This document shows positions 1 through 64,000 of a stretch of 64,000 bases of DNA, one piece after another. The DNA lies in the IMG/VR virus record IMGVR_UViG_3300005613_000002, positions 1 through 64,000 of that record, one strand, 5' to 3'. Made by a program: the position numbers and the translations under genes. Numbering within the stretch: the first letter of the stretch is position 1; each line of letters begins with the position of its first letter. The notes beneath the pieces are model-generated. The model had not been told where the DNA came from and did no database searches. It saw nothing but the letters and a program-made list of their open reading frames with translations.

Positions 1-333
1 CTCAACCGTTGTAGTTGGTTCAACTGTTGTAGTTGGTTCTAATGTAGTTGGTTCAACTGTTGTAGTTGGTTCTACCGTTGTAGTAGGTTCTAATGTAGTT
101 GGCTCAACCGTTGTAGTTGGTTCTACTGTAGTACTAGGTTCAACTGTAGTACTAGGTTCAACCGTAGTTGTTGGTTCAACTGTAGTACTAGGTTCAACCG
201 TAGTTGTTGGTTCTACTGTAGTACTAGGTTCAACTGTTGTAGTTGGTTCTAATGTAGTTGGTTCAACTGTAGTGGTTGGCTCTACTGTAGTACTAGGTTC
301 AACCGTAGTGGTTGGCTCTACTGTAGTCGTAGG
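1..333 (-). repeat. Degenerate 18-bp tandem repeat encoding the EP(T/S)TT(V/L) hexapeptide
   Basis: Units such as gttcaactgtagtactag / gttcaaccgtagttgttg recur with period 18. Confidence 0.92.
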
Positions 334-648
334 TGCAGGACCTATTTCACATTCTTCTGGGTCAAACTCAACACTACTATTTATCTCATAACTCTCAATT
401 GATTCATTTTCAATACTTTCAACATATAAAACAAAAACACTAAGTAATGCTTCATATTCAGAATCAGACATATATGACAACTCGTCTGGAGTTGGTATTG
501 GATATTGATTTCCATCATAAGTAAAATAACCATTTGCAGTATCTGCTGATGTTGGATACGTCTTAGGGTATCCAACATCAATTACACCACCACTGGTTTT
601 TGTTATTGTAATTGATAATGACCTTTTATATCCTGAATATTCTGACAT
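1..648 (-). CDS. Partial virion-type protein with mucin-like (E-P-T/S-T-T-V/L)n repeats; runs off the left edge
   Basis: Not in the ORF track (no stop in window). Hand translation from ATG at 648: MSEYSGYKRSLSITITK...EECEIGPAPTTTVEPTTTVEPSTTVEP..., open towards base 1; GTATTTATA motif upstream at 672-680. Confidence 0.85.
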   Translation of the reverse strand, partial: MSEYSGYKRSLSITITKTSGGVIDVGYPKTYPTSADTANGYFTYDGNQYPIPTPDELSYMSDSEYEALLSVFVLYVESIENESIESYEINSSVEFDPEECEIGPAPTTTVEPTTTVEPSTTVEPTTTVEPTTLEPTTTVEPSTTVEPTTTVEPSTTVEPTTTVEPSTTVEPSTTVEPTTTVEPTTLEPTTTVEPTTTVEPTTLEPTTTVEPTTTVE

Positions 649-713
649 ACTATATTTTTATTTTATTTTAATATAAATACTACCTAATTTAAGTTGTGTG
701 TATATTAATAATT

Positions 714-2240
714 CTATTTCATTCCTGCTAGATTCTCAACAGTAAATACATCATTTGTATCAAGATATGTTATTTTATAATTATTATTACTAGCTTTTAA
801 AATTTCACAATTATAATCCTCATAAGCATGTGCCATTGAAGTGAAATTAATTCCCACAACATCATCTTTTATTGTATTATTATGAAAATCATCAATAGTT
901 AATGAACTTTTAAAACCATTTGCTATTGTATTATTAGTAAATCCAGTCCCAACTTCAACACTTTGAAAATCATTACCAATTGAGTTATTAGTAAAATTAT
1001 CACCAATCGCATCATTTCCAACAAATTTATTACCAATCATATTATCTTGGAAACTATCAGGAATTACATTATTTTTAAAATCATTTCCAATAACATTTTT
1101 CTGTGCATTAGTATAGATCATATTAGTTTGAAAATCATTACCAACTAAATTATTATTATTATTATAACCAAAAATATTACCGTTAGAATTTTTCCCTATT
1201 ATATTATCAGTAAAAGTATTACCAATCACATTACTATTGAAGCCATAACCAAAACTATTTCTCTGTACATCACCACCAATTGTATTATTATTAAATGAAC
1301 TATCAATCACATTTTCTTGAAAACTAAAATTAATTATATTACTATTAAACCAATTTCTAATTGTGTTTTCCATAAAATAACTACCATCAATAGTATTACA
1401 TTGAAAATATCCACCAACATTATTATTAAAAACTGTTGGTAGACCATCATCATGTAAAATAATAATGTTATTAGGTAATATTGAACCAGTTGAACTATTA
1501 TCATCATCATTTCTACCTACAAAAAATGAATTTTGAAAAACACAATCATCATAAGCACCATCAGTAGAAACAAATGTTAATGAATCATCATAATCATTAA
1601 TATCTTGTGCATCATCAGAATTTAAACACCAATATTCTGTTGTTGTATAATCAATAATTTTCGCCCAATATGTTGTAGCACTGACTGCATTATCAGTATT
1701 GGAGTCAGCTATTGAAACATAAGCACCATCACCAGATACTTGAACATTATCACCAAAACTATATGTTGTTGTACCAGTCCAAATTGGATAATCAGTTTGA
1801 TTTAACACCCATCTACGATTCATTACATTACGGAAATCATATCCGAAAATATTATTATTTTTCGTATCTTCCCTATAATTAATTACACCAGTAAATCCAG
1901 TCACAACTTCTTCATCGCCACCACTAAAACCTATATCAGACAACCAATTATCAGGATTCCAATCATAATGAATAATATCATTTGGGTAATTTTCACTATA
2001 AGCTATTGTTGATATCCCACTAACGCTTATTGCACTTACTAGTAATGGTTCAGTATCTCCACTATGAACTGCTGTATCACCTGTTCCACCTTCTAAAACT
2101 ACATCAGCGTTATTTCCATCAATTAAATAATGAATTGTTTTAAAATCAGTGATTAAATAATTTAATCCTTGATTTAAACCGTTTGTTTGAATTAGTGTAA
2201 CTAATTCTGAATATGTTACATCTGTTGTTATCTTTGCCAT
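714..2240 (-). CDS. Putative tail fibre/spike protein with small carbohydrate-binding-like module and C-terminal beta-helix repeats
   Basis: Many NxIGNxF-type repeats in the C-terminal half; WTGTTTYSFGD...YW segment resembles CBM5/12-like modules; structural-gene context. Confidence 0.55.
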   Translation of the reverse strand: MAKITTDVTYSELVTLIQTNGLNQGLNYLITDFKTIHYLIDGNNADVVLEGGTGDTAVHSGDTEPLLVSAISVSGISTIAYSENYPNDIIHYDWNPDNWLSDIGFSGGDEEVVTGFTGVINYREDTKNNNIFGYDFRNVMNRRWVLNQTDYPIWTGTTTYSFGDNVQVSGDGAYVSIADSNTDNAVSATTYWAKIIDYTTTEYWCLNSDDAQDINDYDDSLTFVSTDGAYDDCVFQNSFFVGRNDDDNSSTGSILPNNIIILHDDGLPTVFNNNVGGYFQCNTIDGSYFMENTIRNWFNSNIINFSFQENVIDSSFNNNTIGGDVQRNSFGYGFNSNVIGNTFTDNIIGKNSNGNIFGYNNNNNLVGNDFQTNMIYTNAQKNVIGNDFKNNVIPDSFQDNMIGNKFVGNDAIGDNFTNNSIGNDFQSVEVGTGFTNNTIANGFKSSLTIDDFHNNTIKDDVVGINFTSMAHAYEDYNCEILKASNNNYKITYLDTNDVFTVENLAGMK

Positions 2241-2249
2241 AATTGTTTC

Positions 2250-2510
2250 TTAAATTGTTATTAATTCATTAATCTCTTTAGCATAAAGAGGCTCATTTGT
2301 TTCACTTAATACAACACTTGCTTGTGATACTGTTACATTAGTTTCACATCCTTGATTATCTAAAAAATTTAAGGTATATGTATCTTCGTATATATCATCA
2401 AAAGTATCTTCTGATGGTATTGTATTATGCACATTACTTAATCCAGTACCAACTAAAGTTACTGTAATTGGAACAAATCCACTTGTTACTATATATCTAA
2501 TACTAATCAT
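2250..2510 (-). CDS. Small beta-rich virion protein (SprB-repeat-like motif)
   Basis: YTLNFLDNQGCETNVTV resembles the Y-x-V-T-V-T-D-A-N-G-C repeat of Bacteroidota surface proteins; fills the gap between genes. Confidence 0.4.
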   Translation of the reverse strand: MISIRYIVTSGFVPITVTLVGTGLSNVHNTIPSEDTFDDIYEDTYTLNFLDNQGCETNVTVSQASVVLSETNEPLYAKEINELITI

Positions 2511-2628
2511 ATCTTATTATTCATTTAATAAATACATCACAACTTTCATTTTGATAAAATTATATTTTAATATAAATACTATTAATTTATAAAATCAATA
2601 TTATTAAAATATTGAAACCATTTTAGAT

Positions 2629-4359
2629 TTATTGTTGATAATATATCCCACCAATATCAATAACAGTATTGTCTGGGTCAAGAGGATAATTCGGATTCCC
2701 ATTATCGATACATGGTGATAATGGATTAAGTGAAAAATCTTCATTTTCAGCATCAAGAAATAGTGGGTCAGTATTTAATGAATTTGAATCTAGTCCACTA
2801 TATGATAGATATTCATTAAACTCATTATATTCAAAATTATTATTAGAGGGTAAATTTGCTATTCTACCCGAAGATTGTTGATAACAATTATAGTTAACAG
2901 TTAATTCTGATAATGTCCCATTATCAATATATATGATAGAATTTTTTGCTTCACAAAAAATATTATTTTCAATAATCATATTAGTTACATTACTATTAAC
3001 CGCCCAAGCACAGACATGTCTTCCTGATGGGTCAGAACGTTGACTATTCCCCCAACCATATCCAGCATTATAACAAGTATTATTAATAAATTGAATATTA
3101 TCGACTTCTGACTCATTATTATGATAAAAATATTCAAATGAATATTCACAATTCCAAACAATATTGTTTTTATAAATAATATTTGTTTGATTTCCAGTTG
3201 TTGTTGCTGCTCCTTGATTTGTAAGTGCGGCATCATATATTTCCCATAATTTACAACCTTCAACAAGATTATCATGAGAAGCAGCCCAGAATTCAACACC
3301 ATTACCACATCTCACAGTACCATCACCATATCCTACAAGATATTTTCCACCAAGCCATGAAAAATCACAATCCCTTATTGTAATATGATGTGTATTACCA
3401 CCAGCAATTCCATATCCACCACAATAGTTTAACCATAGATTTTCATAAGTTATATAATTTTCATTTGATTCATTAAAAATATAATTCCCATGTAATAATC
3501 TAATGTCACTATAATAATTTGCTGGATTACCATTAGAATACATTCTCATTCTATCAATTGAAAAATCAAACATAAAATCACCCTGAATTGTAAGATCAGT
3601 AGTATTTGGATATTTAACACCACATGTAGTACTATCATTAAATATAACATTACCCACATCATGACTAAATTCAATATAACTAGCAGTTTCCCATATATTA
3701 GTATCAACTTCTATCCAATCATCAGTACTATTTGCTAAAGTTGAAATATGTAACATTGGTTTAGTTCCTGAACCATAAGCACCATATGTTACATCACCAG
3801 ATAAATCACCACTACTTGATGTAATGCTACCAAAGAAACTATCACCTCTTTTAAATAGAACACTATACCCTGCTTCAATTGAAACTGAGTTTACTTTATC
3901 AATTGTTCTCCAAGGAAATTCTGGTGAAGTGCCTAAATTCGAATCATTTCCAGTATTACTTACATAATATGCATTTGTTATAGGTTCAATTGTGGTCGTA
4001 GTTGTTGGTTCAATTGTAGTTGTACCACTTATAGGTTCTAATGTTGTTGTGGTAGTTGTTGGTTCTAGTGTTGTAGTTGGCTCAATAGTTGTTGTCGTAC
4101 CAGTTATGGGTTCTAGTGTTGTTGTGGTAGTTATTGTGGGTTCTAATGTAGTTGTAGTAGTAGTTGCAGTATTACCTGTAACTACCTCCATTGAATCATA
4201 TGCATCGAAAAAACCAATATCATCAACAGTTGATTCTAAACCAATTTTCATATGATAAATTGCTGTTAAATCAGGTATTATAATATATTTAATACCTTCA
4301 GTTGTTGCAGTAGTACCTGTTGTTAATGACTGTAATATTGTTTTTTTTATGAACTCCAT
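2629..4359 (-). CDS. Thr-rich linker plus right-handed parallel beta-helix (pectate-lyase-like) protein; candidate depolymerase/adhesin
   Basis: TTTTLEP repeats, then YYVSNTGNDSNLG...PWRTI start, NIIYKNNIVWN / NIQFINNTCYN coils and a DPLF...DFSL...SPCID C-terminus. Confidence 0.7.
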   Translation of the reverse strand: MEFIKKTILQSLTTGTTATTEGIKYIIIPDLTAIYHMKIGLESTVDDIGFFDAYDSMEVVTGNTATTTTTTLEPTITTTTTLEPITGTTTTIEPTTTLEPTTTTTTLEPISGTTTIEPTTTTTIEPITNAYYVSNTGNDSNLGTSPEFPWRTIDKVNSVSIEAGYSVLFKRGDSFFGSITSSSGDLSGDVTYGAYGSGTKPMLHISTLANSTDDWIEVDTNIWETASYIEFSHDVGNVIFNDSTTCGVKYPNTTDLTIQGDFMFDFSIDRMRMYSNGNPANYYSDIRLLHGNYIFNESNENYITYENLWLNYCGGYGIAGGNTHHITIRDCDFSWLGGKYLVGYGDGTVRCGNGVEFWAASHDNLVEGCKLWEIYDAALTNQGAATTTGNQTNIIYKNNIVWNCEYSFEYFYHNNESEVDNIQFINNTCYNAGYGWGNSQRSDPSGRHVCAWAVNSNVTNMIIENNIFCEAKNSIIYIDNGTLSELTVNYNCYQQSSGRIANLPSNNNFEYNEFNEYLSYSGLDSNSLNTDPLFLDAENEDFSLNPLSPCIDNGNPNYPLDPDNTVIDIGGIYYQQ

Positions 4360-6209
4360 TGTACAGCTTTCTTTCTCATTGTAACACTAATGTCTTTTTC
4401 TGGATATTTAATTTCAAACATAGAATCTTCTGTTGAGTATATAGTATTATTTATTATATTAATCTCACCAGTTGTTGTATCAAGAATTTCCTGAGAAATT
4501 ACATTACTAGAGTATAATCCACCTGTTTTATTATATGCTTTAAGTTCAATAATATTAATAACTCCATTAGCTTCAAGAATTTCTTTTTCAAGTTTACCCA
4601 AGAAAATATCTTGATTCATTTCATAATTATCAATATCCATATAATCTTTTACAATATTTATTACACTATTAGCAATCTGATTATCTGATAAATTCTCAAT
4701 ATAAATATCAATATCGAATGCTAAATTAAATATTTTCCCATCTGTAACTTCAATATAATCATTCATCATTCTAAACTGACTCAAATATTCAGTAATATTT
4801 TCTTTCAATAAACTATTACTTGAATTAGATAATTTACCATCTGAATCAATATCAAGAACTGGTATCACTACTTTATTATGTAATTTAAGAGCATTACCAC
4901 GGAATGGTGAACCGAACTTCCCGGGCATCTTATAAATTTGCAATAAATAATCAGTTAATGTTACATCTCTTTCTTGTGATGAAAAATTATATTTAATTAA
5001 TTGTCTTATTTGTTCAACACTTAAACCATCATTACCACCAATTGCTGGAATTGGATTTGAAACACTTAAACTCCTAACAACATTTTGTTTATAATCCTGA
5101 CGTGAACCATTTGAAACTAAACTATGCCCACCCATTTGAGTTAATACCTCAGAACCAATATTTGAATTTGAACCACCACCAATTCTATATTTAATAAATA
5201 ACGTATAATTTGCTTTAAGTTTTTCACCTAATGCTGTATTATTTAAAAAGTTTTCAAGAAAATATTTATTAGTTACACCTTCACTTAAAAAACCATCTTT
5301 AAATGCATCAACATCAGAATCACCTGACCCAAATGTTAATTTACAATAACCATTTTGTGTGAATTCTTTAATAAATTTCTTAGTAATATCCATCCAACGA
5401 CCAACTTTAGCACCATTTGCAATTAAACTAGATGATGAACTTTGAGTGTTTTCAACAAAAATTCTCTGTTGTGCTAAATAATTTACTTCATAATATCTAT
5501 CATCTGACGAATTAAATTCATCATTTGTTGGATTTGAATTATTTGTTCCTTCAACCAAGATTACACTATCAATTTCTATTACATCTGGGTCTGGTAATAT
5601 TACACTATAAAAAGGAATAACATCACTACTTGATATAATTTTCTTATAAATATTTGAACTACCATTTATAACTACCTCTCTTTTAGTAACAGTATAACTA
5701 ACAATAATTCCATTTGAATCTAAATTAGGGATTATTGAACGATTAGGGTCACCTAAATTACTCATAGTTGAACTCCAATCAATAACATTCTGAGTTTCAA
5801 AAATTTTACCACCACCAACTACTTGTGCTCCAGAATTTAAAACTGGATAATATGATGCATCAGGACTATCACCAAGTACAGGTATTAAAACTGAAAAATC
5901 AACAACAGTTACCGAAGGTCTTTTAGCTGGAATATTAAATCCCATATTCTTAGCAATATTCAGTATTGATGCCTTTTTTTGTGCATATTCAATTTGTGTT
6001 TCTTGAAAAGTTCTATCAGTATTTACACTTAAATTATTACCAACACCAGCATTTAAATCAATTAACATAGCACCAACACTACTATCAGTAAAATCACTTA
6101 AAACCTCTGGATAAGTTTGTTTAATTAACGAGACTAAATCGGTTCTCATTTCTCCGAAAGTTCTCGAACCATATCTAATTATATTGCTTGCTGTATCTGT
6201 TGTTGCCAT
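4347..6209 (-). CDS. Baseplate wedge subunit (T4 gp6 / baseplate J-like)
   Basis: Y..R.F..(I/M)...L N-terminus, DF..SS.G.MLIDL, and GG...LSVEQIR...FSSQERDVTLTDY motif; adjacent to gp25-like gene. Confidence 0.85.
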   Translation of the reverse strand: MATTDTASNIIRYGSRTFGEMRTDLVSLIKQTYPEVLSDFTDSSVGAMLIDLNAGVGNNLSVNTDRTFQETQIEYAQKKASILNIAKNMGFNIPAKRPSVTVVDFSVLIPVLGDSPDASYYPVLNSGAQVVGGGKIFETQNVIDWSSTMSNLGDPNRSIIPNLDSNGIIVSYTVTKREVVINGSSNIYKKIISSSDVIPFYSVILPDPDVIEIDSVILVEGTNNSNPTNDEFNSSDDRYYEVNYLAQQRIFVENTQSSSSSLIANGAKVGRWMDITKKFIKEFTQNGYCKLTFGSGDSDVDAFKDGFLSEGVTNKYFLENFLNNTALGEKLKANYTLFIKYRIGGGSNSNIGSEVLTQMGGHSLVSNGSRQDYKQNVVRSLSVSNPIPAIGGNDGLSVEQIRQLIKYNFSSQERDVTLTDYLLQIYKMPGKFGSPFRGNALKLHNKVVIPVLDIDSDGKLSNSSNSLLKENITEYLSQFRMMNDYIEVTDGKIFNLAFDIDIYIENLSDNQIANSVINIVKDYMDIDNYEMNQDIFLGKLEKEILEANGVINIIELKAYNKTGGLYSSNVISQEILDTTTGEINIINNTIYSTEDSMFEIKYPEKDISVTMRKKAVQWSS

Positions 6210-6219
6210 ATTTTATATA

Positions 6220-6618
6220 TTAAAAATTCAAATCTAATTCACCACTTTCATTAAATACGTCTTCACTATAAGTAAATTTAATATTTACATTTAATTGTGT
6301 CTCAGGAATAGGAATTCCATCATCATCAAGATTCCAATTAAACGTAACTTTATCTATTGTAAGTGCTGGTATATATAATGAAACCGTTTTTTTGATTTCC
6401 TGTTCTACTTCTGATGATGTTAATCTATCATTTGGTTCAAAGATATATTTCAATAAATTAGTACCATAGTCTGGTTCATAATATCTTTCACCCTTCTGGG
6501 TTAATAATAATAACAACAAATCAGAACTAAGCGCATCTTTCGTAACACTAGTCATTTGAAACAACTTGTTTGTTGTTACGTCATCAACAATTGGAAATCT
6601 GATATTATATGAATTCAT
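6220..6618 (-). CDS. Baseplate wedge protein, gp25/GPW-like
   Basis: LLLT.KGER...P.YGTNL...IFEP signature; 132 aa. Confidence 0.88.
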   Translation of the reverse strand: MNSYNIRFPIVDDVTTNKLFQMTSVTKDALSSDLLLLLLTQKGERYYEPDYGTNLLKYIFEPNDRLTSSEVEQEIKKTVSLYIPALTIDKVTFNWNLDDDGIPIPETQLNVNIKFTYSEDVFNESGELDLNF

Positions 6619-6633
6619 TTATTAAGTATTTCA

Positions 6634-6642
6634 TATAAATAC
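6634..6642 (-). promoter_or_regulatory. GTATTTATA motif (candidate late promoter) upstream of gp25-like gene
   Basis: One of about 17 intergenic copies just upstream of minus-strand starts; follows a terminator. Confidence 0.6.
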
Positions 6643-6649
6643 TTATAAA

Positions 6650-6679
6650 CAAAAAAATCCAGACTAACAGTCTGGATTT
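6650..6679 (-). terminator. Intrinsic terminator
   Basis: Inverted repeat aatccagact-aac-agtctggatt followed by a U-tract on the minus strand. Confidence 0.75.
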
Positions 6680-6704
6680 CCTATATTATTATATTTAATA
6701 TTGT

Positions 6705-7169
6705 TTATGCTTTAGGTTTACGCCCACGCTTACCCTTTGTTAATGCTTTTATTGCATCTTCTTCTTCTTTTTGCTTAATATATAAACTTTCGATTGATTC
6801 TTTAAGTACAGTAAGTTCATCATAACCATATTTTTTTATTACTCCACTATGTGCAAAAAAATCTGGTTTTGTTATTGAAAGCGTATCACTTTCACTAATT
6901 TCAACACCTGCCAAACATTTATCAATTTCCATTCTCTGTAAATTATCTGGCATTACATCAAAAATACTTTCATTAATCGTAATAACGAAATTAATTCCCT
7001 CTGTTAATAATTCAATCACTTCATTTGCTTTGCTTAATTTACAAACATCTTTTTTTTGTTTGTTATTACACAAAACTTTAAATTCTACCCATTGTGGAAT
7101 TGTTGTTCCATCACGGACTTCATCAAAAATTTTAACTACATCTTCTGATGCTACTTCAAGTTTTCTCAT
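6705..7169 (-). CDS. Hypothetical protein (weak resemblance to putative phage metallopeptidase fold)
   Basis: Full-length ORF on coding strand; FVITINE.IF...Q...ID..L pattern but no HExxH. Confidence 0.6.
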   Translation of the reverse strand: MRKLEVASEDVVKIFDEVRDGTTIPQWVEFKVLCNNKQKKDVCKLSKANEVIELLTEGINFVITINESIFDVMPDNLQRMEIDKCLAGVEISESDTLSITKPDFFAHSGVIKKYGYDELTVLKESIESLYIKQKEEEDAIKALTKGKRGRKPKA

Positions 7170-7178
7170 AAAATAAAA

Positions 7179-7613
7179 TTATTTGTTAATAAATGTATTA
7201 TATTTTGTCCTAATTTTTGTTATTTTTTCTTCTAAATCAACAAATATAGGATTTTTTTCTTCGAATTCTTTTTTGAATTTAGATAAATTTTCATCTGTAA
7301 ACTCAATCATATCACTTATGGTTAACTCAACCATTTCTTCAATTTCAATAAGAGTTGCCAATTGTTTATTCATTAAATCAGTCAATTCTATATCTTTAAT
7401 TTTTTTCTCATATTCTGAATTTAATTCAGCAGCTTCTTCTTTAGAAACTGTTTTCACATTTTCACCAATACGTTTATTAATCAATTCACTAGCATTTGTT
7501 TTTGAATTAGCTAATTCATTAATTTCATTTATTTTCTTTGCTGCCTCTGAATTAAATTCACCAGTATCTACAGCATTTTTTAAATTATTTAAAAAACTAT
7601 TTTCATTCTTCAT
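7179..7613 (-). CDS. Hypothetical coiled-coil protein
   Basis: E/K-rich helical ORF, tightly packed in operon. Confidence 0.7.
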   Translation of the reverse strand: MKNENSFLNNLKNAVDTGEFNSEAAKKINEINELANSKTNASELINKRIGENVKTVSKEEAAELNSEYEKKIKDIELTDLMNKQLATLIEIEEMVELTISDMIEFTDENLSKFKKEFEEKNPIFVDLEEKITKIRTKYNTFINK

Positions 7614-7624
7614 AATTTCAATTT

Positions 7625-8605
7625 TTAACCCACTGTTTCCATTTCAATTCCTTTAAATTTCCAGACTTCATGGGTATCGTTATATTTTATTCTTTTTACA
7701 TATTCATCAATTCTGTAACCAATCATTTCACCATATTCATCACTAACAAAAATACTATTAATATTTATAATTTCATTAAAAATTTCAGAATTTTCTTCAA
7801 TTTCACCTGTTTTAAATTTTATTGGAATGAAAAACTCAAACCGTCTATGTTCAAAACCAACAATTTTAACATGTAGAAATTCAGTTAATTGTTCAATTTT
7901 ATTTAAAACAGTAATATCATCACGAGACACTTTAATTGGGAATTCAAATTGTTTTGATAACTTAGAAATATCCTTTACTTCAAGTTTATCATAATCGACA
8001 TTAATATCTGTTTTAGTATCCCCACTTATAACAACCTCATGTTGATTTGTTTCTCCACTAAACACAATTTCATCATTATCGACATTCTGTAAATAATCTA
8101 ATGCTTTAACAAAACCAACTTCAACAGGTTTATTATTAAATATATGTTGAAGTTCAAAATCATCATCATTTGTTCTTCGTTCTTTAATATCTAATTCAAT
8201 AGATTCTGCAATTGTTTTACCTGCATGTTTGTGTTTATCATCAAAAAAACCATAATGTTCAAATCTTCTACCATATATGTCTTTCTTCCCATAACTACTA
8301 CCATGTTTATCAGCAGCAATTGCCATTTTACGTGGAGTTGCTGTTTTTATGAACTTATCTGCTTTTTTTAAAACATCATAATAATCTTTAACATATTTTT
8401 CATCAGTTTTACCAGCATAAAATTTTTCAAGTAATTGATTACGACTACGCATTCTTTGAGTGTGTTTATTACTTTCACCCAAATTGTTAGGGTCTGCTTT
8501 TAAAATTTCATGTTCAGTGTTAAATAAAGCAATACTAATTGCTGTCATTACCATATGAAATTTTAAATAGAACCAAAGGAGTATGTTTTTTAAAAACTTT
8601 GGCAT
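7625..8605 (-). CDS. Hypothetical protein with N-terminal hydrophobic segment
   Basis: 326-aa ORF; start abuts the stop of the upstream gene. Confidence 0.7.
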   Translation of the reverse strand: MPKFLKNILLWFYLKFHMVMTAISIALFNTEHEILKADPNNLGESNKHTQRMRSRNQLLEKFYAGKTDEKYVKDYYDVLKKADKFIKTATPRKMAIAADKHGSSYGKKDIYGRRFEHYGFFDDKHKHAGKTIAESIELDIKERRTNDDDFELQHIFNNKPVEVGFVKALDYLQNVDNDEIVFSGETNQHEVVISGDTKTDINVDYDKLEVKDISKLSKQFEFPIKVSRDDITVLNKIEQLTEFLHVKIVGFEHRRFEFFIPIKFKTGEIEENSEIFNEIININSIFVSDEYGEMIGYRIDEYVKRIKYNDTHEVWKFKGIEMETVG

Positions 8606-10005
8606 TATTCAGATACTGTTTCTAATGATTTTTCTTTATTAGTTTTAACTGCATTTTTATAAAACTCTGCACGTTTTTTTGTTACATTAGCTAAATGATA
8701 ATCTTCTTTAAAATCTTCATGTAATTGTCCACCAATTCGTTTTCTTAAATCAGCATCAAGTATTAAACTTTTTAAACCTTTTTTCCAATATTTTTGTGGA
8801 CGTTTTACTGATGGAATTAGAATACAATTCTCCATATGTTTACCATGTACATTATATGGTGGAATATCTGAACAAACAATAGGTAATTTTCTTGTCCAAC
8901 ATTCAACTTGTTTTAGATTGGATTTCATCCTATTAAATGAATTATCAGCTAGTGGTGCGATAACTATATCTGTTTCATCTAATACGTTTGCATACATATT
9001 AGCTTTTTTTGTCCAACGTCTTCCAAAATTACCTTCATCTTCATAAGATACATTTCTTTCGAAATTCATTAACCATTCTAAATAATCAGTATTAGTAATA
9101 ATTTTATGATTATCAGTTAATATTTTCTCATATACTAAATATATACTTTCTTCAGATGTGATACTTCTTTTGTTTGTGTTAAATATTTTCCCTCTATATT
9201 TTTCTCTTATTTCATCATTAATATTTGGTATTGAATCAATATCTCCTTTTGACTTATTTATTGCTTTAATTACTTCATTCGTCCACAATCCTAAATCTTT
9301 TAATTCATCAGCAAATTCTTGATTAAATGTAATATCTGTAGTACTTCCCTCAGTATCCCAACCAGCAATAATTATTTTAAATTTACCTTTAGTTGCTATA
9401 TCAGTATCCAACATATTTACAACATTTTTTAATTGTGCAATATCAATCATGTGTGATGAACCTGCCATATATGTTATTCTAACTTTACCATCTGGGTCTG
9501 GTTTCCAATTATTTCTAAATTGTTTCATCCATGATTCATCAACTGAATTATATAACACTTCAATATTATCTTTACCTGTTACTTTTTTTATTTCTTCAGC
9601 AAAAATATCTGTAGTTGTAGTTACGTAATCGCAAAGTTGTAAGTTTTGTATGATTGGAACATACATCTTTTTCTGTAAATTCATTTCATAAAATGGGTGG
9701 TCTTTATGTAAAACCCAATAGTCATCAACATCAACCATTAATAATGTTCCAGATGATTTCAATTCTTCAGCCAACTTATACATCTCTCTAATTTCAGGAA
9801 CAAGCTGACGATGATAATGTATAATATCGAATGTTTTTAAATATTCAATAACTTCAGGGTCTTTAAAATCTAATGAAGGGTTAATTTCAACGTGGAATTC
9901 ATCTGAATGATTTCTTTCAAGTTCCATTGCTGGTGTTTGTGTTCTAAAATAATTTACACCTGCACCATCTAAATTGTAAAATAATATTCTAATTTTATCG
10001 TTCAT
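8605..10005 (-). CDS. GT-B fold glycosyltransferase (GT4-like)
   Basis: G..YFR...P start, VDVDDYW, VTTTT..FA, DIVIAPL....FN..KS.LK..E....LPIVCSD.PPY. Confidence 0.8.
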   Translation of the reverse strand: MNDKIRILFYNLDGAGVNYFRTQTPAMELERNHSDEFHVEINPSLDFKDPEVIEYLKTFDIIHYHRQLVPEIREMYKLAEELKSSGTLLMVDVDDYWVLHKDHPFYEMNLQKKMYVPIIQNLQLCDYVTTTTDIFAEEIKKVTGKDNIEVLYNSVDESWMKQFRNNWKPDPDGKVRITYMAGSSHMIDIAQLKNVVNMLDTDIATKGKFKIIIAGWDTEGSTTDITFNQEFADELKDLGLWTNEVIKAINKSKGDIDSIPNINDEIREKYRGKIFNTNKRSITSEESIYLVYEKILTDNHKIITNTDYLEWLMNFERNVSYEDEGNFGRRWTKKANMYANVLDETDIVIAPLADNSFNRMKSNLKQVECWTRKLPIVCSDIPPYNVHGKHMENCILIPSVKRPQKYWKKGLKSLILDADLRKRIGGQLHEDFKEDYHLANVTKKRAEFYKNAVKTNKEKSLETVSE

Positions 10006-10089
10006 GTTTCTTATAAAATTTTATAAATTTATGTAATTTATTATAAATACTAAAAATAATACAAAATAACCACATTTGAAAGAATAAGT

Positions 10090-10116
10090 AAAAAAAAGCC
10101 AACATATTGTTGGCTT
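10090..10116 (-). terminator. Intrinsic terminator
   Basis: aagccaaca-ta-tgttggctt inverted repeat with U-tract on minus strand. Confidence 0.7.
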
Positions 10117-10150
10117 AATTAAATCAATTGGTATTATTGTGTTATTAGGA

Positions 10151-10480
10151 TTATTCTTTATCTATCTTTTTCTTTATTTTTGTAGATTTAGTTGTTACTT
10201 TAGGTGGAGTTTTTTTTCTTACCTTAGATTTAGGTTCGTTATTCATCAGATTGGCAAATTCAGCATCACTAACTTCTACTACGGTGATTAAATTTTCAAC
10301 TCTTAATTTACGTACTGACATCGGTAATGATTTTACTGTTAAATAAATTGATTTACCTGCCTTAATTGTAATTTTTTTTAATGTTAGATTATCAACATAA
10401 CTAATTTCCAATGGTGAATTATGTTTAAAATCACGTTTAGCACTAAGATTTGTTATATTTGTTATTTTATATATATTCAT
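10151..10480 (-). CDS. Hypothetical protein with Lys-rich C-terminus
   Basis: 109-aa ORF in operon packing. Confidence 0.65.
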   Translation of the reverse strand: MNIYKITNITNLSAKRDFKHNSPLEISYVDNLTLKKITIKAGKSIYLTVKSLPMSVRKLRVENLITVVEVSDAEFANLMNNEPKSKVRKKTPPKVTTKSTKIKKKIDKE

Positions 10481-10487
10481 AATATTA

Positions 10488-11318
10488 TTATTTTAGACCT
10501 TGTATTAATGTATCGCCATATTTAATCCCATCAAATCCCATTTTCATTGCTTTTTCAGCTATTGCTTTATTTTTTAGATTTACTGATGGCATATTATATT
10601 GTTGACTTAATTGTTCGAAATTAACATTAGGAAACCATATTTTACTTAATATTTCAACTGGTTCTTGACTATCTTTATATGTTAAACCTAATGAGTTTGT
10701 ATCAAGAAGATTATTAAAATCAATTTGATATTTAGTAAAACCTTTAGCTGGATTTAATGTAAAAAAATTACCAACAACAGAATTTTCTTTAATTGGTTCT
10801 TTTCTATAAGCAATTATTGATTGTTGATTAATGCTTGGTTTTTCTATTTGAACATTAGCATTATCTTCTTCTAATGTATTCAAAAATTGGTTTTCATCAC
10901 CACCATAATTATTAATAGTGTCTTGAACTACTACTTCTTCTAATTCTCTCGATTTTTCATAATCAAAAATATCTTGAATTTTATTTAAAACTCTACAAGC
11001 ATCAGTAACTTCCAAATTAATATGAATTGCTTTTATTGGTTTTTTTACAAACATTGATTTGAAATATCTGTGATGTCCATCACAAATTCCCATTCCATCT
11101 TCTTTATTAGCAAGCCATATTGGGTCTTTATCATCAATTTCACAATTTCCAACTTCATCAGAATAAACAAAATTCTGTAATGGTTTAATATTATCGTCTT
11201 CTGTTGGTGTTATTTCAATTAATTTATAATTAATACCTTCATCATGCAATCCTTCCAATATTACACTGTAAGGTGCTCTTAATTGTGGTAAATGATATGG
11301 TCTTCCGTTCTTTAACAT
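10488..11318 (-). CDS. ParB/Srx-like N-terminal domain plus possible ADP-ribosyltransferase-like C-terminal domain
   Basis: ICDGHHRY (ParB DGHHR motif); C-terminal YR...G.FF...Y...LD...GFDGIKY pattern. Confidence 0.55.
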   Translation of the reverse strand: MLKNGRPYHLPQLRAPYSVILEGLHDEGINYKLIEITPTEDDNIKPLQNFVYSDEVGNCEIDDKDPIWLANKEDGMGICDGHHRYFKSMFVKKPIKAIHINLEVTDACRVLNKIQDIFDYEKSRELEEVVVQDTINNYGGDENQFLNTLEEDNANVQIEKPSINQQSIIAYRKEPIKENSVVGNFFTLNPAKGFTKYQIDFNNLLDTNSLGLTYKDSQEPVEILSKIWFPNVNFEQLSQQYNMPSVNLKNKAIAEKAMKMGFDGIKYGDTLIQGLK

Positions 11319-11339
11319 TAAATTATTTTTATATAAATA

Positions 11340-11912
11340 CTACACTATGAATTTTTCAATTTCTTCATTAATAATATTATTTAATTTCTTTGATGATTCC
11401 ATTAAGGAAATTTTATCATTATCAACTAAATATAAATTATACGATATTTCATCAGGTAGCATTGTTTTAATTTTTGTATATTCTGCAATCTTCTCAGGAT
11501 TTTTATCCATATAATCATCATAAACATTAATTTCTTCTAATTCTTGATTATATTGTTCAATCTTTAATATCACATCACCCTTACCTTCATTTCCTCTTTT
11601 TAAAATAATATCATCAACAACAATTCCATGCATATTAAGAATATTTGTAACTTGTGGACGTAATTTTTCCCTTCTCGATGTTAATATTATAACATGAGTA
11701 TCTGGAGTGTTTTTCTCCTTATTTAATTGTGCAAGCACAGTTGGAAATGGGTTAATTTCAAAAATGTCTGTGTTAAGACTTTCCTTACGACCCCACCATC
11801 CAATATGTGGGTATTTTTGTCCAGTTTTTTCACTCCAAATTCTAATTCCTTCTTCTTTAAGTGGACTATCAATTAAACATCCATCAAAATCGAATACTGC
11901 TAATCTTTTCAT
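11340..11912 (-). CDS. HAD-superfamily phosphatase, RNA-repair ('Swiss army knife') type
   Basis: VFDFDGCL motif I, ILTSR motif II, K motif III, VYDD motif IV. Confidence 0.8.
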   Translation of the reverse strand: MKRLAVFDFDGCLIDSPLKEEGIRIWSEKTGQKYPHIGWWGRKESLNTDIFEINPFPTVLAQLNKEKNTPDTHVIILTSRREKLRPQVTNILNMHGIVVDDIILKRGNEGKGDVILKIEQYNQELEEINVYDDYMDKNPEKIAEYTKIKTMLPDEISYNLYLVDNDKISLMESSKKLNNIINEEIEKFIV

Positions 11913-12430
11913 TATTTATAAATTCTTTTATATATTAATTTTTTAAAATCTTCAATAGGAACTTTCACTATAAGGTCTTTACGTCCCACTCTACTATATC
12001 TTCTATAATATTTCAAATTAATTTTACTACAAAATGTAATTGCTTCACCATCTTCTTCATCAGCTTTTTTTATTCCATTTTCAACTAATTCTAATAAATC
12101 AATTCGTTTAACAAATTCAAAACAATCTACATTTTCAAAAGCAATTGTATCCATATATTCAGAACGAATCCACCCTGTTCTACCTATAACGTTAACTAAT
12201 TCAATCCATGCATAACCTAAATTAGTTCCTTCCTTCAAACTTTTAACATCAAAACGTTCATACTTGTTATCCTTAACACACACAACATCCCAATGTTCTA
12301 TCATATTTTGATTTTTTGTTGATAAGAAAGACTTATAATTGTTATTCCCCATCAATTTACAAAATAAAAGTTCACTTTCAGTTCCCTTTCTAGTATCATT
12401 AACTATTTTATTACTTAACCAATTATTCAC
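11912..12430 (-). CDS. Putative PD-(D/E)XK nuclease-fold protein
   Basis: G...E...EHWDV...FDVKS pattern; GTG start overlapping the upstream stop. Confidence 0.5.
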   Translation of the reverse strand: MNNWLSNKIVNDTRKGTESELLFCKLMGNNNYKSFLSTKNQNMIEHWDVVCVKDNKYERFDVKSLKEGTNLGYAWIELVNVIGRTGWIRSEYMDTIAFENVDCFEFVKRIDLLELVENGIKKADEEDGEAITFCSKINLKYYRRYSRVGRKDLIVKVPIEDFKKLIYKRIYK

Positions 12431-15400
12431 TATCCAGTACTTTCAATAAATTCAATTGCTTTTACTGGTATATCTTCAGGAGAAGCATATCTTTTACATG
12501 CTGCTCTATGTGTATAACAATAAAAACCCTTTTTATCTGCACCTAATGATACACCAGCAGATTTTGATGTTTTTTCTGTGAAACCTTTTGGTTTACTTAA
12601 ACCATGAACTCTACCACCTTCATGATAACTTGAACCACCAGTAAGATATTTAGAAATTTTTTCCTTCATATCTTTACTAATGTTTTTTGATCTCATTAAG
12701 GACTCTTTAGTGTTTTTATATTTTGTTTTTTTCTTTGATTCTTGTAATGGTTGTGATTTCATTATTTCAGTCACAACACCTTTTAATTTAAATGAAAACT
12801 GAATCTTTCTCCAATCAGTTAATTTATTAGACATAAATGGTTTCCCACCATTTTTTGTGTTAACAGCTAATGTTACATGAGGTATTTTATTATTTGTTGG
12901 GTAACCTGAAACTCCAACTGCCATAACTTTATCATCTAATCCATAATTAATAACATTAAGTTCAACTTCCTTACCTAAATCTTGTTCATATTTTGGGTCA
13001 ATTCTACCCATATTTAATGTCATATGATGTGCATACTCTTTCCAACCTTCAGGAATCATTTTACCAAACACACTTAACAATTGTTTATGTGATGTTTCAT
13101 CAAGTAATACACAACTATATAAAACATCACCATCCCAATCAGATGATTCTAACATTGTTTCTTGTTTTGATTCATCAAGTTTTAAAATTGTTGCATTTTC
13201 TTCTTTTGTTGAAAAAATTAATTCATTACCAACCATTTCATATTTTTTTGTAAAATCTTTAACATATTTTTTACCTTTACCTTTTTTCACATAAGCAATA
13301 GTTATATGTGGATGATAATTTGGAAATGTTGAAACATTTGGCAATTTTTTCATCACACTATTGATTTTATTTAAAAGTTCAGATTCTACATCAAATTTAA
13401 CAACATCAAAATCTTCATTCTCAAAAATTGATATTTTATTAACTTTAATCTTAATTTCCTTTAAGTCAAAATTTTCCTTATATAAATTGAAAACATCATC
13501 ATTAGTTACATTATCTTTAAATCCATATAATGCAGTAACATGTGGTTCATTTTCAATACCAAATTCACCATTAACCTCATAAATATCATCCTTATCAATT
13601 TTTGATGTCAAGTTACTCCATTTAGGAATATCAAGTGACAACATTAATACACCATATTCAACCTTTTCAGTTTTTGATTCATTTAATGTGACACTAGTAG
13701 ATTCATTTTTATTGACTAAACTTAATAATTCTTCTTTATTATTCAAGACTTTATCATTGTAAACTTTCAATAATAAAGATTTTTGCATATCACCAATTTC
13801 TTTTCCTTTTAAACCAGCATTCATTAAATCATTACCGTTAACGGCTAATTCAGCAGTAGTTTTAGGGTATTTACCCTGTAATAATTCATTTGCTGCATTT
13901 TGTAATTCAGTTGGAATTATTTTACTTTGTAATGATTTTGGTGAAATGACGAACATATTATGAGCTATAGACCTTGCACTAACTTTATTAGTTACATCAT
14001 GACTAAGACCTAAATCTAATGCTCTAATTTCTTTATATGTATCAATATCACCCTTCAAATTATTTTTATAAAATTCAGCAGGATTTTCTAATAATCTAGT
14101 TAATAAATAAATAAACTCACCCATTGTTTTCACTAAATCAAATGGACTTCTATCTATTGTAGATTGTTTAATGTCAAAACCAAATATATTATTAAATAAT
14201 CCAGTATCTTTTAATAATTGTGCACCACTTCTAATATTTCCTTTAGTTACAATTTTATCAAATTCAGTAATAACTCTTTCTGGTGGAATTTCTTTAATTC
14301 TTTCAGAATTTTTTTGAATCATACCCATTGTATTTGGTTCAATCGTAAAATTGAAACGAGATGAAAATTGTACAGCACGTAACATTCTTAATGGGTCATC
14401 AGCAAATGCTTCAGGATTAACAACACGAATTATTTTATTTTTTAAATCTTCTTGACCACCATATGGGTCAATAATATCACCATTAACATCTTTAGCTATC
14501 GCATTAATGGTGAAATCTCTACGTTCTAAATCTTTCTCAATCGGTAATTCATGATCTGAACTAACTTCAAAACCTTTATGACCACCAACACCTGTTGCCT
14601 TTTCTGTTCTTGGAATGGCGATGTCTATATCTTCTGTCGAACCTTTAGGTTTAAATTTTAACACCCCAAACGATTTTCCAACAGCATCAACTCTACCATA
14701 TTTTGATAATAGTTGTTCTAATTTATCAAAAGCAACACCAGTTATTAAGATATCTAAATCTTTAGATTCTTTACCTAAAAAACCATCACGTACAGCACCA
14801 CCAACTGAAAATATTTTCCCACCAAGTTCTTCAACTTCACCCTTAAATGGTAAATCTTCTAATGACATTAAATCTGCTTCATCAATCGTTTTCATTTCAT
14901 TATTTTTTGCAAAGTTATCATTTTCTAAATAACTATCATTATCTTTTGATATTTTTTCATCAAATCTTGCTTCAAAACCTTCATTAATTAAAACATTTCT
15001 GAAATCATATTTAGGGTTTTTTTGTTTTGCTCTCCTTAAAAATTCCTCAAACACTGGCTTACCTTCTTCAATTTTTGGCACATCTTTCCAATATGGGTCT
15101 TCATCAAATCTATCTTCTGGGTCTTTCATCATTACATTAGATTCACCAAGAAAAAAAGCAGTAGAACTACCTAATCTTTGAACTGTGATAAATTCAGTAG
15201 GTAATTTTTTATCCCAACGTTCTACGAAATTTATTAATCCAAGTTTATCTAATTTATCTAATATTACATTATGAACAACATTTGCTGATTCTTCAATATA
15301 TAAATTCCCTTCTTTATCAATTACACCTCTCACATATTGACCAATATTATCCAATGTATTAGGATTTTTTATGATTGTAACATTTTCATCCTTATATACA

Positions 15401-17862
15401 ATCTTTTCACCATCTTCACGGTTTTTTTGTGATTTAAAATCTTTTTCAAAATCATCAAACTCTGGCTTCATTCCATGTCTTCTTTCAAGATATTTATCAC
15501 CAACACCTTCAATATTTAATTCAGGTTCAAGATTATATCGTTTATTAACATATTTTTGTATTGATTCTTCACTATAATCCAATAGTCTACCAATTTCGAT
15601 AGTTATCTCAGGTGATTCATTTTTAAAATAACCACCATAACTTTTTAAAATTTCAACTAATCTTTTAGCCTTTCTTTCTGCTTCTGGTGTATCACGATAA
15701 ATAATTCTTCTATCATCATTATGGTTTGTTTGTTCAATTGGTATATCTTTAAATTGATTATTTATTATCGCATATTTTAAATAAGTACTATTAATTCCCT
15801 TTAAATTAAAGAAACCAACATCTTTTTTACCATTAACCATTGCAGCCATTGCATCTTTAGCATGATATGCTTCCGAAGCATCTATTGTTTCTTTCAGTGG
15901 TTTAATATTAAGGTTACTAATATCTCCTTGATTACAAGCAACACTTGTATTACCAAGACCACCTAACTTACATTTATCTTTTACTTCAACACTACTACTA
16001 CCTTTCATTGAAGAAGTAATACGTTCACTCATAATAAAACTATCAGAAGTAGCATCATCAACATGGTTATATTCTAAATCTTCAGCATACATTGCAGAAT
16101 TTGCTTTTAAATCATTTTCAATTGAAGGTGATGTGTCAGTTATATCATATGATGGAAAACCATCATTACCAATATTACCATCTGTAGAATATAAAGCAGT
16201 CCCATCTTCATCAACATTTAATTGTTCTGGTTGTTTATCTGATGTATTATAATAATTTCCAAATCCAACATCAAAAAAACCAATACTACCATCTTTTTTA
16301 TAACCTAAATTTTTTGGACTATAAAAATCAGTACTTTCAGAACCATATTTTTGTAATTCCTCAAATATTTTCAACAAACTAAAAAAGAATGTACCATCTT
16401 CGGTATTCTTATTAAAATAATTATCAATATCACTTTTATTAACTTTACCAACATATTTAGTGTTATGAAAATATTCTTCAAGAGCAATTCTATAATTAAT
16501 ATTAAATATATTATCAAACACATAATTCAATCTGTTTAACATTTTTTCAAAATATGGTACGTCTGTTTTTAGCTTTTCTAAAATAATCACATAATAATCT
16601 TTATCACCTTCTGTTTTTATTGAATAAACTTTATATGGTTCTGCAATATATTTTAATTCTTTGCCAATCAATGATAAATTCTCATAAGCTTCACTTCTAT
16701 CTGATGTTACTTTTAAAACTAAATTATTTCCAATATCATATGCTGAACCAAATGAACCTGAATCCATATATTCAAGAGTTACACCATATTTTTCAGCAAC
16801 TACATTAGCTATTTTATCAGCTAAATTCCTTTCAATACCTTCATTAATTGATTTTTTCTTTTCAATTATTTCAATTTTATTTAATGGTTCTCTATTATAA
16901 AATCCTAATTTAATTAAATGATCTTGTAGTGTAATTAAATTATTATAAAACTTTTTCTTATCTTTCGCAACATTAAGATTTTCTTTAATATTATTTACAA
17001 CAGCATGTAAATTTTCAACCATATATGGGACAGCACCCAATGGTTGTGTAGTTAAATTATCATTGTTTGATACAAAATGTACAAAATCTTCATTAATCAC
17101 ACTATCATTATCACCATCATCAACACTATATGGTACTTGCGCCCACATTCCATGACGAACTTCCCAAGTATTCCCTATGTCTGAAAGTATATCATCATTA
17201 CCATCAGCAAAATTATATAATTCATACATTTGATTTTTTTTATTTCTTAATGGATTATAATGTGTATTATATACTTCATCATTTAAACCATAATCAGTTA
17301 ATACTATTGTTGGTTGACCATATCTTAATACTTCACCATATGTACTTGGTCTACCCATATCACCAACCTCTTGGCTATAGTTATTAACGAATTCTATAAG
17401 TTCCATAACAAACTCATTCTCATGCATTTCTTCTTCAACACCAGCATCAAGAGTAAATAAATCCTTATCTCTCCAATTTTTTTGGTCATTTCTTTTTAAA
17501 TAATAAAGTAACGAGTTTAAATCTGGAATACCTGTTAATTCTTTAATTCTACTTTGAGTAACTTTTTTTGCTTTTTCTGAAAGAATCCAAGTATATTGAT
17601 TTTCATCAAAATCAAATACTTTTGTAACTATATCTTGAGTATCTTGATATGTACCAGCACCAGATTCGGCTTCATTTTGTGCTTGACCTTTAGGGTTTTT
17701 TGCTAATTTTAACACTACCTTATCATCAATATCATAAACTGCTCTACCAGTACCACTACCAATTTTAGTTAATTTTGCATTAGCATGTTTTATCTTACCG
17801 TTAAACGATCTAATATTTTGGATTTCGTTGATAAAATTATCAACATATTCATTATATATCAT
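12430..17862 (-). CDS. 1810-aa multidomain protein: two kinase-like domains, class II CCA-adding/poly(A) polymerase domain, two 2H phosphoesterase domains, small C-terminal domain
   Basis: Kinase 1: IGSGTGR, VLK, GD, DYG. Kinase 2: DSGSFG, VLK, TDF..KN, FFDVG. NTase: GGAVRD, DLD, RRDFTINA, DDPLRMLRA. 2H: HVT/HIT and HMT/HVT pairs. Confidence 0.88.
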   Translation of the reverse strand: MIYNEYVDNFINEIQNIRSFNGKIKHANAKLTKIGSGTGRAVYDIDDKVVLKLAKNPKGQAQNEAESGAGTYQDTQDIVTKVFDFDENQYTWILSEKAKKVTQSRIKELTGIPDLNSLLYYLKRNDQKNWRDKDLFTLDAGVEEEMHENEFVMELIEFVNNYSQEVGDMGRPSTYGEVLRYGQPTIVLTDYGLNDEVYNTHYNPLRNKKNQMYELYNFADGNDDILSDIGNTWEVRHGMWAQVPYSVDDGDNDSVINEDFVHFVSNNDNLTTQPLGAVPYMVENLHAVVNNIKENLNVAKDKKKFYNNLITLQDHLIKLGFYNREPLNKIEIIEKKKSINEGIERNLADKIANVVAEKYGVTLEYMDSGSFGSAYDIGNNLVLKVTSDRSEAYENLSLIGKELKYIAEPYKVYSIKTEGDKDYYVIILEKLKTDVPYFEKMLNRLNYVFDNIFNINYRIALEEYFHNTKYVGKVNKSDIDNYFNKNTEDGTFFFSLLKIFEELQKYGSESTDFYSPKNLGYKKDGSIGFFDVGFGNYYNTSDKQPEQLNVDEDGTALYSTDGNIGNDGFPSYDITDTSPSIENDLKANSAMYAEDLEYNHVDDATSDSFIMSERITSSMKGSSSVEVKDKCKLGGLGNTSVACNQGDISNLNIKPLKETIDASEAYHAKDAMAAMVNGKKDVGFFNLKGINSTYLKYAIINNQFKDIPIEQTNHNDDRRIIYRDTPEAERKAKRLVEILKSYGGYFKNESPEITIEIGRLLDYSEESIQKYVNKRYNLEPELNIEGVGDKYLERRHGMKPEFDDFEKDFKSQKNREDGEKIVYKDENVTIIKNPNTLDNIGQYVRGVIDKEGNLYIEESANVVHNVILDKLDKLGLINFVERWDKKLPTEFITVQRLGSSTAFFLGESNVMMKDPEDRFDEDPYWKDVPKIEEGKPVFEEFLRRAKQKNPKYDFRNVLINEGFEARFDEKISKDNDSYLENDNFAKNNEMKTIDEADLMSLEDLPFKGEVEELGGKIFSVGGAVRDGFLGKESKDLDILITGVAFDKLEQLLSKYGRVDAVGKSFGVLKFKPKGSTEDIDIAIPRTEKATGVGGHKGFEVSSDHELPIEKDLERRDFTINAIAKDVNGDIIDPYGGQEDLKNKIIRVVNPEAFADDPLRMLRAVQFSSRFNFTIEPNTMGMIQKNSERIKEIPPERVITEFDKIVTKGNIRSGAQLLKDTGLFNNIFGFDIKQSTIDRSPFDLVKTMGEFIYLLTRLLENPAEFYKNNLKGDIDTYKEIRALDLGLSHDVTNKVSARSIAHNMFVISPKSLQSKIIPTELQNAANELLQGKYPKTTAELAVNGNDLMNAGLKGKEIGDMQKSLLLKVYNDKVLNNKEELLSLVNKNESTSVTLNESKTEKVEYGVLMLSLDIPKWSNLTSKIDKDDIYEVNGEFGIENEPHVTALYGFKDNVTNDDVFNLYKENFDLKEIKIKVNKISIFENEDFDVVKFDVESELLNKINSVMKKLPNVSTFPNYHPHITIAYVKKGKGKKYVKDFTKKYEMVGNELIFSTKEENATILKLDESKQETMLESSDWDGDVLYSCVLLDETSHKQLLSVFGKMIPEGWKEYAHHMTLNMGRIDPKYEQDLGKEVELNVINYGLDDKVMAVGVSGYPTNNKIPHVTLAVNTKNGGKPFMSNKLTDWRKIQFSFKLKGVVTEIMKSQPLQESKKKTKYKNTKESLMRSKNISKDMKEKISKYLTGGSSYHEGGRVHGLSKPKGFTEKTSKSAGVSLGADKKGFYCYTHRAACKRYASPEDIPVKAIEFIESTG

Positions 17863-17879
17863 ATTAAATGTATTATACA

Positions 17880-17888
17880 GATAAATAC
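17880..17888 (-). promoter_or_regulatory. GTATTTATC variant of the late-type motif upstream of the 1810-aa gene
   Basis: Lies between the terminator at 17914-17943 and the ATG at 17862. Confidence 0.5.
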
Positions 17889-17913
17889 ATTATTATAGAT
17901 AAAAAGAGAAATT

Positions 17914-17943
17914 AAAAAAGCCAGATAATTATCTGGCTTTTTT
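17914..17943. terminator. Intrinsic terminator, probably bidirectional
   Basis: aaaaaagccagata-at-tatctggctttttt. Confidence 0.8.
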
Positions 17944-17950
17944 AATTTTT

Positions 17951-18634
17951 TTATTTCTTTTTGTTTTTTGCTTGTATTTCTCGAATTGTTTCCATAACGA
18001 CTGATTTTATTAAGTCTTTATTTTCTTCTAACACTTCTTTAATCCTTTCAACTGCATACATTTCAAGTATGGTACTTTTTATTGCTTCCTCTACAACAGG
18101 ACCGAAATTTTCGATTAAATAATTATTCACAATACCTTTAACTACCGCCTCATTCATATTTGTTGGTTGTACCTGTTGTTGTGGTTGATTTGGATATTGT
18201 AAATTATTAGGTTGTTGTAAATTATTGGGTTGTTTATGGTTAAAACCATCAATACTTTCAGCTATTGTTTTTTTCCTACCTTTTTCAAATTCAGCAAATA
18301 ATAATTCATCTCTTTCTTGTGATGCACCAATATTATTATTAAATGGTGGAACTACTGTTGTTTTTTCAGGTATATTATTTGCCACTTTTTCATTTATTGG
18401 TAATTTTGTGTCTTCACCATTTTTTTCAGCAACTTTATTTTCAACACTTTTAACTAAAACACTAGATGCGGTATCTTTTCCAGTATTTAACGATTCTACT
18501 AATCCATGTAAAAAACTATCACGAGGTGCTGTATTAGTCACAGTTTCCCCTAATTTAGTCGATACAATATTTTTCCCCATTTTACGGGTATCTATTTCTT
18601 CCCTAAGTTTATTCAGATTGATTTTTTCAGTCAT
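17951..18634 (-). CDS. Hypothetical protein with Q/N/P-rich linker
   Basis: QPNNLQQPNNLQ short duplication; helical C-terminus. Confidence 0.7.
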   Translation of the reverse strand: MTEKINLNKLREEIDTRKMGKNIVSTKLGETVTNTAPRDSFLHGLVESLNTGKDTASSVLVKSVENKVAEKNGEDTKLPINEKVANNIPEKTTVVPPFNNNIGASQERDELLFAEFEKGRKKTIAESIDGFNHKQPNNLQQPNNLQYPNQPQQQVQPTNMNEAVVKGIVNNYLIENFGPVVEEAIKSTILEMYAVERIKEVLEENKDLIKSVVMETIREIQAKNKKK

Positions 18635-18669
18635 TTTATAATTTTTTACTATTTTTTATAAATACTTTA

Positions 18670-19572
18670 TTATTTGAAAAAAGTCTTTTTTTCATAAGGT
18701 ATTGTTGGTGATTCGTTTTCTTTTAGTTTATTTAATTCTTCTTGTCTTTGTTTTTTTGCTATTTCAGAACTATTTTTAAAGAAAGAATCCTCTTTAGGTG
18801 ATTTTTGTTTAACTAATGTATCAAATAAGTTCGTTAATGTACCCACAATTGCATTTTGAGGTACTTTAGTCTTATCTTTGATGTTTATAATATCGAAATC
18901 ATTTCTATTGTTAATAACAACTAAAAAGCTTCCTCTACTTTTCTTATAAACTCTACTTGCTATATCTCTAAGTTTTAATACATCATCAGCAGTTATTTTC
19001 CTATTATTTTTATTTCCACGGGTAAAATCATCCCATTTAGTTTTTCTAATTCCAGCTTGAGTTGGTTCTGTTGGGGCAGTTGGTTCTAAAACGGGTTCAT
19101 TTTTAGATGAAACATATGCAATAATACTTGACATACCTTTATCTGAACCTTCTTTATATTTTGGTGGAATCATTACTGAACCATCATTATTATGAAATCT
19201 TTTACCTGTTGGGTAAACTTTTTCAATTTTATCGATATTAAACATTCGCCACCCGGGTTTTGTCCCACCTTCATCAGTCCAATAATCATGACCATAACTA
19301 TCACTACGTGTTGGTCTTGTATCAAATGTGTGACTGTTTTTTTTATTGTCTTGCCATGCTCTGATTACTCTATTGCCAGACGTTGACACACCAAGGACAT
19401 ACGGTCTAATTGTTCTATACCCTTTTTTATTTTCACCATCACCTGAATAATAAATATACAAATACTCGTGGTTTTCAATATATTTAATAATATCGGCATC
19501 ACTAACACTCTCAGTTAGTAATTTACGAAAATTTTTAATGTTGTCAAATAGTATTTTTACCTCTGTTAACAT
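18670..19572 (-). CDS. WYL-domain protein
   Basis: IYY.G...R.I.PY.LG...RAWQ...WRMF.IDKI pattern. Confidence 0.75.
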   Translation of the reverse strand: MLTEVKILFDNIKNFRKLLTESVSDADIIKYIENHEYLYIYYSGDGENKKGYRTIRPYVLGVSTSGNRVIRAWQDNKKNSHTFDTRPTRSDSYGHDYWTDEGGTKPGWRMFNIDKIEKVYPTGKRFHNNDGSVMIPPKYKEGSDKGMSSIIAYVSSKNEPVLEPTAPTEPTQAGIRKTKWDDFTRGNKNNRKITADDVLKLRDIASRVYKKSRGSFLVVINNRNDFDIINIKDKTKVPQNAIVGTLTNLFDTLVKQKSPKEDSFFKNSSEIAKKQRQEELNKLKENESPTIPYEKKTFFK

Positions 19573-19811
19573 TATGCAGTACCTGCGTTATATTCTCTAT
19601 TTTTATTATATTTATTTTTCGTTATTGATGATTGTCTGGTTTTAATGTCAGTTGCACCACCTACTTGCCCATTAACTTCACCCTTTCCTGCTTCATCACC
19701 AGTAGATAAAGCATCATCATGACCTGACACATAAACATCTTCTTTATCATAATCATTTCTAGCTACTTCTCTTTCTCTGTATTGTGTACTAATTTCTTCT
19801 AAATTGCTCAT
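19572..19811 (-). CDS. Small hypothetical protein
   Basis: 79-aa ORF with GTATTTATA motif upstream. Confidence 0.65.
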   Translation of the reverse strand: MSNLEEISTQYREREVARNDYDKEDVYVSGHDDALSTGDEAGKGEVNGQVGGATDIKTRQSSITKNKYNKNREYNAGTA

Positions 19812-19855
19812 GTTTTATTGTTTTAGTTTAATATTATCTAATTATAAATACAAAA

Positions 19856-20644
19856 CTATTCATATTTTACAAAAACCAGCGTGATATATTCTATTAAATG
19901 TGGTACTGTATCTAAATAATCAATTTCACTAATGTCATACCAACCATAATTGGTGTTCTCTTTATCTAAATTTATATCAGAATCATCACCATCAAATCTA
20001 CAAGCAAAAATATGTTCAATACTATCAGAATTTCGTTGTATAGTGAAAGATTTAACAAATTTATTTATTTCTAAATCAGTTTCTTCTTTAATTTCTCTAG
20101 CACATGCTTTTTCTGGTCTTTCACCTTTATCAATCCCACCTCCAACTAATGACCATTTTTTCGGCATCCAACTTTTAGGATAATCTGACCTTTTTAAAAG
20201 AAGAATTTTATTATCCTTATTCATTATAACTGCAACCACATTTTTTGTTGGTTCTTTTTTCTTTTTCTTCTTTGTTGTTTCAGTTAATCTTGGTGTTTGA
20301 TGTGGTTTTAAATCAGTATTCGGATTTCTAGTTATCTGTCTTTTAGTATCTTTAGACCTATCCACAGCATCTCTATCAGCATTTAATGTTCTATCAATAA
20401 ATGATTTCATTAATTCACCACCAGCTAAATTATATTGAGCATTATTATCATTATCTGAATTATAATAATCAAAAAAGTTTTTCAATCTTTTCATTGATTG
20501 ATAAGTAATTTCACCATTTTTTAACATAAATTTAGCACGTTTAACGCCCTCACCATTTGGATTTGATACTAATGTGGTTTGAATTAAATTCAATATTTCA
20601 GGTGGAATCTTATATGTGTTATTATATAGTTCTTTATTAGCCAT
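19856..20644 (-). CDS. Nudix hydrolase with extra N-terminal domain
   Basis: Nudix box GGIDKGE-RPEKACA-REIKEETDL (GX5EX7REUXEE). Confidence 0.9.
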   Translation of the reverse strand: MANKELYNNTYKIPPEILNLIQTTLVSNPNGEGVKRAKFMLKNGEITYQSMKRLKNFFDYYNSDNDNNAQYNLAGGELMKSFIDRTLNADRDAVDRSKDTKRQITRNPNTDLKPHQTPRLTETTKKKKKKEPTKNVVAVIMNKDNKILLLKRSDYPKSWMPKKWSLVGGGIDKGERPEKACAREIKEETDLEINKFVKSFTIQRNSDSIEHIFACRFDGDDSDINLDKENTNYGWYDISEIDYLDTVPHLIEYITLVFVKYE

Positions 20645-21263
20645 TACTATTATTTTCTAATAAGTTAATTATTTTATCTGCATCTTTTTTATCCAACTTT
20701 TTAATCCAACCAGCAATTTTTTCCAATTTTTTATCACGAACATCATTAGATTTACTTTTTTTTGTGATTTCGTTTTCTTTCTTTTTATCAACTAAACTAT
20801 CTTCACTAACAACAGTTTCATCTATTTGCTTTGGTGCTTTAAATGCTTTCTCAAAATGACTTTCAACAATTTTTATTATTTTTTTAGCATACGTAACATT
20901 CATTTCTTTACGTGGGTCAATACCGTCAGCAGATATTTTTCGATAATCTGATTTTAATTTCTTTGGGTTTTTATAGTAGAATTTAAGAATCTCAAGATAT
21001 CTATCATACATTAATTCACCTAAATCATTAAGTAAATTAGTTTGTTCTTCATTTTCTTTACCTTCCATAAAAGGCATTAAACTAAATCCAAATCGACCCA
21101 ACATATCATACCTAAATGGTTGTTGTCCAATTTTTGCATTCTTATCTGTTGTCCCACCTGCTTGACTTTCCAAATCTGAACCATTTTTAGGTATAGCATC
21201 ATTACCAATTAATTCACCATTACCATCTATTATTTCTTTTATCTTTTTCTTTTTTATTTCCAT
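20637..21263 (-). CDS. Hypothetical charged protein
   Basis: 208-aa ORF with GTATTTATA motif upstream. Confidence 0.7.
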   Translation of the reverse strand: MEIKKKKIKEIIDGNGELIGNDAIPKNGSDLESQAGGTTDKNAKIGQQPFRYDMLGRFGFSLMPFMEGKENEEQTNLLNDLGELMYDRYLEILKFYYKNPKKLKSDYRKISADGIDPRKEMNVTYAKKIIKIVESHFEKAFKAPKQIDETVVSEDSLVDKKKENEITKKSKSNDVRDKKLEKIAGWIKKLDKKDADKIINLLENNSNG

Positions 21264-21287
21264 TTCGAAATTTTATTATAAATACTA

Positions 21288-24200
21288 TTAAATTCCGTAA
21301 TCAACTTCAAAATCAGAATTATCTGGTTCATTTGCTTTTTCAACTTTATCAATATACATTTCAATCGTTTTAATTACTTCATCACCCATTGCTACTTTTA
21401 ATTTATCAAAAGTGTCATATTCTTTTGGTATATTAAATGCTTCAACAAATTCATTATAGAATTTATCATAATCATAGACATAGGGTTTCTCTACCTCAAC
21501 ATCTGGAAGCACATTATCAATTTCAACTGTTTTTATTTCTTTTAATTCTTCAATATTTTCATCATTCTTAATATATTTCTTATCTAATTCAATCTCAATA
21601 TCGCTTTTAGGTATTTCTATATCTGACCTAACTATTTCCATAAATATCCCATTATACGCACCAACATGATAAGCACTACCTTTTTTAATTAAAACTAAAT
21701 CACCCTTAGTGTAATCATCATTTATTGATTTAATACTAGGCTTCTTCAATTTTATCATCTTTTCATTAAGAAATTTTAACGCATTATCATAAACTTCATA
21801 ATGAACTTTATAATCATCATACATTTTAAAACCATCCCACACTTTTCTTGGGTCATAACCACTTTTATTCCAAAAATCAACTTCAACATGTTCTAAATGT
21901 AATGATTCATCAACACTATCTAAATCATAATTTTTCAATTGTAATTGATCTGAAGTAAATAATTCTTTAATTAAATCACCTTTATTTTTACCCTTTTTTT
22001 CAGTTCTAATTAATATTTTTTCAGCAATTTCAGGGTCAAATCCTGAAATCAACGAACCAATTTTCTTCGAAGTATAACCAACTCTACTATTAAATGCATC
22101 AAGATATTTCTCATAATTATAAGTGCCAGTCATATTTGGGTTTTCCAGTAAATCTTCAGCACTAATTAAAGCTGATGCAAATCTCATTTCGCCAGTTTCT
22201 TTGTCTTTAATCATTTTCGAATCACCATGTGATTTAACATAGCCTGTATTAATATAGTAAACAGTAGAATCTAATTCTGGTTCAGGTGGCATATAATTAA
22301 TGATTAATTTCATTTTATCATCAGGACTTAGTTCACTATCATCAGCATTGAATCCAATATCACCTTTATGTTTTTCAAATAATTCAACCGCTTGTTTTTC
22401 ACGTTGTTGGATTAATAGTTCCATATGAGCTTGCATCCCTTTTTCTCTACCATTTTTATCTTTTCCCCTATGCTTATATGCTGTTAATGTTTGTTTTACT
22501 TTACTCTTACTTGCGATTTTTTTCAATGGAATTTGCATGTATCTTATATCCTCAACATACTTATGATAATAATCAACAAATTCCTTTCCTTTACCATGTA
22601 AAATTAAATCAAAACCATTATCAAGAAATTCTTCAATATATTCCGACATAGTTTTAGATTTAATGGTATTACCAGTTAATTTGATTTTCTCCTTCATTTC
22701 ACCAGTTTTTTTATCCTTATATTCTGAAAGTAAGGCATAATTAATTCTAGCAAGATTCAAACAACTAATAAATTCACCATCATCATCAACTGCCATATAT
22801 GGTTTAGGCATTTCTTCCTCGTTAAATTTTTCAATAAGTGCTTGAATACCTGTTTCACCTTTATATTGCCACATTTCATCAATAGGTCTTTCATTTTCTT
22901 CTATTACTGTTTTATCATCTCTAACTCTAATATTTGATAATTCAGGAATTTGGAAATTTACACCATCAGTTACCGCCAATAATGGAATACAACCATAATC
23001 ATTAAACCATTTAATTGCATGTCTCAATTGAATTCGTGCAACACAAGTAATTCTACCAGCACAAATATTATCAGACCAGTTAAAACTTATGTGAGAACCT
23101 AACGCACCAAATAATGAGTTATTCAAAATTTTAATCGGTAATTGTTTAACTTTAAATTTTGCTCTATCTTCTGGAGTAAGCGTACCTTCTTTAAATTTAA
23201 TATATGCTTCATGGTCAATCTCTGCCAATAATTTTATTTCTTCCTCATTAAGTTCAAGATATGCTGCTAATTTCTTATAAATATTACGAGTTGTTGTCAT
23301 ATATAACAACATTTTTTCCATAACAGCAGTAATATCAAACATTGGGAATACCCTATCGGTTAATTGAATCATTGGATACAATGATGCATAATCAATCTTG
23401 ATAATTCTTTCTGAATAACCCTTTTTAAATGTTCTAGCTAAACCACCACTAAAATGTTCATAAGTATCAGGTATTGGTACAGCTAAATCATTCTCATAAC
23501 TCCATGCAGTCAACAATAAATTCCAAATAGATGCAGTACCCATCGTACATACACGATGAAAATTGGTAGGAACTATTTTAGCCAACATAAATGATGATTG
23601 ATTATATAATTCATCAACCTGTTCAGTTTCCCATAAATCATCAAGTAGGTATTGTCTAAGTAATATTTTACCACTAATAAACGTAATTTTTTTATTTGGT
23701 AGTGCTTCTTTTCTAAACCACTCAACAAATTCTTTATCAGCAGAAAGATATTTCTTTTTAAATTCTAAATGCTTTTCATCACTTAAAATCTTTTTATTAG
23801 CTTGAAGCTTATACATTTTCCTGCCTGTTTCTTGGAATTCATCAGGAATTTGTATGTACTCATTATTACTTTCATTAACCAAAAAAACTTTATTTTCAGA
23901 ATAAAACTTACCAATTGAATTATCTTCTCCTTTTATGTAAGTCCTATTTGGTTTAGCAATTTTTTCATATTTTGCGATATTTTTTAAGCCAACTGATTTA
24001 ATTTCAGTATTCATAGCAGCAGTTTTTTTTGCTGCGTGCATAATATCAATAATTGAATAACCCCACATTTCTGTAGCAGTATATTTATCAGCATTATTTC
24101 CGTACTTAACAGAAGTATTTCCTTTTCTACGTAATTTTGCTTTTGGGTTTAATCCAACAGGTAATGCGTTAATATCCATTCCTAGAATTTCTGCTCTACC

Positions 24201-24983
24201 CAAAATATAATCAAAATCAAAATTTTCTGAGTTATATCCTGCAATAATTGCAGGTCTTTTCAATTCGATTAAATTAAAAAAATCTTGAATTAATCTGATT
24301 TCTGATTCATCATCATCAATTTTATCGACCTCTAACACAATATTCAAATCTCGATTATCTTTAACACCAATAGCAAACATTCTCGAAATTTGATATCTTA
24401 AACCAGTTGTTTCAATATCAAAAGTAATTCTATGTACATCTTTATATTCCTCTAAACCTTTAAATAATCTTGATTTAGTTGAAATAAAAAATTGGTCAGT
24501 TGTTTTTAGTGTATGAAATAAATCACGATTTGGATAAACGAAATCACCATTATTCTTTTTCAGAAATTTACCACGTTCATCTTTAGCTTTTTCATATGGA
24601 TTTATCCCACCATTTTTAATGAAATCAAGAATATGTTTATATGATTTATTTGATGTTAATTTATAACAATATCCATCAGTTAATCTTTGCTGATTACCTG
24701 TTTTTAATTTAGTGATAGTAACACCAAACAAATTCTGCATACTCTTAAAACGTTCATCAGAATATCCATCATAGAATTTATGACCAGTTTTGGATAAATC
24801 TTTCATATACATGAAAGGTTCATATCTAACATCTATAATTTTCTTTTCTTTATTAGGTTCATGAATGACGCATTTTGCAACATTAGTCCTAGAATCAGTT
24901 TCTACATTAACTAAATATTTTAAGTCATCATTATAACCTTCAAGAAAACCTTTTATTTCACCTAATACATTTAATTTATCCAT
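21288..24983 (-). CDS. Family B DNA polymerase with 3'-5' exonuclease
   Basis: ExoI FDIETTG, ExoII YNSENFD, ExoIII YLLDD, motif A DYASLYP, motif B K...NSLFG, motif C AVTDG. Confidence 0.93.
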   Translation of the reverse strand: MDKLNVLGEIKGFLEGYNDDLKYLVNVETDSRTNVAKCVIHEPNKEKKIIDVRYEPFMYMKDLSKTGHKFYDGYSDERFKSMQNLFGVTITKLKTGNQQRLTDGYCYKLTSNKSYKHILDFIKNGGINPYEKAKDERGKFLKKNNGDFVYPNRDLFHTLKTTDQFFISTKSRLFKGLEEYKDVHRITFDIETTGLRYQISRMFAIGVKDNRDLNIVLEVDKIDDDESEIRLIQDFFNLIELKRPAIIAGYNSENFDFDYILGRAEILGMDINALPVGLNPKAKLRRKGNTSVKYGNNADKYTATEMWGYSIIDIMHAAKKTAAMNTEIKSVGLKNIAKYEKIAKPNRTYIKGEDNSIGKFYSENKVFLVNESNNEYIQIPDEFQETGRKMYKLQANKKILSDEKHLEFKKKYLSADKEFVEWFRKEALPNKKITFISGKILLRQYLLDDLWETEQVDELYNQSSFMLAKIVPTNFHRVCTMGTASIWNLLLTAWSYENDLAVPIPDTYEHFSGGLARTFKKGYSERIIKIDYASLYPMIQLTDRVFPMFDITAVMEKMLLYMTTTRNIYKKLAAYLELNEEEIKLLAEIDHEAYIKFKEGTLTPEDRAKFKVKQLPIKILNNSLFGALGSHISFNWSDNICAGRITCVARIQLRHAIKWFNDYGCIPLLAVTDGVNFQIPELSNIRVRDDKTVIEENERPIDEMWQYKGETGIQALIEKFNEEEMPKPYMAVDDDGEFISCLNLARINYALLSEYKDKKTGEMKEKIKLTGNTIKSKTMSEYIEEFLDNGFDLILHGKGKEFVDYYHKYVEDIRYMQIPLKKIASKSKVKQTLTAYKHRGKDKNGREKGMQAHMELLIQQREKQAVELFEKHKGDIGFNADDSELSPDDKMKLIINYMPPEPELDSTVYYINTGYVKSHGDSKMIKDKETGEMRFASALISAEDLLENPNMTGTYNYEKYLDAFNSRVGYTSKKIGSLISGFDPEIAEKILIRTEKKGKNKGDLIKELFTSDQLQLKNYDLDSVDESLHLEHVEVDFWNKSGYDPRKVWDGFKMYDDYKVHYEVYDNALKFLNEKMIKLKKPSIKSINDDYTKGDLVLIKKGSAYHVGAYNGIFMEIVRSDIEIPKSDIEIELDKKYIKNDENIEELKEIKTVEIDNVLPDVEVEKPYVYDYDKFYNEFVEAFNIPKEYDTFDKLKVAMGDEVIKTIEMYIDKVEKANEPDNSDFEVDYGI

Positions 24984-24988
24984 TTATT

Positions 24989-25912
24989 TTATATATAATT
25001 TTCACTACCAATTAGACATTCTGAATTACTTAATGAAATTGAAATCTTATCCGACTTTATTTCAACACTAGCATCACCATCATTTGATGGCATTGGGTCT
25101 GAATTATATTTTGATGATTCTTTATTCAACATTTCTTCTTCAGCCATTATTTGTTCTCTTTTTTTCATATAGTCCTCACCATTTTCATCGACAACCCTAT
25201 AACCATGTCTATGTATTTCATTAACTTTGTCATGTAACATTTGTTCCTTGTAATTTTCAGGATAATTATTAGACTCATAATAATTAGTGGAAATTATTGT
25301 TTTACATGGAATACAACAACAACACGGTTTATATTCAATAAATTCATTATCTTTTGTTGATTCAATAATACGTGGATTTTCACAAGTATATATTAAATCC
25401 ATATATTTTTTCGGTAAATCTTTAGCCATTTGCCATTTTTTCATTTTTGATAATGGAAACACCAAAGGTATCATTTTATCACAAATAGATTGATATGATT
25501 TATAAATTTTTTTTATATCATTTAAATATGGAATTGCGTCATCATTGGAAACGTATCCAATTTGTATTTCATCCACCTTTAAACTTTGTAAAAAAACAAC
25601 ACCAAACATCCAAATTGGTATCTGTTTAAAATATAAACTATCTTCACAAATATTAACATTCACACTTGCAGCATATTCAACATCATGTAGCAACTTTTCA
25701 TCACATTTATATGTATCATCATTAGAATTGAATTCATCTTGAAATTCTTTCATTAATAAACCAACACGATTCTTTTCCATCATGACTTTATTATAATTGT
25801 TTTGAATTTCAATATAAATCGGAATTACAGTATTTCCATCCTTTAAATTTTTCCATACCAAATAGGTAGAATCTAACCCACTTGAAAATAAAATAGCAAC
25901 TCTTTTACTCAT
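24989..25912 (-). CDS. queC: 7-cyano-7-deazaguanine synthase-like PP-loop ATPase
   Basis: ILFSSGLDST PP-loop; FPL..MKK; TC...PCCCCIPC Zn-binding motif. Confidence 0.72.
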   Translation of the reverse strand: MSKRVAILFSSGLDSTYLVWKNLKDGNTVIPIYIEIQNNYNKVMMEKNRVGLLMKEFQDEFNSNDDTYKCDEKLLHDVEYAASVNVNICEDSLYFKQIPIWMFGVVFLQSLKVDEIQIGYVSNDDAIPYLNDIKKIYKSYQSICDKMIPLVFPLSKMKKWQMAKDLPKKYMDLIYTCENPRIIESTKDNEFIEYKPCCCCIPCKTIISTNYYESNNYPENYKEQMLHDKVNEIHRHGYRVVDENGEDYMKKREQIMAEEEMLNKESSKYNSDPMPSNDGDASVEIKSDKISISLSNSECLIGSENYI

Positions 25913-25924
25913 TTATTTAAATAT

Positions 25925-28750
25925 TTATTTATTATTGTGTTTTTCTTTAATTATTTTGATTACATCACTGAGTACTGATTCATTCACATTAGATTCATAA
26001 TCTTCATTGTCCATTACTTTAACTATTTCTTTTCTTTTACCTTCTATTGATGAATAAACATAATCATCAATAGTATCTGGAAAAATTGGGACATATATAT
26101 TAACAGCATTCTTTTGACCAATTCTATGTAAACGATCACTAACTTGGTCATATTCACCAACTGAATATGGTAATGTTGTTACAAATAATTTACTTGCTGC
26201 TGTAAGGGTTAATCCATAATTACAAGTCTGAATACTACCAAAAAATGCTTTAATTACACTATATAAATCTTGAAATTGTTCTACGAGAATTGCACGTTCT
26301 TCAACAGTTTGGTCACCAGTATGTAATGCTGACATTTCACCAAATTTTTCAGCTAATTGATGTAAACTATCTTTAAAATAATCTACCACAACAACCTTTT
26401 CCCCTGTTTCAATAATATTTTCAATTAAATCAATTAAATGTTTAACCTTTATGGATGCCAAATATTGTCTTAATCTAATCATTATTGTTAGTGGATTCCT
26501 TGTAGGGTGTTCAACAAATTCATTAGCTATTCCAGATTCAATTTCATCATATATTCTTTGTTCATTATCAGTCATTTCTAAAATTACTCGCTGATATGTT
26601 TTATCTGGTAAATCAGTTAATACCTCAGATTTTCTTACTCTATGTGTAAATGGTGCAATTTTATGGAATAATTCTTCAAATCTTGTCTCTAACTCATTAG
26701 TAACATAACCCCAACCACCTTCAATATCATATGTCATACCACAATAATACTCATTGAAGTATTTCTTTGTTGCAAAATCTGTTGGTGATATTTGATTTAA
26801 AACAGTATATAACTCATGTGCTCTATTTGGTGCAGGAGTTCCACTTAAAAATATTTTACTTATTTCATTATTTTTAAATATTGTTTTTTTAAACGTTCTA
26901 TTGAAATTCTTAAATGTGTTAGTTTTACCATTTTTTAATTTTTGTGATTCATCACAAATAACAGCATCAATTTTACCAATATTTAATTCTTTCCATTTTT
27001 TATCAAATTTATCTTTATCTTTAGGATTAAAATAATCGTAATTTAATATAATATATTTAGCATCATCAATACTACATTTATTTTTTCTCCATTTTACAAT
27101 ATGTGAATTACTTTTTGTGAATTTAATTACTTCACCATAAAAATTAAATTTTAATGAATTTGGTGTAATTACTACTACTTTCCTAAAATTATTCATTTCA
27201 GCATAAAGTATTGCGCTAAGAGTATTATGAGTTAAAACACAATTATCCATCACATATAAATGGTCGTCAGAGTCAATTGAAATACATTGTGCTTCTTTTT
27301 TACCGACATATTTAACATCAACAATTGCTCGATTTGGTAAATATTTTGTTGGTGCTACAAATGTTTCGATTTTTCTTTTTAATTTAAATGGGATAAATTG
27401 TTGTGGTAACTTTATTGTGATTCTCCAATAAAGTTTTCGTTCATTATTATAATTAACATATTTAGGTTTAATTCTACCAATACCACCCAATGATTGTACT
27501 ATAAATTGTACATCATTAATCAATTGTTTTGATGCTAAAGTTAATTCAATAATTGAATCTTTTCTTGAATGTCCATCAGTATCTAATATCCCTTGTAGTA
27601 TTTCAAGTCTTTGTTCTATTGATGAAAACTTATAATCATCAGGAATAAATTTTGTGTATGAATTACAACCTTTTAAATTATATTTTTTTAATGCTTGATT
27701 AATATAGTTATTTTTACCATCAGCAGTTAAATAATAATCCTTCACTGATTCACCACTTAAAACCAAATTATGTTTTTCTGGAAGTCTTAATTTTATTTCA
27801 TTAATTATTCCTTCATCAATTGATGAAAAACCAATACCATTTTTCACACAAATACAACCATCACCTAACAAACAACCTAAAACATATGGATTTATCTTTA
27901 AAACACGTTCTTCTAACTCAATTGGTTTAACAATTGGTATATACCATTTATTATTGCCATTTTTAAATTGTAACCCACCATCAATTATATCACGTAGCGT
28001 TTTAGTTAAATATGGATTTTTTCTCCAATTACGAATATATGTATTAACATTCCACAAATGTTCATCACATGATTGTGCAGTAGTTCCATCATTAAATGTA
28101 AGTTCATAAATATCTTTTAAACCTTGCGGATAAACACCATTTACTTTTTTTACTTTCCCATCACTACCAATAACTAAATCACCAACATTAACATCACCCA
28201 TTCTAATCCATCCTTTTGGTGACAGTATTTTAGAATCAATCGGATTTGCTTTACCCAATCCCATTTCGTGAGAAATAAGTGTGCTACGAGTGATATTCAT
28301 AAACATTGCAGCAACAATTTGATGTGGATATAGAACAATACCTTCGTTCACAAACGAATGCATTTTTTCAGTATATTTTAGATAATTTGTTTCTAATTCT
28401 AATTTATACTTTACCCAATTTTCTTTTTTTATGTTTAATTCAGCAATAAATTTACGCTTTTCATCTTCATCTTTTTCAATCTTTTTAATTTGATTGATGA
28501 AAATCTTTCGACTATCTTCATTACCAAAATCAAAATGAATTTTGGTTGAATTCTTATATTTTCTAATTAAAAGATATAGCGATGAAGTACTAACTTCCCA
28601 TGCCATATTTATGGGACTCCATTTACGGGTATCCTCTGGTAGGTCTTTTATTCTATTTATTAATTGGTCGTTTATTTGAAATCGTAGAAAATAGTATTTT
28701 CTTCTTCTTATTCTTTCACAATGAACAACAAAAATAGGTGTTTGTTTCAT
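25925..28750 (-). CDS. SNF2/SWI2-family helicase interrupted by an intein
   Basis: HEMGLGK|T Walker A split by the intein; DESQ, SGTP and QxxDRLHRIGQ motifs. Confidence 0.92.
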   Translation of the reverse strand: MKQTPIFVVHCERIRRRKYYFLRFQINDQLINRIKDLPEDTRKWSPINMAWEVSTSSLYLLIRKYKNSTKIHFDFGNEDSRKIFINQIKKIEKDEDEKRKFIAELNIKKENWVKYKLELETNYLKYTEKMHSFVNEGIVLYPHQIVAAMFMNITRSTLISHEMGLGKANPIDSKILSPKGWIRMGDVNVGDLVIGSDGKVKKVNGVYPQGLKDIYELTFNDGTTAQSCDEHLWNVNTYIRNWRKNPYLTKTLRDIIDGGLQFKNGNNKWYIPIVKPIELEERVLKINPYVLGCLLGDGCICVKNGIGFSSIDEGIINEIKLRLPEKHNLVLSGESVKDYYLTADGKNNYINQALKKYNLKGCNSYTKFIPDDYKFSSIEQRLEILQGILDTDGHSRKDSIIELTLASKQLINDVQFIVQSLGGIGRIKPKYVNYNNERKLYWRITIKLPQQFIPFKLKRKIETFVAPTKYLPNRAIVDVKYVGKKEAQCISIDSDDHLYVMDNCVLTHNTLSAILYAEMNNFRKVVVITPNSLKFNFYGEVIKFTKSNSHIVKWRKNKCSIDDAKYIILNYDYFNPKDKDKFDKKWKELNIGKIDAVICDESQKLKNGKTNTFKNFNRTFKKTIFKNNEISKIFLSGTPAPNRAHELYTVLNQISPTDFATKKYFNEYYCGMTYDIEGGWGYVTNELETRFEELFHKIAPFTHRVRKSEVLTDLPDKTYQRVILEMTDNEQRIYDEIESGIANEFVEHPTRNPLTIMIRLRQYLASIKVKHLIDLIENIIETGEKVVVVDYFKDSLHQLAEKFGEMSALHTGDQTVEERAILVEQFQDLYSVIKAFFGSIQTCNYGLTLTAASKLFVTTLPYSVGEYDQVSDRLHRIGQKNAVNIYVPIFPDTIDDYVYSSIEGKRKEIVKVMDNEDYESNVNESVLSDVIKIIKEKHNNK
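27224..28249 (-). mobile_element. 342-aa intein with LAGLIDADG homing endonuclease, class 3 (Ala1, WCT)
   Basis: Begins ANPIDSKIL after GLGK and ends LTHN before Thr+1; block B CDEHLW, block F AQCISI, block G THN; LGCLLGDG and LQGILDTDG helices. Confidence 0.9.
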
Positions 28751-28772
28751 CTTAATTACTCATATTAAGTAA

Positions 28773-28802
28773 CAAAGATAATAAATTCTAATTAAATGTC
28801 AA
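28773..28802 (-). promoter_or_regulatory. Bacteroidota-type sigma70 promoter TTG-N19-TATCTTTG
   Basis: Exact match to the -33/-7 consensus, just upstream of the helicase gene. Confidence 0.65.
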
Positions 28803-29219
28803 TCAAATTACAGTAGTTTTGGTAATACTATCTGAAATAATAATATCAACATATCCGTTTATTGGTAGTTTTATTTTACCACACCCCTGTTCACCTAAAA
28901 AATCGATAACGAATTCACCATTAAAAATTCCTGATTTTTTTGTATCTTTAAGTTTAAATTTATATGTTAACGTATATAATTCTTCATTAGGAAATTTTGC
29001 TCTATCATCATTCAATACAAGATTAGCAGGAATATTTGCAATACGATACAAACCAGTATCGCTATCAAACATTGAAAATGTTACCGCAACATTTTCAAGC
29101 ATATCATCAGTAATCTCATATTCCTCTCTTATTTTTTGAATAAGTGGATATTTTAATATTGGATATGTACTATCTTTTTTTATAAAGAATTTTTTTATAT
29201 TAAATGTTGAATAATTCAT
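28803..29219 (-). CDS. Small structural protein (BppU N-terminal-like)
   Basis: FFIKKDSTYP.L...V.F.M...L.Y.F...DT...G.F.GEF pattern. Confidence 0.5.
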   Translation of the reverse strand: MNYSTFNIKKFFIKKDSTYPILKYPLIQKIREEYEITDDMLENVAVTFSMFDSDTGLYRIANIPANLVLNDDRAKFPNEELYTLTYKFKLKDTKKSGIFNGEFVIDFLGEQGCGKIKLPINGYVDIIISDSITKTTVI

Positions 29220-29268
29220 TAGTTACTTTCCTCCATATTATTTAAATATAAATAGTAATTTATTGTTT

Positions 29269-29826
29269 TTATAAAAATGATTTAAGTTGACTAATATAAT
29301 TAACAATACCTTCTCCACGTACTACATAATTATTTGCTTCTTCTATAGTAGTAAAACTATCAATTTCTAAATATGCTTGAGTCCTCATTAAATTAAGTGA
29401 ATTAACTAATATAATAAAATCAGATGGAAAAGAAACTTCACCAGTACGTAATGGGTCATATATATTTTTTACTGCGCTTACTATAATTGATACTTCTTGT
29501 ATTATTTCCGAAACCTCTAATTTATAATTTGCTTGTATTTCTTCTAATGTTGGAAATATTATATCAACAATTCTGTATGAAAATATTTTATTTATTTCAT
29601 CCCAATACAAACTACCTAAATATTGTGTGTCAGCACTATATGATGGAATTATTAAATCATAGTAACCATATAATTCCCATAATTCAGGTAGTTGATTTAA
29701 ACCATGAATTATCTTACCATATGTTACCCCATTATATGTGAACTGTTTAAATTCTTTTATTATTTTAGGTGTTCTAGGTATTATTTCAAATGTATTTATA
29801 ATACCGTTCTCTAATCTTGCTTTCAT
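29269..29826 (-). CDS. Hypothetical protein, possible tail-fibre assembly chaperone
   Basis: Follows fibre-like genes; beta N-terminus, helical C-terminus. Confidence 0.5.
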   Translation of the reverse strand: MKARLENGIINTFEIIPRTPKIIKEFKQFTYNGVTYGKIIHGLNQLPELWELYGYYDLIIPSYSADTQYLGSLYWDEINKIFSYRIVDIIFPTLEEIQANYKLEVSEIIQEVSIIVSAVKNIYDPLRTGEVSFPSDFIILVNSLNLMRTQAYLEIDSFTTIEEANNYVVRGEGIVNYISQLKSFL

Positions 29827-29830
29827 AATA

Positions 29831-30520
29831 TTATGGTTTTAAATTTAATACAATTGCTGTTCCTCTATACCAATTAGCATAATATATATCATCAGTAGGT
29901 ACTGTACCAGCAGTAATTTTTAAATTATCAGCACAAACGAAATTAGCTTTACCAACTGGAATAATATTAGAATTAACTGAATATTCATCAATACCAGTAA
30001 CTGCATTACTATTATTTGGAAAAGCGTTGATAAATAATGTTACTAAATTATTTGATAAGGTAGTGGTTGTTGCTGGTACAGTAAAAAAACTATTAAAATT
30101 GCTTGATATAGTTGTCGTATTACTTATATCAAAAGGTACTCCAGAAGTCGCACACCCTGAAAATCTATACATAATACCTGCTGTGGCAGATTTTGCTGAA
30201 GGTGTATTAAATGACACCAAACCTGATTCATTTCCAGTAGCTCGTTTCCAAAATAATCCTCTACCCCATAATGAATCATATGTATTATATATGTGATTCC
30301 AACCTGTTGGTGGAGTAGATGATATTGCACCACTATATTGACCAACTAATGCTATTAGTATTTCATCCTTATATAATTCAGTTGGATAAGTCGCACTCAT
30401 ATTATAAAATAAATTAGTATATACACCACTCCCTCTATAAACTGGATATGCTGTTGGTATATAGGGAGGTTGTTTCTCACTTATCACCATTAACATTTGA
30501 CCTATACTTGGAATACTCAT
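29831..30520 (-). CDS. Beta-rich virion/fibre-associated protein
   Basis: TPPTGW...FWKRATG.E pattern seen in phage fibre accessory proteins. Confidence 0.5.
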   Translation of the reverse strand: MSIPSIGQMLMVISEKQPPYIPTAYPVYRGSGVYTNLFYNMSATYPTELYKDEILIALVGQYSGAISSTPPTGWNHIYNTYDSLWGRGLFWKRATGNESGLVSFNTPSAKSATAGIMYRFSGCATSGVPFDISNTTTISSNFNSFFTVPATTTTLSNNLVTLFINAFPNNSNAVTGIDEYSVNSNIIPVGKANFVCADNLKITAGTVPTDDIYYANWYRGTAIVLNLKP

Positions 30521-30546
30521 ATTGTTTAGTTTTTTCTCTGAAAATT

Positions 30547-31830
30547 TTATATCTTTTCTGATGCAGTTAAAAACACGTCTTCTGTCCCAGAACTAGCATT
30601 CCATATATCAAAATATAAATAATATAATCCTGCTGCTGAATAATCAACAATATTACTTGATTCATGAACAAAACTACTTGAAACACCAATTGTATAACCA
30701 CTTAGGTTAACAAGAAATACTTTCTGTGTTTTATTTTGTTTTAAATTTGTAACCACAAAATTTATTGGTCCTGTTGGTGTACATGAAATAATCCCCGAAG
30801 TTGAACAATCAATTGTTCCCGTATTATCTATTGTTATTTCTGTTAAATCAGTTCCAATTTTATTGTATGTTACTGAACTATCAATTGGTGTAGCTGTTGT
30901 TGCAGTATCAGCACTTAATGCATGAGTTGCAGTATTAGCACTAGATGCCGTACCAGTTAAATCACCAATAAATGTCGGTGCTGTAACATCACCAGTAAAT
31001 GTATCCCCAGATAAATTAGCTTTTGAAGATAAATCATTAGTTAAATCAGTTACTTGATTTTGTGTTATTGTTATAGCAGACTGAGCATAATGAATATCTG
31101 TATTACCAGTATGACCATCAATTGATTCGGTGTTACCTGTTATTCCATTATTTAATATTCCTAAATCATTACTTAAATCAGTTACTTGATTTTGTGTTAT
31201 TGTTATAGCTGATTGTACATAATGAATATCAGTATCACCAGTGTGATTACTAACCGTTTCTGTTAAACCAGTAACATCACTAGTTTTAGTAAATCCAGTA
31301 ATGTCTGACATTTCAAAGTGAATGTTTGTATTACCAGTATGAGTTTCAATAGTTTGAGTTAATCCAGTAACATCAGAACCTAAATCATATGTAATAAATT
31401 TAGATGTTGCAGCATCCCAATAAGCATAACCACCATCTAATGGTGTATCTTCTCTACCAGCTATAGCAACTAATGTATCACCACTCCAACCAACTCTCAA
31501 CATCCCATCATATGTTGCACCAAAAACTGCTGTTTTACCAGAACCATCAACATTAAGCACAGCTAGTCCTGAAACCTCACCAATTGCAATTGGTAGTGTA
31601 TTTCCACTACGCATAAAAATAAAATCATTTTCAGAATAAATAAACTCACTATTCACAACATTTATCATTCCATCAACATTTAAGTTGCCTGATAAGTCCA
31701 TTGATGTACCATTAATTTGACCAGTAAATGTTGCACCAGATAAATCAGCTTTACCTGATACATCAGCACTAAAATCACCTGTAAGTAAATATTGTTTTCC
31801 CGTAATTAAATCAGTTGTAAGTATTGACAT
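30547..31830 (-). CDS. Tail fibre protein with HTGxTxIH repeats
   Basis: KADLSGATFTG and GDLTGTAS.A..A fibre motifs; three HTGxTxIH units. Confidence 0.75.
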   Translation of the reverse strand: MSILTTDLITGKQYLLTGDFSADVSGKADLSGATFTGQINGTSMDLSGNLNVDGMINVVNSEFIYSENDFIFMRSGNTLPIAIGEVSGLAVLNVDGSGKTAVFGATYDGMLRVGWSGDTLVAIAGREDTPLDGGYAYWDAATSKFITYDLGSDVTGLTQTIETHTGNTNIHFEMSDITGFTKTSDVTGLTETVSNHTGDTDIHYVQSAITITQNQVTDLSNDLGILNNGITGNTESIDGHTGNTDIHYAQSAITITQNQVTDLTNDLSSKANLSGDTFTGDVTAPTFIGDLTGTASSANTATHALSADTATTATPIDSSVTYNKIGTDLTEITIDNTGTIDCSTSGIISCTPTGPINFVVTNLKQNKTQKVFLVNLSGYTIGVSSSFVHESSNIVDYSAAGLYYLYFDIWNASSGTEDVFLTASEKI

Positions 31831-31839
31831 AATTTTATT

Positions 31840-32094
31840 TTAAATATAAGTATATATTGCTCTATTATTCCAAACAAATGTTGATGTTTGAAGTCCATTT
31901 GGAAATAATGTAATATTCCAAACATTACCAGTTTTTTTTATTTTTTTTATACTCCAAACTGGTCTACTCTGGGAATTACCATTATTAGAAACACCAATAT
32001 AATATTCTGTTGATGATACTTCATCTATTAATGTTATTGGGTCATAAGTTTGAATTACTGAACCTGAATCTGATATATCTGTCATGTCTGCCAT
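31840..32094 (-). CDS. Small hypothetical virion protein
   Basis: 84-aa ORF in fibre cluster. Confidence 0.6.
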   Translation of the reverse strand: MADMTDISDSGSVIQTYDPITLIDEVSSTEYYIGVSNNGNSQSRPVWSIKKIKKTGNVWNITLFPNGLQTSTFVWNNRAIYTYI

Positions 32095-32114
32095 TTTGAA
32101 TATTTTTTTATTTG

Positions 32115-32591
32115 TTAACCTCTTTCATCCATATGATAATTTTCATCATAACATTCATCATGAGTTTCCTCATAACATTCATCATTATAATTATCGTAAT
32201 TTTCAGACATATATTCATGTCTATGTTGATTATTTCCTAACCCTTTTACTCTTTTTTTAAGAGTGGCACTTATTCCATCACCAAGTAATCCTAAAGTTAC
32301 TGCATCAAAATTACCAAAAGGATGACCACTTATTTCAGTGTAAAATCTAAATAATATGTATGTACATAATACCGTAGTTAAATATCTACGCCAATTATCC
32401 CTAAACCAAAATCTCCAACTCCATTTTTTTGGTGTTTTTCTGCTTTCTTTATCTCTACCACTTGTTTCAGTTAATCCATAAATGAAATAACCTATAATAA
32501 AAAACCACATATAACCAAACATTACAATCATTGTAACACCTTCACCAAACATTATTTGAAATAATTCATTTATTTCATCGTTATTAAACAT
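32115..32591 (-). CDS. Membrane protein, possible holin
   Basis: Two to three hydrophobic segments and a highly charged acidic C-terminal tail. Confidence 0.5.
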   Translation of the reverse strand: MFNNDEINELFQIMFGEGVTMIVMFGYMWFFIIGYFIYGLTETSGRDKESRKTPKKWSWRFWFRDNWRRYLTTVLCTYILFRFYTEISGHPFGNFDAVTLGLLGDGISATLKKRVKGLGNNQHRHEYMSENYDNYNDECYEETHDECYDENYHMDERG

Positions 32592-32628
32592 TTTATTTAA
32601 ATTTAATTATAAATACTAATTTATATTA

Positions 32629-33075
32629 TTATTTTGATTTATTTTCCAAATAAATCACACCATTCGAACTATCTATTAATGCTTGATGTTCAGATTCAAC
32701 ATAATTACAATAAATAAACATATTATCACCAAACTGTTCAATTTGAAGTTTAAGTGTAACTGTTAAATCGAATAATAATTGTGGATATGAATTAATTAAT
32801 GAAATTGGTGCAACAATTCTCATTTCACATTCATCATTATGCCACTTACATACATCAAATTCACCATTTTCTAAAGCACTTTGAGCATCTTCTTCATTAT
32901 CAAACCAATACCACCCATCTATAGGAAAATCATATGTATCTTTTAATTCTTTACTTAATTCATAATCTCGTGCTATAATAAAATTAGCACCATAAATTAA
33001 ATTAATTCCATCTTCTGTTTTATAAAATCCATCTGTCATAATATTCAATTTAAATGTTATCCAGCTATTGTCCAA
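32629..33075 (-). CDS. Hypothetical protein
   Basis: GFYK...L.YGANF...FPIDGWYWFD; in operon. Confidence 0.6.
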   Translation of the reverse strand: MDNSWITFKLNIMTDGFYKTEDGINLIYGANFIIARDYELSKELKDTYDFPIDGWYWFDNEEDAQSALENGEFDVCKWHNDECEMRIVAPISLINSYPQLLFDLTVTLKLQIEQFGDNMFIYCNYVESEHQALIDSSNGVIYLENKSK

Positions 33076-34151
33076 CCCTTATCTGTTGCAATTTGTCTTT
33101 CAGCAGCAGTTAATAATGCTGCCCCATAATTTCCAGTTATTGTAATTGTTTGTGATGTTACACCTGATGCTAACCCATTAAATATATCCACCAATGCTTC
33201 TTGACCTAATAAACAATTATTATAACTTATACTGATTGATGTCCCACTTAACACACCAGCAGATAATGAGAAATTATAATAAAACATATTTGTAAAACTA
33301 GTACCTCCTGATGTATTTAACATTGGTATTGTTTGTAATGAAGTACAATATTGAAACATCGAATAAAATGTTGTTGCCCCTGATGTATTTAAATATGGTA
33401 TGGTTCTTAATGTTTGGCAATATGTAAACATATTACCAAAATATTGAACATTTGATGTATCTAATAATGGTATTGTTTCTAATGAATTACAATACATAAA
33501 CATATATGTTAAATCAGTACCTTTTGATGTATCTAATGATACTAACTTTTGTAATTTATAACAATAATAAAACATATATTCAAAATCTGAAATATTATTA
33601 GTACCAATAAATTCGAATTGTTCTAATAGACCAGTTTTAGTATCATCATCAGATATTAAAATTTGAGTAAAACCAGTACCTGCCATTCTAATATCTAACC
33701 AACCATTACAATAATCAACAGTATCTTGTTTAACATTTAAATAACAATTTGTTAAAGTTTCACCAGATTGTGGTGTTACAACAACAATTGCCTGTCTATA
33801 TCCTTTTGAGCTTTCAGTAGTTACATCATAATCACCATAATTTAAATAGTCATCATATTGTACACCACTAGCAACATCAGTATCTGACACTAAGGAAGAT
33901 TTATTATAAACTTTTACATTATATGCACCACTAAAATCTAATGTTAAAAAAGTACCATTTTCATAAACAGCATGTAATCCAACAAATATTTCATTTCCTT
34001 CAACTATCGTATAACCAGTTGTAATATCTAACCAATCAGTTGGTCTAGTATATGAATTATCATATATGTCTTGCCAATATTGCTCAGTCCATTCTGGTGT
34101 TGTATCTCCACCACTTCCTATCATTGGTAATTTAAAAGTTCCTATTGCCAT
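33057..34151 (-). CDS. DUF285/BspA-type leucine-rich repeat protein
   Basis: Four to five repeats of (L/D)TS.G..F..MF.YC.SL.TIP.L. Confidence 0.8.
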   Translation of the reverse strand: MAIGTFKLPMIGSGGDTTPEWTEQYWQDIYDNSYTRPTDWLDITTGYTIVEGNEIFVGLHAVYENGTFLTLDFSGAYNVKVYNKSSLVSDTDVASGVQYDDYLNYGDYDVTTESSKGYRQAIVVVTPQSGETLTNCYLNVKQDTVDYCNGWLDIRMAGTGFTQILISDDDTKTGLLEQFEFIGTNNISDFEYMFYYCYKLQKLVSLDTSKGTDLTYMFMYCNSLETIPLLDTSNVQYFGNMFTYCQTLRTIPYLNTSGATTFYSMFQYCTSLQTIPMLNTSGGTSFTNMFYYNFSLSAGVLSGTSISISYNNCLLGQEALVDIFNGLASGVTSQTITITGNYGAALLTAAERQIATDKGWTIAG

Positions 34152-34152
34152 T

Positions 34153-37100
34153 TTATTTAAATATATTTATTGTTACTGAAATATCATCTGTTGGTTCATT
34201 CATTGCATAAAGTTTAACACTACCACTACTTGAAACTGTTTTAGGTAACACATTAGCTGTTTGAATAATTGTAACACTATCATTATCAGGAATTACATCA
34301 ACAATACTACTTGATGTAATATTTCCATTAGATAAATCATATTCCCAATATCCTGAAACTAAACTCCAAGATGTTGATGTTAATGTTAATCCTGTAACTT
34401 GGGTTGTAGTAGTAAAACCTGTAATTTGATTCATTTCAAAGTGAATAGATGTATCACCAGAATGTGAATTAAAATTAGTTTCATTACTAGTTATAGCATT
34501 CGCATATTCAACACTTTGTGCTTGTAAATCTGTTGAAGTATATGGCACTGTTGGTACAACCGAAACATTACCAGCAGTTGTTGCTGCTCCTACTGCCCCA
34601 ATTATCTGACTGAAACGTGTTCCAGAAATTATTTTAACTGCATTAATTCGATATTTCCCTGTAGTACCATACGATGCTGAAGTACGAATTGTAATTCTTT
34701 CAACAATTACCATTTCAGCAAATAATGATGTTATATCACCAAAATATAATGACTGTGGTTCTTCAGCTAATGCTGCTGTTGCTGTTGCATATGAAAATTG
34801 TGGACTAACAACAATAGCTCGATAATTTTGACTACCAACATCACTAGATACTGGCACTCTAATCACATAATAATTTGCATATCTATTGTTTAACATTTCT
34901 GTTTCAGTAAAACCACTACCATCCCAAGTATAATAATTAGGATAAGTACCTGTAACTATAGCATAATTTGATTGTGTTGTTTGGAAATTAGTTTCACCAC
35001 TTCCTGTAAAATATAATGTAGTATAACTATCTTGTATCCAAGCATCAATATTAGATTTTAAGTCTTCATCAGCAATAATTCCTGCTTCTAATCCAAATGT
35101 ATTATTAGCGTTAGTTGGACTTGATGGTTGAATTTCATATGTGCCATCAGTAAATCCAAATCCTGAAACTTTATATGTACCAGTAGTTCGATGACTTTCC
35201 TCATGCGAATTCCAATCCATTGTACCATGTATCTCTCTAGTACCAATTGTAGTGTTTTTGGGACGTATACTTACCATTAAATCAGTGAAATTCCAAACAG
35301 TATTACTCCATACAAAATTTAATCCATCAGTACTATAAAGATACCAATCTAATGTATTTGCTGTGTGTCCTGATGAAGTCCAACTTGTACCTAAAGAATA
35401 TCTAACTCCTTTCCAATAATAAACGATTTCAGTTCCATGAGTTAAAGTTATTGTTCTATTTGTACTATTATAACTAACATCAATATTTTGATTATCAATA
35501 AAACCTGTCAACAAATTAGCTTCATCATTAGCTGTTTCTGTTGCACCAGTAATTGTGTTTATTAATTCAGTATTCCCTGTTATACCATCATTTAAATTTG
35601 ATAAATCAGATTCTAAACCAGTCACTTGTGATTGAGTTATTGTTATAGCTGATTGCACATAATGAATATCAGTATCACCTGTGTGATTACTAACTGTTTC
35701 AGTTAAACCACTTAAATCATTATTTAATGAATTAATACTTTCAGTATTTCCAGTTGTTTGTCCAGATAATGTGTAAATTAATTCAGTATTTCCAGTAGTT
35801 CCAGTATGTGTATGACCCAATGCAAACTCTTGTGCTGTATCACCAGTAATCCACGCAGGTTTATTAGTTAACTCATTCCAATCATGGATTGTCGTTCCAC
35901 CACCTTTTGGCATTGAGCCGAACTTATCAACTTCAATAAATTGTGCTTCAAGAGTATTACTTAAATCAGTAATTCCACCTTTAACAATTATAAATGCCCT
36001 AAATAAACCATTGCTAGACATATTATTTTCCCATTGGAAGTTCTCACTATACATTCCATCAATTGCGTCACTCATAGTACCATACTCACCCTGTCCATAT
36101 TGGATTCTTATGAGATTAGATGAAAACAATACTGCTCTTTGCACATAAAAACTATTTGTTTTTGTAACAATACGACTCCCTAAAGGATTTTCCCAATAAT
36201 TAGTGTCAATTGAATTAGTATCACCATATTCAGTACCATCACTAAGTCTATATCTTAAATTTGATGGTGCTGTTAATGATGACATCATTTTCTGGTGAGG
36301 ATTAAAACCATCATCAAGATAGAAATTAACACCACGCTGAAAAAGTATTCCAGCATTTTTATCAATTTGTAAATTACTACCATTTGAATTAATAATATTT
36401 CCATCAACATTAAAACTCTTTAAACCATCCAATAAATCATTAAATTGCGATTGTCCATCTGTAATAACATCAGGAAGATTATTCACTGCATTAACATATG
36501 TTAAATCTGAATGTATTACTGCACCAATTATAATATGAGTTCGTCTTTGTATTGGAGTAAATTGTGTTGTTTGTTGAGCAATTGTACCACCCGTTGTTAA
36601 TCCAATATATGTGATAATGCTTGAAGCAATATAAGTTAAAGTAATCCCAGTTTCACCACTATAATTAATAATATTTTGAGTTGGGTTATTTGGGTCAGTA
36701 TGATTATCGACAAGCAATCCTTTACCTTCACTAAGATTAAAAGTAGTTCCACTTGCCCCATTCATTGATAAGGTAAATCCAGATATTACACCATTTGCAC
36801 CAAATAATTTAATTTTGTTTATTTCTGATGTATTATCAATAGTAACACCACTTACTATATTTAAGTCTGATTGTAATTGTGCTGTAGTACCTGTATCAGT
36901 CTTTCCAGCTAAATCATTAGTTAAATCAGTTACTTGTGATTGAGTTAATGTTATAGCAGACTGAGCATAATGAATATCAGTATCACCAGTATGCGTTTCA
37001 ACTGTTTCAGTTAAACCAGTTAAATCTAATAAATCTGCTTTACTCGCTAATGCAGATTCTAAACCAGTCACTTGTGATTGAGTTATTGTGATAGCTGATT

Positions 37101-37350
37101 GTGCATAATGAATATCAGTATCGCCTGTGTGATTAGTTACAGTCTCAACTAAATTAGCCGAAGTACTACCTGTAAATTGTTCTAAATTTAATGTTTCTCC
37201 AGATAATTTATAATCAGCAAATGAATCAATAGTTCCCTCTTGTTCAATTATTAAATCACCAGATATTCGAGTTGTTCCCGATAAATTTAATGTATCGCCT
37301 GTAGTTTGTTCAAACTTACTATTATCTAAATTTCTTTTAGTATCAATCAT
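34153..37350 (-). CDS. Large tail fibre protein with HTGDTDIH repeats
   Basis: 1065 aa, T/G/N-rich; three HTGDTDIHY.QSAIT.TQSQV repeats plus HSGDTSIH. Confidence 0.75.
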   Translation of the reverse strand: MIDTKRNLDNSKFEQTTGDTLNLSGTTRISGDLIIEQEGTIDSFADYKLSGETLNLEQFTGSTSANLVETVTNHTGDTDIHYAQSAITITQSQVTGLESALASKADLLDLTGLTETVETHTGDTDIHYAQSAITLTQSQVTDLTNDLAGKTDTGTTAQLQSDLNIVSGVTIDNTSEINKIKLFGANGVISGFTLSMNGASGTTFNLSEGKGLLVDNHTDPNNPTQNIINYSGETGITLTYIASSIITYIGLTTGGTIAQQTTQFTPIQRRTHIIIGAVIHSDLTYVNAVNNLPDVITDGQSQFNDLLDGLKSFNVDGNIINSNGSNLQIDKNAGILFQRGVNFYLDDGFNPHQKMMSSLTAPSNLRYRLSDGTEYGDTNSIDTNYWENPLGSRIVTKTNSFYVQRAVLFSSNLIRIQYGQGEYGTMSDAIDGMYSENFQWENNMSSNGLFRAFIIVKGGITDLSNTLEAQFIEVDKFGSMPKGGGTTIHDWNELTNKPAWITGDTAQEFALGHTHTGTTGNTELIYTLSGQTTGNTESINSLNNDLSGLTETVSNHTGDTDIHYVQSAITITQSQVTGLESDLSNLNDGITGNTELINTITGATETANDEANLLTGFIDNQNIDVSYNSTNRTITLTHGTEIVYYWKGVRYSLGTSWTSSGHTANTLDWYLYSTDGLNFVWSNTVWNFTDLMVSIRPKNTTIGTREIHGTMDWNSHEESHRTTGTYKVSGFGFTDGTYEIQPSSPTNANNTFGLEAGIIADEDLKSNIDAWIQDSYTTLYFTGSGETNFQTTQSNYAIVTGTYPNYYTWDGSGFTETEMLNNRYANYYVIRVPVSSDVGSQNYRAIVVSPQFSYATATAALAEEPQSLYFGDITSLFAEMVIVERITIRTSASYGTTGKYRINAVKIISGTRFSQIIGAVGAATTAGNVSVVPTVPYTSTDLQAQSVEYANAITSNETNFNSHSGDTSIHFEMNQITGFTTTTQVTGLTLTSTSWSLVSGYWEYDLSNGNITSSSIVDVIPDNDSVTIIQTANVLPKTVSSSGSVKLYAMNEPTDDISVTINIFK

Positions 37351-37385
37351 TTTATCAAAATATTATATAAATAAATACTTAACAA

Positions 37386-38669
37386 TTATAGTGGGTTTAC
37401 GATATTCCAAAAATAATTATTATATATAAATGTAAATGAACCATAATCAGTATTAATTACCCCAGATGTTTCATTATTAATCAAATTACCATTACCATGA
37501 ACAGTTATTGGGTATGTTCCAGCATTACCGCTTATATCTGCCACCACTACTCTTTTCTGACCAGATTCTGGTGTATCATAGAGATACACATTAGTAGAAC
37601 CAGTAGTACCAGAAACACCACTAATTCCTACATATTCATCATATTGTGCCACATAAAATGTTGACCCAGATGTAACACCAGTAACATTTTTCACTGTTAG
37701 ACTTGTTGCACCAGAAGCAGCACTAGTATGAACAACCACATTATCACCAACAACACATACATTTGTATCACCACTTCCAATAATTTTTCTATATTGAAAT
37801 GTGTTTCCATCCATACCACTATACACACCAACACCTAAAGACCCAATATTTTCACCTTGATATGTTGAAGCTGATAGGTAAATAAATGCTTCATCTTCTC
37901 TAAAATTAACTAAATTAGGTGTTTCACTTTTAAATGATCTAAATTTCAATAAATTATCTTCAGTAAAGGAATATGGTCTTACACCTATTGTAATTGTATC
38001 ACCTGTAGTTATTGAACCTTCAACAGCATTAACTACTGCATTTGTCCCATTATTATATACTGTACTATCAGTCCAACTCGTATTTGCATAAGGTAATGAT
38101 GTACCACCAGTATAATAACGAGGTAAATCAGTAGTTTGAAAAGTACCTATCAATTCAGATACATCACCATCAATAAATGTCCAACCAAGTAAATCAGACC
38201 CTGAAACATATTCACTCCAAATCCAAGATTTACTAGTGCCAGTACTATAATATGCACGTTTATTTATACCATCAGAAGGTGTACCAACATGAATAATCCC
38301 ATCACTACCCCTATAATAATTATTATATAAACAAACATAATCCCCATCAAAACTATCATCAGCCAATTGGTCAATAGGTAATGATTGTAAACCATTAAAA
38401 CCACTAAAATATCCAAGATTAGTAGCACCACTAATATAATCACAAATAATACCAAATTTCACAACAAGATCAACATCATCAACACCATCTTTATACCAAT
38501 ACTCGATATTATTAACTAAAACAGTTAACCCAACATATCTTTCACTTATTGGTAATTCAGCATTTGCTGCACTTGCTGATAAATATGAGGTATTACCACT
38601 ACTTAAATACTTAGAATCAATTGGTTTACCTGCTTTTATTTTTATATTGTCATTTAAAATTATTCCCAT
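37386..38669 (-). CDS. Virion structural/fibre protein
   Basis: PIDSKY...RYVGLTVLV N-terminus; C-terminal DISGNA...ITVHGN...YGSFTF.Y...WNI module. Confidence 0.6.
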   Translation of the reverse strand: MGIILNDNIKIKAGKPIDSKYLSSGNTSYLSASAANAELPISERYVGLTVLVNNIEYWYKDGVDDVDLVVKFGIICDYISGATNLGYFSGFNGLQSLPIDQLADDSFDGDYVCLYNNYYRGSDGIIHVGTPSDGINKRAYYSTGTSKSWIWSEYVSGSDLLGWTFIDGDVSELIGTFQTTDLPRYYTGGTSLPYANTSWTDSTVYNNGTNAVVNAVEGSITTGDTITIGVRPYSFTEDNLLKFRSFKSETPNLVNFREDEAFIYLSASTYQGENIGSLGVGVYSGMDGNTFQYRKIIGSGDTNVCVVGDNVVVHTSAASGATSLTVKNVTGVTSGSTFYVAQYDEYVGISGVSGTTGSTNVYLYDTPESGQKRVVVADISGNAGTYPITVHGNGNLINNETSGVINTDYGSFTFIYNNYFWNIVNPL

Positions 38670-38674
38670 TTTGT

Positions 38675-39814
38675 TTAAGTATTTCTAAATTCAATTATTT
38701 CGGTTAATTCAGTTTGATAATTACTAATGTATAATTGATATGTTTGACCACTCCAATATGTGGTAGACACACCAGTAACAGAATCTAAATCAGGAAATAA
38801 ATTACCACCAGAAGACACCGAACCACCAATATTACCATTATTTATTGTATCAACATACCATTTAGTTTTAAACGTACTAGCAGTTGGAATTGCAAACCAT
38901 ATATAATCATCATTAGTACTATTATAATCAATACTAATTGTTCCATCGCTTGTTTCAAGAACACTTGTTCCACCAGTAATTAATGCTGCTGTAGATGATG
39001 GTCGATTAAGACCTGCACCAACACCACCACTTGCTACCTTACCATAAAAATATGGATAAATACCAGTAATTGTCAGTGTTGACCCTGTTGTAACACCAGA
39101 TGGTAATGCAGTACTATATGTACCACCAGTACTATTCAATGGTTGTTCACCTTGACTATAATAAACATTATTTAAAATAGTATTACTACCACCAGTAATA
39201 CTAAATGAAATATCATATACTGAATTTCCAGTATATGTAATACCTTGTATTATGTATTCATAAGTAATCGCCTCACCACTCGTAAAACCACTTGTTCCAT
39301 ATGGTGGTGTTATTGAACCTCTATCAAATACCGAAGTACCCGTTATATTTATAATATCACCAACCTGATAAATTAATGTTGTTGGGTCAATACTAAATGT
39401 GCTTGATGGTTGTGTTATTGTTGGATATAATGTAGGAACTAACATATCATGAAGAATATCAACAATTTGTTGATTATATAAATAATAACCAGTTCCAGTA
39501 ACACCACTTACATTACCAGTAATACCACCAACATCAACACTAGCATGTTCATCATAAGGATAAAATCCACTACCACCAGCAGTTGCTCCAGAAGCTAAAA
39601 CAATTTTTTGTAGATCATGTCTGTAAGTTAAAACATACATATTGGTTGATGAACTTGCACCACTTGCCGTAACAATAATATTACCACCAGCATCATTTGA
39701 TAATGTAAACCCACTAGTTGACAGTATTTGAGTCTGACCAGATAATCCTAATAATACATCTGTTGTTTGTTTAAACTGTAAGTTCTCCAAATTTGGACGA
39801 CTAAAAAAACTCAT
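38675..39814 (-). CDS. Virion structural protein (T/G/S-rich beta)
   Basis: Beta-rich ORF heading the fibre transcription unit. Confidence 0.6.
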   Translation of the reverse strand: MSFFSRPNLENLQFKQTTDVLLGLSGQTQILSTSGFTLSNDAGGNIIVTASGASSSTNMYVLTYRHDLQKIVLASGATAGGSGFYPYDEHASVDVGGITGNVSGVTGTGYYLYNQQIVDILHDMLVPTLYPTITQPSSTFSIDPTTLIYQVGDIINITGTSVFDRGSITPPYGTSGFTSGEAITYEYIIQGITYTGNSVYDISFSITGGSNTILNNVYYSQGEQPLNSTGGTYSTALPSGVTTGSTLTITGIYPYFYGKVASGGVGAGLNRPSSTAALITGGTSVLETSDGTISIDYNSTNDDYIWFAIPTASTFKTKWYVDTINNGNIGGSVSSGGNLFPDLDSVTGVSTTYWSGQTYQLYISNYQTELTEIIEFRNT

Positions 39815-39952
39815 ATATTTATTATTTTTTGTTAAATTTATTTAAATTTCCTTGTAACTAACTGACCGTACCCCTAGTTACCAAATTCAAACTTTTTAGT
39901 TTGAATTCATTTATAATAAATACAAAAGTTTTAAATTAAAATCATCATTAAC

Positions 39953-39986
39953 AAAAAAAACCCGTAAGAAATTTCCTACGGGTTTT
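39953..39986 (-). terminator. Intrinsic terminator closing the TROVE-like/ARPP-like unit
   Basis: aaacccgta...tacgggttt hairpin with U-tract on minus strand. Confidence 0.8.
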
Positions 39987-40036
39987 CATAAAACAAAATA
40001 TGTTTTACTAATTCATTATAATATGTGAAATTTAAT

Positions 40037-41131
40037 TTACATACTAAATTTATCTTGTTTCCTAGCTTTACGTCTTAATTCATTTACTTCTCTAAAAGCA
40101 TTTGGATTAAACGTTTCTTTTTTTACAATCGATACCAAATGATTAAATTCGTTTTCAGTAATAACCTGACCAACATAACCATCATTCTTTAACACATAAC
40201 TTTTTGCTCTTGAAGTACTACTATTCCCCTCAGAATCTAATGTAGCATCAAATGTAAATTCAAGAAGTTCTTGAACTTTTTCATGTACACTTAAAGTAAT
40301 ATTTTCTTTAGTTTTCTTTAATGCTTTTTCCATTAAATCAAGAAAATGTTCACGATTACTTTTTTTCAAGTTATTATATGTATCAGTAAATTCTTGTTTC
40401 GATGTTTTATCTTTCACTTCAGATATAATTGCAAGCGAACCATAACAATCACGAATCATCATATCCCATACTTGTTCGGCATAACTAAACGATGGGAATT
40501 TATCAATAGCAACAATTTCTTCATCAATTAATACTATAATACCAATCAAATTTTTTGGTCTTTCAAAATGAGCAATAAATTGTTCAAGTTTTTCATCATA
40601 CTTTTCGAAATATTTATTCAAATAATTACCAGTACTAGAAACAGTGTCTTTACCCAATTTTTCAATAGCTGGATAAATTCTTGAATAATCACCATTTTCA
40701 CCAATATTATCGAACAACATTTCACGCATACTAACTGGTATCATACGAAATTCTTGAGAATTTCTAAAATGACCTGTTTCAGAACCTTGAACACATCCAG
40801 CATCATGATAAGTAACAGTTTTATTCTTATCAATATAACCACCTTTAATCATTGCATGATTTTGCGCTTTTTGTTTTGTGATAACTGCCATTTGTGTTGG
40901 AACTATCACTTCCTTATTTTCTTTATTAGTCAAATCCATTTGACCATAAGAACTATTACTTGATACCAACGCAGTCAATGGATTAGCAAAACGAGTATCC
41001 AATGAATATTCAGCGTCTGTTGTTAAACAAACAATCTGCATGTTCATAATTGATTGAACAATTATATTTCCATCCACATCCTTAACTGGACGACAACCTT
41101 TTAATAGTTCTGTAAAATCTCTTGTATTCAT
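40037..41131 (-). CDS. ARPP-1 (DUF6569)-like protein
   Basis: Q-N-H...G-C-V-Q-G resembles the ARPP-1 QNR...SCVEQG pattern (from recall); 12-nt gap to the TROVE-like gene. Confidence 0.5.
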   Translation of the reverse strand: MNTRDFTELLKGCRPVKDVDGNIIVQSIMNMQIVCLTTDAEYSLDTRFANPLTALVSSNSSYGQMDLTNKENKEVIVPTQMAVITKQKAQNHAMIKGGYIDKNKTVTYHDAGCVQGSETGHFRNSQEFRMIPVSMREMLFDNIGENGDYSRIYPAIEKLGKDTVSSTGNYLNKYFEKYDEKLEQFIAHFERPKNLIGIIVLIDEEIVAIDKFPSFSYAEQVWDMMIRDCYGSLAIISEVKDKTSKQEFTDTYNNLKKSNREHFLDLMEKALKKTKENITLSVHEKVQELLEFTFDATLDSEGNSSTSRAKSYVLKNDGYVGQVITENEFNHLVSIVKKETFNPNAFREVNELRRKARKQDKFSM

Positions 41132-41143
41132 ATCGCTAAATTT

Positions 41144-42772
41144 TTATGCGTTTACACTTATTTTATTATTTCTCTTAACTGATGATGTTGAAATACTCAA
41201 CACTTGATTTTCCAACCAACGTTTTGTATCAATTTCAAGTAGTCTTGCTTGAATTTGTGGTTGTATTGCTACTGGATTATTAACTGCCATTGTAACAACA
41301 TCTGAACCTAATTTCCTAACATCAGCACCCATTTCAGCACTAGTTATTGGTGAAATTTGATATATTGGGATATTGCTTCCAGATTCATTTCTCCAAATAG
41401 AAATTACCTCATTAGTTAAACCATCATATGAATTTTCATATCCATCAGTTAAGATAAAAATTGCATCATATGGTTTTGTTGCATCTTCTTTCTTCAACAA
41501 CCAAATAAATGTGCTTGCCAAATCAGTAGTCTCACCCTCAGTTTCACAAAAATTAATATTCTTTGTTGACTTAGTTAATACCCTTGCAGTAAAATCTGCA
41601 ATTGCTCTTGGTGTATTTTTTGATTCTACCTTGTTCCCATTCATTGAATTACTTCTATCTACAATAACACCAATATTTTTATAATAGAAATCTTTAATTT
41701 TTTTCTTTTCAGCAAGATTATCAATAGCTATTTTTAATTCTTCTGTCCAACCATTTTCATAACCTGTTTTATATAATGCAAGAAAATCAGTAGCTTTTTC
41801 AACATTTACATGTTTTTCAACACCCAATTTTGCTGTTGATTTAGTTTGACGAACTTGTTGATTAATTGATGTCACTTCAACATTTTTTCTGATTAAAGCC
41901 TTTGTTGCTTCTCTCTGAATTTTTGTTGACCACATTGAATGATATTGTGGGTGTTTCGTGCTTGAAACCAAACCTATCAATATTTCTTCAGGAACTGTTT
42001 TAATTCCATTAATATCGGTTTTTGCTTTTTGATAATCACTTAATAATGGAAAATCAGCCACATTATAATTTAAATTATTATCCATTTTAAATAAAAACAT
42101 CAATAATTTAAATGCACGAAGTGAATCGCCATTAAAATATTTCAAAATTAAATTATTTGCAATAGACATTTCTTTAGCATCACTAAACAAACCATTATTA
42201 ACTGCTTGTTTACTAGCAATTGAAATTAAAATGCTTGTCTTTTTTTGACCATAGACATGTTTTAATATTTCAGCAATTTTATTACGATATTTCAATGAAT
42301 AAAATTCAATATTTGATTGACCCCAAATATATCCAAGTATAATTTTCCTTGTTCTTTCGTTGTTAACTTTTAATTTTTTCAAATCCATAAACAAACGAAG
42401 CACATATGGAATACCATTTTCACCAAGATTATTCAATGCAGTTAGAACTGCTTTATCACAAACCCCATTATCATACCAATCAATTGGATTAACAATATTA
42501 CATGCACCACCTTTTAACGTGTTTTTAAACTCATTTAACAACACTTCAGATATATAACGACCAGTTGCACCCTTTTGAGTTGCAATAATCAATGGTAGCT
42601 CCTTTGAGAGATTATATTGACTATTAATCTGTGCACGTATAGCATTCAATTGTTCATCTCTACTGTGATAGTAAGTGGCACTACTCTTAGCACCAGAAGC
42701 AATTGTTAAGCCGTCTATCAAAGACTGTTTGATAGAACTAAGCATTCTCTGTGTTAATACCAAATTTTCCAT
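41144..42772 (-). CDS. TROVE/Ro60-like protein (helical N-terminal region plus C-terminal vWA domain)
   Basis: vWA MIDAS: VIVDRSNSM, TDLA, ILTDG; about 380-aa helical N-terminal region; size and architecture fit Ro60-like proteins. Confidence 0.65.
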   Translation of the reverse strand: MENLVLTQRMLSSIKQSLIDGLTIASGAKSSATYYHSRDEQLNAIRAQINSQYNLSKELPLIIATQKGATGRYISEVLLNEFKNTLKGGACNIVNPIDWYDNGVCDKAVLTALNNLGENGIPYVLRLFMDLKKLKVNNERTRKIILGYIWGQSNIEFYSLKYRNKIAEILKHVYGQKKTSILISIASKQAVNNGLFSDAKEMSIANNLILKYFNGDSLRAFKLLMFLFKMDNNLNYNVADFPLLSDYQKAKTDINGIKTVPEEILIGLVSSTKHPQYHSMWSTKIQREATKALIRKNVEVTSINQQVRQTKSTAKLGVEKHVNVEKATDFLALYKTGYENGWTEELKIAIDNLAEKKKIKDFYYKNIGVIVDRSNSMNGNKVESKNTPRAIADFTARVLTKSTKNINFCETEGETTDLASTFIWLLKKEDATKPYDAIFILTDGYENSYDGLTNEVISIWRNESGSNIPIYQISPITSAEMGADVRKLGSDVVTMAVNNPVAIQPQIQARLLEIDTKRWLENQVLSISTSSVKRNNKISVNA

Positions 42773-42859
42773 AGTTACATTTTAAACTTTAATTATTAAT
42801 AAAAATAACATTTACGAACAGTATTATACGTATTCGATTAAATAATGTTACAAAAATTC

Positions 42860-42920
42860 AAAAAAAAAAATGAGCAAAAATTTCAACGTAATTAAACATC
42901 AAATTTCCCGCCCATTGCTC
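42860..42920 (-). terminator. Long hairpin plus U11 tract between the ncRNA array and the TROVE-like gene
   Basis: Minus strand GAGCAA...AAAUUUGAUG/CGUUGAAAUUU...UUGCUC then AUUUUUUUUUUU. Confidence 0.55.
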
Positions 42921-42956
42921 TTTGTTTAAAAAAAACATTACTTCCTTACAAATAAA

Positions 42957-43047
42957 GGAAAGAAGTGTGATTGTATTTTTTGTACGTTTGTGTCGCCACT
43001 ATCTGGGCGACAAATTTCAATTTACTGTAAACACAATAAGTTCTTCC
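42957..43047 (-). ncRNA. Y-RNA-like element D (conserved stem plus GC hairpin, no tRNA fold)
   Basis: GGAAGAAC.UAUUGUGUUUACAGUAA...; AUUGUGUUU pairs with AAAUACAAU; inner UGUCGCC/GGCGACA hairpin. Confidence 0.6.
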
Positions 43048-43176
43048 ATAAAACAAATTTTTTGAAAAAAATCAATATTTTACTATTGATAAAAACCATT
43101 TTTAACCTACACATCATTTTACTGATGATTCAAATGTTAGGTGGGGTGATGTTTTTATAAACATCCAAAAAACTTT

Positions 43177-43329
43177 GGGAATATTTTTAAAGTATTTGTT
43201 GCTTTTTGTGTGCAAGTTTTAACGACTTGTGACTTTACCGTTTGTCTATATCCCCAATTTTATTTTTTATTGGTGGGGATAGAAGGATTCGAACCTTCAA
43301 TAATTACTGTAAACACTTATAGTTTTCCC
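43177..43329 (-). ncRNA. Y-RNA-like element C: circularly permuted tRNA (T arm-acceptor 3'-CCA-spacer-acceptor 5'-D arm-anticodon arm) inside the conserved stem
   Basis: GAAGG-UUCGAAU-CCUUC-UAUCCCC-ACCA (43298-43271) precedes GGGGAUA-UA-GAC...GUC-A-CAAGU-CGUUAAA-ACUUG (43255-43213). Confidence 0.8.
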
Positions 43330-43467
43330 TTAATATCTTTAACCTATTGAACTGTGTGTTTATGTGAGGCACTACTTGGAATGTAATTTATCAGTTTTAC
43401 TAGCCTTTTCATGTTCATTCAATTTAGGAATCCGTTTCCATTTTGTTTGGATTCTTAGGTCAAATTG

Positions 43468-43602
43468 TGGGGAGAATCGGATTCGAACCGATAATCTATT
43501 GATTTCAACTCAATTGCTTTAACCTATTACTGTAAACACTAATAGTTCTCTTTTAAAGAGTAATGAGATAGTATTATTTGTTTTTGTTTTTGCTATCTCC
43601 CC
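43468..43602 (-). ncRNA. tRNA-like element B with the conserved stem inserted in the D-arm (anticodon-loop triplet UGA)
   Basis: 7-bp GGGGAGA/UCUCCCC acceptor, AUUGA/UCAAU anticodon stem, AUCGG-UUCGAAU-CCGAU T arm; about 62-nt insertion after C11. Confidence 0.75.
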
Positions 43603-43835
43603 ATTTATTAAATCCTGTAATTTTAATTAATACTTTATGTTTCTCTCTTTTCAGTAGCGTACATATCTCGTTAATCCTAAATTACAGAATTATTTTTTTA
43701 AATCTAAGCACCATGCCATTTCATAGGTATTAAAACCGCCAAAATTGGGGGTCTGCTTAAATTTATTTCATTATTTTAAAGAACTTTAAGCCAGTTACGT
43801 TTACATAAAGTAAAGAGGCTTTACTGACTATCATG

Positions 43836-43923
43836 TAGCGGGAGAGGGATTCGAACCCCCGTTAAACCTTATTCAGGACTCCGTGCTTATGAGACAGGTG
43901 AGATACCGCTTCTCCATCCCGCA
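43836..43923 (-). tRNA. tRNA with CAU anticodon (Met or Ile2) and a 20-nt variable arm; no encoded CCA
   Basis: UGCGGGA/UCCCGCU acceptor, GAG/CUC D stem, CUCAUAA loop, GGGGG-UUCGAAU-CCCUC T arm. Confidence 0.75.
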
Positions 43924-43937
43924 ATATATTTTTTATA

Positions 43938-44064
43938 AAAGGATAGTTTATTTGTTATATGTTGTTTTTACAAAGTTGGATTTGAACCAACGGCATACTG
44001 CTTATAAGGCAATCACTCTAACCGACTGAGTTATTTGTTACTGTAATAACAATTAGTTTCCTTT
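43938..44064 (-). ncRNA. Element A: tRNA-Ile(UAU)-like cloverleaf (43967-44040) whose acceptor stem is extended by the conserved stem
   Basis: ACUC/GAGU D stem, AUUGC-CUUAUAA-GCAGU, GUUGG-UUCAAAU-CCAAC; outer AAAGGA/UCCUUU and UUGUUAU/AUAACAA pairs. Confidence 0.8.
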
Positions 44065-44108
44065 AATATTTTCATCATTTTATATGAACGTTTTGTCCTA
44101 AGACGATA

Positions 44109-44138
44109 CAAATGTAAACATTATTTTTTAATATACAA
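44109..44138 (-). promoter_or_regulatory. Bacteroidota-type promoter TTG-N19-TACATTTG upstream of the ncRNA array
   Basis: Exact consensus and spacing about 45 nt before element A; a GTATTTATA motif also lies at 44177-44185. Confidence 0.65.
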
Positions 44139-44224
44139 CACTTTTTATAAAAAAATTTAAATTATACGTCTGGGATTATAAATACATAAATAATTTCAAA
44201 AAGTTTATAAATTTTAATAAATTT

Positions 44225-46018
44225 TTATTCTTTTTTTGTAACCACTTGATTCTTACGTTCTTCGATTAGTCTATCTCTAATACTAATCTGTTTTGAATAT
44301 ATATCATCAGGGTCAATAAAATCATCTTCGGAAACCTCAACAATTGGTTCAGTATTGTTTTTTAGTTCTACTTTCTCATTTTCAATATTAATTGACTCAA
44401 CATCTGACTTAACAGTTTCATCCTTAATAAGATTAGCACCTTCTTTAATTGGTTCATTTTCTTTTTTTATCTTATTATATTGCTCCAACATATCATTTAG
44501 AGGCTCATTTACTGGTTCATTTACAGTATCATTATTTGCTTTACCAATAATTTCACCTTCAGTAATTTGACTTGCAGCAACATGTACTTTACTCATATTA
44601 CTTTCTAATTTATCAATATCTGTAGAATCATGATGTTTTTTACCTTGATTTAATTTATCGTATTTATATCTATCATCTTCAATTCTAATTTCCATTGTAT
44701 CATTATTGAATATACAATTTTCAAAAGTCTGTCCATCAGCAGCAAACCTAGCTTTAATAATTCTAATATTAGCTAATTGTGATACTTTTTGGTCTGGAGT
44801 TTTTGCAACACTCATAAAAAAGTGAGCTTTTTGTATTCTTTTAATACTACCACCACTTTGATGTGCTTCAACATATTCAGCATCAAAACCTGAACGATTA
44901 GATTGTATTGCAGTCCATGCTGGAATATCGAAATCAGAAGATAATGTCTCAAAACCTTTAATAATGGCAAGTTCAGCTTCATTCCTGTCTGCGGTTTTTT
45001 TATGTGATTCAAGACAATCAAGATAATCTAACACCAACATATCGAATTTATAACCAAATTTTTTCTCATGCGATAACATCCAATTACGTACATCAGTAAT
45101 TGTTGTATTTTCTTGACTAAATTTCTTGATTATTAATTTACCTCTGTTTGTTTCTTTAGCAACACCATGTATGATTTCTTTAATTTTAGCATTTTCAATA
45201 TCATCATCCATTTTACTTAATGCGACTTTTGACCATATTGTATAATGCTTACGTTTTACCTGATCTTTAGTATCTTCAAATATGATTTGTGCAACATTAT
45301 ATTCACCAAGATATGCTGTATTTGCAATTTTCGTTAAAATTGTTGTTTTACCAACACCACTAGGTGTAAGTATTACACCAATTTCACCTTTACCTAATCC
45401 ACCACCAGTTAATGAATCTATAACTTCAATACCTGTTGGTATTGTTTTCCTAAATTCTTTTCTCAATGTTCTATCAATATTATCGAAAATTTCCTCACAA
45501 TCATCACCAACTTCACCAATTAATGATACTTTTTGAAATTTTTCTTCAATTGTAGTTACTGTATGTTTATTTTTTATTTCACCAGATTTGGTTTTATCGA
45601 TAATAAATTCACCTAATTTTCTATATTCTTGTTGTTTAATGAAATTATTGGTAGCTTTTTGTACTACATCACCATCATTTAATGTTTTTCTATTAATAAC
45701 ATTTTCATTCCATAATTCAACCTGTTTTAAAACACCAAACAATACTTCACTTTCAATTTCATTATTTGGTGCTTTATATCTATTTATTGCTTGGCGTATA
45801 CTCTTATTTTGATAATTTGGGACTTTTTCAAATTCTCTATAAAATTCAATAATTATAATAAAAAATCTTTTAATGTTTGGGTCATCGAAATATTCAATTG
45901 CTAATGATGGTAATACTCTTTCAGCGAATTCTGGTTCAACCAATAATTGCCAAATAAGTTTCAATTGAAATTCATGCCCTAAATATGAAGTAATTGTATT
46001 TTCTGATGTTTTACTCAT
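44225..46018 (-). CDS. Replicative DnaB-like helicase (T4 gp41-like)
   Basis: TG...D.LTGGG...GEI.VI..PSGVGKTT, VLDYLD, WTAIQSNR, K.RF. Confidence 0.92.
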   Translation of the reverse strand: MSKTSENTITSYLGHEFQLKLIWQLLVEPEFAERVLPSLAIEYFDDPNIKRFFIIIIEFYREFEKVPNYQNKSIRQAINRYKAPNNEIESEVLFGVLKQVELWNENVINRKTLNDGDVVQKATNNFIKQQEYRKLGEFIIDKTKSGEIKNKHTVTTIEEKFQKVSLIGEVGDDCEEIFDNIDRTLRKEFRKTIPTGIEVIDSLTGGGLGKGEIGVILTPSGVGKTTILTKIANTAYLGEYNVAQIIFEDTKDQVKRKHYTIWSKVALSKMDDDIENAKIKEIIHGVAKETNRGKLIIKKFSQENTTITDVRNWMLSHEKKFGYKFDMLVLDYLDCLESHKKTADRNEAELAIIKGFETLSSDFDIPAWTAIQSNRSGFDAEYVEAHQSGGSIKRIQKAHFFMSVAKTPDQKVSQLANIRIIKARFAADGQTFENCIFNNDTMEIRIEDDRYKYDKLNQGKKHHDSTDIDKLESNMSKVHVAASQITEGEIIGKANNDTVNEPVNEPLNDMLEQYNKIKKENEPIKEGANLIKDETVKSDVESINIENEKVELKNNTEPIVEVSEDDFIDPDDIYSKQISIRDRLIEERKNQVVTKKE

Positions 46019-46092
46019 GTTATTAATAAATTATGTATGAAAGTGACTGCTGATATAATTAAAATATCAACAGTTACAACTGAATCTTAAAA

Positions 46093-46707
46093 CTAGTACG
46101 TTTTAAGATTTTTCAAAACATTTTGTCGTCTTGAAAATTGGAATTCTCTAATTTCACCAATTGAAAAACCACCATAATTTATCAAATCGTAATCATCCCA
46201 AATGTTTTTTAAATCGCTTGTTTTAATTTTAATAAAAATTTCATCAACAATATCATCAACCACATCAAGAACATCTAATGAATATCTTGCAACAGGATTA
46301 AAACCATCAACATAAAAAATTCTCTCAACTATTGGTTTTTGATTAATATATAAACCAATTTTACATTCAACACCCCTAATCACCTTATTATTACCATTTG
46401 AATCTAAAACCTTATATGTGATAGATTGTGGATTGTATCTCATACTACGTCTTTGTTCGTATGGATACAATTTAATCATATTTTGATTATATTGATAGAA
46501 ATCCAATTCATCAGAAAATACTGTCTCATAACTATTTTTTGATAATATTTTTTGTAATCGAGTTATTGCGCTTGGTAAAATGTCCCTAATATCAATCGAA
46601 TATCTAGTAAGTGGGTTAAAGTTATCAGCATTAAAAGCACACTCACATAATAACACACCCTTTTGATGAAGGGTAAACCTAAATTTATTGTTATCTCTCT
46701 CTGTCAT
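46093..46707 (-). CDS. Hypothetical protein with internal duplication
   Basis: FNADNFNPLTRYSIDI and FYVDGFNPVARYSLDV are two copies of one motif. Confidence 0.7.
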   Translation of the reverse strand: MTERDNNKFRFTLHQKGVLLCECAFNADNFNPLTRYSIDIRDILPSAITRLQKILSKNSYETVFSDELDFYQYNQNMIKLYPYEQRRSMRYNPQSITYKVLDSNGNNKVIRGVECKIGLYINQKPIVERIFYVDGFNPVARYSLDVLDVVDDIVDEIFIKIKTSDLKNIWDDYDLINYGGFSIGEIREFQFSRRQNVLKNLKTY

Positions 46708-46774
46708 TATTAAAAATTGATTATTAATATCTATTACAAATATACCTTAGAATTTTATTAAAAGAAAGTCTTTT

Positions 46775-47827
46775 TTATAAAGTAACTTTATTATTTTTCA
46801 GATATTCCATAAGTAATTGTTTCTCATGTGATATGACTGTATAGAATGGTTCAACATATTGTACAAAAGTACTACCATACACACTTAAAAAGTCATCTTC
46901 CATCATCATTTTATATAAATTCTTACTTCCCCTATCTTCAGGAGATAATGGTAATTCTAATGATAGTAATGCTTCATCAGCATTTTCATCAAGTAATGGC
47001 TCACGTAAATTAACTAATTTAAAATTAGTTTTTAATTGTGGTACACCATTTATTAAATTTTCAAAAACTTTTAATGGTTTCTTTTTATTTAAAACTCTTT
47101 CTTTATTCAAAGAATCTGCCTTTTGACAAATTTCTCTAACAGTCATAGTTTTAAACTTTAACTCTGGGAAATGTTTTAAAAGTGTATTTTCACCCATTCC
47201 TTTTATTCCATGCACATTATCAGCGGTATCACCACAAAGAATTTTCATAATTAATGCATTAGTATAATGGTGATTAAAATGCATAATATAATTTATTTTA
47301 GTCACAGGTTGACTAATATTTGGAAATATGATTGTAATATTTAAATCAAGTAATTGTGCAAAATCTCTATCATTTGAAAATAAAAATATTTCCTCAATAT
47401 TATTATATTTTAAACAATATGCAGCAATTAAATCATCACCTTCAATATTATCAACTTCAATTTGTCTTAAAAATAATTCTTCAACATATGCTTGAACTCT
47501 TAATCTTTGTTTTAATATTGATTCTTCCTTCTCTTTTTCCTTGCGTATTTCAGCAGCAGTTAATTCAATTTTCTTATGCCAATCCTTATTTTTTCGATTT
47601 GCTTTATAATCTCTATCAATACGATATCTATAAACACCACCACCTTCACCATCCCAAGCAACAACGACTTTATTAATCATATGTTCCTTAATTAACTTAC
47701 GTGTTGTGGTTATGAATTGATATAACCCACCAATATGTCCAAATTTCTCAGTGTGTATATCTTTAGCACCATGATATGAACGTTTAAGTAAATAAGAACC
47801 ATCAATTAATAAAGTACGTATTTTCAT
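46775..47827 (-). CDS. 5'-3' exonuclease / flap endonuclease (T4 RNase H-like)
   Basis: LLIDG, VAWDG, EGDDLI, SNDRDFAQL, GDTADN..GIKG.G. Confidence 0.92.
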   Translation of the reverse strand: MKIRTLLIDGSYLLKRSYHGAKDIHTEKFGHIGGLYQFITTTRKLIKEHMINKVVVAWDGEGGGVYRYRIDRDYKANRKNKDWHKKIELTAAEIRKEKEKEESILKQRLRVQAYVEELFLRQIEVDNIEGDDLIAAYCLKYNNIEEIFLFSNDRDFAQLLDLNITIIFPNISQPVTKINYIMHFNHHYTNALIMKILCGDTADNVHGIKGMGENTLLKHFPELKFKTMTVREICQKADSLNKERVLNKKKPLKVFENLINGVPQLKTNFKLVNLREPLLDENADEALLSLELPLSPEDRGSKNLYKMMMEDDFLSVYGSTFVQYVEPFYTVISHEKQLLMEYLKNNKVTL

Positions 47828-47830
47828 TGT

Positions 47831-48982
47831 TTATTCTTCAGATTTATCTGTTGGTTCTCTATCAATAAGACTTTCACTAAATGTTTCCTCTATAACATTA
47901 CCATCTTCATCCATTGGCTTTGACTTAAATTCAATATCATCAATAGTTAATGAATCATTATTAAATTTCTTACGGAAAAAAAGTATATGTTCTTTCTTAT
48001 AAGCATTTTCATTATCCTTATCACCATAAATAAAACCATGTGGTGTTGAAATAATTTTACCTTCTAAAGAAATACCACCCCAATCACCATCAACATGGTT
48101 CTTAGCAATATTAACTTTATTTTCAAAACCATAATTTAATTCACGTTTTAATGATGTTGCTGTTACTCTACGAGTTCCATGAGTTAAAATACCACCAAAA
48201 TGATAACTAAGTCTTGAACCAAAATAAGATACTTCACCACCTTTATGTTTAACAACCTTATTCATTGAATCATACCATATCTTCTGAACTGCTGCAAGTG
48301 TTGCTGTATATTCAGAATCAACTTTTCTAGTGCTTGGAATTGCGTGATTAAGTAATGACATAAATGTTTTCTCAAATGCTCCAGCATTCCACATATTATT
48401 ATCTGAGGTATCTTTTTCTAATGCATCAATTGTTTTTATACAATTTAATGTTCCGAATGAATCAATTGCGATAAATATGTTTCGAGGTAATTCCCCACTT
48501 TTTTGCATATCAAGAAAATCATAAATCGCTTTAGATAAATCTTCTATACTTGCCTCTTTTCTATCTTTATTTTGTTTAATTCCGTAATTATCAAGCAAAT
48601 ATTTATTATTAACTAAAAGATATTCACCATCCCAATCAAAACCCATTAATGTTAATCTTTTGTTACCTTCATCAATATTGTTTTCAGTATCAATTATGAT
48701 TGGGAAATCACCCATTTTCTGTGCATTTACAATTGATTTCATTAATGCTGTTGACTTACCAGTATTGGAATATCCACGAAAAAGTGTTACATATCCTCTT
48801 GGAACTCCGGGCATTCCAGTTGCCTCACGTAATCCATCATCAATCGGAATCCAAACTAATGGTTTAGATGGAACTTTATCAGCACCAATTTTTTTCTTAA
48901 AATTATCTAATGAGAATTTTTTTTTGGGTGTTGGTTTGCGCACCTTATCATTTGTAGGCACAGTAATTGTTTTTTTTGCCAT
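47831..48982 (-). CDS. RecA/UvsX-like recombinase
   Basis: GVPRG.VT...GYSNTGKST Walker A, IIDTE, IAIDS, KHKGG. Confidence 0.85.
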   Translation of the reverse strand: MAKKTITVPTNDKVRKPTPKKKFSLDNFKKKIGADKVPSKPLVWIPIDDGLREATGMPGVPRGYVTLFRGYSNTGKSTALMKSIVNAQKMGDFPIIIDTENNIDEGNKRLTLMGFDWDGEYLLVNNKYLLDNYGIKQNKDRKEASIEDLSKAIYDFLDMQKSGELPRNIFIAIDSFGTLNCIKTIDALEKDTSDNNMWNAGAFEKTFMSLLNHAIPSTRKVDSEYTATLAAVQKIWYDSMNKVVKHKGGEVSYFGSRLSYHFGGILTHGTRRVTATSLKRELNYGFENKVNIAKNHVDGDWGGISLEGKIISTPHGFIYGDKDNENAYKKEHILFFRKKFNNDSLTIDDIEFKSKPMDEDGNVIEETFSESLIDREPTDKSEE

Positions 48983-49002
48983 ATAATTCTTTTTATATTA
49001 TT

Positions 49003-49030
49003 AAAAAAGGGAAAATAAATCCCCTTTTTT
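49003..49030 (-). terminator. Possible intrinsic terminator
   Basis: aaaaaaggg...ccccttttttt imperfect inverted repeat. Confidence 0.45.
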
Positions 49031-49045
49031 AATTATCATTATTTT

Positions 49046-50326
49046 TTAAAATGGTAAGTCATCATAATTATCTGAATCGTTATCAGATGTATCATCAGCA
49101 GGTACAGTATCTATAGGTGTAGTAGCAACTGGCTCAGTTTCCGCTAATACTTGCGCTTTAGGTTTAGTTTCCGCTAAAGCTTGTGCTCCAACATCCATTG
49201 CATCATCCTTATATTCAGTCACTTTAGATTCAGTAATTGTACCAATAGTAACATTATTATTAGTATGTGTTGCAGTAAGATCAGATGCTTGCTCAAAATT
49301 CTTATCAGTATCAGCATCAAGATTACGACTACGATTATTTGCTAATTCTTCCAAATCTGGACGACCCGGGAATACCCAACGTTTATTATTTTGGTCAGAA
49401 TCATCCCAATATGGACTTGTACCACTAACAAGCATCTCTAAATACTCATGAGGTGTAACATTAGGTGCTTTTTTTGGTAAAAACACATCTCTCCAACTAA
49501 TATCATCATCCAACCATTCTCTTGCGATTATTGGGTCTGTATGTAGCTTAGATTTACCTCGATATGTGATAGCTGAAATGGTTTTATATACATGACCATT
49601 AAATTCACTGTCAGCCATCATAATAGTTAAATCAGTTCCATTTTCAGGGTCAGAAAAATCTGCCTTTTGAGTAGAATAATATTCTTCTAAAATTGGAAGT
49701 AACTTATCTAATGAACCTTGATTTCTATAATTGTGTTTAAATCTCCAGAATTTAACACCATCTTTTTCTAATCCTTTATCAATTCCACGAACAATATAAA
49801 ATTTCTTAGCATCCCATTTAATTGCTTCTTTATAAATTTCATCATTTTTCGCTTTAACTTTAAGTTGTGCATCATTCATATTTTCTTTCTTAATTCCCTT
49901 CAATGATGGGTCTTGTTTTGAAAGAAGTTCTTTATGTTTTGCACATGCTGGACATGGTGCTGGCACTAATACTTGATTACCATTCATATCCAAAATAGGT
50001 TTACCTTCACCATCAAGTTTTGGTACTTTTGGGTCATTATGTGCTGGACAATAAACTATTGTCCCATGTTTTTTCTTTCCACCTGATGCATTAGATGTTA
50101 CCACATGGAAAAATGCTTCTTCAATGTGTCGTTTACCTGCTTTAGGTGGTAAAATTCTAAAAATTTCTTTTGGTTTTCGAGGAACAAAATATTTAGCTAA
50201 TAAGTCCTCTCGTGATTTTCTTCCACCGCCTTGAGTTTGTTTTTTTTGAAATTCGGTGAACATTTTTTTCAATTGAGATAAATCACCACCTTGGGTGTTC
50301 ATCTGGTTTCCATTTTGATTTTCCAT
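49046..50326 (-). CDS. Single-stranded DNA-binding protein (T4 gp32-like)
   Basis: FRILP...FFH...CP...CPAC Zn motif, D..NG.DL.I, acidic C-terminus ending DDLPF. Confidence 0.8.
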   Translation of the reverse strand: MENQNGNQMNTQGGDLSQLKKMFTEFQKKQTQGGGRKSREDLLAKYFVPRKPKEIFRILPPKAGKRHIEEAFFHVVTSNASGGKKKHGTIVYCPAHNDPKVPKLDGEGKPILDMNGNQVLVPAPCPACAKHKELLSKQDPSLKGIKKENMNDAQLKVKAKNDEIYKEAIKWDAKKFYIVRGIDKGLEKDGVKFWRFKHNYRNQGSLDKLLPILEEYYSTQKADFSDPENGTDLTIMMADSEFNGHVYKTISAITYRGKSKLHTDPIIAREWLDDDISWRDVFLPKKAPNVTPHEYLEMLVSGTSPYWDDSDQNNKRWVFPGRPDLEELANNRSRNLDADTDKNFEQASDLTATHTNNNVTIGTITESKVTEYKDDAMDVGAQALAETKPKAQVLAETEPVATTPIDTVPADDTSDNDSDNYDDLPF

Positions 50327-50372
50327 AATTAATATATTTCAGTATTATTATTTCAGTAATTAAACATTGCTA

Positions 50373-50403
50373 CAAATATAGCCTTCATTTTATATAAATA
50401 CAA
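50373..50403 (-). promoter_or_regulatory. Bacteroidota-type promoter TTG-N20-TATATTTG overlapping a GTATTTATA motif
   Basis: Heads the replication operon. Confidence 0.55.
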
Positions 50404-50441
50404 GTGTTTTTAAAAAAATACTTTGTTTTTTTTATTCGGTT

Positions 50442-51857
50442 TTAAACATTTAAAATCCCATCGTTAACGACTGTAAATGAGAGGGTTTCTTTATTTTCAT
50501 AATAGTCACCATTTTTTAATCTAATCTGTAATTTATAGTCTTGTGGTATTAACCACGAAGTATCAAGATTAAAATAATAACCACTATTTGTTCTGTTAAC
50601 TTGTGTAAATGGAATGATATCTACCTCATATTTACTACCAACTGTCATAAACAATCGATATTCAATATCTAAAGGTAAAAAAATATTTTGATTTGGATAT
50701 AATTCTTTAATAGTTAATTTTATCTTTCTTATTCCACCATTTCTAATTTTTTCTCTTTCTCCAATCCCCCAAAAATAAAAATAATAATTATCCATTACAA
50801 TTTGATTAGATTGGTCGAATGTTAAATATTTATCTTGTGAAATTAAATAAAATTCACCATCATGTGTTGTTTCTCTATTATTGTTAGTAATTGACCATTC
50901 ATCTCTAAATATTACTGCATCTGGATATGAATCAGAATCAACATTAATAGTAACTTTATAAACACCTTTTTGAACATTAACAATTGAATCACCAGTTATT
51001 GTTGTTAACAAATTATCTTCATTATCATAAATCTTCACACTATTAACTGTAACATTTTGTTTAATACCACCAGAATTAACATATAAATATAAATCATTAT
51101 CTTTATCTAAATAAAAATAATTTCTATCATCAACAATTGTATCATCAATTGTTGTTTCCAAATATGGTTCATATGCAGTATTAGTTTCTTTCGCATGGAA
51201 TCCAACAGCTTGTCTAAATTCAGTTTCTATTTCTTCATAAGCATCAGGAAATTTAATTCCAACACCATATGAAGTTCCAGTAAATATTGTTGTTCCAGTA
51301 TATCCAGTACCAAATAATCTTTGATTAACATAATCAGTTATATCAATATCAATATTCTCATTTCCCTTTTCAAATCTTTCAGTCCCTAAAATTTTAGTAA
51401 CTCCTGAACTATATAAACCATCAACATCCCAAGAAACACCAGTTTTTCCTGAATACCAGTTCGGTACTTGTTCTTCTAATCCAGTTGTTAAATAATCATC
51501 ATAAACAAAATCATAACCACTACCTTCATCCCAATCTTGATTGACATTAAATAACTCTAAATCAAAACTTGATGCCCTTTCAATAGTATCTGAATATGAT
51601 TTTTGACCAATATATTGAGAAGCATAGCTAATTGTATTTGTTAAGTGTAAAACATGTTTTTCAATATTATTTGGATTAATTAATCCTTGTATAATTCTTT
51701 CCCTAAGATTATCGAAATCAATATCTAAGATAAATCTACTAACCTGCTCATTTAGTGTACCGTATGATATCTCAGTAACTGGATTCTGAGAATTGTTCGT
51801 GATATTATTTTCTATCAGCGTAGCATTTTTTGAAAAATATGACCTAAATATTGACAT
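50442..51857 (-). CDS. Virion structural protein (beta-rich, baseplate/tail-associated)
   Basis: W.EG.GYD, Ig-like C-terminal segments; late-type motif upstream. Confidence 0.6.
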   Translation of the reverse strand: MSIFRSYFSKNATLIENNITNNSQNPVTEISYGTLNEQVSRFILDIDFDNLRERIIQGLINPNNIEKHVLHLTNTISYASQYIGQKSYSDTIERASSFDLELFNVNQDWDEGSGYDFVYDDYLTTGLEEQVPNWYSGKTGVSWDVDGLYSSGVTKILGTERFEKGNENIDIDITDYVNQRLFGTGYTGTTIFTGTSYGVGIKFPDAYEEIETEFRQAVGFHAKETNTAYEPYLETTIDDTIVDDRNYFYLDKDNDLYLYVNSGGIKQNVTVNSVKIYDNEDNLLTTITGDSIVNVQKGVYKVTINVDSDSYPDAVIFRDEWSITNNNRETTHDGEFYLISQDKYLTFDQSNQIVMDNYYFYFWGIGEREKIRNGGIRKIKLTIKELYPNQNIFLPLDIEYRLFMTVGSKYEVDIIPFTQVNRTNSGYYFNLDTSWLIPQDYKLQIRLKNGDYYENKETLSFTVVNDGILNV

Positions 51858-51886
51858 CTTCTTTTTTCATATAAATACGATAAAAC

Positions 51887-51914
51887 AAAAAAGACTACAC
51901 TTGGTAGTCTTTTT
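51887..51914. terminator. Intrinsic terminator
   Basis: aaaaagactac-acttg-gtagtcttttt. Confidence 0.78.
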
Positions 51915-51933
51915 AATATGATATTTTTAGATT

Positions 51934-53892
51934 TTATTTAATATTATTTTTAATTAAAATTTGAACTGCTTCTTTTTTTGACATACCATCATTAAAACCT
52001 CTATTATTTAATACCTGTCTTGCAGTCTTTATTTCTTCTTCATTAATTAATGGTTTATCATCATTTTTTTCTTCGGTTAATTTTCTCATAAAACCTAAAC
52101 TTCTAGTATCAGTTTCTTTTGTACCTCCTTGACCCCTAAGAGTGACACCACCTTTTACTTTCCCATCAACAGAAAATTCATTTCCGTTAGCATCTTCATA
52201 TCTATCACCAACATTACCTTGATATTCCTCATAATTATCATCTTCATCTATTGCTTTATTAACACCCTTTTCATCAGTATTTAATTTAGATAAATCATCT
52301 TCAGTTCCATCATTATCTAATATATCACTCAATGGATGGTCATCACCTACGTTTTTTGGTGAATATCCAAGTAAAACATCTTCCATTTCTTCTTGTGATT
52401 TATCTGAATCATTACTAATTTCATTTTTATCAGGTTCATCACATTGACCACTTTCCATTTTATCTAACTTAGTATAATAATCTGGAATTTCAGTTAAATG
52501 GTCAATTGCTATCTCCATTGCAATCAATGGGTCATCAGTATGTTCTAATTCTACAGCTAGACCCCTAATTATTTGTCCTGTATCAAATTCTTTAGCAGAT
52601 TTATTATCACCCAAACCACCACTTAATTCATCACCAGTTTCTTCTTTCTCTTTTTCAATTTGATTAACTTCTGGCTCACTAATTTGAACTTCTAGCTCAT
52701 TTTCAGTATCTTTTTGAGCTACATCATCATCTTCACTGATATTAACACTAGTTTGTGTTTTTTTCTTTAGTGTTGGATATTTTGTTTTTGATTTAAATTT
52801 TTGTCCGATTGGGTCAGGGTAATCACTTTTTTGTCCAGTTTCATTTAATCCTGTACCACCCTCATTTCCTGTCGCTAAAAAATTCTCGTATATTTTAATT
52901 GATTCTTCTTTAATTTTTTTTAGAAATTCTTCATGAGTAAAATTTTTACTAGTCATACCATATTTACTCAATTCATCATTAATATTATGAATTGCTGTTT
53001 TTATCACATATTGTTTTTGTTCTTTAGTTAAATTACTCATATGTTTTCTAGCACTATAACCAATAATATTATTATCATCTTGAGTAGCTACATTATCTAA
53101 ATTTTCATTAGTTGACGATATTCTTTTAATTTCATCATTTATTTCAGAAGTTGTTAAAGAACCATGTGGTCTACCTTTTTTTCTGGTTAAATTATCAATT
53201 GCATTATTTATAATTGCTCTCTTATTCTCAGGTAAACTATCAACTGGTGAATTATTGTTTTCATCAACATATTTATTTAATTCAGGTGCTTGTACTCTAA
53301 CATCAGGATTTGTTGGTTTTTCATCAGCATATGCTTTACCAGTTTGTAATCTATCTGAACCACCACCAAATGGATATGAATCAATCTTTTTTACAGCATT
53401 CACATATTCTTCATCAATTTCTGGTTCTTTTTCATCATAATCAATATAATCATCAATTATATCAAATAACTGACTACCATATTTAGCATTAAAATCTTTC
53501 AAATCATTTTCTTCCATATCAACAGATTCACCACTAGCAATATCATCAAAACTAAAACTAGTTAATATTACATCATTAACATTATATACACCATCTTGAT
53601 CTCCCTCTGTAGCATTTGATTTAAATGTAAATGTTATATTATTACCATTATTATCTAAACATAATAATTCTACAAATGTATCATCATCATTTGTTTGTGT
53701 ATTACTTTGTTTAACCTTTATTTTTTTTGATAACAATCCATTAAATGCAAAATCTAAAACGCTTTTAGAATTTAAATTATTAGTAGTGTTACCCATGAAT
53801 TCATTAACACTTATTTTATTAACTCTTTCCATCATTTCGAAAAGACGTTCTTTACCATTATTATTTTTTTTATGTGTTTTCATTTTATTCAA
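51934..53892 (-). CDS. Acidic head-associated protein with DUF5661-like motif
   Basis: GLAVELEHT...AMEIAIDHLTEIPDYYTKL; D/E-rich. Confidence 0.55.
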   Translation of the reverse strand: MNKMKTHKKNNNGKERLFEMMERVNKISVNEFMGNTTNNLNSKSVLDFAFNGLLSKKIKVKQSNTQTNDDDTFVELLCLDNNGNNITFTFKSNATEGDQDGVYNVNDVILTSFSFDDIASGESVDMEENDLKDFNAKYGSQLFDIIDDYIDYDEKEPEIDEEYVNAVKKIDSYPFGGGSDRLQTGKAYADEKPTNPDVRVQAPELNKYVDENNNSPVDSLPENKRAIINNAIDNLTRKKGRPHGSLTTSEINDEIKRISSTNENLDNVATQDDNNIIGYSARKHMSNLTKEQKQYVIKTAIHNINDELSKYGMTSKNFTHEEFLKKIKEESIKIYENFLATGNEGGTGLNETGQKSDYPDPIGQKFKSKTKYPTLKKKTQTSVNISEDDDVAQKDTENELEVQISEPEVNQIEKEKEETGDELSGGLGDNKSAKEFDTGQIIRGLAVELEHTDDPLIAMEIAIDHLTEIPDYYTKLDKMESGQCDEPDKNEISNDSDKSQEEMEDVLLGYSPKNVGDDHPLSDILDNDGTEDDLSKLNTDEKGVNKAIDEDDNYEEYQGNVGDRYEDANGNEFSVDGKVKGGVTLRGQGGTKETDTRSLGFMRKLTEEKNDDKPLINEEEIKTARQVLNNRGFNDGMSKKEAVQILIKNNIK

Positions 53893-54331
53893 ATATTATA
53901 GGATTATTTTTACCAAAATCTCTCATTAATACTCCTGCAAGAGCATTTGCTTCATTTTCTTCATCACTACCCGTTTCTCCTGAATTCGGATTTAATTTAC
54001 CTTCTTTATCTTGTTTATTGTGAATGAATTCATGTGCAATTGTTCTTAAAATATCAGCTAAGTTTCTATTTATTGCAATAACAATAATTTTATTATCTTC
54101 AACCTGATATTGCCCAAACGATTTCATTTCTTGAGCTAATTTTTTATCATAGGAAAGTTCAACGCTTGGAAAATCACCATTTAATTCGAGTCTATCATTA
54201 AGAAATTTAACAAATTCAGTAACAATTTCATCTCTTTTTTCAGTTGATAATACTTCTTCGTTTAATTTATTAACTCTTTTCATCATTTGAAAGAGTCTTT
54301 CCTTAGAACCATGTGAATGATTGATTTTCAT
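53885..54331 (-). CDS. Zincin-like HExxH metallopeptidase
   Basis: LRTIAHEFIH..Q followed by E.EANA.AG. Confidence 0.7.
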   Translation of the reverse strand: MKINHSHGSKERLFQMMKRVNKLNEEVLSTEKRDEIVTEFVKFLNDRLELNGDFPSVELSYDKKLAQEMKSFGQYQVEDNKIIVIAINRNLADILRTIAHEFIHNKQDKEGKLNPNSGETGSDEENEANALAGVLMRDFGKNNPIIFE

Positions 54332-54333
54332 TA

Positions 54334-55041
54334 TTAAACATCATTAAAACTATTCTGTACATCACCTTTTGATTTTAATGGTAATTCATCAAAATCAGCA
54401 ATATATGTACCATCAGGTAATTCTCTAATTCCTTTACTTGCTTCTTTTTCACGTTGTTCATTAAACCAATTCCCAGACCAAAAATCATTCAAATTATAAT
54501 AATATGGATGTGAAACATTTTTCTTATCTACAAGTTTTTCAGTGTTTGTTGGTTCACGAACTTCTTCCACTTCAGCACTTAAATTAGTTAATTTACTATC
54601 TAATGCTGTTGTCATACTATTAAGACTTTCTAATTGGTCACTAATGCCCTTCATTGCCTCAATATTATGTTTAATTATTTCGTTTTGAATATCATCAACT
54701 TCTTCTGCTGGTTCAGCGTCTGGTATTGCTTCAACTGGTGGTTCTTCACCTGTTGATTGTTCTTCACTACCTTGGTCAAATTCAGGAACAGGAGGTTCAG
54801 CACCAATTGGTTTATCAGTACCTATAGGTTGGTCATTAGATGGTTCAGGGGGTTGTTTTCCACCATCTGGTTTAGGTGCATCTTCTTGGTCACCAACTTC
54901 AGTTAATGGTACATCATCAAATTCATCACCATCTTCAACTAATGGTTGATATTTAGGTGATTCATTAATTTTATAATCATAATTATATTTAATCTTTCTA
55001 AGATGTTCTTCGAAAAGATTTGATTTTTTTTCAGCTTCCAT
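54334..55041 (-). CDS. Acidic Pro/Glu-rich protein, scaffold-like
   Basis: P/E-rich linker and coiled-coil segment. Confidence 0.55.
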   Translation of the reverse strand: MEAEKKSNLFEEHLRKIKYNYDYKINESPKYQPLVEDGDEFDDVPLTEVGDQEDAPKPDGGKQPPEPSNDQPIGTDKPIGAEPPVPEFDQGSEEQSTGEEPPVEAIPDAEPAEEVDDIQNEIIKHNIEAMKGISDQLESLNSMTTALDSKLTNLSAEVEEVREPTNTEKLVDKKNVSHPYYYNLNDFWSGNWFNEQREKEASKGIRELPDGTYIADFDELPLKSKGDVQNSFNDV

Positions 55042-55051
55042 TTAGTGAATA

Positions 55052-55228
55052 TTAATAATGTTCTCTTAATAATTGTTTACCGTTTTTTGTAACGTAAATT
55101 TTATCAACACGCTCAATTAATCCTTCTCTTTCGTCAAGAATTACTTTTTTTGGATTAACTGTTTCTGTTTTTTTACCTTCAGGAACACCAATAAAATCAC
55201 TAAGTGCTTTATCTACATTTTTTTCCAT
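55052..55228 (-). CDS. 58-aa hypothetical protein not in the ORF track
   Basis: Hand translation MEKNVDKALSDFIGVPEG...GKQLLREHY*; GTATTTATA motif at 55246-55254. Confidence 0.7.
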   Translation of the reverse strand: MEKNVDKALSDFIGVPEGKKTETVNPKKVILDEREGLIERVDKIYVTKNGKQLLREHY

Positions 55229-55264
55229 AGTACTTATTATTTTAATATAAATACTATGTTATAA

Positions 55265-55945
55265 TCATTTTGTCAAAAATGTGATTATATATCTTTTAAG
55301 TTGTTGGAATTTTGGAAGTTTTTTGTAGTAATTTTGATATGTTTCACCTTCCAAATCATCATATATATCTGTGGTTCTTTCACCGATTCTAGTTAATATT
55401 TCATCAATATTAAACTTAAAAAATTCATACATTTTAAGATTAATACCAGATATTTGATTCCCCTCTTTAAGGTCAATACTAGATGTTTGACCACCTTTTT
55501 CATGTTTTGATAAAATATAAAGCATTTCATTTTTATAATTATATATTGTATCAATTTTTTTAGGGAGAACATCCATAAGGTCTTCAATATATCCTAACTG
55601 AAAAAAAACTGGGTCTAAATTAACGTATGTATATTTTGGAGTAAAATAAAATTGAGGTATGAATTTAGTAAAATTATCTATCCCTTTAACATGTGATGAT
55701 CTATTTTCATCATAACTAAACTCCCAATATAACTCATTACCTACAATTTTGTTGTGTAATATGTTTGCATTTTGAATAATATCATTATCAGGATTACATT
55801 TTTTCATAAACAACCATCCAACATACAAAGTTGGTAGTGTTTTATCGATTTTATCATATTCAATTGGCTCATTATAGTAATTAATATAATCAACTTTAGT
55901 ATGATTAACTAAATCCTTTTCGTAAATAATATTAGCTATTTTCAT
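55265..55945 (-). CDS. Hypothetical protein
   Basis: 226-aa ORF; PTLYVGW motif; near-consensus Bacteroidota promoter upstream. Confidence 0.65.
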   Translation of the reverse strand: MKIANIIYEKDLVNHTKVDYINYYNEPIEYDKIDKTLPTLYVGWLFMKKCNPDNDIIQNANILHNKIVGNELYWEFSYDENRSSHVKGIDNFTKFIPQFYFTPKYTYVNLDPVFFQLGYIEDLMDVLPKKIDTIYNYKNEMLYILSKHEKGGQTSSIDLKEGNQISGINLKMYEFFKFNIDEILTRIGERTTDIYDDLEGETYQNYYKKLPKFQQLKRYIITFLTK

Positions 55946-56001
55946 ATTTTTCGATATATGGGTGACAAGATAATTATTTTTTAGTTAAAATACAAGGTTT
56001 A

Positions 56002-56604
56002 TTATTTTGTTTCAAACTTATAACCATATTTATCAATTATTAGTTTATCTCTTTCCATAATAATTTCAATTGTTTTATCGTTATGATATTCACTATAATG
56101 TGAATGTTGTGAAGTATTTATCTTTTTAGTGTTATATAAAATTTCCTTTTGTTCTTCATTTAATGGAAAATTATTTTCATCAAAACATTTAATTAAATCT
56201 TCTTCTAAATTTTCAAATCTACATATAAAATCAGGATATATATTAAAGACTTTATTATGTCGAAAAGTATAGACACCAATATTGTCTCTATTACAAATAT
56301 TCATATTTATATCATGTAACATTCCCTTTTGTTCATACAATAATTCCATAAATTCTGGGAATGTTTTATTTTTTGAAAATTTACCATGAACATTAACACC
56401 AAATATATACCATGAAACATACCAATCAAACGGATTTCTTATTGTTCCGAAAATAAATTTATTTTTCGGTCTAACATTTAATCCTAAATGCTTTTGATGT
56501 GGATTCCACTTTGTTTTTGAAATATTATCATCTAAATATGTGCTAACAAACGTACCAGCACATTTTTGTAAATGAACATATATGAATTTTGGATGTCTAA
56601 CCAT
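56002..56604 (-). CDS. Sulfotransferase family 2-like protein
   Basis: FIYVHLQKCAGT (5'-PSB loop), F.TIRNPFDWYVS (3'-PB), RFENLEED. Confidence 0.8.
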   Translation of the reverse strand: MVRHPKFIYVHLQKCAGTFVSTYLDDNISKTKWNPHQKHLGLNVRPKNKFIFGTIRNPFDWYVSWYIFGVNVHGKFSKNKTFPEFMELLYEQKGMLHDINMNICNRDNIGVYTFRHNKVFNIYPDFICRFENLEEDLIKCFDENNFPLNEEQKEILYNTKKINTSQHSHYSEYHNDKTIEIIMERDKLIIDKYGYKFETK

Positions 56605-56607
56605 AAT

Positions 56608-57606
56608 TTATTTTTCTCTTAATATTTTACAAATTCTTTCAGCACTATGTCCATCACCAAATGGACTGTTATAATTAATCTCATAATCATTAATATGAGT
56701 TTGAAAAGTATCAAACAAATCTTCAGGTTTATCTATCATAAATGTACTTTGTCCTATCGCTTCTGGTCTTTCAGTTACTTTTCGACATGTTAAACATTTT
56801 TTATTAAAAAATGAACATTCTTCTTGAATCCCACCACTATCTGTAATAACTAATCTTGTTTTAACTAATAGTTTTAATAATTTATCATGTGACATTGGTT
56901 CAACCACTTTCACATATTTAAACATTTCTTTATATTTTTGTACATTAGGATTTGGATGTAATGGTAGGATGAATTCATAAGCAATATAATGTTCAGCTAT
57001 TTTTTCTAATTCCTTAAACCATTTTTCCATTTCAACATGATTTTCACGTCTATGCATTGTGATTAATATTTTATTCTTATATTCACAATCTTTTTTATAT
57101 GGTAATAAATTATCAAGAACTGTGTTACCAACATCATATTTTAATCCACCAATTCTTTCGTTATTTAAAACTTTTACTGCATTAAATGTTGGACATAGAT
57201 GAATATCAGTGATTTGTGATACTAATCTACGATTTTGTTCCTCTGGATATGGATTTGAGTTATCATATGTTCTTAAACCTGCTTCAAGATGAATTACTTT
57301 TATTCTATGATGAAATGCTGATAATGCGACAGCTAGTACTGATGTTGTATCACCCTGAACTAAAACATAATCAATGTCTTCTAAAATATTAGAAAATATT
57401 GACATTATAGATTTTACTATATTATCTAACCTATTATTATTATCATCAATAATATCGATATGATAATCTGCTTTCTTTTCTTTTAATAAATCTTTATGTT
57501 GTCCAGTAAATAGTGTAATATATTTAATATTATTTGAATCAAACTCATGCATTATTGATTTCAGTTTAATATATTCTGGTCTTGTTCCGTATGCTATTAA
57601 TATCAT
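56608..57606 (-). CDS. wecB: UDP-N-acetylglucosamine 2-epimerase
   Basis: GTRPEYIK, TGQH, VQGDTTS, HLEAGLR, T.HRREN, TDSGGIQEE, FGDG.SAERI. Confidence 0.93.
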   Translation of the reverse strand: MILIAYGTRPEYIKLKSIMHEFDSNNIKYITLFTGQHKDLLKEKKADYHIDIIDDNNNRLDNIVKSIMSIFSNILEDIDYVLVQGDTTSVLAVALSAFHHRIKVIHLEAGLRTYDNSNPYPEEQNRRLVSQITDIHLCPTFNAVKVLNNERIGGLKYDVGNTVLDNLLPYKKDCEYKNKILITMHRRENHVEMEKWFKELEKIAEHYIAYEFILPLHPNPNVQKYKEMFKYVKVVEPMSHDKLLKLLVKTRLVITDSGGIQEECSFFNKKCLTCRKVTERPEAIGQSTFMIDKPEDLFDTFQTHINDYEINYNSPFGDGHSAERICKILREK

Positions 57607-58178
57607 AATTTGATTTTTAATTCTTTTATTTGATTATATAAATCACCCAAGTCAATTTCTGATTTATTATTTAAATTATATTTTTTATCTGTTGTTCCAC
57701 AACCACCACTTCTATTCATTATCAAGTCAGTTGTTATAATTTCATTAGATAATTTATCAATATTAAATTTTTTGGAAACCAAATCGATAAACTTTTCTTC
57801 ATTACCTAATATGTCTTCATGAAAAACAATTATTACTTTTGATTCAAATTTATTAAAAAATTTAATATAATCAGCAATACCTCTTAAATAAATATCTATT
57901 ATTTCATTTTCTGAAAATCTTCTCCATTTTTTAAATGATGAAATAAAATTTCCACTTTCTTTTAAAACAATAATAAAATTTTCACCTAATTCTATATTTG
58001 GTTTACAATGTTTAGTTGCAATGAAACTGGTTTTAATGTATGAATCTTCAACATTTTTTGGTTTTTGAACTTTAGAATGCATTGATTTATAATTATTATC
58101 TAAATTATTTTTAATTAAAAACTCAACATAATTTGTTCCAGTTCTAGGTAACCCATATATTTGTATCTTATTCATCAT
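57603..58178 (-). CDS. Sulfotransferase-like P-loop protein
   Basis: IYGLPRTGTNY motif. Confidence 0.55.
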   Translation of the reverse strand: MMNKIQIYGLPRTGTNYVEFLIKNNLDNNYKSMHSKVQKPKNVEDSYIKTSFIATKHCKPNIELGENFIIVLKESGNFISSFKKWRRFSENEIIDIYLRGIADYIKFFNKFESKVIIVFHEDILGNEEKFIDLVSKKFNIDKLSNEIITTDLIMNRSGGCGTTDKKYNLNNKSEIDLGDLYNQIKELKIKL

Positions 58179-58791
58179 TCAATTTCTTTAATATTAAATA
58201 AACAATATTTAAACCACTATATGTTTCATTCACTGCAACAGAATTACTTCCATTCAATATACTCTCAACACGAACACATTTTTCATTCACTAATTCTTCT
58301 ATTTCAGGAAGATTTACCCTTGGATAATCAAAAGTAAGAATTAAATAGCCATTAGTTTTTACCTGTTTAAATAAATTATTAATTGCTTTTTTTCTTTCTT
58401 CTTCTTTTGGTATATGTTCTATTGTTGACACATTTAAAACAAAATCAAAAGTGTTTTCAAATTCTTTATTTTCTGTTGTAATATCATAATAGAAAGTATC
58501 TCTAACCTTTGATTCAGAAATATCAGAATGAACACATTCACCAATTTCAGTTAACATATCTCTAAATATAACATGCACTCCTTCAAAACCCCAAGAACTA
58601 TTATGTATTTTTGGTTTTATCCCATTTTTATTTTCATTAATGAAATCATTCACATATCTATATTCATATGGTCTTGACCACATTTTAGGTCTCACAAACT
58701 TTTCATCATAGACATCATTATTTGATGCAAATCTAAAATCTATTACTTTAAAATTATTCATCTTTTTATATTTTATAATCCAATATGCCAC
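58168..58791 (-). CDS. Class I SAM-dependent methyltransferase-like protein
   Basis: WSR.YEY, FDFVLNVSTIEHI, GYLILTFD. Confidence 0.65.
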   Translation of the reverse strand: MAYWIIKYKKMNNFKVIDFRFASNNDVYDEKFVRPKMWSRPYEYRYVNDFINENKNGIKPKIHNSSWGFEGVHVIFRDMLTEIGECVHSDISESKVRDTFYYDITTENKEFENTFDFVLNVSTIEHIPKEEERKKAINNLFKQVKTNGYLILTFDYPRVNLPEIEELVNEKCVRVESILNGSNSVAVNETYSGLNIVYLILKKLNDE

Positions 58792-59534
58792 AAAAATTTT
58801 TTATTTGTGTCAAATTTTATTTTTTCTTGCCAAACTCTTTGAGGTGGAAATGCTTCCCAATTATCAGCTATTGGTATTACTTCATCATTTAATGGAATTC
58901 TAACCTCATAACCCAAACCTAAATAACAATTAGTAAAAAGTGTTTCAGATTGACCAACTCCTGCATAATTTATTAAATTATTTCTTTCATCATATGGTAA
59001 TTTACCAAATTTCTTTTTCACTTTTTTCAATATTTCTTTAGTTGAAACACCAACACCACCTGAAACATGTTTTCTATTTAAATTATTCTCGAAATTTATA
59101 GATGTCAATGCTAAAAACCCTAATTTTTCATCAGAAAACTCATTAATTGCAATTTCGTAATATCTTGGGTATATTGTAATTAAATCATCTTCACAAAAAA
59201 ACCAAAAATCATAATCATTTTCAAAAAGATCAAAAGCATAGCTATATGCACCTAATGAACCACCTTTATTTTCTCTATTAAATACCATTATTTTTCCGCT
59301 TGGTATTTTTTTATTGTTAAGGGATTTAAGATATTCTTCACATTCATTAGTAATTTCATTTGATTGATTATTAATAATTATAACATCCATATTCTCAACA
59401 CCAGAATTCATTATTATATCATTATTAATATTTAACTTTAAAACAGAAAGTGTTTCATCAGCATTTGCTGGACTAGCTGAAGCAATCCCCCTTCTCGTCC
59501 CAAAATAAGTACAATAAATTTTACATGTTTTCAT
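58773..59534 (-). CDS. GT-A fold glycosyltransferase
   Basis: NRENKGGS.GAY, FFCEDD (DxD-like). Confidence 0.6.
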   Translation of the reverse strand: MKTCKIYCTYFGTRRGIASASPANADETLSVLKLNINNDIIMNSGVENMDVIIINNQSNEITNECEEYLKSLNNKKIPSGKIMVFNRENKGGSLGAYSYAFDLFENDYDFWFFCEDDLITIYPRYYEIAINEFSDEKLGFLALTSINFENNLNRKHVSGGVGVSTKEILKKVKKKFGKLPYDERNNLINYAGVGQSETLFTNCYLGLGYEVRIPLNDEVIPIADNWEAFPPQRVWQEKIKFDTNKKFLWHIGL

Positions 59535-60012
59535 AATCGCTCACTAATATTGACATTATTTTTGAATTAATCCACTCACCATTCTTTAATACTTCATCCC
59601 TTTTAATACCTTCATCAACAAATCCAAATTTTTTATATAATCTAATTGCTCTTTTATTTGTTTCCAGAACCTCTAGTGATATTTTATGTAGATTACATTC
59701 ATTAATAATTATAGGAATAAATTGACGATATGCTTCACTAGCATATCCTTTTCCTCTATAATCTTTATGGATATCAGCACCAATATAAATATTTTTATTT
59801 TCTTTAGACCAATTGCTTGTTCTGAAATAACCAATTGATTCACCATTTAACATTATAATAAAAAATAATGGCTTTGTATTAAAAAACCAATCGTAAGTTT
59901 CTTCTAATGAAAATTGACAAGAATTGTGTAAATATTCTTCACAACATTCGTTTCTAACCTCATTAAAAAATGGTATATCTTTATATGTTAATCTTCTAAT
60001 TCCTATTTTCAT
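59521..60012 (-). CDS. GNAT N-acetyltransferase (PseH-like)
   Basis: IH.DYRGKGYA, LEVLETNKRAI.LY.K.GF..EG. Confidence 0.88.
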   Translation of the reverse strand: MKIGIRRLTYKDIPFFNEVRNECCEEYLHNSCQFSLEETYDWFFNTKPLFFIIMLNGESIGYFRTSNWSKENKNIYIGADIHKDYRGKGYASEAYRQFIPIIINECNLHKISLEVLETNKRAIRLYKKFGFVDEGIKRDEVLKNGEWINSKIMSILVSDYENM

Positions 60013-60680
60013 TTTACTATATTTTGAATCGGTGTTATTAATTCATAATTATTTTCACTATCACAACTATAATCAATAATATTTCCTAAACTAAAAAAAG
60101 TTACACGATATTCATCTTTATAATCTTTAAGTCCAATATTATTATCTAATAAATATTTTGAAAAATTTAATTGATAATTACTATCAAACCAATCATTAAA
60201 ATCAACAGTTTTAATGATTTTTTTTATTGTCTTACTTGAAATAATTCCATTGGATATCCTACAATGGAATGGTAAATTAAAAGATTTATCATCACCAGCT
60301 AATGAACATAAATATGTACCTTCTTCATATAAATCAATCAATTTTTCATCAAAATTATCACAAGCTGGAACATAATCATCTTCAATTAAAATATGATAAT
60401 CAAAATCATCAACATAACGCTTTAATGCTGTTAACCATTGTCCATATGAAAAATATTTATTTTCACAATCAACAATTTGTATTCTATTATCTTCAGGAAT
60501 ATCATAATAAGAATTATTTACTTTTGATAATGGTTTCATTATAGTTATTTGTGAAATATTATTTCTCACATTATTTATCTGTTTAATATGATTATTCAAT
60601 ACTTTTTTATAATAAATCATATCAACAGCAGGTTTCACCCTTCTACCATTCCAAGTTGCAATAATATAATTAATTCTCAT
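60009..60680 (-). CDS. Putative GT-A glycosyltransferase
   Basis: N.YFSYG, HILIEDDY. Confidence 0.55.
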   Translation of the reverse strand: MRINYIIATWNGRRVKPAVDMIYYKKVLNNHIKQINNVRNNISQITIMKPLSKVNNSYYDIPEDNRIQIVDCENKYFSYGQWLTALKRYVDDFDYHILIEDDYVPACDNFDEKLIDLYEEGTYLCSLAGDDKSFNLPFHCRISNGIISSKTIKKIIKTVDFNDWFDSNYQLNFSKYLLDNNIGLKDYKDEYRVTFFSLGNIIDYSCDSENNYELITPIQNIVK

Positions 60681-60689
60681 ATGTATTAT

Positions 60690-61874
60690 TTACCACCCCT
60701 TTTTTATACAATCAACAATATATTCTCTTTCTTCTTTAGTTACCCACCAACCAACAGGAATACTTATTAATCTTGGAGTAATTTTATCGAGATTAGGAAG
60801 GATTGTCTTATAATCCCTAACACATGTATGAATATCATTTCTTTCATGAACCTGACTAACCATGATGTTACATTCTTTCATCCAATCCATGAATTCTTGT
60901 TTTCTATCAACATACATGGAGTAAATCCAAAATGCTGAATCCATTCTTGTGTCTCTTTCAAGTAATTCAACACCATTCACACCTTTCAATGCATCATCAT
61001 AATATTTAGCGTTTTCTTTATGTTTATTAATAACATTAATATCTACTTCTTTCAAATTCTCCATACCAATTGCAGCATTCACATCATTCATATGAAATTT
61101 ATAACCCCATTCTTCTATGTCTGCTTCACATCTAAAGTCTTTTTTATTATTATCCCTATCAATACCATACCAACGTAATAATTTTGCCCTTTTATATAGA
61201 TTATTATGTGGCAGTACTAATGCTCCACCATCTACGCTTGTAAAGTGTTTAATGGCTTGAAAACTGAAAGTACAGATGTTTCCATGACTACCAATTGGTT
61301 GTCCCTTAAATTGACTTCCAAATGCATGTGCGCAATCCTCTATAACACTTGGTTTAAACCCAAAATTAAATTCTGACCAATTTTGTATCTCTTTAATTCT
61401 ATCAAGATCAACAGGGTAACCACCCCAATGAACAAGCATAATTGCTTTAGTTTTAGATGTTATTTTTCTTGCAAGATCATCTAAATCCATATTTAATGTT
61501 TTAGGGTCAACATCTACCCATTTAATATTTAAATTATTTGCAAGAATTGGAAAATTACTAGCAGTGCATGTTAATGGTGTCGCAAGTACTTCATCACCAT
61601 CATTAATACCATCCCAATTATGATTAGTTTGATAATTATCATGTACCTGCATTCCTTTAAATGGTTTTTTTAATAAATGTAATGCTAGATGTTCAGCAGA
61701 TGTTGCTGAATTAGTTGTTACAACATAATCATTTTTAAATCTATCTTTTAGTTTTTCTTCAAATTCATCTACTTTCGGTCCTTGACCTATGTAACCTGAA
61801 TCTAAAACTGCCCCTGCAACATCTTTTGCAGTATTTGACATATAAACCTTAAACAATGGAATTATCTTTTTCAT
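60690..61874 (-). CDS. DegT/DnrJ/EryC1/StrS PLP-dependent sugar aminotransferase
   Basis: NSATSA.HLAL, VHWGG, IEDCAHAFG, FSFQAIKHFTSVDGG (PLP Lys), GYKFHM. Confidence 0.93.
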   Translation of the reverse strand: MKKIIPLFKVYMSNTAKDVAGAVLDSGYIGQGPKVDEFEEKLKDRFKNDYVVTTNSATSAEHLALHLLKKPFKGMQVHDNYQTNHNWDGINDGDEVLATPLTCTASNFPILANNLNIKWVDVDPKTLNMDLDDLARKITSKTKAIMLVHWGGYPVDLDRIKEIQNWSEFNFGFKPSVIEDCAHAFGSQFKGQPIGSHGNICTFSFQAIKHFTSVDGGALVLPHNNLYKRAKLLRWYGIDRDNNKKDFRCEADIEEWGYKFHMNDVNAAIGMENLKEVDINVINKHKENAKYYDDALKGVNGVELLERDTRMDSAFWIYSMYVDRKQEFMDWMKECNIMVSQVHERNDIHTCVRDYKTILPNLDKITPRLISIPVGWWVTKEEREYIVDCIKKGW

Positions 61875-61885
61875 CTTATTTTATT

Positions 61886-62605
61886 TTACCAAACACATAT
61901 TTTATTTAATGTTTTTGCACCTACATGATATCCTCTTGTTGGTTTCATTCCCATTTGAGTATCTAATGTAGAACCGATATCAATATAAGTATTATTTTTA
62001 TTCATAAAAACCCATAACTCATAAGTTAAGATATTAGCAAGAGGTCCTGCTGCAAAAAGAAATATTTTATCTTTAGAATTTTCATAATCTTTCATTATTT
62101 CACTAAACACATTATAATCCTTTAACCATGCATCAGTACCAACATGATATGTTTTTTCAACATTAAATGGTAATAATGAAGTATCTGCCTTATCATTTAC
62201 AACCATTACAATATCATGATTATTCATTTCTGGAACAAATTCAGATAAAAAACGTTTATAATTTGAATTAACATAAATATTTGCCCAAGTCAAATGTTCT
62301 TCATCTTGACATGACTTAGTTTTCATATATTTATATTTTTCCTGACCAACACAACAAGGACATGCAATACCAATATAATATCCATCATCAGTTGTCGTAT
62401 ATGAATATTCTAGTTTATTTCTAACACCAACATATTCATTCATATTTGGGTCATATCTAAATTCACCATTTTTTTGATTCCGTAAATCAATAAATTTATT
62501 TTCTAATATCATTAATTCACCATCACCCCATCGTGACAATGAAAAATGTTCATTAGACTTAATTTTATTTAAAAACTTATCAAAATCACCACCAAATGTT
62601 TTCAT
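61886..62605 (-). CDS. GT-D fold (DUF1792-like) glycosyltransferase
   Basis: FSLSRWGDGEL; FLFAAGPLA; IDIGS. Confidence 0.6.
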   Translation of the reverse strand: MKTFGGDFDKFLNKIKSNEHFSLSRWGDGELMILENKFIDLRNQKNGEFRYDPNMNEYVGVRNKLEYSYTTTDDGYYIGIACPCCVGQEKYKYMKTKSCQDEEHLTWANIYVNSNYKRFLSEFVPEMNNHDIVMVVNDKADTSLLPFNVEKTYHVGTDAWLKDYNVFSEIMKDYENSKDKIFLFAAGPLANILTYELWVFMNKNNTYIDIGSTLDTQMGMKPTRGYHVGAKTLNKICVW

Positions 62606-62606
62606 C

Positions 62607-63341
62607 TTATTTAATTTTATTTACAGTATCCCAACCACAATCAATACAATGAAAACAAACCTTATCTCTAACACCATAATGTGCGTTTTTTGTCCAAGAA
62701 GCATTTTCATCATTACCAAATTTCATCCCAACTTTAAAATCTGAACTCCACAAATTTTTATTACTAATTGGATGTGGTGGGACAAATGTATTAATACCTC
62801 CATACTTTTGTGCTAAATATGAAAACATAATATCTTCACCATTATCCCAAGTAAAAGGTTCTTCATACCATAAATATTTTGCCCATTCTTGTCTAAAAAA
62901 CCAAGCATGACCAACTAAATCTACACGTTTTGTTTTATTTAATTGTTCACCATTCCATCCAATTTTATCGAAAGGTAAATATGATTTCCCTTTAATAATA
63001 ACACCACTACCACCAAGAATACCATTTGTTTCAGGATTTTCAATTGTTTCAAGACAATTCTTTAACCAATCTTTTTGTGGTATTGTATCATCATCAAACA
63101 TCGCAACATATGGAGTTTTCAATAATAATGGAACTGTAAATCTTCCAAAAAATTTAGTATTCCAATTACACGTATATGTTTTTATTTCTTTATCTTTTGG
63201 AAGATATTGTCCAACATCACTTTTATTATACCAAACATGAATATTTTCACTCTTTACTTCAATTGATTGATCTTTAATTGCTTGAATCTGTTGTTCAAGT
63301 GTGTGTGGTCTTTTATAAACATTTAATATTACACTTACCAT
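62607..63341 (-). CDS. GT2-family glycosyltransferase
   Basis: VILNVYKR, MFDDDTIP, VDLVGHAW, GEDI.FS. Confidence 0.8.
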   Translation of the reverse strand: MVSVILNVYKRPHTLEQQIQAIKDQSIEVKSENIHVWYNKSDVGQYLPKDKEIKTYTCNWNTKFFGRFTVPLLLKTPYVAMFDDDTIPQKDWLKNCLETIENPETNGILGGSGVIIKGKSYLPFDKIGWNGEQLNKTKRVDLVGHAWFFRQEWAKYLWYEEPFTWDNGEDIMFSYLAQKYGGINTFVPPHPISNKNLWSSDFKVGMKFGNDENASWTKNAHYGVRDKVCFHCIDCGWDTVNKIK

Positions 63342-64000
63342 AATTTACCTATATATTTTTGAGTATATACACCACCTTGCCCATCAATTCTAACATCACC
63401 ATGTAATTTTGAATCACCATTACCATCATGATAAACTAACGAATTTTCAGTTCTATATATCTCGTTATTTAAATAACCAATTGCGTCACCAATTTGAGTC
63501 CAAGCACGAACAGGGACTCCAGCTTTACAAACTTCATCAGCATTAACCTCAAGCATTTTATATTCCATAAACTCAATTACATCAATATCAATTAATGCAA
63601 TTCCATCAACAAAATGCTTATTTGACCACCAACTTTCGAATTCAGATGTTTCATTAAATGACCATAAATGTGGTGCTATCGCCATTATATTGCTGTTTTT
63701 TTCTTTTTTATTAAAAAATAAATCTGTTAATACATTTAAGAAATCTTTTGATAATATAAAATCATCATCCATCTGTAATACAGCATGACATTTTACTTCT
63801 TTTAAAATTTCCCACATCTGATTATAACAATACCAATGCAATACTTTTCCATTTGGTTTTTCATTTTTTATATAATGAATATTAGGATAAATATTAAGTA
63901 AATTATCATATCTTTCATCATCAGAACCATCATTTAATAATACTAATTTAAATGTATATTTTGTTGGTTCATTATATAATTGTGAAATAATTCTTTCTAC
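63335..64000 (-). CDS. Partial GT2-family glycosyltransferase; true start lies beyond the window
   Basis: The frame stays open upstream of the track's 63841 start: VERIISQL...LLNDGSDD...; QMDDDF DxD motif. Confidence 0.78.
   Translation of the reverse strand, partial: VERIISQLYNEPTKYTFKLVLLNDGSDDERYDNLLNIYPNIHYIKNEKPNGKVLHWYCYNQMWEILKEVKCHAVLQMDDDFILSKDFLNVLTDLFFNKKEKNSNIMAIAPHLWSFNETSEFESWWSNKHFVDGIALIDIDVIEFMEYKMLEVNADEVCKAGVPVRAWTQIGDAIGYLNNEIYRTENSLVYHDGNGDSKLHGDVRIDGQGGVYTQKYIGKLW

What the first reader, a model, noticed from the sequence alone, without database searches (positions are those of the whole stretch)
43177..43329. Element C: circularly permuted tRNA with encoded CCA, intact anticodon arm and UUA triplet
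The 3' half (T arm, UAUCCCC, ACCA; 43298-43271) is transcribed before the 43-nt 5' half (positions 1-43; 43255-43213), separated by a 15-nt A/U spacer, with a perfect 7-bp acceptor stem. The termini pair through GGGAA/UUCCC and AAGUGUUU/AAAUACUU. The order resembles YrlA, two-piece tmRNA and algal/archaeal permuted tRNAs, but YrlA-type mimics lack an anticodon arm. The loop CGUUAAA gives UUA (would read the UAA stop) with non-canonical G33. Since TAA appears to be the usual stop in this window, a mimic or decoy role is more plausible than suppression.
Basis: partly seen in the sequence, partly recalled or inferred. Interest (0 to 1): 0.8.

Follow-up and report, generated by a model that had tools for sequence, protein, structure and literature searches.

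The report
Phage Y-RNA-like permuted tRNA mimic
Element C is a real, conserved and transcribed small RNA of a jumbo phage that folds as a complete tRNA in circularly permuted order, and it lies just upstream of a previously unrecognised Ro60 (TROVE) gene, so it is best read as a new kind of tRNA-mimicking Y RNA, not a stop-codon suppressor.

Summary
On the minus strand, 43329-43177 encodes a T arm, acceptor 3' strand, ACCA, a 15-nt spacer, acceptor 5' strand, D arm and anticodon arm. Its ends are closed by a two-part helix. One copy (120 bits or more) occurs in 57 related jumbo-phage loci. In 44 distinct homologs, 98.3% of pair cells are paired and 25 of 35 pairs show compensatory changes. The Levitt pair 15:48 covaries perfectly and the universal tRNA core bases are invariant. 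ARAGORN calls all 44 un-permuted versions tRNAs.

The UUA triplet is not conserved: there are 24 different loops in 44 homologs. The terminal helix is a stem-loop-stem "handle" that four RNAs in this window share. The next gene, 42772-41144, has no Pfam hit but models as Ro60 (top 13 PDB matches, Z up to 16). An ARPP-1 gene follows it in 69 loci.

Peat metatranscriptome contigs cover a homolog's RNA array at 10-20 times flank depth and show no circular junction. A relative with 49% Ro60 identity carries the same RNA un-permuted, with the handle as its variable arm.

Best reading: a Ro60-partner Y RNA with a variable-arm-permuted tRNA module, a new variant of the YrlA kind. Ro60 binding, RNase P cutting and the biological role are inferred, not shown.

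The parts
43325..43329 (-). Handle helix P1, 5' strand (GGGAA)
   Evidence: Pairs with 43181-43177. 100% paired in 44 homologs, with 2 fully compensatory changes (GAGAA/TTCTC and GGAAA/TTTCC).
43319..43324 (-). 5' side of the handle's internal loop (AACTAT), containing the conserved RAAC motif
   Evidence: Across 176 distinct handle copies of all types, A-A-C is 99%, 95% and 94% conserved. In homolog L003, an abundant RNA 5' end maps to the C of this motif.
43311..43318 (-). Handle helix P2, 5' strand (AAGTGTTT)
   Evidence: Pairs with 43197-43190. 95.9% paired, and 6 of 10 pairs show compensatory changes.
43299..43310 (-). Conserved single-stranded junction ACAGTAAT, then TATT. The last T is tRNA position 48.
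   Evidence: C, A, G and A of CAGTA are invariant in the alignment. Position 48 covaries perfectly with position 15: G:C in 38 and A:U in 6 homologs, with A:U in the window.
43282..43298 (-). T arm (GAAGG TTCGAAT CCTTC)
   Evidence: T54, T55, C56 and A58 are invariant. The stem is 100% paired, and 3 of 5 pairs show compensatory changes.
43271..43281 (-). Acceptor 3' strand TATCCCC, discriminator A and the encoded CCA
   Evidence: All 7 acceptor pairs show compensatory changes. The base at positions 74/75/76 is C/C/A in 35/32/35 of the 37 homologs with a long loop.
43256..43270 (-). A/U-rich spacer that closes the acceptor stem as a loop
   Evidence: Length is 3-22 nt and the sequence is not conserved among homologs.
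43249..43255 (-). Acceptor 5' strand GGGGATA. The predicted RNase P site is 5' of G43255.
   Evidence: Perfect 7-bp complement of 43281-43275. The RNase P cut is inferred by analogy with M. smegmatis YrlA (PMC4201824).
43230..43248 (-). U8-A9, D arm (GAC AAACGGTAAA GTC) and A26
   Evidence: U8, A14 and G18 are invariant and G19 is present in 43 of 44. The D stem is 100% paired, with compensatory changes in 2 of 3 pairs.
43213..43229 (-). Anticodon arm CAAGT CGTTAAA ACTTG
   Evidence: All 5 stem pairs show compensatory changes. The loop is 7 nt in 43 of 44 homologs, with 24 different sequences among the 44. Positions 37-38 are AA in 41 of 44. Positions 32-35 change about 2-2.6 times faster than the rest of the RNA.
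43198..43212 (-). A/C-rich single-stranded linker between the anticodon arm and the handle
   Evidence: An A-rich linker of 10-17 nt is present in all homologs and in the other handle RNAs.
43177..43197 (-). Handle 3' strand: P2 (AAATACTT), internal loop (TAAAAATA) and P1 (TTCCC)
   Evidence: Covariation with the 5' strand. The same stem-loop-stem design is found by duplex folding around the other handle copies.
41144..42772 (-). Ro60/Rsr-like protein (helical-repeat ring plus vWA domain with a DxSxS MIDAS motif), the inferred protein partner
   Evidence: No Pfam or PHROG hit. ESM Atlas neighbours are TROVE clusters. AF2 model has pLDDT 80.5. The top 13 Foldseek PDB hits are all Ro60. VIA-align gives Z 12.5-16 over about 400 residues.
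40037..41131 (-). ARPP-1 domain protein, co-operonic with the Ro60-like gene
   Evidence: Pfam PF20208, E 2.9e-15. Atlas score 0.98. It follows the Ro60-like gene in 69 loci. It is fused to it in P0262 and adjacent to it in the distant locus L086, which also carries an RNA ligase gene.

Best explanation
Element C is a non-coding RNA of the Y RNA kind. It belongs to a phage-encoded Ro60 (TROVE) system.

Its 5' and 3' ends pair in a stem, internal loop, stem "handle". The 5' strand of the handle has the consensus GRARAAC(U/G)-N4-GUKUUUWCAGUAA. Four RNAs in this window and 3-6 in relatives share this handle. I infer that it is the Ro60-binding module.

The rest of the RNA folds into a complete L-shaped tRNA written in circularly permuted order. 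The chain break lies in the variable-arm position, where the handle emerges. The acceptor stem is closed by a loop that carries the discriminator and CCA.

Shown here:
- the fold and its conservation, including tertiary pairs;
- one copy per genome;
- transcription of a homolog on the predicted strand, well above flank level;
- the Ro60 fold of the neighbouring gene;
- the conserved order RNA array, then Ro60-like gene, then ARPP-1 gene.

Inferred:
- Ro60 binds the handle.
- The tRNA module acts as a tRNA mimic that brings a tRNA-recognising factor to Ro60/ARPP-1, or competes for one. The setting would be RNA quality control or repair, or counter-defence against tRNA-targeting nucleases.
- Host RNase P can cut 5' of G43255 and trimming can expose the encoded CCA, as happens with M. 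smegmatis YrlA. That would give a two-piece tRNA-like particle clamped by the handle.
- The fast-changing anticodon-loop positions 32-35 form the contact surface under diversifying pressure. They are not a decoding triplet.
For: Structure:
- 44 distinct homologs, 98.3% of cells paired, 25 of 35 pairs compensatory, 0 of 500 shuffles as good.
- RNAalifold gives the same structure on its own.
- The Levitt pair 15:48 covaries 44 of 44, and U8, A14, G18, T54, T55, C56 and A58 are invariant.
- ARAGORN of 44 un-permuted constructs tRNAs.

Distribution:
- The covariance model finds exactly one copy of 120 bits or more in 57 related loci. The other handle RNAs score 17-46 bits.

Handle:
- It recurs around tRNA-Ile, around a GC hairpin, and as a closed hairpin inside a tRNA D loop.
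- It has a conserved RAAC motif in the bulge.

Protein partner:
- ORF 42772-41144 has the Ro60 fold.
- ARPP-1 follows it in 69 loci, is fused to it in P0262, and sits beside it with an RNA ligase gene in L086.

Precedents:
- Bacterial and phage YrlA genes lie within 4 kb of rsr on the same strand, mimic tRNA in the order T, acceptor, D, and M. smegmatis YrlA is cut by RNase P and receives CCA (PMC4201824).
- Thermus phage phiLo has two Y-like RNAs upstream of its Ro60 gene (PMC12135203).

Expression:
- Peat metatranscriptome contigs cover the homologous array at depth 43-99, against 0-13 in the flanks. Adapter orientation fits the predicted strand.

More distant relatives:
- L069 (49% Ro60 identity) has the same RNA un-permuted, with the handle as a closed variable arm. 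Rfam scores it as a tRNA at 47.8 bits.
- L085 has handle-flanked tRNAs directly upstream of its Ro60-like gene.
Against: - No binding evidence exists. The complex prediction was not run by the tool.
- The handle lacks the GNCGAAN0-1G/CGAA motif that defines YrlA. The window has AACUAU there.
- No Rfam family other than tRNA and the permuted tmRNA model gave any match.
- The handle also flanks an ordinary tRNA-Ile, so it could be a processing or stability cassette instead of, or as well as, a Ro60 site.
- Synteny among phages with 60-85% protein identity is weak evidence of functional linkage. Only L069, L085 and L086 add more distant support.
- In L003 an abundant 5' end lies at C8. That would remove the P1 5' strand from that RNA species.
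- Contigs run unbroken through the acceptor loop, so RNase P cutting is not shown. Contigs cannot exclude it either.
- Seven homologs close the acceptor with an 8-bp stem and a 3-nt loop without CCA.
Confidence: 0.66

Rival explanations
1. A working two-piece tRNA. RNase P and 3' trimming free the encoded CCA, and the two pieces stay together through the acceptor stem, the tertiary core and the handle. The molecule is aminoacylated and used in translation, for example to replace host tRNAs (Lys, Asn, Thr, His, Tyr) destroyed by anticodon nucleases.
For: - A full cloverleaf with all tertiary-core bases.
- NCCA is kept at positions 73-76 in most homologs.
- A 7-bp acceptor stem is the main RNase P determinant, and M. 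smegmatis YrlA is cut and receives CCA (PMC4201824).
- The un-permuted L069 homolog has free acceptor ends.
- The loop triplets are mostly those of ANN and GUN decoders, with A37 and A38 conserved.
- Phage tRNAs are reported to substitute for cleaved host tRNAs (PMC7824862).
Against: - The acceptor stem, including pair 1:72, and the discriminator vary freely and do not track the triplet. No coherent aminoacylation identity is visible.
- U33 is replaced in 15 of 44 homologs.
- The commonest triplet, CUU, reads AAG, a rare codon in this phage (12.6 per thousand).
- The window's UUA would read the main stop codon.
- Seven homologs lack CCA and close the stem tightly.
- RNA-seq contigs show the uncut form at high depth.
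Confidence: 0.15
2. The handle is only an RNase III-type or similar processing and stability cassette of a phage tRNA operon. The Ro60 gene is an incidental neighbour, and Element C is a rearranged tRNA kept for some unrelated structural reason.
For: - The handle flanks a genuine tRNA-Ile as a leader-trailer duplex.
- In L003 an abundant 5' end maps inside the handle's internal loop.
- Fragments of rearranged tRNA-handle units lie between the elements (43467-43330).
- Partial tRNA duplicates in L086 show how permuted orders can arise.
Against: - One intact copy per genome in 57 loci, with selection on every helix and on tertiary pairs.
- Single-stranded handle motifs (RAAC, CAGUAA) are conserved, which a mere duplex substrate would not need.
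- Handle RNAs still lie next to Ro60-like genes at 49% identity and below.
- The layout matches Y RNA loci in bacteria and in phage phiLo.
Confidence: 0.1
3. A permuted tRNA gene of the algal or archaeal kind. Leader and trailer are cut and ligated to a circular intermediate, and RNase P and Z then open the acceptor to give an ordinary contiguous tRNA.
For: The gene order is the same (3' half, CCA, spacer, 5' half), and leader and trailer pair.
Against: - The leader-trailer helix is a 5-bp / internal loop / 9-10-bp handle separated from the tRNA body by 10-17 nt of single strand. It is not a bulge-helix-bulge motif.
- The same handle carries non-tRNA payloads.
- No back-joined or skipped form appears in four metatranscriptomes. 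Contigs can miss rare forms.
- The triplet is not conserved.
- No splicing endonuclease or ligase gene was seen among the 22 window ORFs scanned against Pfam or PHROGs.
Confidence: 0.03
4. The tRNA-like domain of a two-piece (permuted) tmRNA.
For: Rfam's tmRNA_permuted model aligns to T arm, acceptor, CCA, loop, acceptor at 23.8 bits, E 0.02.
Against: - The score is below the 47-bit cut-off and covers only model positions 36-95 of 213.
- ARAGORN finds no tmRNA.
- A full D arm and anticodon arm take the place of the tag reading frame and pseudoknots.
- Pair 3:70 is G-C, not G-U.
Confidence: 0.01

Closest known systems
YrlA-type bacterial and phage Y RNAs (Chen et al. 2014, PMC4201824)
   Same: Both are non-coding RNAs encoded just upstream of a Ro60/Rsr gene on the same strand. 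In both, the 5' and 3' ends pair in a stem-bulge-stem module. Both carry a tRNA-like module in the order T arm, acceptor-like stem-loop, D arm, with the tRNA tertiary bases and a covarying 15:48 pair. The 7-bp acceptor is comparable to M. smegmatis YrlA, which RNase P cuts and which receives CCA. Both loci hold several Y-like RNAs.
   Different: Here the chain break and the handle sit at the variable-arm position, not at the anticodon stem. A complete anticodon arm with a 7-nt loop is kept. CCA is encoded in most members. The GNCGAAN0-1G/CGAA motif is replaced by GRARAAC(U/G). No Rfam family other than tRNA and tmRNA_permuted matched. The Ro60 protein is too divergent for the Pfam TROVE model. 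The partner gene is ARPP-1, not the RtcB and RtcA genes of the rsr-containing RNA repair operon.
Thermus phage phiLo Ro60 with Yrl1/Yrl2 (PMC12135203)
   Same: A phage-encoded Ro60 with Y-like RNAs directly upstream, built as stem, bulge, stem. The phiLo Ro60 structures (9KOP, 9L5Y) are among the best structural matches to the window's protein (Z 15.6-16.0).
   Different: The passages of the phiLo paper that I read define Yrl1 and Yrl2 by a CGAA bulge and do not describe a tRNA cloverleaf. The present family has 3-6 handle RNAs, including true tRNAs.
Circularly permuted tRNA genes of red and green algae and some archaea
   Same: The 3' half precedes the 5' half, and leader and trailer pair.
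   Different: In those genes (from general knowledge) a bulge-helix-bulge motif is cut by a splicing endonuclease. The product passes through a circular intermediate and matures to an ordinary tRNA with a fixed anticodon. None of these features is seen here.
Two-piece (permuted) tmRNA
   Same: The topology T arm, acceptor 3' strand, CCA, loop, acceptor 5' strand, with a long helix leaving the tRNA-like domain. Maturation would leave two base-paired pieces.
   Different: There is no tag reading frame, no pseudoknots and no G3:U70 pair. A full D arm and anticodon arm are present.
D. radiodurans Yrn1 (normal-order tRNA-like Y RNA)
   Same: It shows that Y RNAs have arisen from tRNAs in different topologies (PMC4201824). 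The window's handle-flanked tRNA-Ile and the un-permuted L069 homolog are normal-order cases in the same array.
   Different: Yrn1 has a 6-nt anticodon-like loop and an incomplete D arm. It is not permuted.

Membership tests
Y RNA / YrlA | Encoded within about 4 kb of a Ro60/Rsr (TROVE) gene on the same strand | tested here: met
   The element ends 405 nt upstream of ORF 42772-41144, on the same strand. That ORF has the Ro60 fold. The same arrangement holds in 57 loci and in the distant loci L069 and L085.
Y RNA / YrlA | 5' and 3' ends pair into a stem-bulge-stem module | tested here: met
   P1 is 5 bp and P2 is 8-10 bp, separated by an internal loop. Compensatory changes occur in 8 of the 15 handle pairs.
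Y RNA / YrlA | Conserved 5'-strand motif GNCGAAN0-1G (CGAA) at the Ro-binding site | tested here: not met
   The window has GGGAAAACUAUAAG. The consensus across all handles is GRARAAC(U/G). CGAA occurs only in the subset of homologs whose leader reads AACGAAAAG.
Y RNA / YrlA | tRNA-like module in the order T arm, acceptor-like stem-loop, D arm, with tRNA tertiary bases | tested here: met
Y RNA / YrlA | Terminal stem takes the place of the anticodon stem, with no separate anticodon arm | tested here: not met
   A complete 5-bp anticodon stem with a 7-nt loop is present. The termini leave from the variable region, between positions 45 and 46-48.
Y RNA / YrlA | Physically bound by Ro60 | not testable with these tools
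Y RNA / YrlA | Match to a curated Rfam model | tested here: not met
   At E up to 10, the only meaningful matches on the element's own strand are to tRNA and tmRNA_permuted. The others over 42700-44300 are chance-level matches to unrelated families.
Ro60/TROVE protein (neighbouring gene) | Helical-repeat ring followed by a vWA domain with a MIDAS motif | tested here: met
   DxSxS at residues 372-376. The model is helical over 1-356 and alpha/beta over 360-530. Full-length matches to 10 Ro60 entries give Z 12.5-16. Pfam's TROVE model does not detect it.
Algal/archaeal permuted tRNA genes | 3' half encoded upstream of the 5' half | tested here: met
Algal/archaeal permuted tRNA genes | Bulge-helix-bulge motif at the leader-trailer junction, and a circular intermediate | tested here: not met
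   The handle geometry is not bulge-helix-bulge. No back-joined form was seen in four RNA runs, although contigs can miss one.
Two-piece tmRNA | Tag reading frame, pseudoknots and a G3:U70 pair | tested here: not met
   Partial Rfam match of 23.8 bits against a cut-off of 47. ARAGORN finds none. Pair 3:70 is G-C.
Canonical tRNA | Contiguous cloverleaf recognised by tRNA finders, with an anticodon conserved among orthologs | tested here: not met
   Not called in native order. Called in 44 of 44 cases only after un-permuting, with 12 different identifiable triplets plus one uncallable 6-nt loop.

The most novel reading that the evidence does not exclude
The phage makes a two-piece, CCA-ended tRNA look-alike that rides on a Ro60/ARPP-1 particle. 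Its rapidly diversifying anticodon loop would serve as bait or competitive substrate for host anticodon nucleases, or for other tRNA-sensing defences. That would couple decoying to an RNA repair or quality-control machine. The same Ro60 handle is grafted onto different positions of tRNAs: the acceptor end, the D loop and the variable arm. This would make a modular tRNA-on-a-handle system and would at last give the tRNA-like module of Y RNAs a function.
Probability: 0.2. Interest if true: 0.88.

Novelty: new variant of a known kind. Interest (0 to 1): 0.74.

Why it matters
Why bacterial Y RNAs carry a tRNA-like module has been an open question since 2014. This family offers natural variation that bears on it.
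- It has a complete cloverleaf with an anticodon arm.
- The same RNA exists in permuted and un-permuted forms in related phages.
- Only anticodon-loop positions 32-35 evolve fast.
- The handle is also attached to real tRNAs.

The family also uncovers a large clade of Ro60 proteins that Pfam and PHROGs do not detect. These proteins are always paired with ARPP-1 and occur in jumbo phages of 300-370 kb that are probably Bacteroidota phages. It shows that gene finders which expect co-linear tRNAs miss a widespread class of phage tRNA-like RNAs.

As far as the searchable literature shows, no circularly permuted complete tRNA has been described in a bacteriophage.

Tried and rejected
- **Repeated motif as a promoter only.** I first read GTGTTTACAGTAA (three exact copies) as a promoter. 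I rejected this as the sole reading, because its variable bases covary with a downstream strand in every copy. A promoter overlapping GGGAAAAC is not excluded for L003, where a 5' end falls at C8.
- **Leftovers of a tandem tRNA duplication.** Rejected because of conservation and covariation in 57 loci.
- **Ochre suppressor.** Rejected: the triplet is not conserved and TAA is the main stop codon.
- **T-box inducer.** Dropped because the hits in genome bins point to Bacteroidota hosts. That T-boxes are mainly a Firmicutes feature is general knowledge, not something tested here.
- **Loop-loop kissing with the neighbouring D-loop-handle tRNA.** The loops are not consistently complementary.
- **Serine or leucine identity through a long variable arm.** The D arm looks class II-like, but the acceptor and discriminator vary too freely.
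- **Searches that found nothing.** Sequence searches for the Ro60 gene failed: Pfam, PHROGs, and both phmmer and a profile against PDB sequences. Only the language-model neighbours and the fold comparison revealed it. No RNA run was listed for the window itself. blastn against phage GenBank records found nothing. Complex prediction did not fold the protein-RNA pair. Two papers were not held in the library.
Full report
**1. Setting**

The window is part of IMG/VR contig UViG_3300005613_000002, a 321-kb contig (locus L062 at 100% identity). It is 25-30% G+C and all long ORFs lie on the minus strand. A replicative helicase, an exonuclease and a UvsX-like recombinase lie upstream, and tail-fibre genes lie downstream. 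It is therefore a jumbo phage. Related contigs are 300-370 kb long. A pattern search of one-per-species genomes found the element in five metagenome bins. Three are labelled Bacteroidota (Flavobacteriaceae, Bacteroidia, Bacteroidetes), one Candidatus Hatepunaea and one Methanobacteriaceae. This is a weak hint that the hosts are Bacteroidota.

The finding lies in a 1.45-kb gene-free stretch, 42773-44224.

**2. The observation**

- T arm at 43298-43282.
- Acceptor 3' strand TATCCCC, discriminator A and CCA at 43281-43271.
- A 15-nt A/U spacer at 43270-43256.
- Acceptor 5' strand GGGGATA at 43255-43249.
- U8-A9 and the D arm, then an anticodon arm with loop CGTTAAA at 43229-43213.
- Terminal pairings GGGAA/TTCCC and AAGTGTTT/AAATACTT.

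ARAGORN and Rfam at gathering thresholds report only tRNA-Ile(UAU) at 44040-43967 and an odd tRNA-Met(CAU) at 43923-43835. With relaxed thresholds, Rfam's permuted tmRNA model aligns to T arm, acceptor, CCA, loop, acceptor at 23.8 bits, below its 47-bit cut-off. The minimum-energy fold of the 153 nt is the proposed structure (z -2.79).

**3. Conservation**

I used the downstream ORF (42772-41144) as an anchor and fetched 76 related loci from viral contigs.
- A simple scan found T arm, 7 nt, N, CCA, a 3-22 nt spacer and a perfect 7-nt complement in nearly all of them. The acceptor sequences differ widely.
- 44 distinct homologs align over 160 columns.
- For six helices (35 pairs), 98.3% of cells are paired and 25 pairs have compensatory changes. 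No shuffle out of 500 reaches the observed values, and slid controls reach at most 55%.
- RNAalifold predicts the same 35 pairs without guidance.
- U8, A14, G18, T54, T55, C56 and A58 are invariant. The Levitt pair 15:48 is G:C in 38 homologs and A:U in 6, with no exception. This places the base just before the T stem at tRNA position 48.
- After joining the halves in normal order, ARAGORN calls all 44 as tRNAs.
- A covariance model finds exactly one copy of 120-156 bits in each of 57 loci, including a Bacteroidetes bin contig.

**4. What is not conserved**

- The anticodon-like loop is 7 nt long in 43 of 44 homologs and ends in AA in 41 of 44. It has 24 different sequences.
- Position 33 is U in only 29 of 44.
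- The triplets correspond to Lys, Asn, Thr, His, Ser, Tyr, Gln and, in three cases, UUA.
- Relatives that share the window's acceptor sequence all have different loops.
- Positions 32-35 differ at 0.48-0.63 per site between homologs, against 0.18-0.28 for the rest of the RNA.
- The acceptor stem and the discriminator (A in 16, G in 18, T in 3) vary and do not track the triplet.
- Seven homologs lack CCA and close the acceptor as an 8-bp stem with a 3-nt loop.
- TAA ends 46 of 55 ORFs.

The UUA triplet therefore has no family-wide meaning, and a coherent decoding role is unlikely.

**5. The terminal helix is a shared handle**

The 5' strand motif GRARAAC(U/G)-N4-GUKUUUWCAGUAA recurs 3-6 times per locus. 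Except in the D-loop type described below, where the partner strand lies just upstream, each copy has a complementary strand downstream. Together they form P1 (5-8 bp), an internal loop and P2 (7-10 bp). The payload between the strands differs. The window has four such units:
- tRNA-Ile flanked by the handle (44063-43939).
- A tRNA whose D loop carries the handle as a closed hairpin (43602-43468; the anticodon loop is mostly GUUGAAA in relatives).
- Element C.
- A handle around a GC-rich hairpin (43047-42958; z -3.04).

The variable bases of the motif covary with their partners, so the motif is transcribed and paired, not merely a promoter.

**6. The neighbouring gene is Ro60**

ORF 42772-41144 (542 aa) has no Pfam or PHROG match and no match to PDB sequences.
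- Its language-model neighbours are TROVE/vWA_Ro60 clusters.
- Its alignment shows a DxSxS MIDAS motif.
- An AlphaFold model (pLDDT 80.5, pTM 0.77) has Ro60 entries as its 13 best Foldseek matches: human, Xenopus, Deinococcus Rsr and Thermus phage phiLo. E-values run from 6e-6 to 1e-3, and the next hit is at 0.03.
- VIA-align gives Z 12.5-16.0 over about 400 residues that span both domains.

The next gene (41131-40037) is an ARPP-1 domain protein. It follows the Ro60-like gene in 69 loci. It is fused to a Ro60-like protein in P0262. In the distant locus L086 it is adjacent to the Ro60-like gene, and an RNA ligase gene lies nearby.

A terminator-like hairpin followed by a T run (about 42920-42858) and a sigma-70-like promoter site (42851-42823) separate the RNA array from the Ro60 gene.

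**7. Expression**

No RNA run was listed for the window. Peat metatranscriptomes do hold the homologous region of L003. Their contigs cover L003 2203-3029, which spans the RNA array up to its terminator, at word depth 43-99. The flanks are at 0-13. Illumina adapters abut the sequence at 2203 and 2561 (5' side) and at 2516, 3012 and 3029 (3' side). Their orientation fits transcripts of the predicted strand if the libraries are of the usual dUTP type.
- Position 2516 is the discriminator plus CA of the D-loop-handle tRNA.
- Position 2561 is the C of GGGAAAAC in the Element C homolog.
- Contigs run unbroken through the acceptor loop, and no back-joined or skipped form of the element appears.

Contigs drop minor forms, so processing at the acceptor loop is neither shown nor excluded.

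**8. More distant relatives**

L069 (49% Ro60 identity) has the same RNA in normal order about 1.1 kb upstream of its Ro60-like gene. The order there is acceptor 5' strand, D arm, anticodon arm, then the handle as a closed hairpin in the variable-arm position, then T arm and acceptor 3' strand. Rfam scores it as a full tRNA with a long insertion, at 47.8 bits. Element C is thus a natural circular permutation of a tRNA that carries the handle as its variable arm.

L085, more distant still, has handle-flanked tRNAs directly upstream of its Ro60-like gene. L086 has a tRNA array just after its Ro60-like/ARPP pair. That array includes a partial tRNA duplicate, which shows how a permuted order could arise.

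**9. Interpretation**

The layout matches what is known for Y RNAs. Bacterial and mycobacteriophage YrlA RNAs lie within 4 kb of rsr on the same strand. They have paired termini that carry the Ro-binding site, and a tRNA-like module in the order T, acceptor-like stem-loop, D. M. smegmatis YrlA, which has a 7-bp acceptor stem, is cut by RNase P and receives CCA in vivo (PMC4201824). Thermus phage phiLo has two Y-like RNAs upstream of its Ro60, and they assemble with host PNPase (PMC12135203). A jumbo-phage survey noted that a few jumbo phages carry a ROT/TROVE protein. It added that in cellular organisms this protein works with a tRNA-like partner (PMC7824862).

I therefore read Element C as the tRNA-mimicking Y RNA of a divergent phage Ro60/ARPP-1 system, with the handle as the probable Ro60 site.

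It is not a YrlA in the strict sense:
- The break is in the variable arm.
- An anticodon arm is kept.
- CCA is encoded.
- The CGAA-type motif is replaced.
- No curated model matches.

Ro60 binding, RNase P cutting and the biological role are all inferences. The role could be RNA quality control or repair, or decoying of tRNA-targeting defences.

**10. Rivals**

I considered four rival readings and give their weights in the rival section:
- a chargeable two-piece tRNA;
- a pure processing cassette with an incidental Ro60 neighbour;
- algal-type maturation through a circular intermediate;
- a two-piece tmRNA.

No paper describing a permuted complete tRNA in a bacteriophage turned up in the searchable library.

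Noticed in passing
window 43602-43468 (minus strand): A tRNA in normal order (acceptor GGGGAGA/TCTCCCC, discriminator A) whose D loop holds a roughly 65-nt insertion. The insertion is the same handle, closed as a hairpin. In relatives its anticodon loop is mostly GUUGAAA (UGA), so it is conserved, unlike Element C. Rfam sees only positions 9-63 of the tRNA model, at 28.8 bits. In L003, an abundant RNA 3' end falls at its discriminator plus CA.
   Followed up: partly
window 44063-43939 (minus strand): The ordinary tRNA-Ile(UAU) (61.8 bits) is itself embedded in a handle. Leader AAGGAAACUAAUUGUUAUUACAGUA pairs with a trailer ending in UCCUU. This makes a real tRNA look like a normal-order Y RNA precursor.
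   Followed up: partly
window 43047-42958 (minus strand): A fourth handle RNA whose payload is only a GC-rich hairpin (GUCGCC...GGCGAC). Its fold has z -3.04. It resembles a short YrlB-like Y RNA. Relatives also have a further type with a payload of about 30 nt, which the window lacks.
   Followed up: partly
window 43923-43835 (minus strand): A tRNA-Met(CAU) with an unusual 19-nt variable region and a mismatch in the anticodon stem (44.3 bits). The L003 homolog has a normal short variable loop.
   Followed up: no
window 43467-43330 (minus strand): Between the D-loop-handle tRNA and Element C lies a decayed fragment of a handle-plus-D-loop unit (CAGTTCAATAGGTTAAAG). In many relatives the two RNAs abut with only 3-6 nt between them. 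This suggests recombination between handle copies.
   Followed up: no
window 42772-40037 (minus strand); P0262; L086: A large clade of Ro60-like proteins (403 representative clusters at E up to 0.001) is invisible to Pfam's TROVE model. The members whose neighbourhood I examined (69 related loci, the P0262 fusion and L086) are paired or fused with ARPP-1/ARPP-2, and L086 also carries an RNA ligase gene.
   Followed up: partly
L003 2203-2211 and 2301-2309: The abundant RNA 5' end at 2203 begins with CGGCATACA. This is complementary to TGTATGCCG inside the payload hairpin of the next handle RNA, so two alternative pairings are possible.
   Followed up: no
L082, L083 (genome contigs): Contigs matching the search pattern (the handle's CAGUAA motif followed by a T-arm motif) sit in metagenome bins labelled Methanobacteriaceae and Candidatus Hatepunaea. 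The full element was not confirmed there: the covariance model gave no match in either locus. If these are phage contigs at all, they are probably mis-binned and not evidence of such hosts.
   Followed up: no
window 42920-42823 (minus strand): A long hairpin followed by a run of 11 T ends the RNA array. A sigma-70-like site (GTAACA, 17 nt, TATAAT) precedes the Ro60-like gene. The RNAs and the protein genes therefore look like separate transcription units.
   Followed up: partly

What the first reader, a model, noticed from the sequence alone, without database searches (positions are those of the whole stretch)
43468..43602. Element B: tRNA interrupted in the D-arm by the conserved stem (intron-like)
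The halves are in normal order, but about 62 nt (43530-43591) sit between C11 and the D-loop. In this insert the A-rich strand comes first and the ACAGU strand second, so the same stem forms as an internal hairpin (AAACA/UGUUU, UAAUA/UAUUA, UCUC/GAGA). Removing the insert near ACAG|U leaves a 73-74-nt cloverleaf with triplet UGA but a short variable loop (unlike tRNA-Ser) and a 3' ACAA end. In element A the same ACAG|U junction coincides with tRNA position 1, hinting at a processing site. In element C it would leave a longer variable region, so the fit is not uniform.
Basis: partly seen in the sequence, partly recalled or inferred. Interest (0 to 1): 0.78.

Follow-up and report, generated by a model that had tools for sequence, protein, structure and literature searches.

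The report
Phage Y-RNA-like tRNA with Ro60 handle
The "interrupted tRNA" is real, but the insert is best read as a built-in docking hairpin, not an intron, that would tie a tRNA-shaped RNA to a Ro60-type RNA-quality-control protein encoded next door in a jumbo phage; it is a new layout of the known Ro60/Y-RNA partnership.

Summary
On the minus strand, 43602-43468 is a tRNA cloverleaf with 62 nt (43591-43530) inserted between C11 and U12; deleting them gives a 74-nt ARAGORN tRNA (anticodon UGA).

The intron reading does not hold.
- The same bulged helix (RRRAAC...KUUU(A/U/C)CAG|UAA paired to an A-rich strand) occurs four times here and nowhere else in the 321-kb phage genome.
- It occurs about 160 times in related phages: as a bare hairpin, around a whole tRNA, around a circularly permuted tRNA-like domain, and inside the D stem (this element).
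- All 26 orthologues of element B carry the insert. Their structure covaries (11 of 32 pairs).
- Metatranscriptome contigs of a relative cover the locus unspliced.

The gene directly downstream (42772-41144) has no Pfam hit, but its model (pLDDT 92) matches only Ro60/Rsr structures over its full length (Z up to 18.5). It follows the RNA array in 28 of 29 loci, and in homologues of 24-29% identity.

Best explanation: an array of Y-RNA-like RNAs whose conserved helix is the Ro60 handle. Element B is a new topology, a non-permuted tRNA mimic with free acceptor ends. Binding and function are inferred, not shown.

The parts
43468..43602 (-). Element B: tRNA-like RNA with free acceptor ends (GGGGAGA/UCUCCCC, A73, then CAA) and a helix module inside the D stem
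   Evidence: Sequence. ARAGORN after removing the insert. Structure counts on 26 orthologues.
43530..43591 (-). The inserted module. A-rich strand; upper helix AAUACUA (43575-43569) paired with UAGUGUUU (43541-43534); basal hairpin CUCUU-UAA-AAGAG (43560-43548); unpaired AAC (43547-43545); junction ACAG (43533-43530).
   Evidence: The motif is shared with the other modules.
43565..43571 (-). CUAUCUC inside the insert, complementary to tRNA positions 4-10 (GAGAUAG, 43599-43593). This is a possible alternative pairing.
   Evidence: The minimum-free-energy fold uses it. It pairs in 97.8% of cells. Two compensatory pairs exist, but in one lineage only (L164).
43503..43509 (-). Anticodon-like loop GUUGAAA (triplet UGA)
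   Evidence: Identical loop in 16 of 26 orthologues; UGA triplet in about 19 of 26; other triplets in the rest.
43937..44064 (-). Type A: the same helix formed by leader and trailer around a complete tRNA (44040-43967, anticodon UAU)
43835..43923 (-). tRNA (anticodon CAU) inside the array. It is 89 nt here because of a long variable arm; it is 72-76 nt in relatives.
43175..43330 (-). Type C: circularly permuted tRNA-like domain enclosed by the same helix at the variable-arm position. Order: T arm, acceptor 3' strand, ACCA, 15-nt linker, acceptor 5' strand, D arm, anticodon arm.
   Evidence: Fold. Across 30 orthologues, 17 of 33 pairs have compensatory changes, including all 7 acceptor pairs.
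42957..43047 (-). Type D: the same helix (GGAAGAAC...GUGUUUACAG|UAA with ...AAUACAAUCACACUUCUUUCC) closing a GC-rich hairpin. It is the last module before the protein gene.
41144..42772 (-). Ro60/Rsr-like protein (TROVE-type helical ring plus vWA domain with a DxSxS MIDAS motif), 542 aa. It is the presumed partner of the helix.
   Evidence: AlphaFold2 model, pLDDT 91.8. Foldseek: the top 12 PDB hits are all Ro60. VIA-align Z 18.5-12.5 over about 400 residues. MIDAS motif. Co-occurrence in 28 of 29 loci.
40037..41131 (-). ARPP-1 domain protein, the conserved downstream neighbour of the Ro60-like gene
   Evidence: Pfam E-value 2.9e-15. The same gene pair follows distant homologues. The two are fused in P0265.

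Best explanation
Element B is one member of an array of Y-RNA-like non-coding RNAs. The array is encoded just upstream of a divergent Ro60 (Rsr/TROVE-vWA) gene in a 321-kb jumbo phage, on the same strand.

**The module.** Every member carries the same bulged helix:
- a basal helix;
- an unpaired AAC;
- an upper helix, (U/A)AGUKUUU paired with AAAUACU(A/U);
- then NCAG-UAA facing an A-rich strand.

I take this helix to be the docking site (handle) for the Ro60-like ring. The cargo at the NCAG end differs between members: a small hairpin, a whole tRNA, a circularly permuted tRNA-like domain (as in bacterial YrlA), or, in element B, a complete tRNA body.

**Element B.** The far end of the helix is closed by a loop and the helix leaves the tRNA between D-stem positions 11 and 12. 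The tRNA therefore keeps free 5' and 3' ends, with ACCA encoded in some relatives.

**Likely working.** The array is transcribed, with 5' ends presumably trimmed by RNase P and 3' ends by host or phage enzymes. Ro60 would hold the helix. The L-shaped tRNA domain would then act as the effector arm, either recruiting a tRNA-binding enzyme or occupying a tRNA-targeting one, as part of an RNA surveillance, repair or counter-defence unit together with the neighbouring ARPP protein.

**Shown:** the RNA structure and its conservation; the protein fold; the gene linkage over deep divergence; presence of the unspliced locus in RNA libraries of a relative.

**Inferred:** Ro60 binding to this helix, the processing steps, and the biological role.
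For: **The helix is a reused module.**
- It occurs four times here and only here in the genome.
- About 160 distinct copies occur in relatives, with four cargo types.

**The structures covary.**
- B type: 11 of 32 pairs compensatory, 98.9% of cells paired, 0 of 500 shuffles as good.
- C type: 17 of 33 pairs compensatory.
- Hairpin type: 2 of 16 pairs compensatory; the helix sequence itself is nearly invariant, as expected of a protein site.

**The downstream protein has the Ro60 fold.**
- The model has pLDDT 91.8 and pTM 0.90.
- The best PDB matches are exclusively Ro60/Rsr/phage Ro60: Foldseek probability 1.00, E 1.6e-7 to 4.6e-4.
- VIA-align gives Z 18.5-12.5 with 393-412 aligned residues spanning 12-530. 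The next class is vWA domains alone, at Z 10 or less.
- The DxSxS MIDAS motif is conserved.
- The vWA part aligns with the Bxz1 TROVE protein (hhalign E 8.6e-5).
- Protein-atlas neighbours are TROVE/vWA_Ro60 clusters.

**RNA and protein are linked.**
- 28 of 29 module-bearing loci with enough flank have this gene within 3 kb on the same strand.
- Four homologues of about 21-29% identity sit behind 0.65-1.3 kb of non-coding DNA. Three of these gaps (L202, L205, L206) hold tRNA-like pieces joined to the same kind of helix. The fourth, L208, has a different repeated motif and no called tRNA.
- One such locus gives a weak Rfam YrlA hit (L205:1514-1636, 27.8 bits, E 0.022).

**Precedent.**
- Y RNAs lie within 4 kb of Ro60 on the same strand.
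- YrlA RNAs are permuted tRNA mimics.
- The M. smegmatis YrlA is cut by RNase P and gains CCA (PMC4201824).
- A phage Ro60 binds two upstream Y-like RNAs (PMC12135203).

**Expression in a relative.** Four metatranscriptomes hold the locus as continuous contigs. Depth is 49.9 and 43.3, against 0 at the 3' end of the helicase gene and 18.4 and 14.9 on the Ro60 gene. There are no joints.
Against: - No binding data. The complex prediction was not run, so it says nothing either way.
- The Ro-binding motifs known from bacteria (GNCGAAN0-1G, 'CGAA') and vertebrates (GGUCCGA) are absent from the helix.
- Rfam's Y_RNA and YrlA models do not match the window.
- Pfam TROVE does not detect the protein, nor anything else in the genome.
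- The RNA evidence comes from a relative, from assembled contigs that drop rare variants and small RNAs, and the libraries could contain DNA.
- The triplet UGA is kept in about three quarters of B orthologues, and some encode ACCA. A decoding role is therefore not excluded.
Confidence: 0.72

Rival explanations
1. **Intron-like insert.** An endonuclease cuts at NCAG|U and at the other end of the insert, and a ligase joins C11 to U12, giving a 74-nt tRNA(UGA) that decodes.
For: - Removing the insert gives a clean cloverleaf.
- The phage encodes an Rnl1-type RNA ligase and a CCA-type nucleotidyltransferase domain.
- The UGA triplet is kept in about 19 of 26 orthologues, and ACCA is encoded in 7 of 26.
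Against: - No orthologue lacks the insert.
- The identical helix occurs as stand-alone hairpins and around whole or permuted tRNAs.
- The junction letters and offsets vary.
- No ribozyme or group I match.
- The position 11/12 is unknown for tRNA introns.
- Contigs from RNA libraries are unspliced.
- The genome already has a canonical long-arm tRNA-Ser(UGA) at 147438-147527.
Confidence: 0.07
2. **Processing stems.** The helices are RNase III-type or phage-nuclease sites that cut a polycistronic tRNA precursor into pieces. The Ro60-like gene is merely adjacent.
For: - In type A the helix is a leader-trailer duplex.
- The locus is assembled as one long transcript-like contig.
- In D. radiodurans, Y RNAs and a tRNA share a precursor (PMC4201824).
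Against: - In B the helix lies inside the tRNA, and in C it encloses a permuted domain. Cutting there would destroy these RNAs rather than mature them.
- The invariant unpaired AAC and NCAGUAA point to sequence-specific recognition.
- The helix tracks the Ro60-like gene through homologues of 24-29% identity.
Confidence: 0.1
3. **One large ornate RNA.** The whole 1.1-1.5 kb transcript is a single structured RNA of the GOLLD or ROOL kind, with repeated helices serving its architecture or multimerisation.
For: - Phage-borne and next to tRNAs.
- Assembled as one contig in RNA libraries.
- Many conserved helices.
Against: - The number and order of modules differ between close relatives, from 2 to 6 or more.
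- In L156 a possible small ORF (its nuclease-like look judged by eye, not tested) lies between B and A.
- Internal terminator-like hairpins are present.
- No Rfam GOLLD or ROOL match.
Confidence: 0.04
4. **Decayed genes.** These are tRNA genes disrupted by a small mobile repeat and have no function.
For: The repeat occurs in several copies and in several contexts.
Against: - Compensatory changes keep the tRNA helices and the hairpin intact across 26 orthologues.
- The position in the genome is fixed.
- The locus is present at high depth in RNA libraries.
Confidence: 0.02

Closest known systems
Bacterial and phage YrlA-type Y RNAs with Ro60/Rsr (Chen et al. 2014, PMC4201824; Wang et al. 2018, bioRxiv 10.1101/312249)
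   Same: - Non-coding RNAs encoded next to a Ro60 orthologue and on its strand.
- Several per locus, one kind with a tRNA-like domain (T arm GGUUCGAAUCC, D arm with GG) and another a simple hairpin.
- Co-transcribed with a true tRNA.
- A 7-bp acceptor stem with CCA, as in the M. smegmatis YrlA that RNase P cleaves (type C here).
   Different: - The helix lacks GNCGAAN0-1G, and Rfam YrlA does not match the window.
- In YrlA the Ro stem replaces the anticodon stem and the acceptor stem is a closed loop.
- In element B nothing is permuted: the acceptor ends are free, the anticodon arm is present and the helix is a closed hairpin leaving the D stem at 11/12.
- In type C the helix sits at the variable-arm position and an anticodon arm is kept.
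- There are four to six or more modules per locus.
Thermus phage phiLo Ro60 with Yrl1 and Yrl2 (PMC12135203; PDB 9KOP, 9L5Y)
   Same: - A phage-encoded Ro60 ring plus vWA domain, with Y-like RNAs directly upstream.
- Structural match to the model here (Z 14.8).
   Different: - The phiLo RNAs were picked by a CGAA motif and a stem-bulge-stem shape; no tRNA-like domain is reported for them.
- The protein here is not recognised by Pfam TROVE.
- The protein here is paired with an ARPP gene.
Circularly permuted and split tRNA genes (Cyanidioschyzon, Nanoarchaeum) and two-piece tmRNA
   Same: - Type C has the 3' half before the 5' half.
- Rfam's permuted-tmRNA model gives a weak partial hit at 43247-43298 (23.8 bits).
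   Different: - No bulge-helix-bulge motif and no known splicing endonuclease in bacteria.
- Many relatives close the acceptor stem with a 5-nt loop lacking CCA.
- Element B itself is not permuted.
tRNA introns (group I in the anticodon loop; archaeal BHB introns)
   Same: An extra segment inside a tRNA gene whose removal restores a cloverleaf.
   Different: - The position is 11/12 in the D stem.
- No ribozyme core and no BHB motif.
- No copies without the insert.
- The same element occurs outside tRNAs.

Membership tests
Y RNA / YrlA | Encoded within about 4 kb of a Ro60 orthologue, on the same strand | tested here: met
   Element B ends 696 nt upstream of the Ro60-fold gene, and both are on the minus strand. 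The same holds in 28 of 29 relatives.
Y RNA / YrlA | Ro-binding motif GNCGAAN0-1G (bacteria) or GGUCCGA (animals) in a stem formed by the 5' and 3' ends | tested here: not met
   The conserved helix reads RRRAAC...KUUUNCAGUAA and has no conserved CGAA. In B the helix is an internal hairpin, not the termini.
Y RNA / YrlA | Match to Rfam Y_RNA or YrlA covariance models | tested here: not met
   No hit in the window even at E up to 10. The only hit is weak, beside a distant homologue (L205, 27.8 bits against a cut-off of 69).
Y RNA / YrlA | tRNA-like domain with T and D arms and a closed (loop-capped) acceptor stem | tested here: inconclusive
   T and D arms are present in B and C. The acceptor stem is closed or linker-joined in C but open in B.
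Y RNA / YrlA | Bound by Ro60 in vivo or in vitro | not testable with these tools
   The complex prediction was not run. No immunoprecipitation data exist.
Ro60 / Rsr (TROVE + vWA) | Ring of HEAT-like helices followed by a vWA domain with MIDAS | tested here: met
   Model pLDDT 91.8. Ro60 structures are the only full-length matches, Z 18.5-12.5. D372, S374 and S376 are conserved.
Ro60 / Rsr (TROVE + vWA) | Match to Pfam TROVE (PF05731) | tested here: not met
   No hit for the protein, for 10 homologues, or in the six-frame genome at E up to 10.
Canonical decoding tRNA | Contiguous cloverleaf found by tRNA finders | tested here: not met
   ARAGORN and Rfam at the gathering threshold miss it. It is found only after the insert is removed.
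Canonical decoding tRNA | Anticodon conserved among orthologues | tested here: inconclusive
   UGA in about 19 of 26. Six others have UUG, UUA, GUA, UUC or UGG.
tRNA intron (group I or BHB) | Ribozyme core or bulge-helix-bulge motif, and copies of the gene without the intron | tested here: not met
   No Rfam intron or ribozyme hit. All 26 orthologues carry the insert. No joints in RNA contigs.

The most novel reading that the evidence does not exclude
Element B is a real, chargeable tRNA (free G1-C72 acceptor stem, A73, CCA encoded or added, mostly anticodon UGA) that is permanently tethered to a Ro60 ring through a hairpin. I infer from tRNA geometry (not tested here) that this hairpin projects from the tRNA core where class II tRNAs carry their long variable arm. 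If so, it would be an aminoacylated Y RNA that brings Ro60, and perhaps the ARPP enzyme, to a synthetase, EF-Tu or the ribosome. Alternatively, the helix could imitate the serine tRNA's long arm. The conserved alternative pairing (GAGAUAG with CUAUCUC) could switch the RNA between a tRNA form and a form with a free 3' tail, the kind of end that Ro60 is reported to bind in misfolded RNAs.
Probability: 0.15. Interest if true: 0.9.

Novelty: new variant of a known kind. Interest (0 to 1): 0.62.

Why it matters
Ro60 and its Y RNAs are conserved from bacteria to humans, where Ro60 is a lupus and Sjogren autoantigen. What the tRNA-like arm of bacterial Y RNAs does is still unknown.

This phage family offers three things:
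- a Ro60 clade that sequence models miss;
- a different, sharply defined RNA handle;
- a natural series in which the same handle is joined to a tRNA body in four ways, at the acceptor end, at the variable-arm site, in the D stem with a closed acceptor, and in the D stem with free ends.

That series is a ready-made experiment on which tRNA features the effector needs.

It is also a warning for annotation. 'Split', 'permuted' or 'intron-containing' tRNAs next to an unannotated vWA protein in phage genomes may be Y RNAs.

The constant pairing with an ARPP enzyme suggests an undescribed RNA-surveillance or counter-defence unit in jumbo phages.

Tried and rejected
- **General phage promoter.** Rejected: the motif has only four copies in 321 kb, all in this locus.
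- **Known ribozyme, GOLLD/ROOL, Y_RNA or YrlA in the window.** No Rfam hits.
- **CRISPR-repeat mimic.** Considered from memory. The repeats here are long bulged helices spaced 220-510 nt apart, and I saw no similarity; not pursued.
- **Sequence-level identification of the protein.** It failed with Pfam, PHROGs, PDB phmmer and a profile search, and a six-frame TROVE search of the genome. Only fold comparison worked.
- **GenBank phages.** No DNA match to the locus, and one unannotated huge phage for the protein.
- **RNA-seq of this exact phage.** No run holds it; the share of words was at most 0.07. A common relative (L156) was used instead.
- **Complex prediction of protein plus element B.** Counted but not folded, so it is no evidence.
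- **An early impression corrected.** From 7 sequences I thought the anticodon loop of B was unconserved. With 26 sequences, GUUGAAA is the majority form.
- **Partner-strand search by duplex energy.** It mis-assigned some modules, so those were filtered out.

Full report
**Where we are.** The window is the first 64 kb of a 321,624-bp virus record with direct terminal repeats and about 28% G+C. Nearly all genes lie on the minus strand. The phage carries some 45 tRNA genes and a tmRNA at 122-160 kb. The finding lies elsewhere, in a 1.2-kb non-coding stretch at 42.9-44.1 kb. This stretch sits between a DnaB-like helicase gene (46018-44225) and an unannotated 542-aa gene (42772-41144), all on the minus strand.

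**The observation.** Read on the minus strand, 43602-43468 is GGGGAGA-UA-GC, then a 62-nt insert (43591-43530), then UAAUAGGUUAAAGC, an anticodon arm with loop GUUGAAA, a 5-nt variable loop, a T arm with GGUUCGAAUCC, UCUCCCC, and ACAA.
- ARAGORN and Rfam at the gathering threshold report only two tRNAs in the window (44040-43967 and 43923-43835). Rfam's tRNA model matches element B only from position 9 to 63, at 28.8 bits.
- With 43530-43591 removed, ARAGORN calls a 74-nt tRNA with anticodon UGA.

The 13-mer GTGTTTACAGTAA is found three times exactly and once as a variant. These four copies are the only ones in the whole genome.

**A reusable module.** The helicase protein and the motif led to more than 50 related IMG/VR contigs with the same locus. 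In them the 5' strand (RRRAAC, 3-10 nt, KUUU(A/U/C)CAG, then UAA) pairs with an A-rich strand to give a bulged helix. The helix has four parts: a basal helix, an unpaired AAC with an asymmetric internal loop, a 7-8-bp upper helix, and an unpaired NCAG-UAA facing an A-rich run.

The cargo at the NCAG end comes in four kinds:
- **Type Y/D:** a small or GC-rich hairpin. Window copy: 43047-42957.
- **Type A:** a whole tRNA. Window copy: 44064-43937.
- **Type C:** a circularly permuted tRNA-like domain. Window copy: 43330-43175.
- **Type B:** reversed topology, a closed hairpin inside a tRNA. This is the finding.

Type C is strongly supported. In 30 sequences, 17 of 33 pairs show compensatory changes, including all seven acceptor pairs. 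Some relatives join the acceptor strands through ACCA plus a 12-20-nt linker, others through GCCA plus a few bases, and others by a 5-nt loop without CCA.

**Element B in relatives.** I found 26 distinct orthologues. Every one has the insert, and none is uninterrupted.
- On their alignment, the cloverleaf plus inserted hairpin pairs in 98.9% of cells, and 11 of 32 pairs have compensatory changes. No shuffle out of 500 reached this, and slid controls reached at most 57%.
- The basal helix of the insert is a local hairpin (CUCNN-loop-NNGAG) that covaries.
- The junction is UCAG more often than ACAG in B. Over all 162 modules it is ACAG 99, UCAG 58 and CCAG 5.
- In type A the tRNA starts anywhere from about 1 nt before to 4 nt after the junction. 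The coincidence with tRNA position 1 in this window is therefore not general.
- The loop GUUGAAA is kept in 16 of 26 orthologues and the triplet UGA in about 19. Seven encode ACCA at the 3' end.
- A heptamer in the insert (CUAUCUC) is complementary to tRNA positions 4-10 in all orthologues, and in L164 both sides have changed together. That is a single event, so it is only a hint of an alternative fold.

**The neighbour.** The 542-aa protein has no Pfam, PHROG or PDB sequence match, and Pfam TROVE finds nothing in the genome. It is very conserved, at 72-85% identity among relatives, and has a DxSxS MIDAS motif.
- A protein-atlas search pointed to TROVE/vWA_Ro60 clusters.
- The AlphaFold2 model is confident (pLDDT 91.8, pTM 0.90).
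- Foldseek's top twelve PDB hits are all Ro60: human, Xenopus with Y RNA or misfolded RNA, Deinococcus Rsr, and Thermus phage phiLo (probability 1.00, E 1.6e-7 to 4.6e-4).
- The second-look aligner gives Z 18.5 to 12.5 with 393-412 aligned residues spanning nearly the whole chain. The next class is isolated vWA domains at Z 10 or less.
- hhalign aligns the vWA part with the TROVE protein of mycobacteriophage Bxz1 (E 8.6e-5).

I conclude that this is a divergent Ro60/Rsr orthologue.

**Linkage.**
- In 28 of 29 distinct module-bearing loci with at least 1.5 kb of following sequence, this gene lies within 3 kb on the same strand.
- Four homologues of about 21-29% identity, from other phage lineages, are each followed by an ARPP-1/ARPP-2 gene, as here (41131-40037). 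One protein is a fusion of the two.
- Each of these four homologues is also preceded by 0.65-1.3 kb of non-coding DNA.
- In L202, L205 and L206 that DNA holds tRNA-like pieces joined to helices with the same RRGAAC...NCAG signature. L202 has a version permuted at the same D-stem junction as element B. L205 has a weak Rfam YrlA match (27.8 bits, E 0.022).
- L208 has a different motif repeated four times and no called tRNA.

**What is known.**
- Chen et al. 2014 (PMC4201824) showed that bacterial and phage Y RNAs lie within 4 kb of Ro60 on the same strand.
- At least one Y RNA per species has a tRNA-like domain and another is a plain hairpin.
- The M. smegmatis YrlA, with a 7-bp acceptor stem, is cut by RNase P and receives CCA.
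- A Y RNA can share a precursor with a tRNA.
- Wang et al. (10.1101/312249) describe most YrlAs as circularly permuted tRNAs with closed acceptor stems.
- A phage Ro60 that binds two upstream Y-like RNAs has been solved (PMC12135203).
- Jumbo phages with TROVE proteins have been noted (PMC7824862).

The locus here fits this pattern in layout. It differs in the handle (none of the known Ro-binding motifs GNCGAAN0-1G, CGAA or GGUCCGA), in the number of RNAs, and in topology. In YrlA the Ro stem replaces the anticodon stem. Here it sits at the variable-arm site (C), around the acceptor end (A) or in the D stem (B). I infer, but have not tested, that in three dimensions positions 11/12 and the variable loop lie side by side, so that B and C may present the helix from the same face of the tRNA core.

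**Expression.** No run holds this exact phage. A common relative does have data: L156 encodes the same Ro60-like protein as P0028, which is seen on 19 contigs. Its locus is held by about 20 metatranscriptomes, mostly activated sludge. Laid on L156:7000-11800, contigs from four runs cover the array continuously.
- X12 covers 8140-10345 at depth 49.9 with no differences.
- X13 covers 8139-9649 at depth 43.3.
- The 3' end of the helicase gene has depth 0, and the Ro60 gene has 18.4 and 14.9.
- No joints are reported, and element B of that phage (8259-8393) is crossed unspliced.

Contigs drop rare forms, such libraries miss tRNA-sized RNAs, and DNA carry-over cannot be formally excluded. The uneven depth argues for RNA.

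**Verdict.** The feature is real and conserved. The intron reading is not supported. The best explanation (about 0.7) is a Y-RNA-like RNA in which a tRNA-shaped effector domain carries a built-in handle for the neighbouring Ro60. Element B is a new, non-permuted topology with free acceptor ends. Whether it is charged, what the tRNA arm recruits, and what the ARPP partner does are open. The phage also encodes an Rnl1-type RNA ligase and a CCA-type nucleotidyltransferase domain, but no RtcB. RNA end-healing is therefore available, but nothing ties it to this site.

Noticed in passing
window 40037-41131 (-); also L202:5605-6621, L205:3296-4330, L206:4662-5669, L208:4631-5692: An ARPP-1/ARPP-2 domain gene always follows the Ro60-like gene, and the two are fused in P0265 (884 aa). 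The ARPP paper (PMC9503650) lists other partners (HIRAN, WYL, a deacetylase) but not Ro60/vWA proteins, so this pairing may be undescribed.
   Followed up: partly
own genome outside the window: C1:122564-122659, 122817-122902, 123267-123351, 147846-147932: The main tRNA island holds twin genes for Pro, His, Gln, Asn (and probably Trp and Cys). One twin has normal length. The other is 84-96 nt because of a long variable arm, some capped by GAAA; such arms are normally found only on Leu, Ser and Tyr tRNAs.
   Followed up: partly
window 43835-43923 (-): The tRNA(CAU) inside the array is 89 nt here, with an insertion of about 19 nt forming a variable arm. Its orthologues in relatives are 72-76 nt (L048, L013, L156).
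   Followed up: partly
window 43337-43462 (-): Another conserved RNA-like stretch lies between elements B and C. Its ends can pair (GACCUA...UAGGUU), and the flanks GACCTAAGA... and ...GTTCAAYRGGTCA recur in relatives. It has no module motif.
   Followed up: no
window 12430-17862 (-), domain at 14425-14811: A 1810-aa ORF contains a PolyA_pol/CCA-adding-type nucleotidyltransferase domain (85 bits).
   Followed up: no
L156:8427-8860 and L156:9922-10730: In this relative a possible small ORF lies between elements B and A, and another ORF separates the array from the Ro60 gene. Their nuclease-like and KilAC/antirepressor-like looks were judged by eye and not tested. The array therefore tolerates insertions between modules.
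   Followed up: no
window 43770-43790, 43185-43200; L048, L013, L156 in front of modules: A recurrent GTTCTTT(A/G)AA(A)ATA motif precedes several modules. It resembles the Bacteroidota -7 promoter element (TAnnTTTG, from memory), which hints at separate promoters and a Bacteroidota host. One homologue of the protein is labelled a Porphyromonadaceae MAG.
   Followed up: no
window 43790-43832 (-): Just after the tRNA(CAU), where relatives have one or two hairpin modules, the window has only GAUAGUCAGUAAAG without the basal GAAGAAC. This looks like an eroded module.
   Followed up: no
L208:1800-3000: Upstream of a distant Ro60-like homologue (P0269), a different motif (GGCCRR..GUUGAUUAGAA) is repeated four times. 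No tRNA was called there by ARAGORN. The handle sequence seems to be lineage-specific.
   Followed up: no
own genome C1:159544-159617 and 132007-132367: A tRNA with anticodon CUA (it reads the TAG stop codon) and a tmRNA are present. Possible stop-codon reassignment in part of the genome was not examined.
   Followed up: no

What the first reader, a model, noticed from the sequence alone, without database searches (positions are those of the whole stretch)
43938..44064. Element A: tRNA-Ile(UAU) locked inside a Y-like stem
D, anticodon and T arms are canonical, and the acceptor stem is A/U-rich (6 of 7 pairs) with no CCA, extended by the conserved stem. Most bacteria lack tRNA-Ile(UAU) and read AUA with lysidine-modified CAU, while ATA codons are visibly common in this AT-rich phage. 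If released it would boost AUA decoding independently of TilS; if not, it is a tethered decoy.
Basis: partly seen in the sequence, partly recalled or inferred. Interest (0 to 1): 0.65.

Follow-up and report, generated by a model that had tools for sequence, protein, structure and literature searches.

The report
tRNA-shaped Y RNA beside phage Ro60
The "tRNA-Ile(UAU)" is real, but it is best read as a Y-type small RNA that sits beside a very divergent phage Ro60 gene and carries a whole tRNA shape whose anticodon differs from phage to phage, so it is probably a tethered tRNA mimic and not a dedicated AUA decoder.

Summary
A 74-nt cloverleaf with anticodon UAU lies at 44040..43967 on the minus strand (ARAGORN; Rfam tRNA 61.8 bits). 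A two-part stem encloses it, so the whole element spans 44064..43938.

The interpretation changes. The window comes from a complete 321.6-kb, 27% GC jumbo phage. About 1.2 kb downstream on the same strand is a 542-aa protein with no Pfam match. Its predicted fold is Ro60/Rsr over its full length (Z 15.8 to Thermus phage phiLo Ro60) and it has an invariant MIDAS motif.

Element A is the first of four RNAs in the gap that share one closing-stem module. That module is conserved and covaries in more than 50 related phage loci.

The anticodon does not behave like a decoder's. There are 17 different triplets in 44 distinct orthologues: 13 read stop codons, 9 have C33 and 3 have A34. The triplet changes at least as fast as synonymous sites. 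The acceptor helix is A/U-rich and usually 5-6 bp. These phages keep their canonical tRNAs, including a GC-rich tRNA-Ile(UAU) in two relatives, in a separate bank of about 40-60 genes.

Best reading (confidence 0.68): a Ro60-associated Y-like RNA with a complete tRNA as its effector domain. This is a new variant of the YrlA/Yrl kind. AUA decoding is not excluded for this phage (about 0.12). No RNA data exist.

The parts
43938..44064 (-). Element A, whole RNA module (class-A Y-like RNA): closing stem P1/P2 plus a complete tRNA domain
   Evidence: Covariance model R1 scores it 135.3 bits, E 8e-29. It is the only class-A copy in the 321.6-kb genome. It is orthologous to one element per locus in about 50 of 60 related loci.
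44059..44064 (-). P1 5' strand, AAAGGA
   Evidence: Pairs with 43938-43943. Paired in 100% of cells. Compensatory variants are AGAGA/UCUCU, ACAGA/UCUGU and AGGGA/UCCCU.
44053..44058 (-). 5' side of the internal loop with invariant AACU, a candidate protein-contact motif
   Evidence: AAAC and U are invariant in 34 orthologues. AACU is also present in elements B, C and D.
44046..44052 (-). P2 5' strand, UUGUUAU
   Evidence: Pairs with 43952-43958. Paired in 90% of cells. Compensatory variants are UGUUGU/ACAACA and, in L071, GGCGA/UCGCU.
44041..44045 (-). Junction UACAG; CAG is invariant
   Evidence: C, A and G are invariant. The same CAGUAA follows P2 in elements B-D and in all module classes of the relatives.
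43967..44040 (-). tRNA domain: 74 nt, anticodon UAU at 44006..44004, A/U-rich acceptor with an A2.A71 mismatch, A73, no CCA
   Evidence: ARAGORN; Rfam tRNA 61.8 bits; sequence read.
43952..43958 (-). P2 3' strand, AUAACAA
43938..43943 (-). P1 3' strand, UCCUUU, followed by a U/A-rich linker to the next tRNA
   Evidence: The linker ending in AUAUAU before the next tRNA is conserved.
43835..43923 (-). Initiator-like tRNA(CAU), 89 nt, about 14 nt downstream of element A. Its 5' processing probably defines the 3' end of element A (inferred).
   Evidence: ARAGORN and Rfam 44.3 bits. The CAU anticodon, the U1xU72 mismatch and A11:U24 are kept in 46 distinct orthologues.
43468..43602 (-). Element B: Y-like module with a partial tRNA (D-like arm, anticodon-like arm, T arm, GGGGAGA/UCUCCCC acceptor). 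The closing stem is capped as a hairpin.
   Evidence: Shared 27-nt box; Rfam tRNA 28.8 bits for 43476-43531; fold; homologues in relatives.
43177..43332 (-). Element C: YrlA-like order. Closing stem, T arm, closed acceptor hairpin carrying ACCA, D arm, anticodon-like hairpin.
   Evidence: Shared box; the MFE fold reproduces this layout; weak Rfam match to permuted tmRNA at 43247-43298; homologues in relatives.
42957..43048 (-). Element D: the same closing stem around one G+C-rich hairpin, with no tRNA part
   Evidence: Shared box; fold; homologues in relatives.
41144..42772 (-). Divergent Ro60/Rsr orthologue (P0001, 542 aa): helical-repeat ring plus vWA domain with MIDAS residues D372, S374, S376, T442, D443
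   Evidence: AlphaFold2 model with pLDDT 79, pTM 0.73. The top 12 Foldseek PDB hits are all Ro60/Rsr/TROVE. VIA-align gives Z 15.8 to phiLo Ro60 over 400 aa and Z 11.9-14 to Xenopus, human and Deinococcus Ro. MIDAS residues are invariant or nearly so. There is no sequence-level match.
40037..41131 (-). ARPP-1 domain protein, directly downstream of the Ro60-like gene
   Evidence: Pfam PF20208, E 2.9e-15. It follows the Ro60-like gene in 67 related loci.

Best explanation
Element A is a Y-type non-coding RNA and not an ordinary tRNA gene. Its two ends pair into a conserved handle: P1 (6 bp), an asymmetric internal loop with invariant AACU, P2 (7 bp), and a junction with invariant CAG. This phage uses the same handle on four neighbouring RNAs, and its relatives use it on three to six. 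I infer that the handle is the binding site for the Ro60/Rsr-like protein encoded just downstream on the same strand. In class A the handle continues through a short, weak A/U helix (the 'acceptor stem') into a complete tRNA body that can fold into the L shape. That body is the effector part. It presents a tRNA shape, including a normal 7-nt anticodon loop, to some tRNA-binding partner while staying tied to the ribonucleoprotein. The three anticodon bases are not kept for decoding. They are free or under diversifying selection, so 'Ile(UAU)' is this phage's current state of a variable triplet. Biogenesis is also inferred. The array is transcribed as one unit, and the ends of element A are set by processing of neighbouring tRNA-like ends. 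In this window that is RNase P cutting at the 5' end of the initiator-like tRNA(CAU) 14 nt downstream.

Shown here: the cloverleaf, the handle and its covariation, the paralogous array, the Ro60 fold of the neighbouring protein, conserved synteny, and anticodon hypervariability.

Inferred: Ro60 binding, that the RNA stays uncut, the nature of the partner, and the processing route.
For: 1. Ro60 context. P0001 matches only Ro60/Rsr/TROVE structures over its full length and has an invariant MIDAS motif. Element A lies 1.2 kb upstream on the same strand. That meets the criterion of Chen et al. 2014 (PMC4201824): within 4 kb and on the same strand.

2. The handle is conserved. P1 and P2 covary within class A (92.9% of cells paired, 0 of 500 shuffles as high; slid controls 41-57%). 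They also covary across 127 distinct modules of all classes (that alignment is fitted to the model). The flanks are nearly invariant although the neighbouring proteins are only 49-85% identical.

3. Paralogues. The same box occurs four times in the window. It closes a YrlA-like permuted tRNA (element C) and a simple hairpin RNA (element D).

4. The anticodon is not conserved.
- 17 triplets occur in 44 distinct orthologues.
- Parsimony steps on the Ro-protein tree are 13, 14 and 14. These equal the highest value of any column in the element (one T-stem column also has 14). U33 has 4 steps, A37 has 1 and A38 has 3.
- Four-fold sites of the Ro gene average 7.8 steps, and only 4 of 46 reach 13.
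- In pairwise comparisons the anticodon differs at 69% of positions, four-fold sites at 49% and the rest of the element at 27%.
- L026 and L074 differ at 3 of 119 positions outside the anticodon but at 2 of 3 inside it.

5. Features that do not fit decoding.
- 13 of 44 carry stop-reading triplets, 9 have C33 and 3 have A34.
- 'Leu' and 'Ser' anticodons sit on a body with a short variable loop.
- The acceptor helix is mostly 5-6 contiguous bp.
- Some lineages lose the D-loop GG and the T-loop GUUC, and L064 keeps only the T arm. All of these keep the handle.

6. Canonical tRNAs lie elsewhere. The bank of 44 tRNAs at 122.5-159.6 kb has acceptor-stem G+C averaging 0.58 (minimum 0.36), against 0.14 for element A. 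Relatives hold a canonical tRNA-Ile(UAU) in the bank, and in two relatives the bank duplicates the anticodon of element A.

7. Precedent. Phage Ro60 proteins with adjacent Y-like RNAs are known, and bacterial YrlA mimics tRNA (PMC4201824, PMC12135203, PMC7824862).
Against: - No RNA data exist for this phage. Neither the 127-nt species nor its binding to the Ro60-like protein has been observed.
- The handle lacks the motif proposed to bind Ro60 in YrlA and the phiLo Yrl RNAs (GNCGAAN0-1G / CGAA). No Rfam family other than tRNA or tmRNA-like matched on the RNA strand, even at E up to 10.
- The Ro60 assignment rests on a predicted fold of moderate quality (TM about 0.45, rmsd about 6 A) with no sequence-level support.
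- Thermodynamic folding alone prefers a rival hairpin between P2a and the acceptor 5' strand: -21.4 kcal/mol against -16.6.
- In this phage the element could still be cut out. The acceptor is 7 positions long with A73. M. smegmatis YrlA, which has a 7-bp acceptor, is cleaved by RNase P and receives CCA. UAU is missing from this phage's tRNA bank.
Confidence: 0.68

Rival explanations
1. It is a working tRNA gene. The conserved flanks are only a leader-trailer processing or stabilising signal. RNase P and a 3' nuclease release a 74-nt tRNA that receives CCA, is charged by IleRS and reads AUA. The varied anticodons in relatives reflect tRNA remoulding to fit each phage's needs.
For: - The cloverleaf is complete, all tertiary partners are present, and the Rfam score is good.
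- The acceptor is 7 positions long with A73, C4-G69 and U12-A23. By my own knowledge of E. coli tRNA-Ile identity, these are among the IleRS identity elements.
- This phage's bank lacks a UAU tRNA, the phage has no TilS, and ATA makes up 30% of Ile codons.
Against: - Anticodons include 13 of 44 stop-reading triplets, A34 triplets and C33 loops.
- Leu and Ser anticodons sit on a class-I body.
- The acceptor is usually 5-6 bp and its length varies. Its G+C of 14% lies outside the bank's range, and A2.A71 is a mismatch.
- In two relatives the element's anticodon duplicates a bank tRNA, and canonical tRNA-Ile(UAU) genes exist in relatives' banks.
- The bank has an Ile-like tRNA(CAU) that is 76% identical to tRNA-Ile(GAU).
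- The handle covaries and is reused on RNAs that cannot be tRNAs.
Confidence: 0.12
2. It is a decaying tRNA pseudogene, or a chance cloverleaf in A/T-rich intergenic DNA, and has no function.
For: - The acceptor stem is weak.
- The anticodon is unconstrained.
- Some lineages have degenerate D and T loops.
Against: - One copy sits at the same syntenic slot in about 50 of 60 loci and scores 93-140 bits.
- Stems show compensatory changes.
- The flanks, U33, A37 and A38 are much more conserved than synonymous sites.
Confidence: 0.03
3. The handle binds a partner other than the Ro60-like protein, for example the ARPP-1 protein, a host factor or a nuclease. Alternatively it acts in cis as a processing or termination element for the RNA array. 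On this reading the neighbouring Ro60-like gene is a coincidence.
For: - The handle lacks the published Ro60-binding motif.
- An ARPP-1 gene is as tightly linked to the locus as the Ro60-like gene.
- A sigma-70-like promoter and a hairpin followed by a U run separate the RNA array from the Ro60-like gene.
Against: - Tandem tRNA-like RNAs lying upstream of a Ro60 gene on the same strand is the published signature of Y RNAs in more than 250 bacteria and phages.
- Element C reproduces the YrlA layout.
- The linkage holds in every locus examined.
Confidence: 0.12

Closest known systems
YrlA (Y RNA-like A) of Salmonella Typhimurium, Mycobacterium smegmatis and mycobacteriophages (Chen et al. 2014, PMC4201824)
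   Same: - It is a small RNA encoded next to a Ro60/Rsr gene on the same strand.
- Its 5' and 3' ends close a long stem.
- The rest mimics tRNA, with T and D arms and tertiary partners.
- Several Y RNAs occur per locus.
- Element C of this window has the YrlA order: T arm, closed acceptor hairpin, D arm.
   Different: - In YrlA the tRNA-like part is permuted, the acceptor is a closed hairpin, and there is no true anticodon arm.
- Element A is an unpermuted, complete cloverleaf joined to the closing stem through its acceptor helix. It has a normal 7-nt anticodon loop with a hypervariable triplet.
- The proposed Ro-binding motif GNCGAAN0-1G is absent. The conserved motifs here are AACU and GU(G/U)UU(A/U)..CAGUAA.
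Thermus phage phiLo Ro60 with Yrl1 and Yrl2 (PMC12135203)
   Same: - It is a phage-encoded Ro60 with Y-like RNAs just upstream.
- It is the best structural match to P0001: Z 15.8 over 400 aligned residues.
- It is proposed to recruit host PNPase.
   Different: - The phiLo Yrl RNAs are stem-bulge-stem RNAs with a CGAA motif. No complete tRNA is described for them.
- P0001 is only 12-13% identical and is invisible to the Pfam TROVE model.
Deinococcus radiodurans Yrn1
   Same: It can be modelled with a T arm and an 'anticodon arm' with a 5-bp stem.
   Different: Its loop has 6 nt, the D arm is doubtful, and both strands of the metazoan-type Ro-binding helix are retained. Element A has a full canonical cloverleaf and a different handle.
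Canonical tRNA-Ile(UAU), as found in the tRNA banks of related phages G001 and G002
   Same: Same anticodon loop CUUAUAA and the same overall cloverleaf.
   Different: The bank copies have GC-rich 7-bp acceptor stems and no Y-type flanks, and they lie in the tRNA bank. Sequence identity of element A to the tRNAs of its own phage's bank is 66% at most.
Phage tRNAs that replace or evade host tRNAs hit by anticodon nucleases, such as the T5 tRNAs acting against PARIS or retron effectors (own knowledge; context in PMC7824862 and PMC11455837)
   Same: The anticodon loop is the part that evolves, and the setting is a phage with RNA ligases and a large tRNA bank.
   Different: Those are free tRNAs that function in translation. 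Element A is enclosed in a protein-binding handle, and many of its orthologues could not decode.

Membership tests
Functional elongator tRNA-Ile(UAU) | Cloverleaf with canonical D, anticodon and T arms and tertiary-pair partners | tested here: met
   ARAGORN and Rfam 61.8 bits. U8, A14, G15:C48, G18 G19, G26, G46 and U54-A58 were read.
Functional elongator tRNA-Ile(UAU) | Stable 7-bp acceptor stem, kept at 7 bp among orthologues | tested here: not met
   The window copy pairs at 6 of 7 positions with an A2.A71 mismatch and 14% G+C; the bank minimum is 36%. Orthologues mostly have 5-6 contiguous bp, and only 1 of 34 has a clean 7.
Functional elongator tRNA-Ile(UAU) | Anticodon and U33 conserved among orthologues | tested here: not met
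   17 anticodons in 44 distinct orthologues; C33 in 9; stop-reading triplets in 13. The triplet columns equal the highest step count in the element.
Functional elongator tRNA-Ile(UAU) | Released by RNase P and a 3' nuclease, given CCA, charged by IleRS | not testable with these tools
   No RNA runs hold this phage.
Y RNA / Yrl (Ro60-associated non-coding RNA) | Encoded within about 4 kb of a Ro60 orthologue and on the same strand | tested here: met
   Element A lies 1.2 kb upstream of P0001 on the minus strand. Synteny holds in all related loci. The criterion comes from PMC4201824.
Y RNA / Yrl (Ro60-associated non-coding RNA) | 5' and 3' ends pair into a long stem interrupted by an internal loop or bulge | tested here: met
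   P1 (6 bp), internal loop, P2 (7 bp), supported by compensatory changes.
Y RNA / Yrl (Ro60-associated non-coding RNA) | Ro60-contact motif GGUCCGA / GNCGAAN0-1G / CGAA on the 5' strand | tested here: not met
   GNCGAA is absent from the RNA strand of the array. The conserved 5' motifs are AACU and CAGUAA.
Y RNA / Yrl (Ro60-associated non-coding RNA) | Physically bound by Ro60 | not testable with these tools
   Needs immunoprecipitation or a gel shift.
YrlA specifically | Permuted tRNA-like domain: T arm, then closed acceptor stem-loop, then D arm; no anticodon arm | tested here: not met
   Element A is unpermuted and has an anticodon arm. Element C (43177-43332) does show the YrlA order.
Ro60 / Rsr (for the neighbouring protein P0001) | Ring of helical repeats (TROVE) followed by a vWA domain with a MIDAS motif | tested here: met
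   The fold matches Ro60/Rsr chains over residues 16-530, Z 11.9-15.8. The top 12 Foldseek hits are all Ro60. D372, S374, S376 and D443 are invariant.
Ro60 / Rsr (for the neighbouring protein P0001) | Sequence match to the Pfam TROVE model or to solved Ro60 sequences | tested here: not met
   No Pfam, PHROGs, NCBIfam or PDB sequence match, whether with the single sequence or with the profile.

The most novel reading that the evidence does not exclude
Class-A elements are anticodon-programmable tRNA baits carried on a Ro60 particle. The triplet is under diversifying selection because it copies whichever host tRNA the local host's anticodon nuclease, or another tRNA-sensing defence, recognises. 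The phage ribonucleoprotein would then absorb, sense or hand over for repair the attack on translation. This would be a new class of phage counter-defence and would give a Y RNA's tRNA-like domain a function.
Probability: 0.2. Interest if true: 0.9.

Novelty: new variant of a known kind. Interest (0 to 1): 0.68.

Why it matters
Bacterial and phage Y RNAs are known to imitate tRNA, but the purpose of the imitation is an open question. This large clade of jumbo phages (76 loci in IMG/VR) offers an unusually clear case:
- One Y-type RNA carries a whole, unpermuted tRNA.
- Its anticodon is the fastest-changing part, while everything around it is constrained.
- It lies next to other Y-type RNAs that use the same handle with permuted or absent tRNA parts.

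This gives a natural set of variants for asking what the tRNA domain contacts. It also extends Ro60 to a family that sequence models miss, and it links Ro60 to an ARPP-1 protein.

There is a practical point for annotation. tRNA finders will label these elements as tRNA-Ile, tRNA-Asp, suppressor tRNAs and so on. That inflates phage tRNA repertoires and can wrongly suggest stop-codon recoding.

Tried and rejected
- BLASTN of the 1.6-kb gap against 50,697 deposited phage genomes found nothing.
- The search of public sequencing runs found only two DNA runs holding 5% of the words and no RNA run. Read laying was therefore not used, and the transcript ends could not be mapped.
- Pfam, PHROGs, NCBIfam and PDB sequence searches gave nothing meaningful for P0001, whether with the single sequence or with a 20-sequence profile. 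Weak VWA_2 hits appeared in 5 of 20 members. Only the fold comparison resolved it.
- The large all-against-all protein search was not run, because the fold search had settled the protein.
- MFE folding of the 127 nt does not recover the acceptor stem or P2. It pairs P2a with the acceptor 5' strand, because the two helices have nearly the same sequence. I considered a conformational switch and set it aside. The most divergent orthologue, L071, has a G+C-rich P2 that cannot make this alternative pairing.
- The sigma-70 promoter and terminator scan found fewer promoter-like sites than shuffled sequence (4 against 9.7). It gave no start site for element A.
- Gap-filling hypothesis: does the element's anticodon supply what the tRNA bank lacks? 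It holds for this phage (UAU absent) but fails in G001 (GUU) and G003 (CGU), where the bank already has that anticodon. G002 carries a stop-reading UCA.
- tRNA cassette exchange as the cause of the different anticodons was rejected. The D arm, anticodon stem, variable loop and flanks stay homologous across anticodons.
- tmRNA: the only hints were weak Rfam matches, 23.8 bits to the permuted tmRNA model (gathering score 47) within element C and 6.6 bits to tmRNA. The phage has a standard tmRNA elsewhere.
Full report
1. What is in the sequence

ARAGORN finds two tRNA genes in the 64-kb window, both on the minus strand. They are tRNA-Ile(tat) at 43967-44040 and a long tRNA(cat) at 43835-43923. 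Rfam's tRNA model scores them 61.8 and 44.3 bits.

- D arm of 4 bp with a 9-nt loop containing GG.
- Anticodon arm of 5 bp with loop CUUAUAA.
- Variable loop of 5 nt.
- T arm of 5 bp with loop UUCAAAU.
- Every nucleotide needed for the usual tertiary contacts is present.
- The acceptor stem pairs at 6 of 7 positions (five A-U/U-A pairs, one C-G pair, and an A2.A71 mismatch).
- No CCA is encoded.

Two further helices enclose the tRNA. P1 is AAAGGA/UCCUUU and P2 is UUGUUAU/AUAACAA. The reported coordinates 43938-44064 are exact.

2. Where it sits

The window belongs to a complete jumbo phage of 321,624 bp with direct terminal repeats and 27.5% G+C. Element A is the first feature in a 1.45-kb gap without ORFs. 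The gap lies between a DnaB-like helicase gene and a 542-aa ORF.

A 27-nt box, the 5' strand of the handle, occurs four times in this gap. On the transcribed strand it reads roughly RRRAACU-N3-GU(G/U)UUUACAGUAA.

The 542-aa protein (P0001) has no Pfam, PHROGs, NCBIfam or PDB sequence match. Its C-terminal part carries DxSxS...TD, and those residues are invariant among homologues.

An AlphaFold2 model was built from 20 homologues (pLDDT 79, pTM 0.73).
- The top 12 Foldseek hits are all Ro60/Rsr/TROVE structures.
- VIA-align gives Z 15.8 to Thermus phage phiLo Ro60 and Z 11.9-14 to Xenopus, human and Deinococcus Ro.
- Each of these alignments covers about 400 residues spanning model residues 16-530. 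Matches to the vWA domain alone follow at Z about 10.

So the neighbour is a very divergent Ro60/Rsr. An ARPP-1 domain protein follows it directly.

3. Relatives

P0001 has hundreds of homologues in metagenomes and 76 distinct loci in IMG/VR. Many lie on contigs of 300-370 kb. The order helicase, RNA array, Ro60-like gene, ARPP-1 gene is conserved.

A covariance model of element A finds one copy scoring 93-140 bits in about 50 of 60 loci. It also finds the other Y-like modules at 30-47 bits through the shared handle. The window's genome has a single class-A copy.

4. The handle is a real structure

In 34 orthologues the flanks are almost invariant, yet P1 and P2 still show compensatory exchanges.
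- P1: AAGGA/UCCUU changes to AGAGA/UCUCU, ACAGA/UCUGU or AGGGA/UCCCU.
- P2: UGUUAU/AUAACA changes to UGUUGU/ACAACA and, in the most distant member, GGCGA/UCGCU.

Counts on the named structure give 92.9% of cells paired, and 19 of 32 pairs have changes on both sides. None of 500 shuffles reaches these values, and slid controls give 41-57% paired.

Across 127 distinct modules of all classes, P1 alternates between A-U and G-C at several positions while staying 94% paired. That alignment was fitted to the model, so it leans towards the structure.

5. The anticodon is not conserved

ARAGORN on the relatives shows a different anticodon at the syntenic slot in almost every lineage. The model-based alignment gives 17 triplets in 44 distinct sequences:
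- UCA x10
- GUC x7
- UUC x5
- UAU x3
- CAA x3
- UUA x3
- CGU x2
- One each of UUU, UAA, UCU, AUC, CGC, UGA, GUU, CCU, ACA and ACU

Of the 44 sequences, 13 would read stop codons, 9 have C at position 33 and 3 begin with A. The 'Leu' and 'Ser' versions lack the long variable arm.

On a tree of the adjacent Ro60-like proteins the three anticodon columns need 13, 14 and 14 changes. One T-stem column also needs 14; every other column needs fewer. U33 needs 4, A37 needs 1 and A38 needs 3. Four-fold degenerate sites of the Ro60-like gene average 7.8 changes, and only 4 of 46 reach 13.

In pairwise comparisons the triplet differs at 69% of positions, synonymous sites at 49% and the rest of the element at 27%. 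L026 and L074 differ at 3 of 119 positions outside the triplet and at 2 of 3 inside it.

The triplet therefore evolves at least as fast as neutral sites and possibly faster. I cannot separate complete lack of constraint from diversifying selection, because four-fold sites in so A/T-rich a genome are compositionally biased.

The tRNA(CAU) only about 40 nt away serves as an internal control. It keeps its anticodon in all 46 distinct copies.

6. The 'acceptor stem' is a connector

Counting outward from the T stem, most orthologues have 5-6 contiguous pairs and only one has a clean seven. Four lineages draw the invariant CAG into a 5-bp helix. Several lineages lack the D-loop GG and have an altered T loop. 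One keeps only the T arm. All of these keep the handle.

7. Where these phages keep their working tRNAs

The window's phage has a bank of 44 tRNAs and a tmRNA at 122.5-159.6 kb. Acceptor-stem G+C in the bank averages 0.58 with a minimum of 0.36, against 0.14 for element A.

The bank has two tRNA-Ile(GAU) genes and no UAU. It does have a tRNA(CAU) at 151028-151103 that is 76% identical to tRNA-Ile(GAU) and 68% to the Met tRNA. This is a plausible lysidine-type tRNA-Ile2. The phage has no TilS gene.

Findings in the three related complete genomes:

| Relative | Element A anticodon | What the bank holds |
|---|---|---|
| G001 | GUU | tRNA-Asn(GUU) and a canonical GC-rich tRNA-Ile(UAU) |
| G002 | UCA | a canonical GC-rich tRNA-Ile(UAU) |
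| G003 | CGU | tRNA-Thr(CGU) |

The element is therefore not a general gap-filler.

8. The other modules

- Element C (43177-43332) folds into the published YrlA order: closing stem, T arm, a closed acceptor hairpin that carries ACCA, a D arm, and an anticodon-like hairpin.
- Element D (42957-43048) is the handle around a single G+C-rich hairpin.
- Element B (43468-43602) has a D-like arm, an anticodon-like arm, a T arm and a GGGGAGA/UCUCCCC acceptor. Its handle is capped as a hairpin.
- Relatives have three to six modules, including a fifth class.

This arrangement matches the description of bacterial and phage Y RNAs: two or more RNAs next to Ro60, at least one with a tRNA-like domain (PMC4201824; PMC12135203; PMC7824862).

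9. Mechanism proposed

- The handle binds the Ro60-like protein (inferred from linkage and precedent).
- The tRNA body is displayed as a mimic.
- The triplet is free or diversifying.
- The RNA stays intact, or nicked but held together by 13 bp of handle.
- Its 3' end is probably set by RNase P acting on the downstream tRNA(CAU). In relatives where a class-B element ends 6-7 nt upstream, the 5' end is probably set by processing of that element's tRNA-like terminus.

What the mimic engages is unknown. Candidates are host anticodon nucleases, tRNA-modifying or repair enzymes, and PNPase by analogy with the Ro60-Y RNA-PNPase complexes. The phage has two Rnl2-type RNA ligases, one inside the tRNA bank, and no RtcB.

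10. Limits

- No transcript data exist.
- The Ro60 assignment rests on structure prediction.
- The published Ro-binding motif is absent.
- Thermodynamic folding favours a competing hairpin.

Confidence in the Y-RNA reading is 0.68. The rivals are rated as follows: a released AUA decoder 0.12, a handle that serves another partner 0.12, and a pseudogene 0.03.

11. Novelty

Phage Ro60 with Y-like RNAs is a known kind. The following are new here:
- A Ro60 family that sequence models cannot see.
- A handle with different conserved motifs.
- An array of paralogous modules.
- Above all, a Y-type RNA that contains a complete, unpermuted tRNA joined through its acceptor helix, with a hypervariable anticodon.

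I file it as a new variant of a known kind.

Noticed in passing
window 43835-43923 (minus strand): The neighbouring tRNA(CAU) looks like an initiator tRNA: a U1xU72 mismatch, A11:U24 and A73. In this phage it carries an insertion of about 16 nt in the variable region and a weakened anticodon stem. Its sequence and its CAU anticodon are kept in 46 distinct relatives, some of which also have 83-89-nt versions.
   Followed up: partly
window 43468-43602 (minus strand): In element B the 5' GGGGAGAUAG can pair either with the acceptor 3' strand UCUCCCC or with a nearby CUAUCUC. In L018 both partners change together (GGGGAGU/ACUCCCC and GAGUUAG/CUAACUC). This hints at two alternative helices.
   Followed up: partly
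window 43177-43332 (minus strand): Element C is a circularly permuted tRNA in the YrlA order. Its closed acceptor hairpin encodes ACCA after the 3' strand. Rfam gives a weak match to permuted tmRNA (23.8 bits, below the gathering score of 47).
   Followed up: partly
window 42823-42920 (minus strand): After element D comes a hairpin (GAGCAA...UUGCUC) followed by eleven U, and then a sigma-70-like promoter (GTAACA, 17 nt, TATAAT) ahead of the Ro60-like gene. The RNA array and the protein genes may therefore be separate transcription units.
   Followed up: no
window 40037-41131 and 41144-42772 (minus strand): The Ro60-like gene is followed within about 12 nt by an ARPP-1 domain gene in 67 related loci. 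ARPP has been predicted to act on ribose or ADP-ribose moieties (PMC9503650). I found no description of a link between ARPP and Ro60.
   Followed up: partly
G000 outside the window: 122.5-159.6 kb, 270596-271156 and 136029-136472: The phage has a bank of 44 tRNAs and a tmRNA (132007-132367). It also has an amber-suppressor-type tRNA(CUA) at 159544-159617, which is also present in the two relatives' banks. There are two Rnl2-type RNA ligase genes, one of them inside the bank. TAG ends only 13 of 196 long ORFs. No recoding was examined.
   Followed up: no
related loci, class-A elements (for example L074, L061, L032, L038, L079, L056, L033): Stop-reading triplets are over-represented: UCA x10 and UUA x3 of 44 distinct sequences. 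Many loops look like register shifts of U(n)-C-A(m), such as CUCAAAA, CUUCAAA and CUUUCAA. tRNA finders would annotate these as suppressor or selenocysteine tRNAs.
   Followed up: partly
related loci L016, L029, L038, L041, L044, L079; also L064:3317-3410: In some lineages the class-A element has lost the D-loop GG and at the same time changed the T loop (GGUGUCGAAACC). L064 keeps only a T arm inside the same handle.
   Followed up: no
window 33057-34151 (minus strand): A 364-aa protein with DUF285 repeats (a Mycoplasma-type family of unknown function), E 1.8e-15.
   Followed up: no
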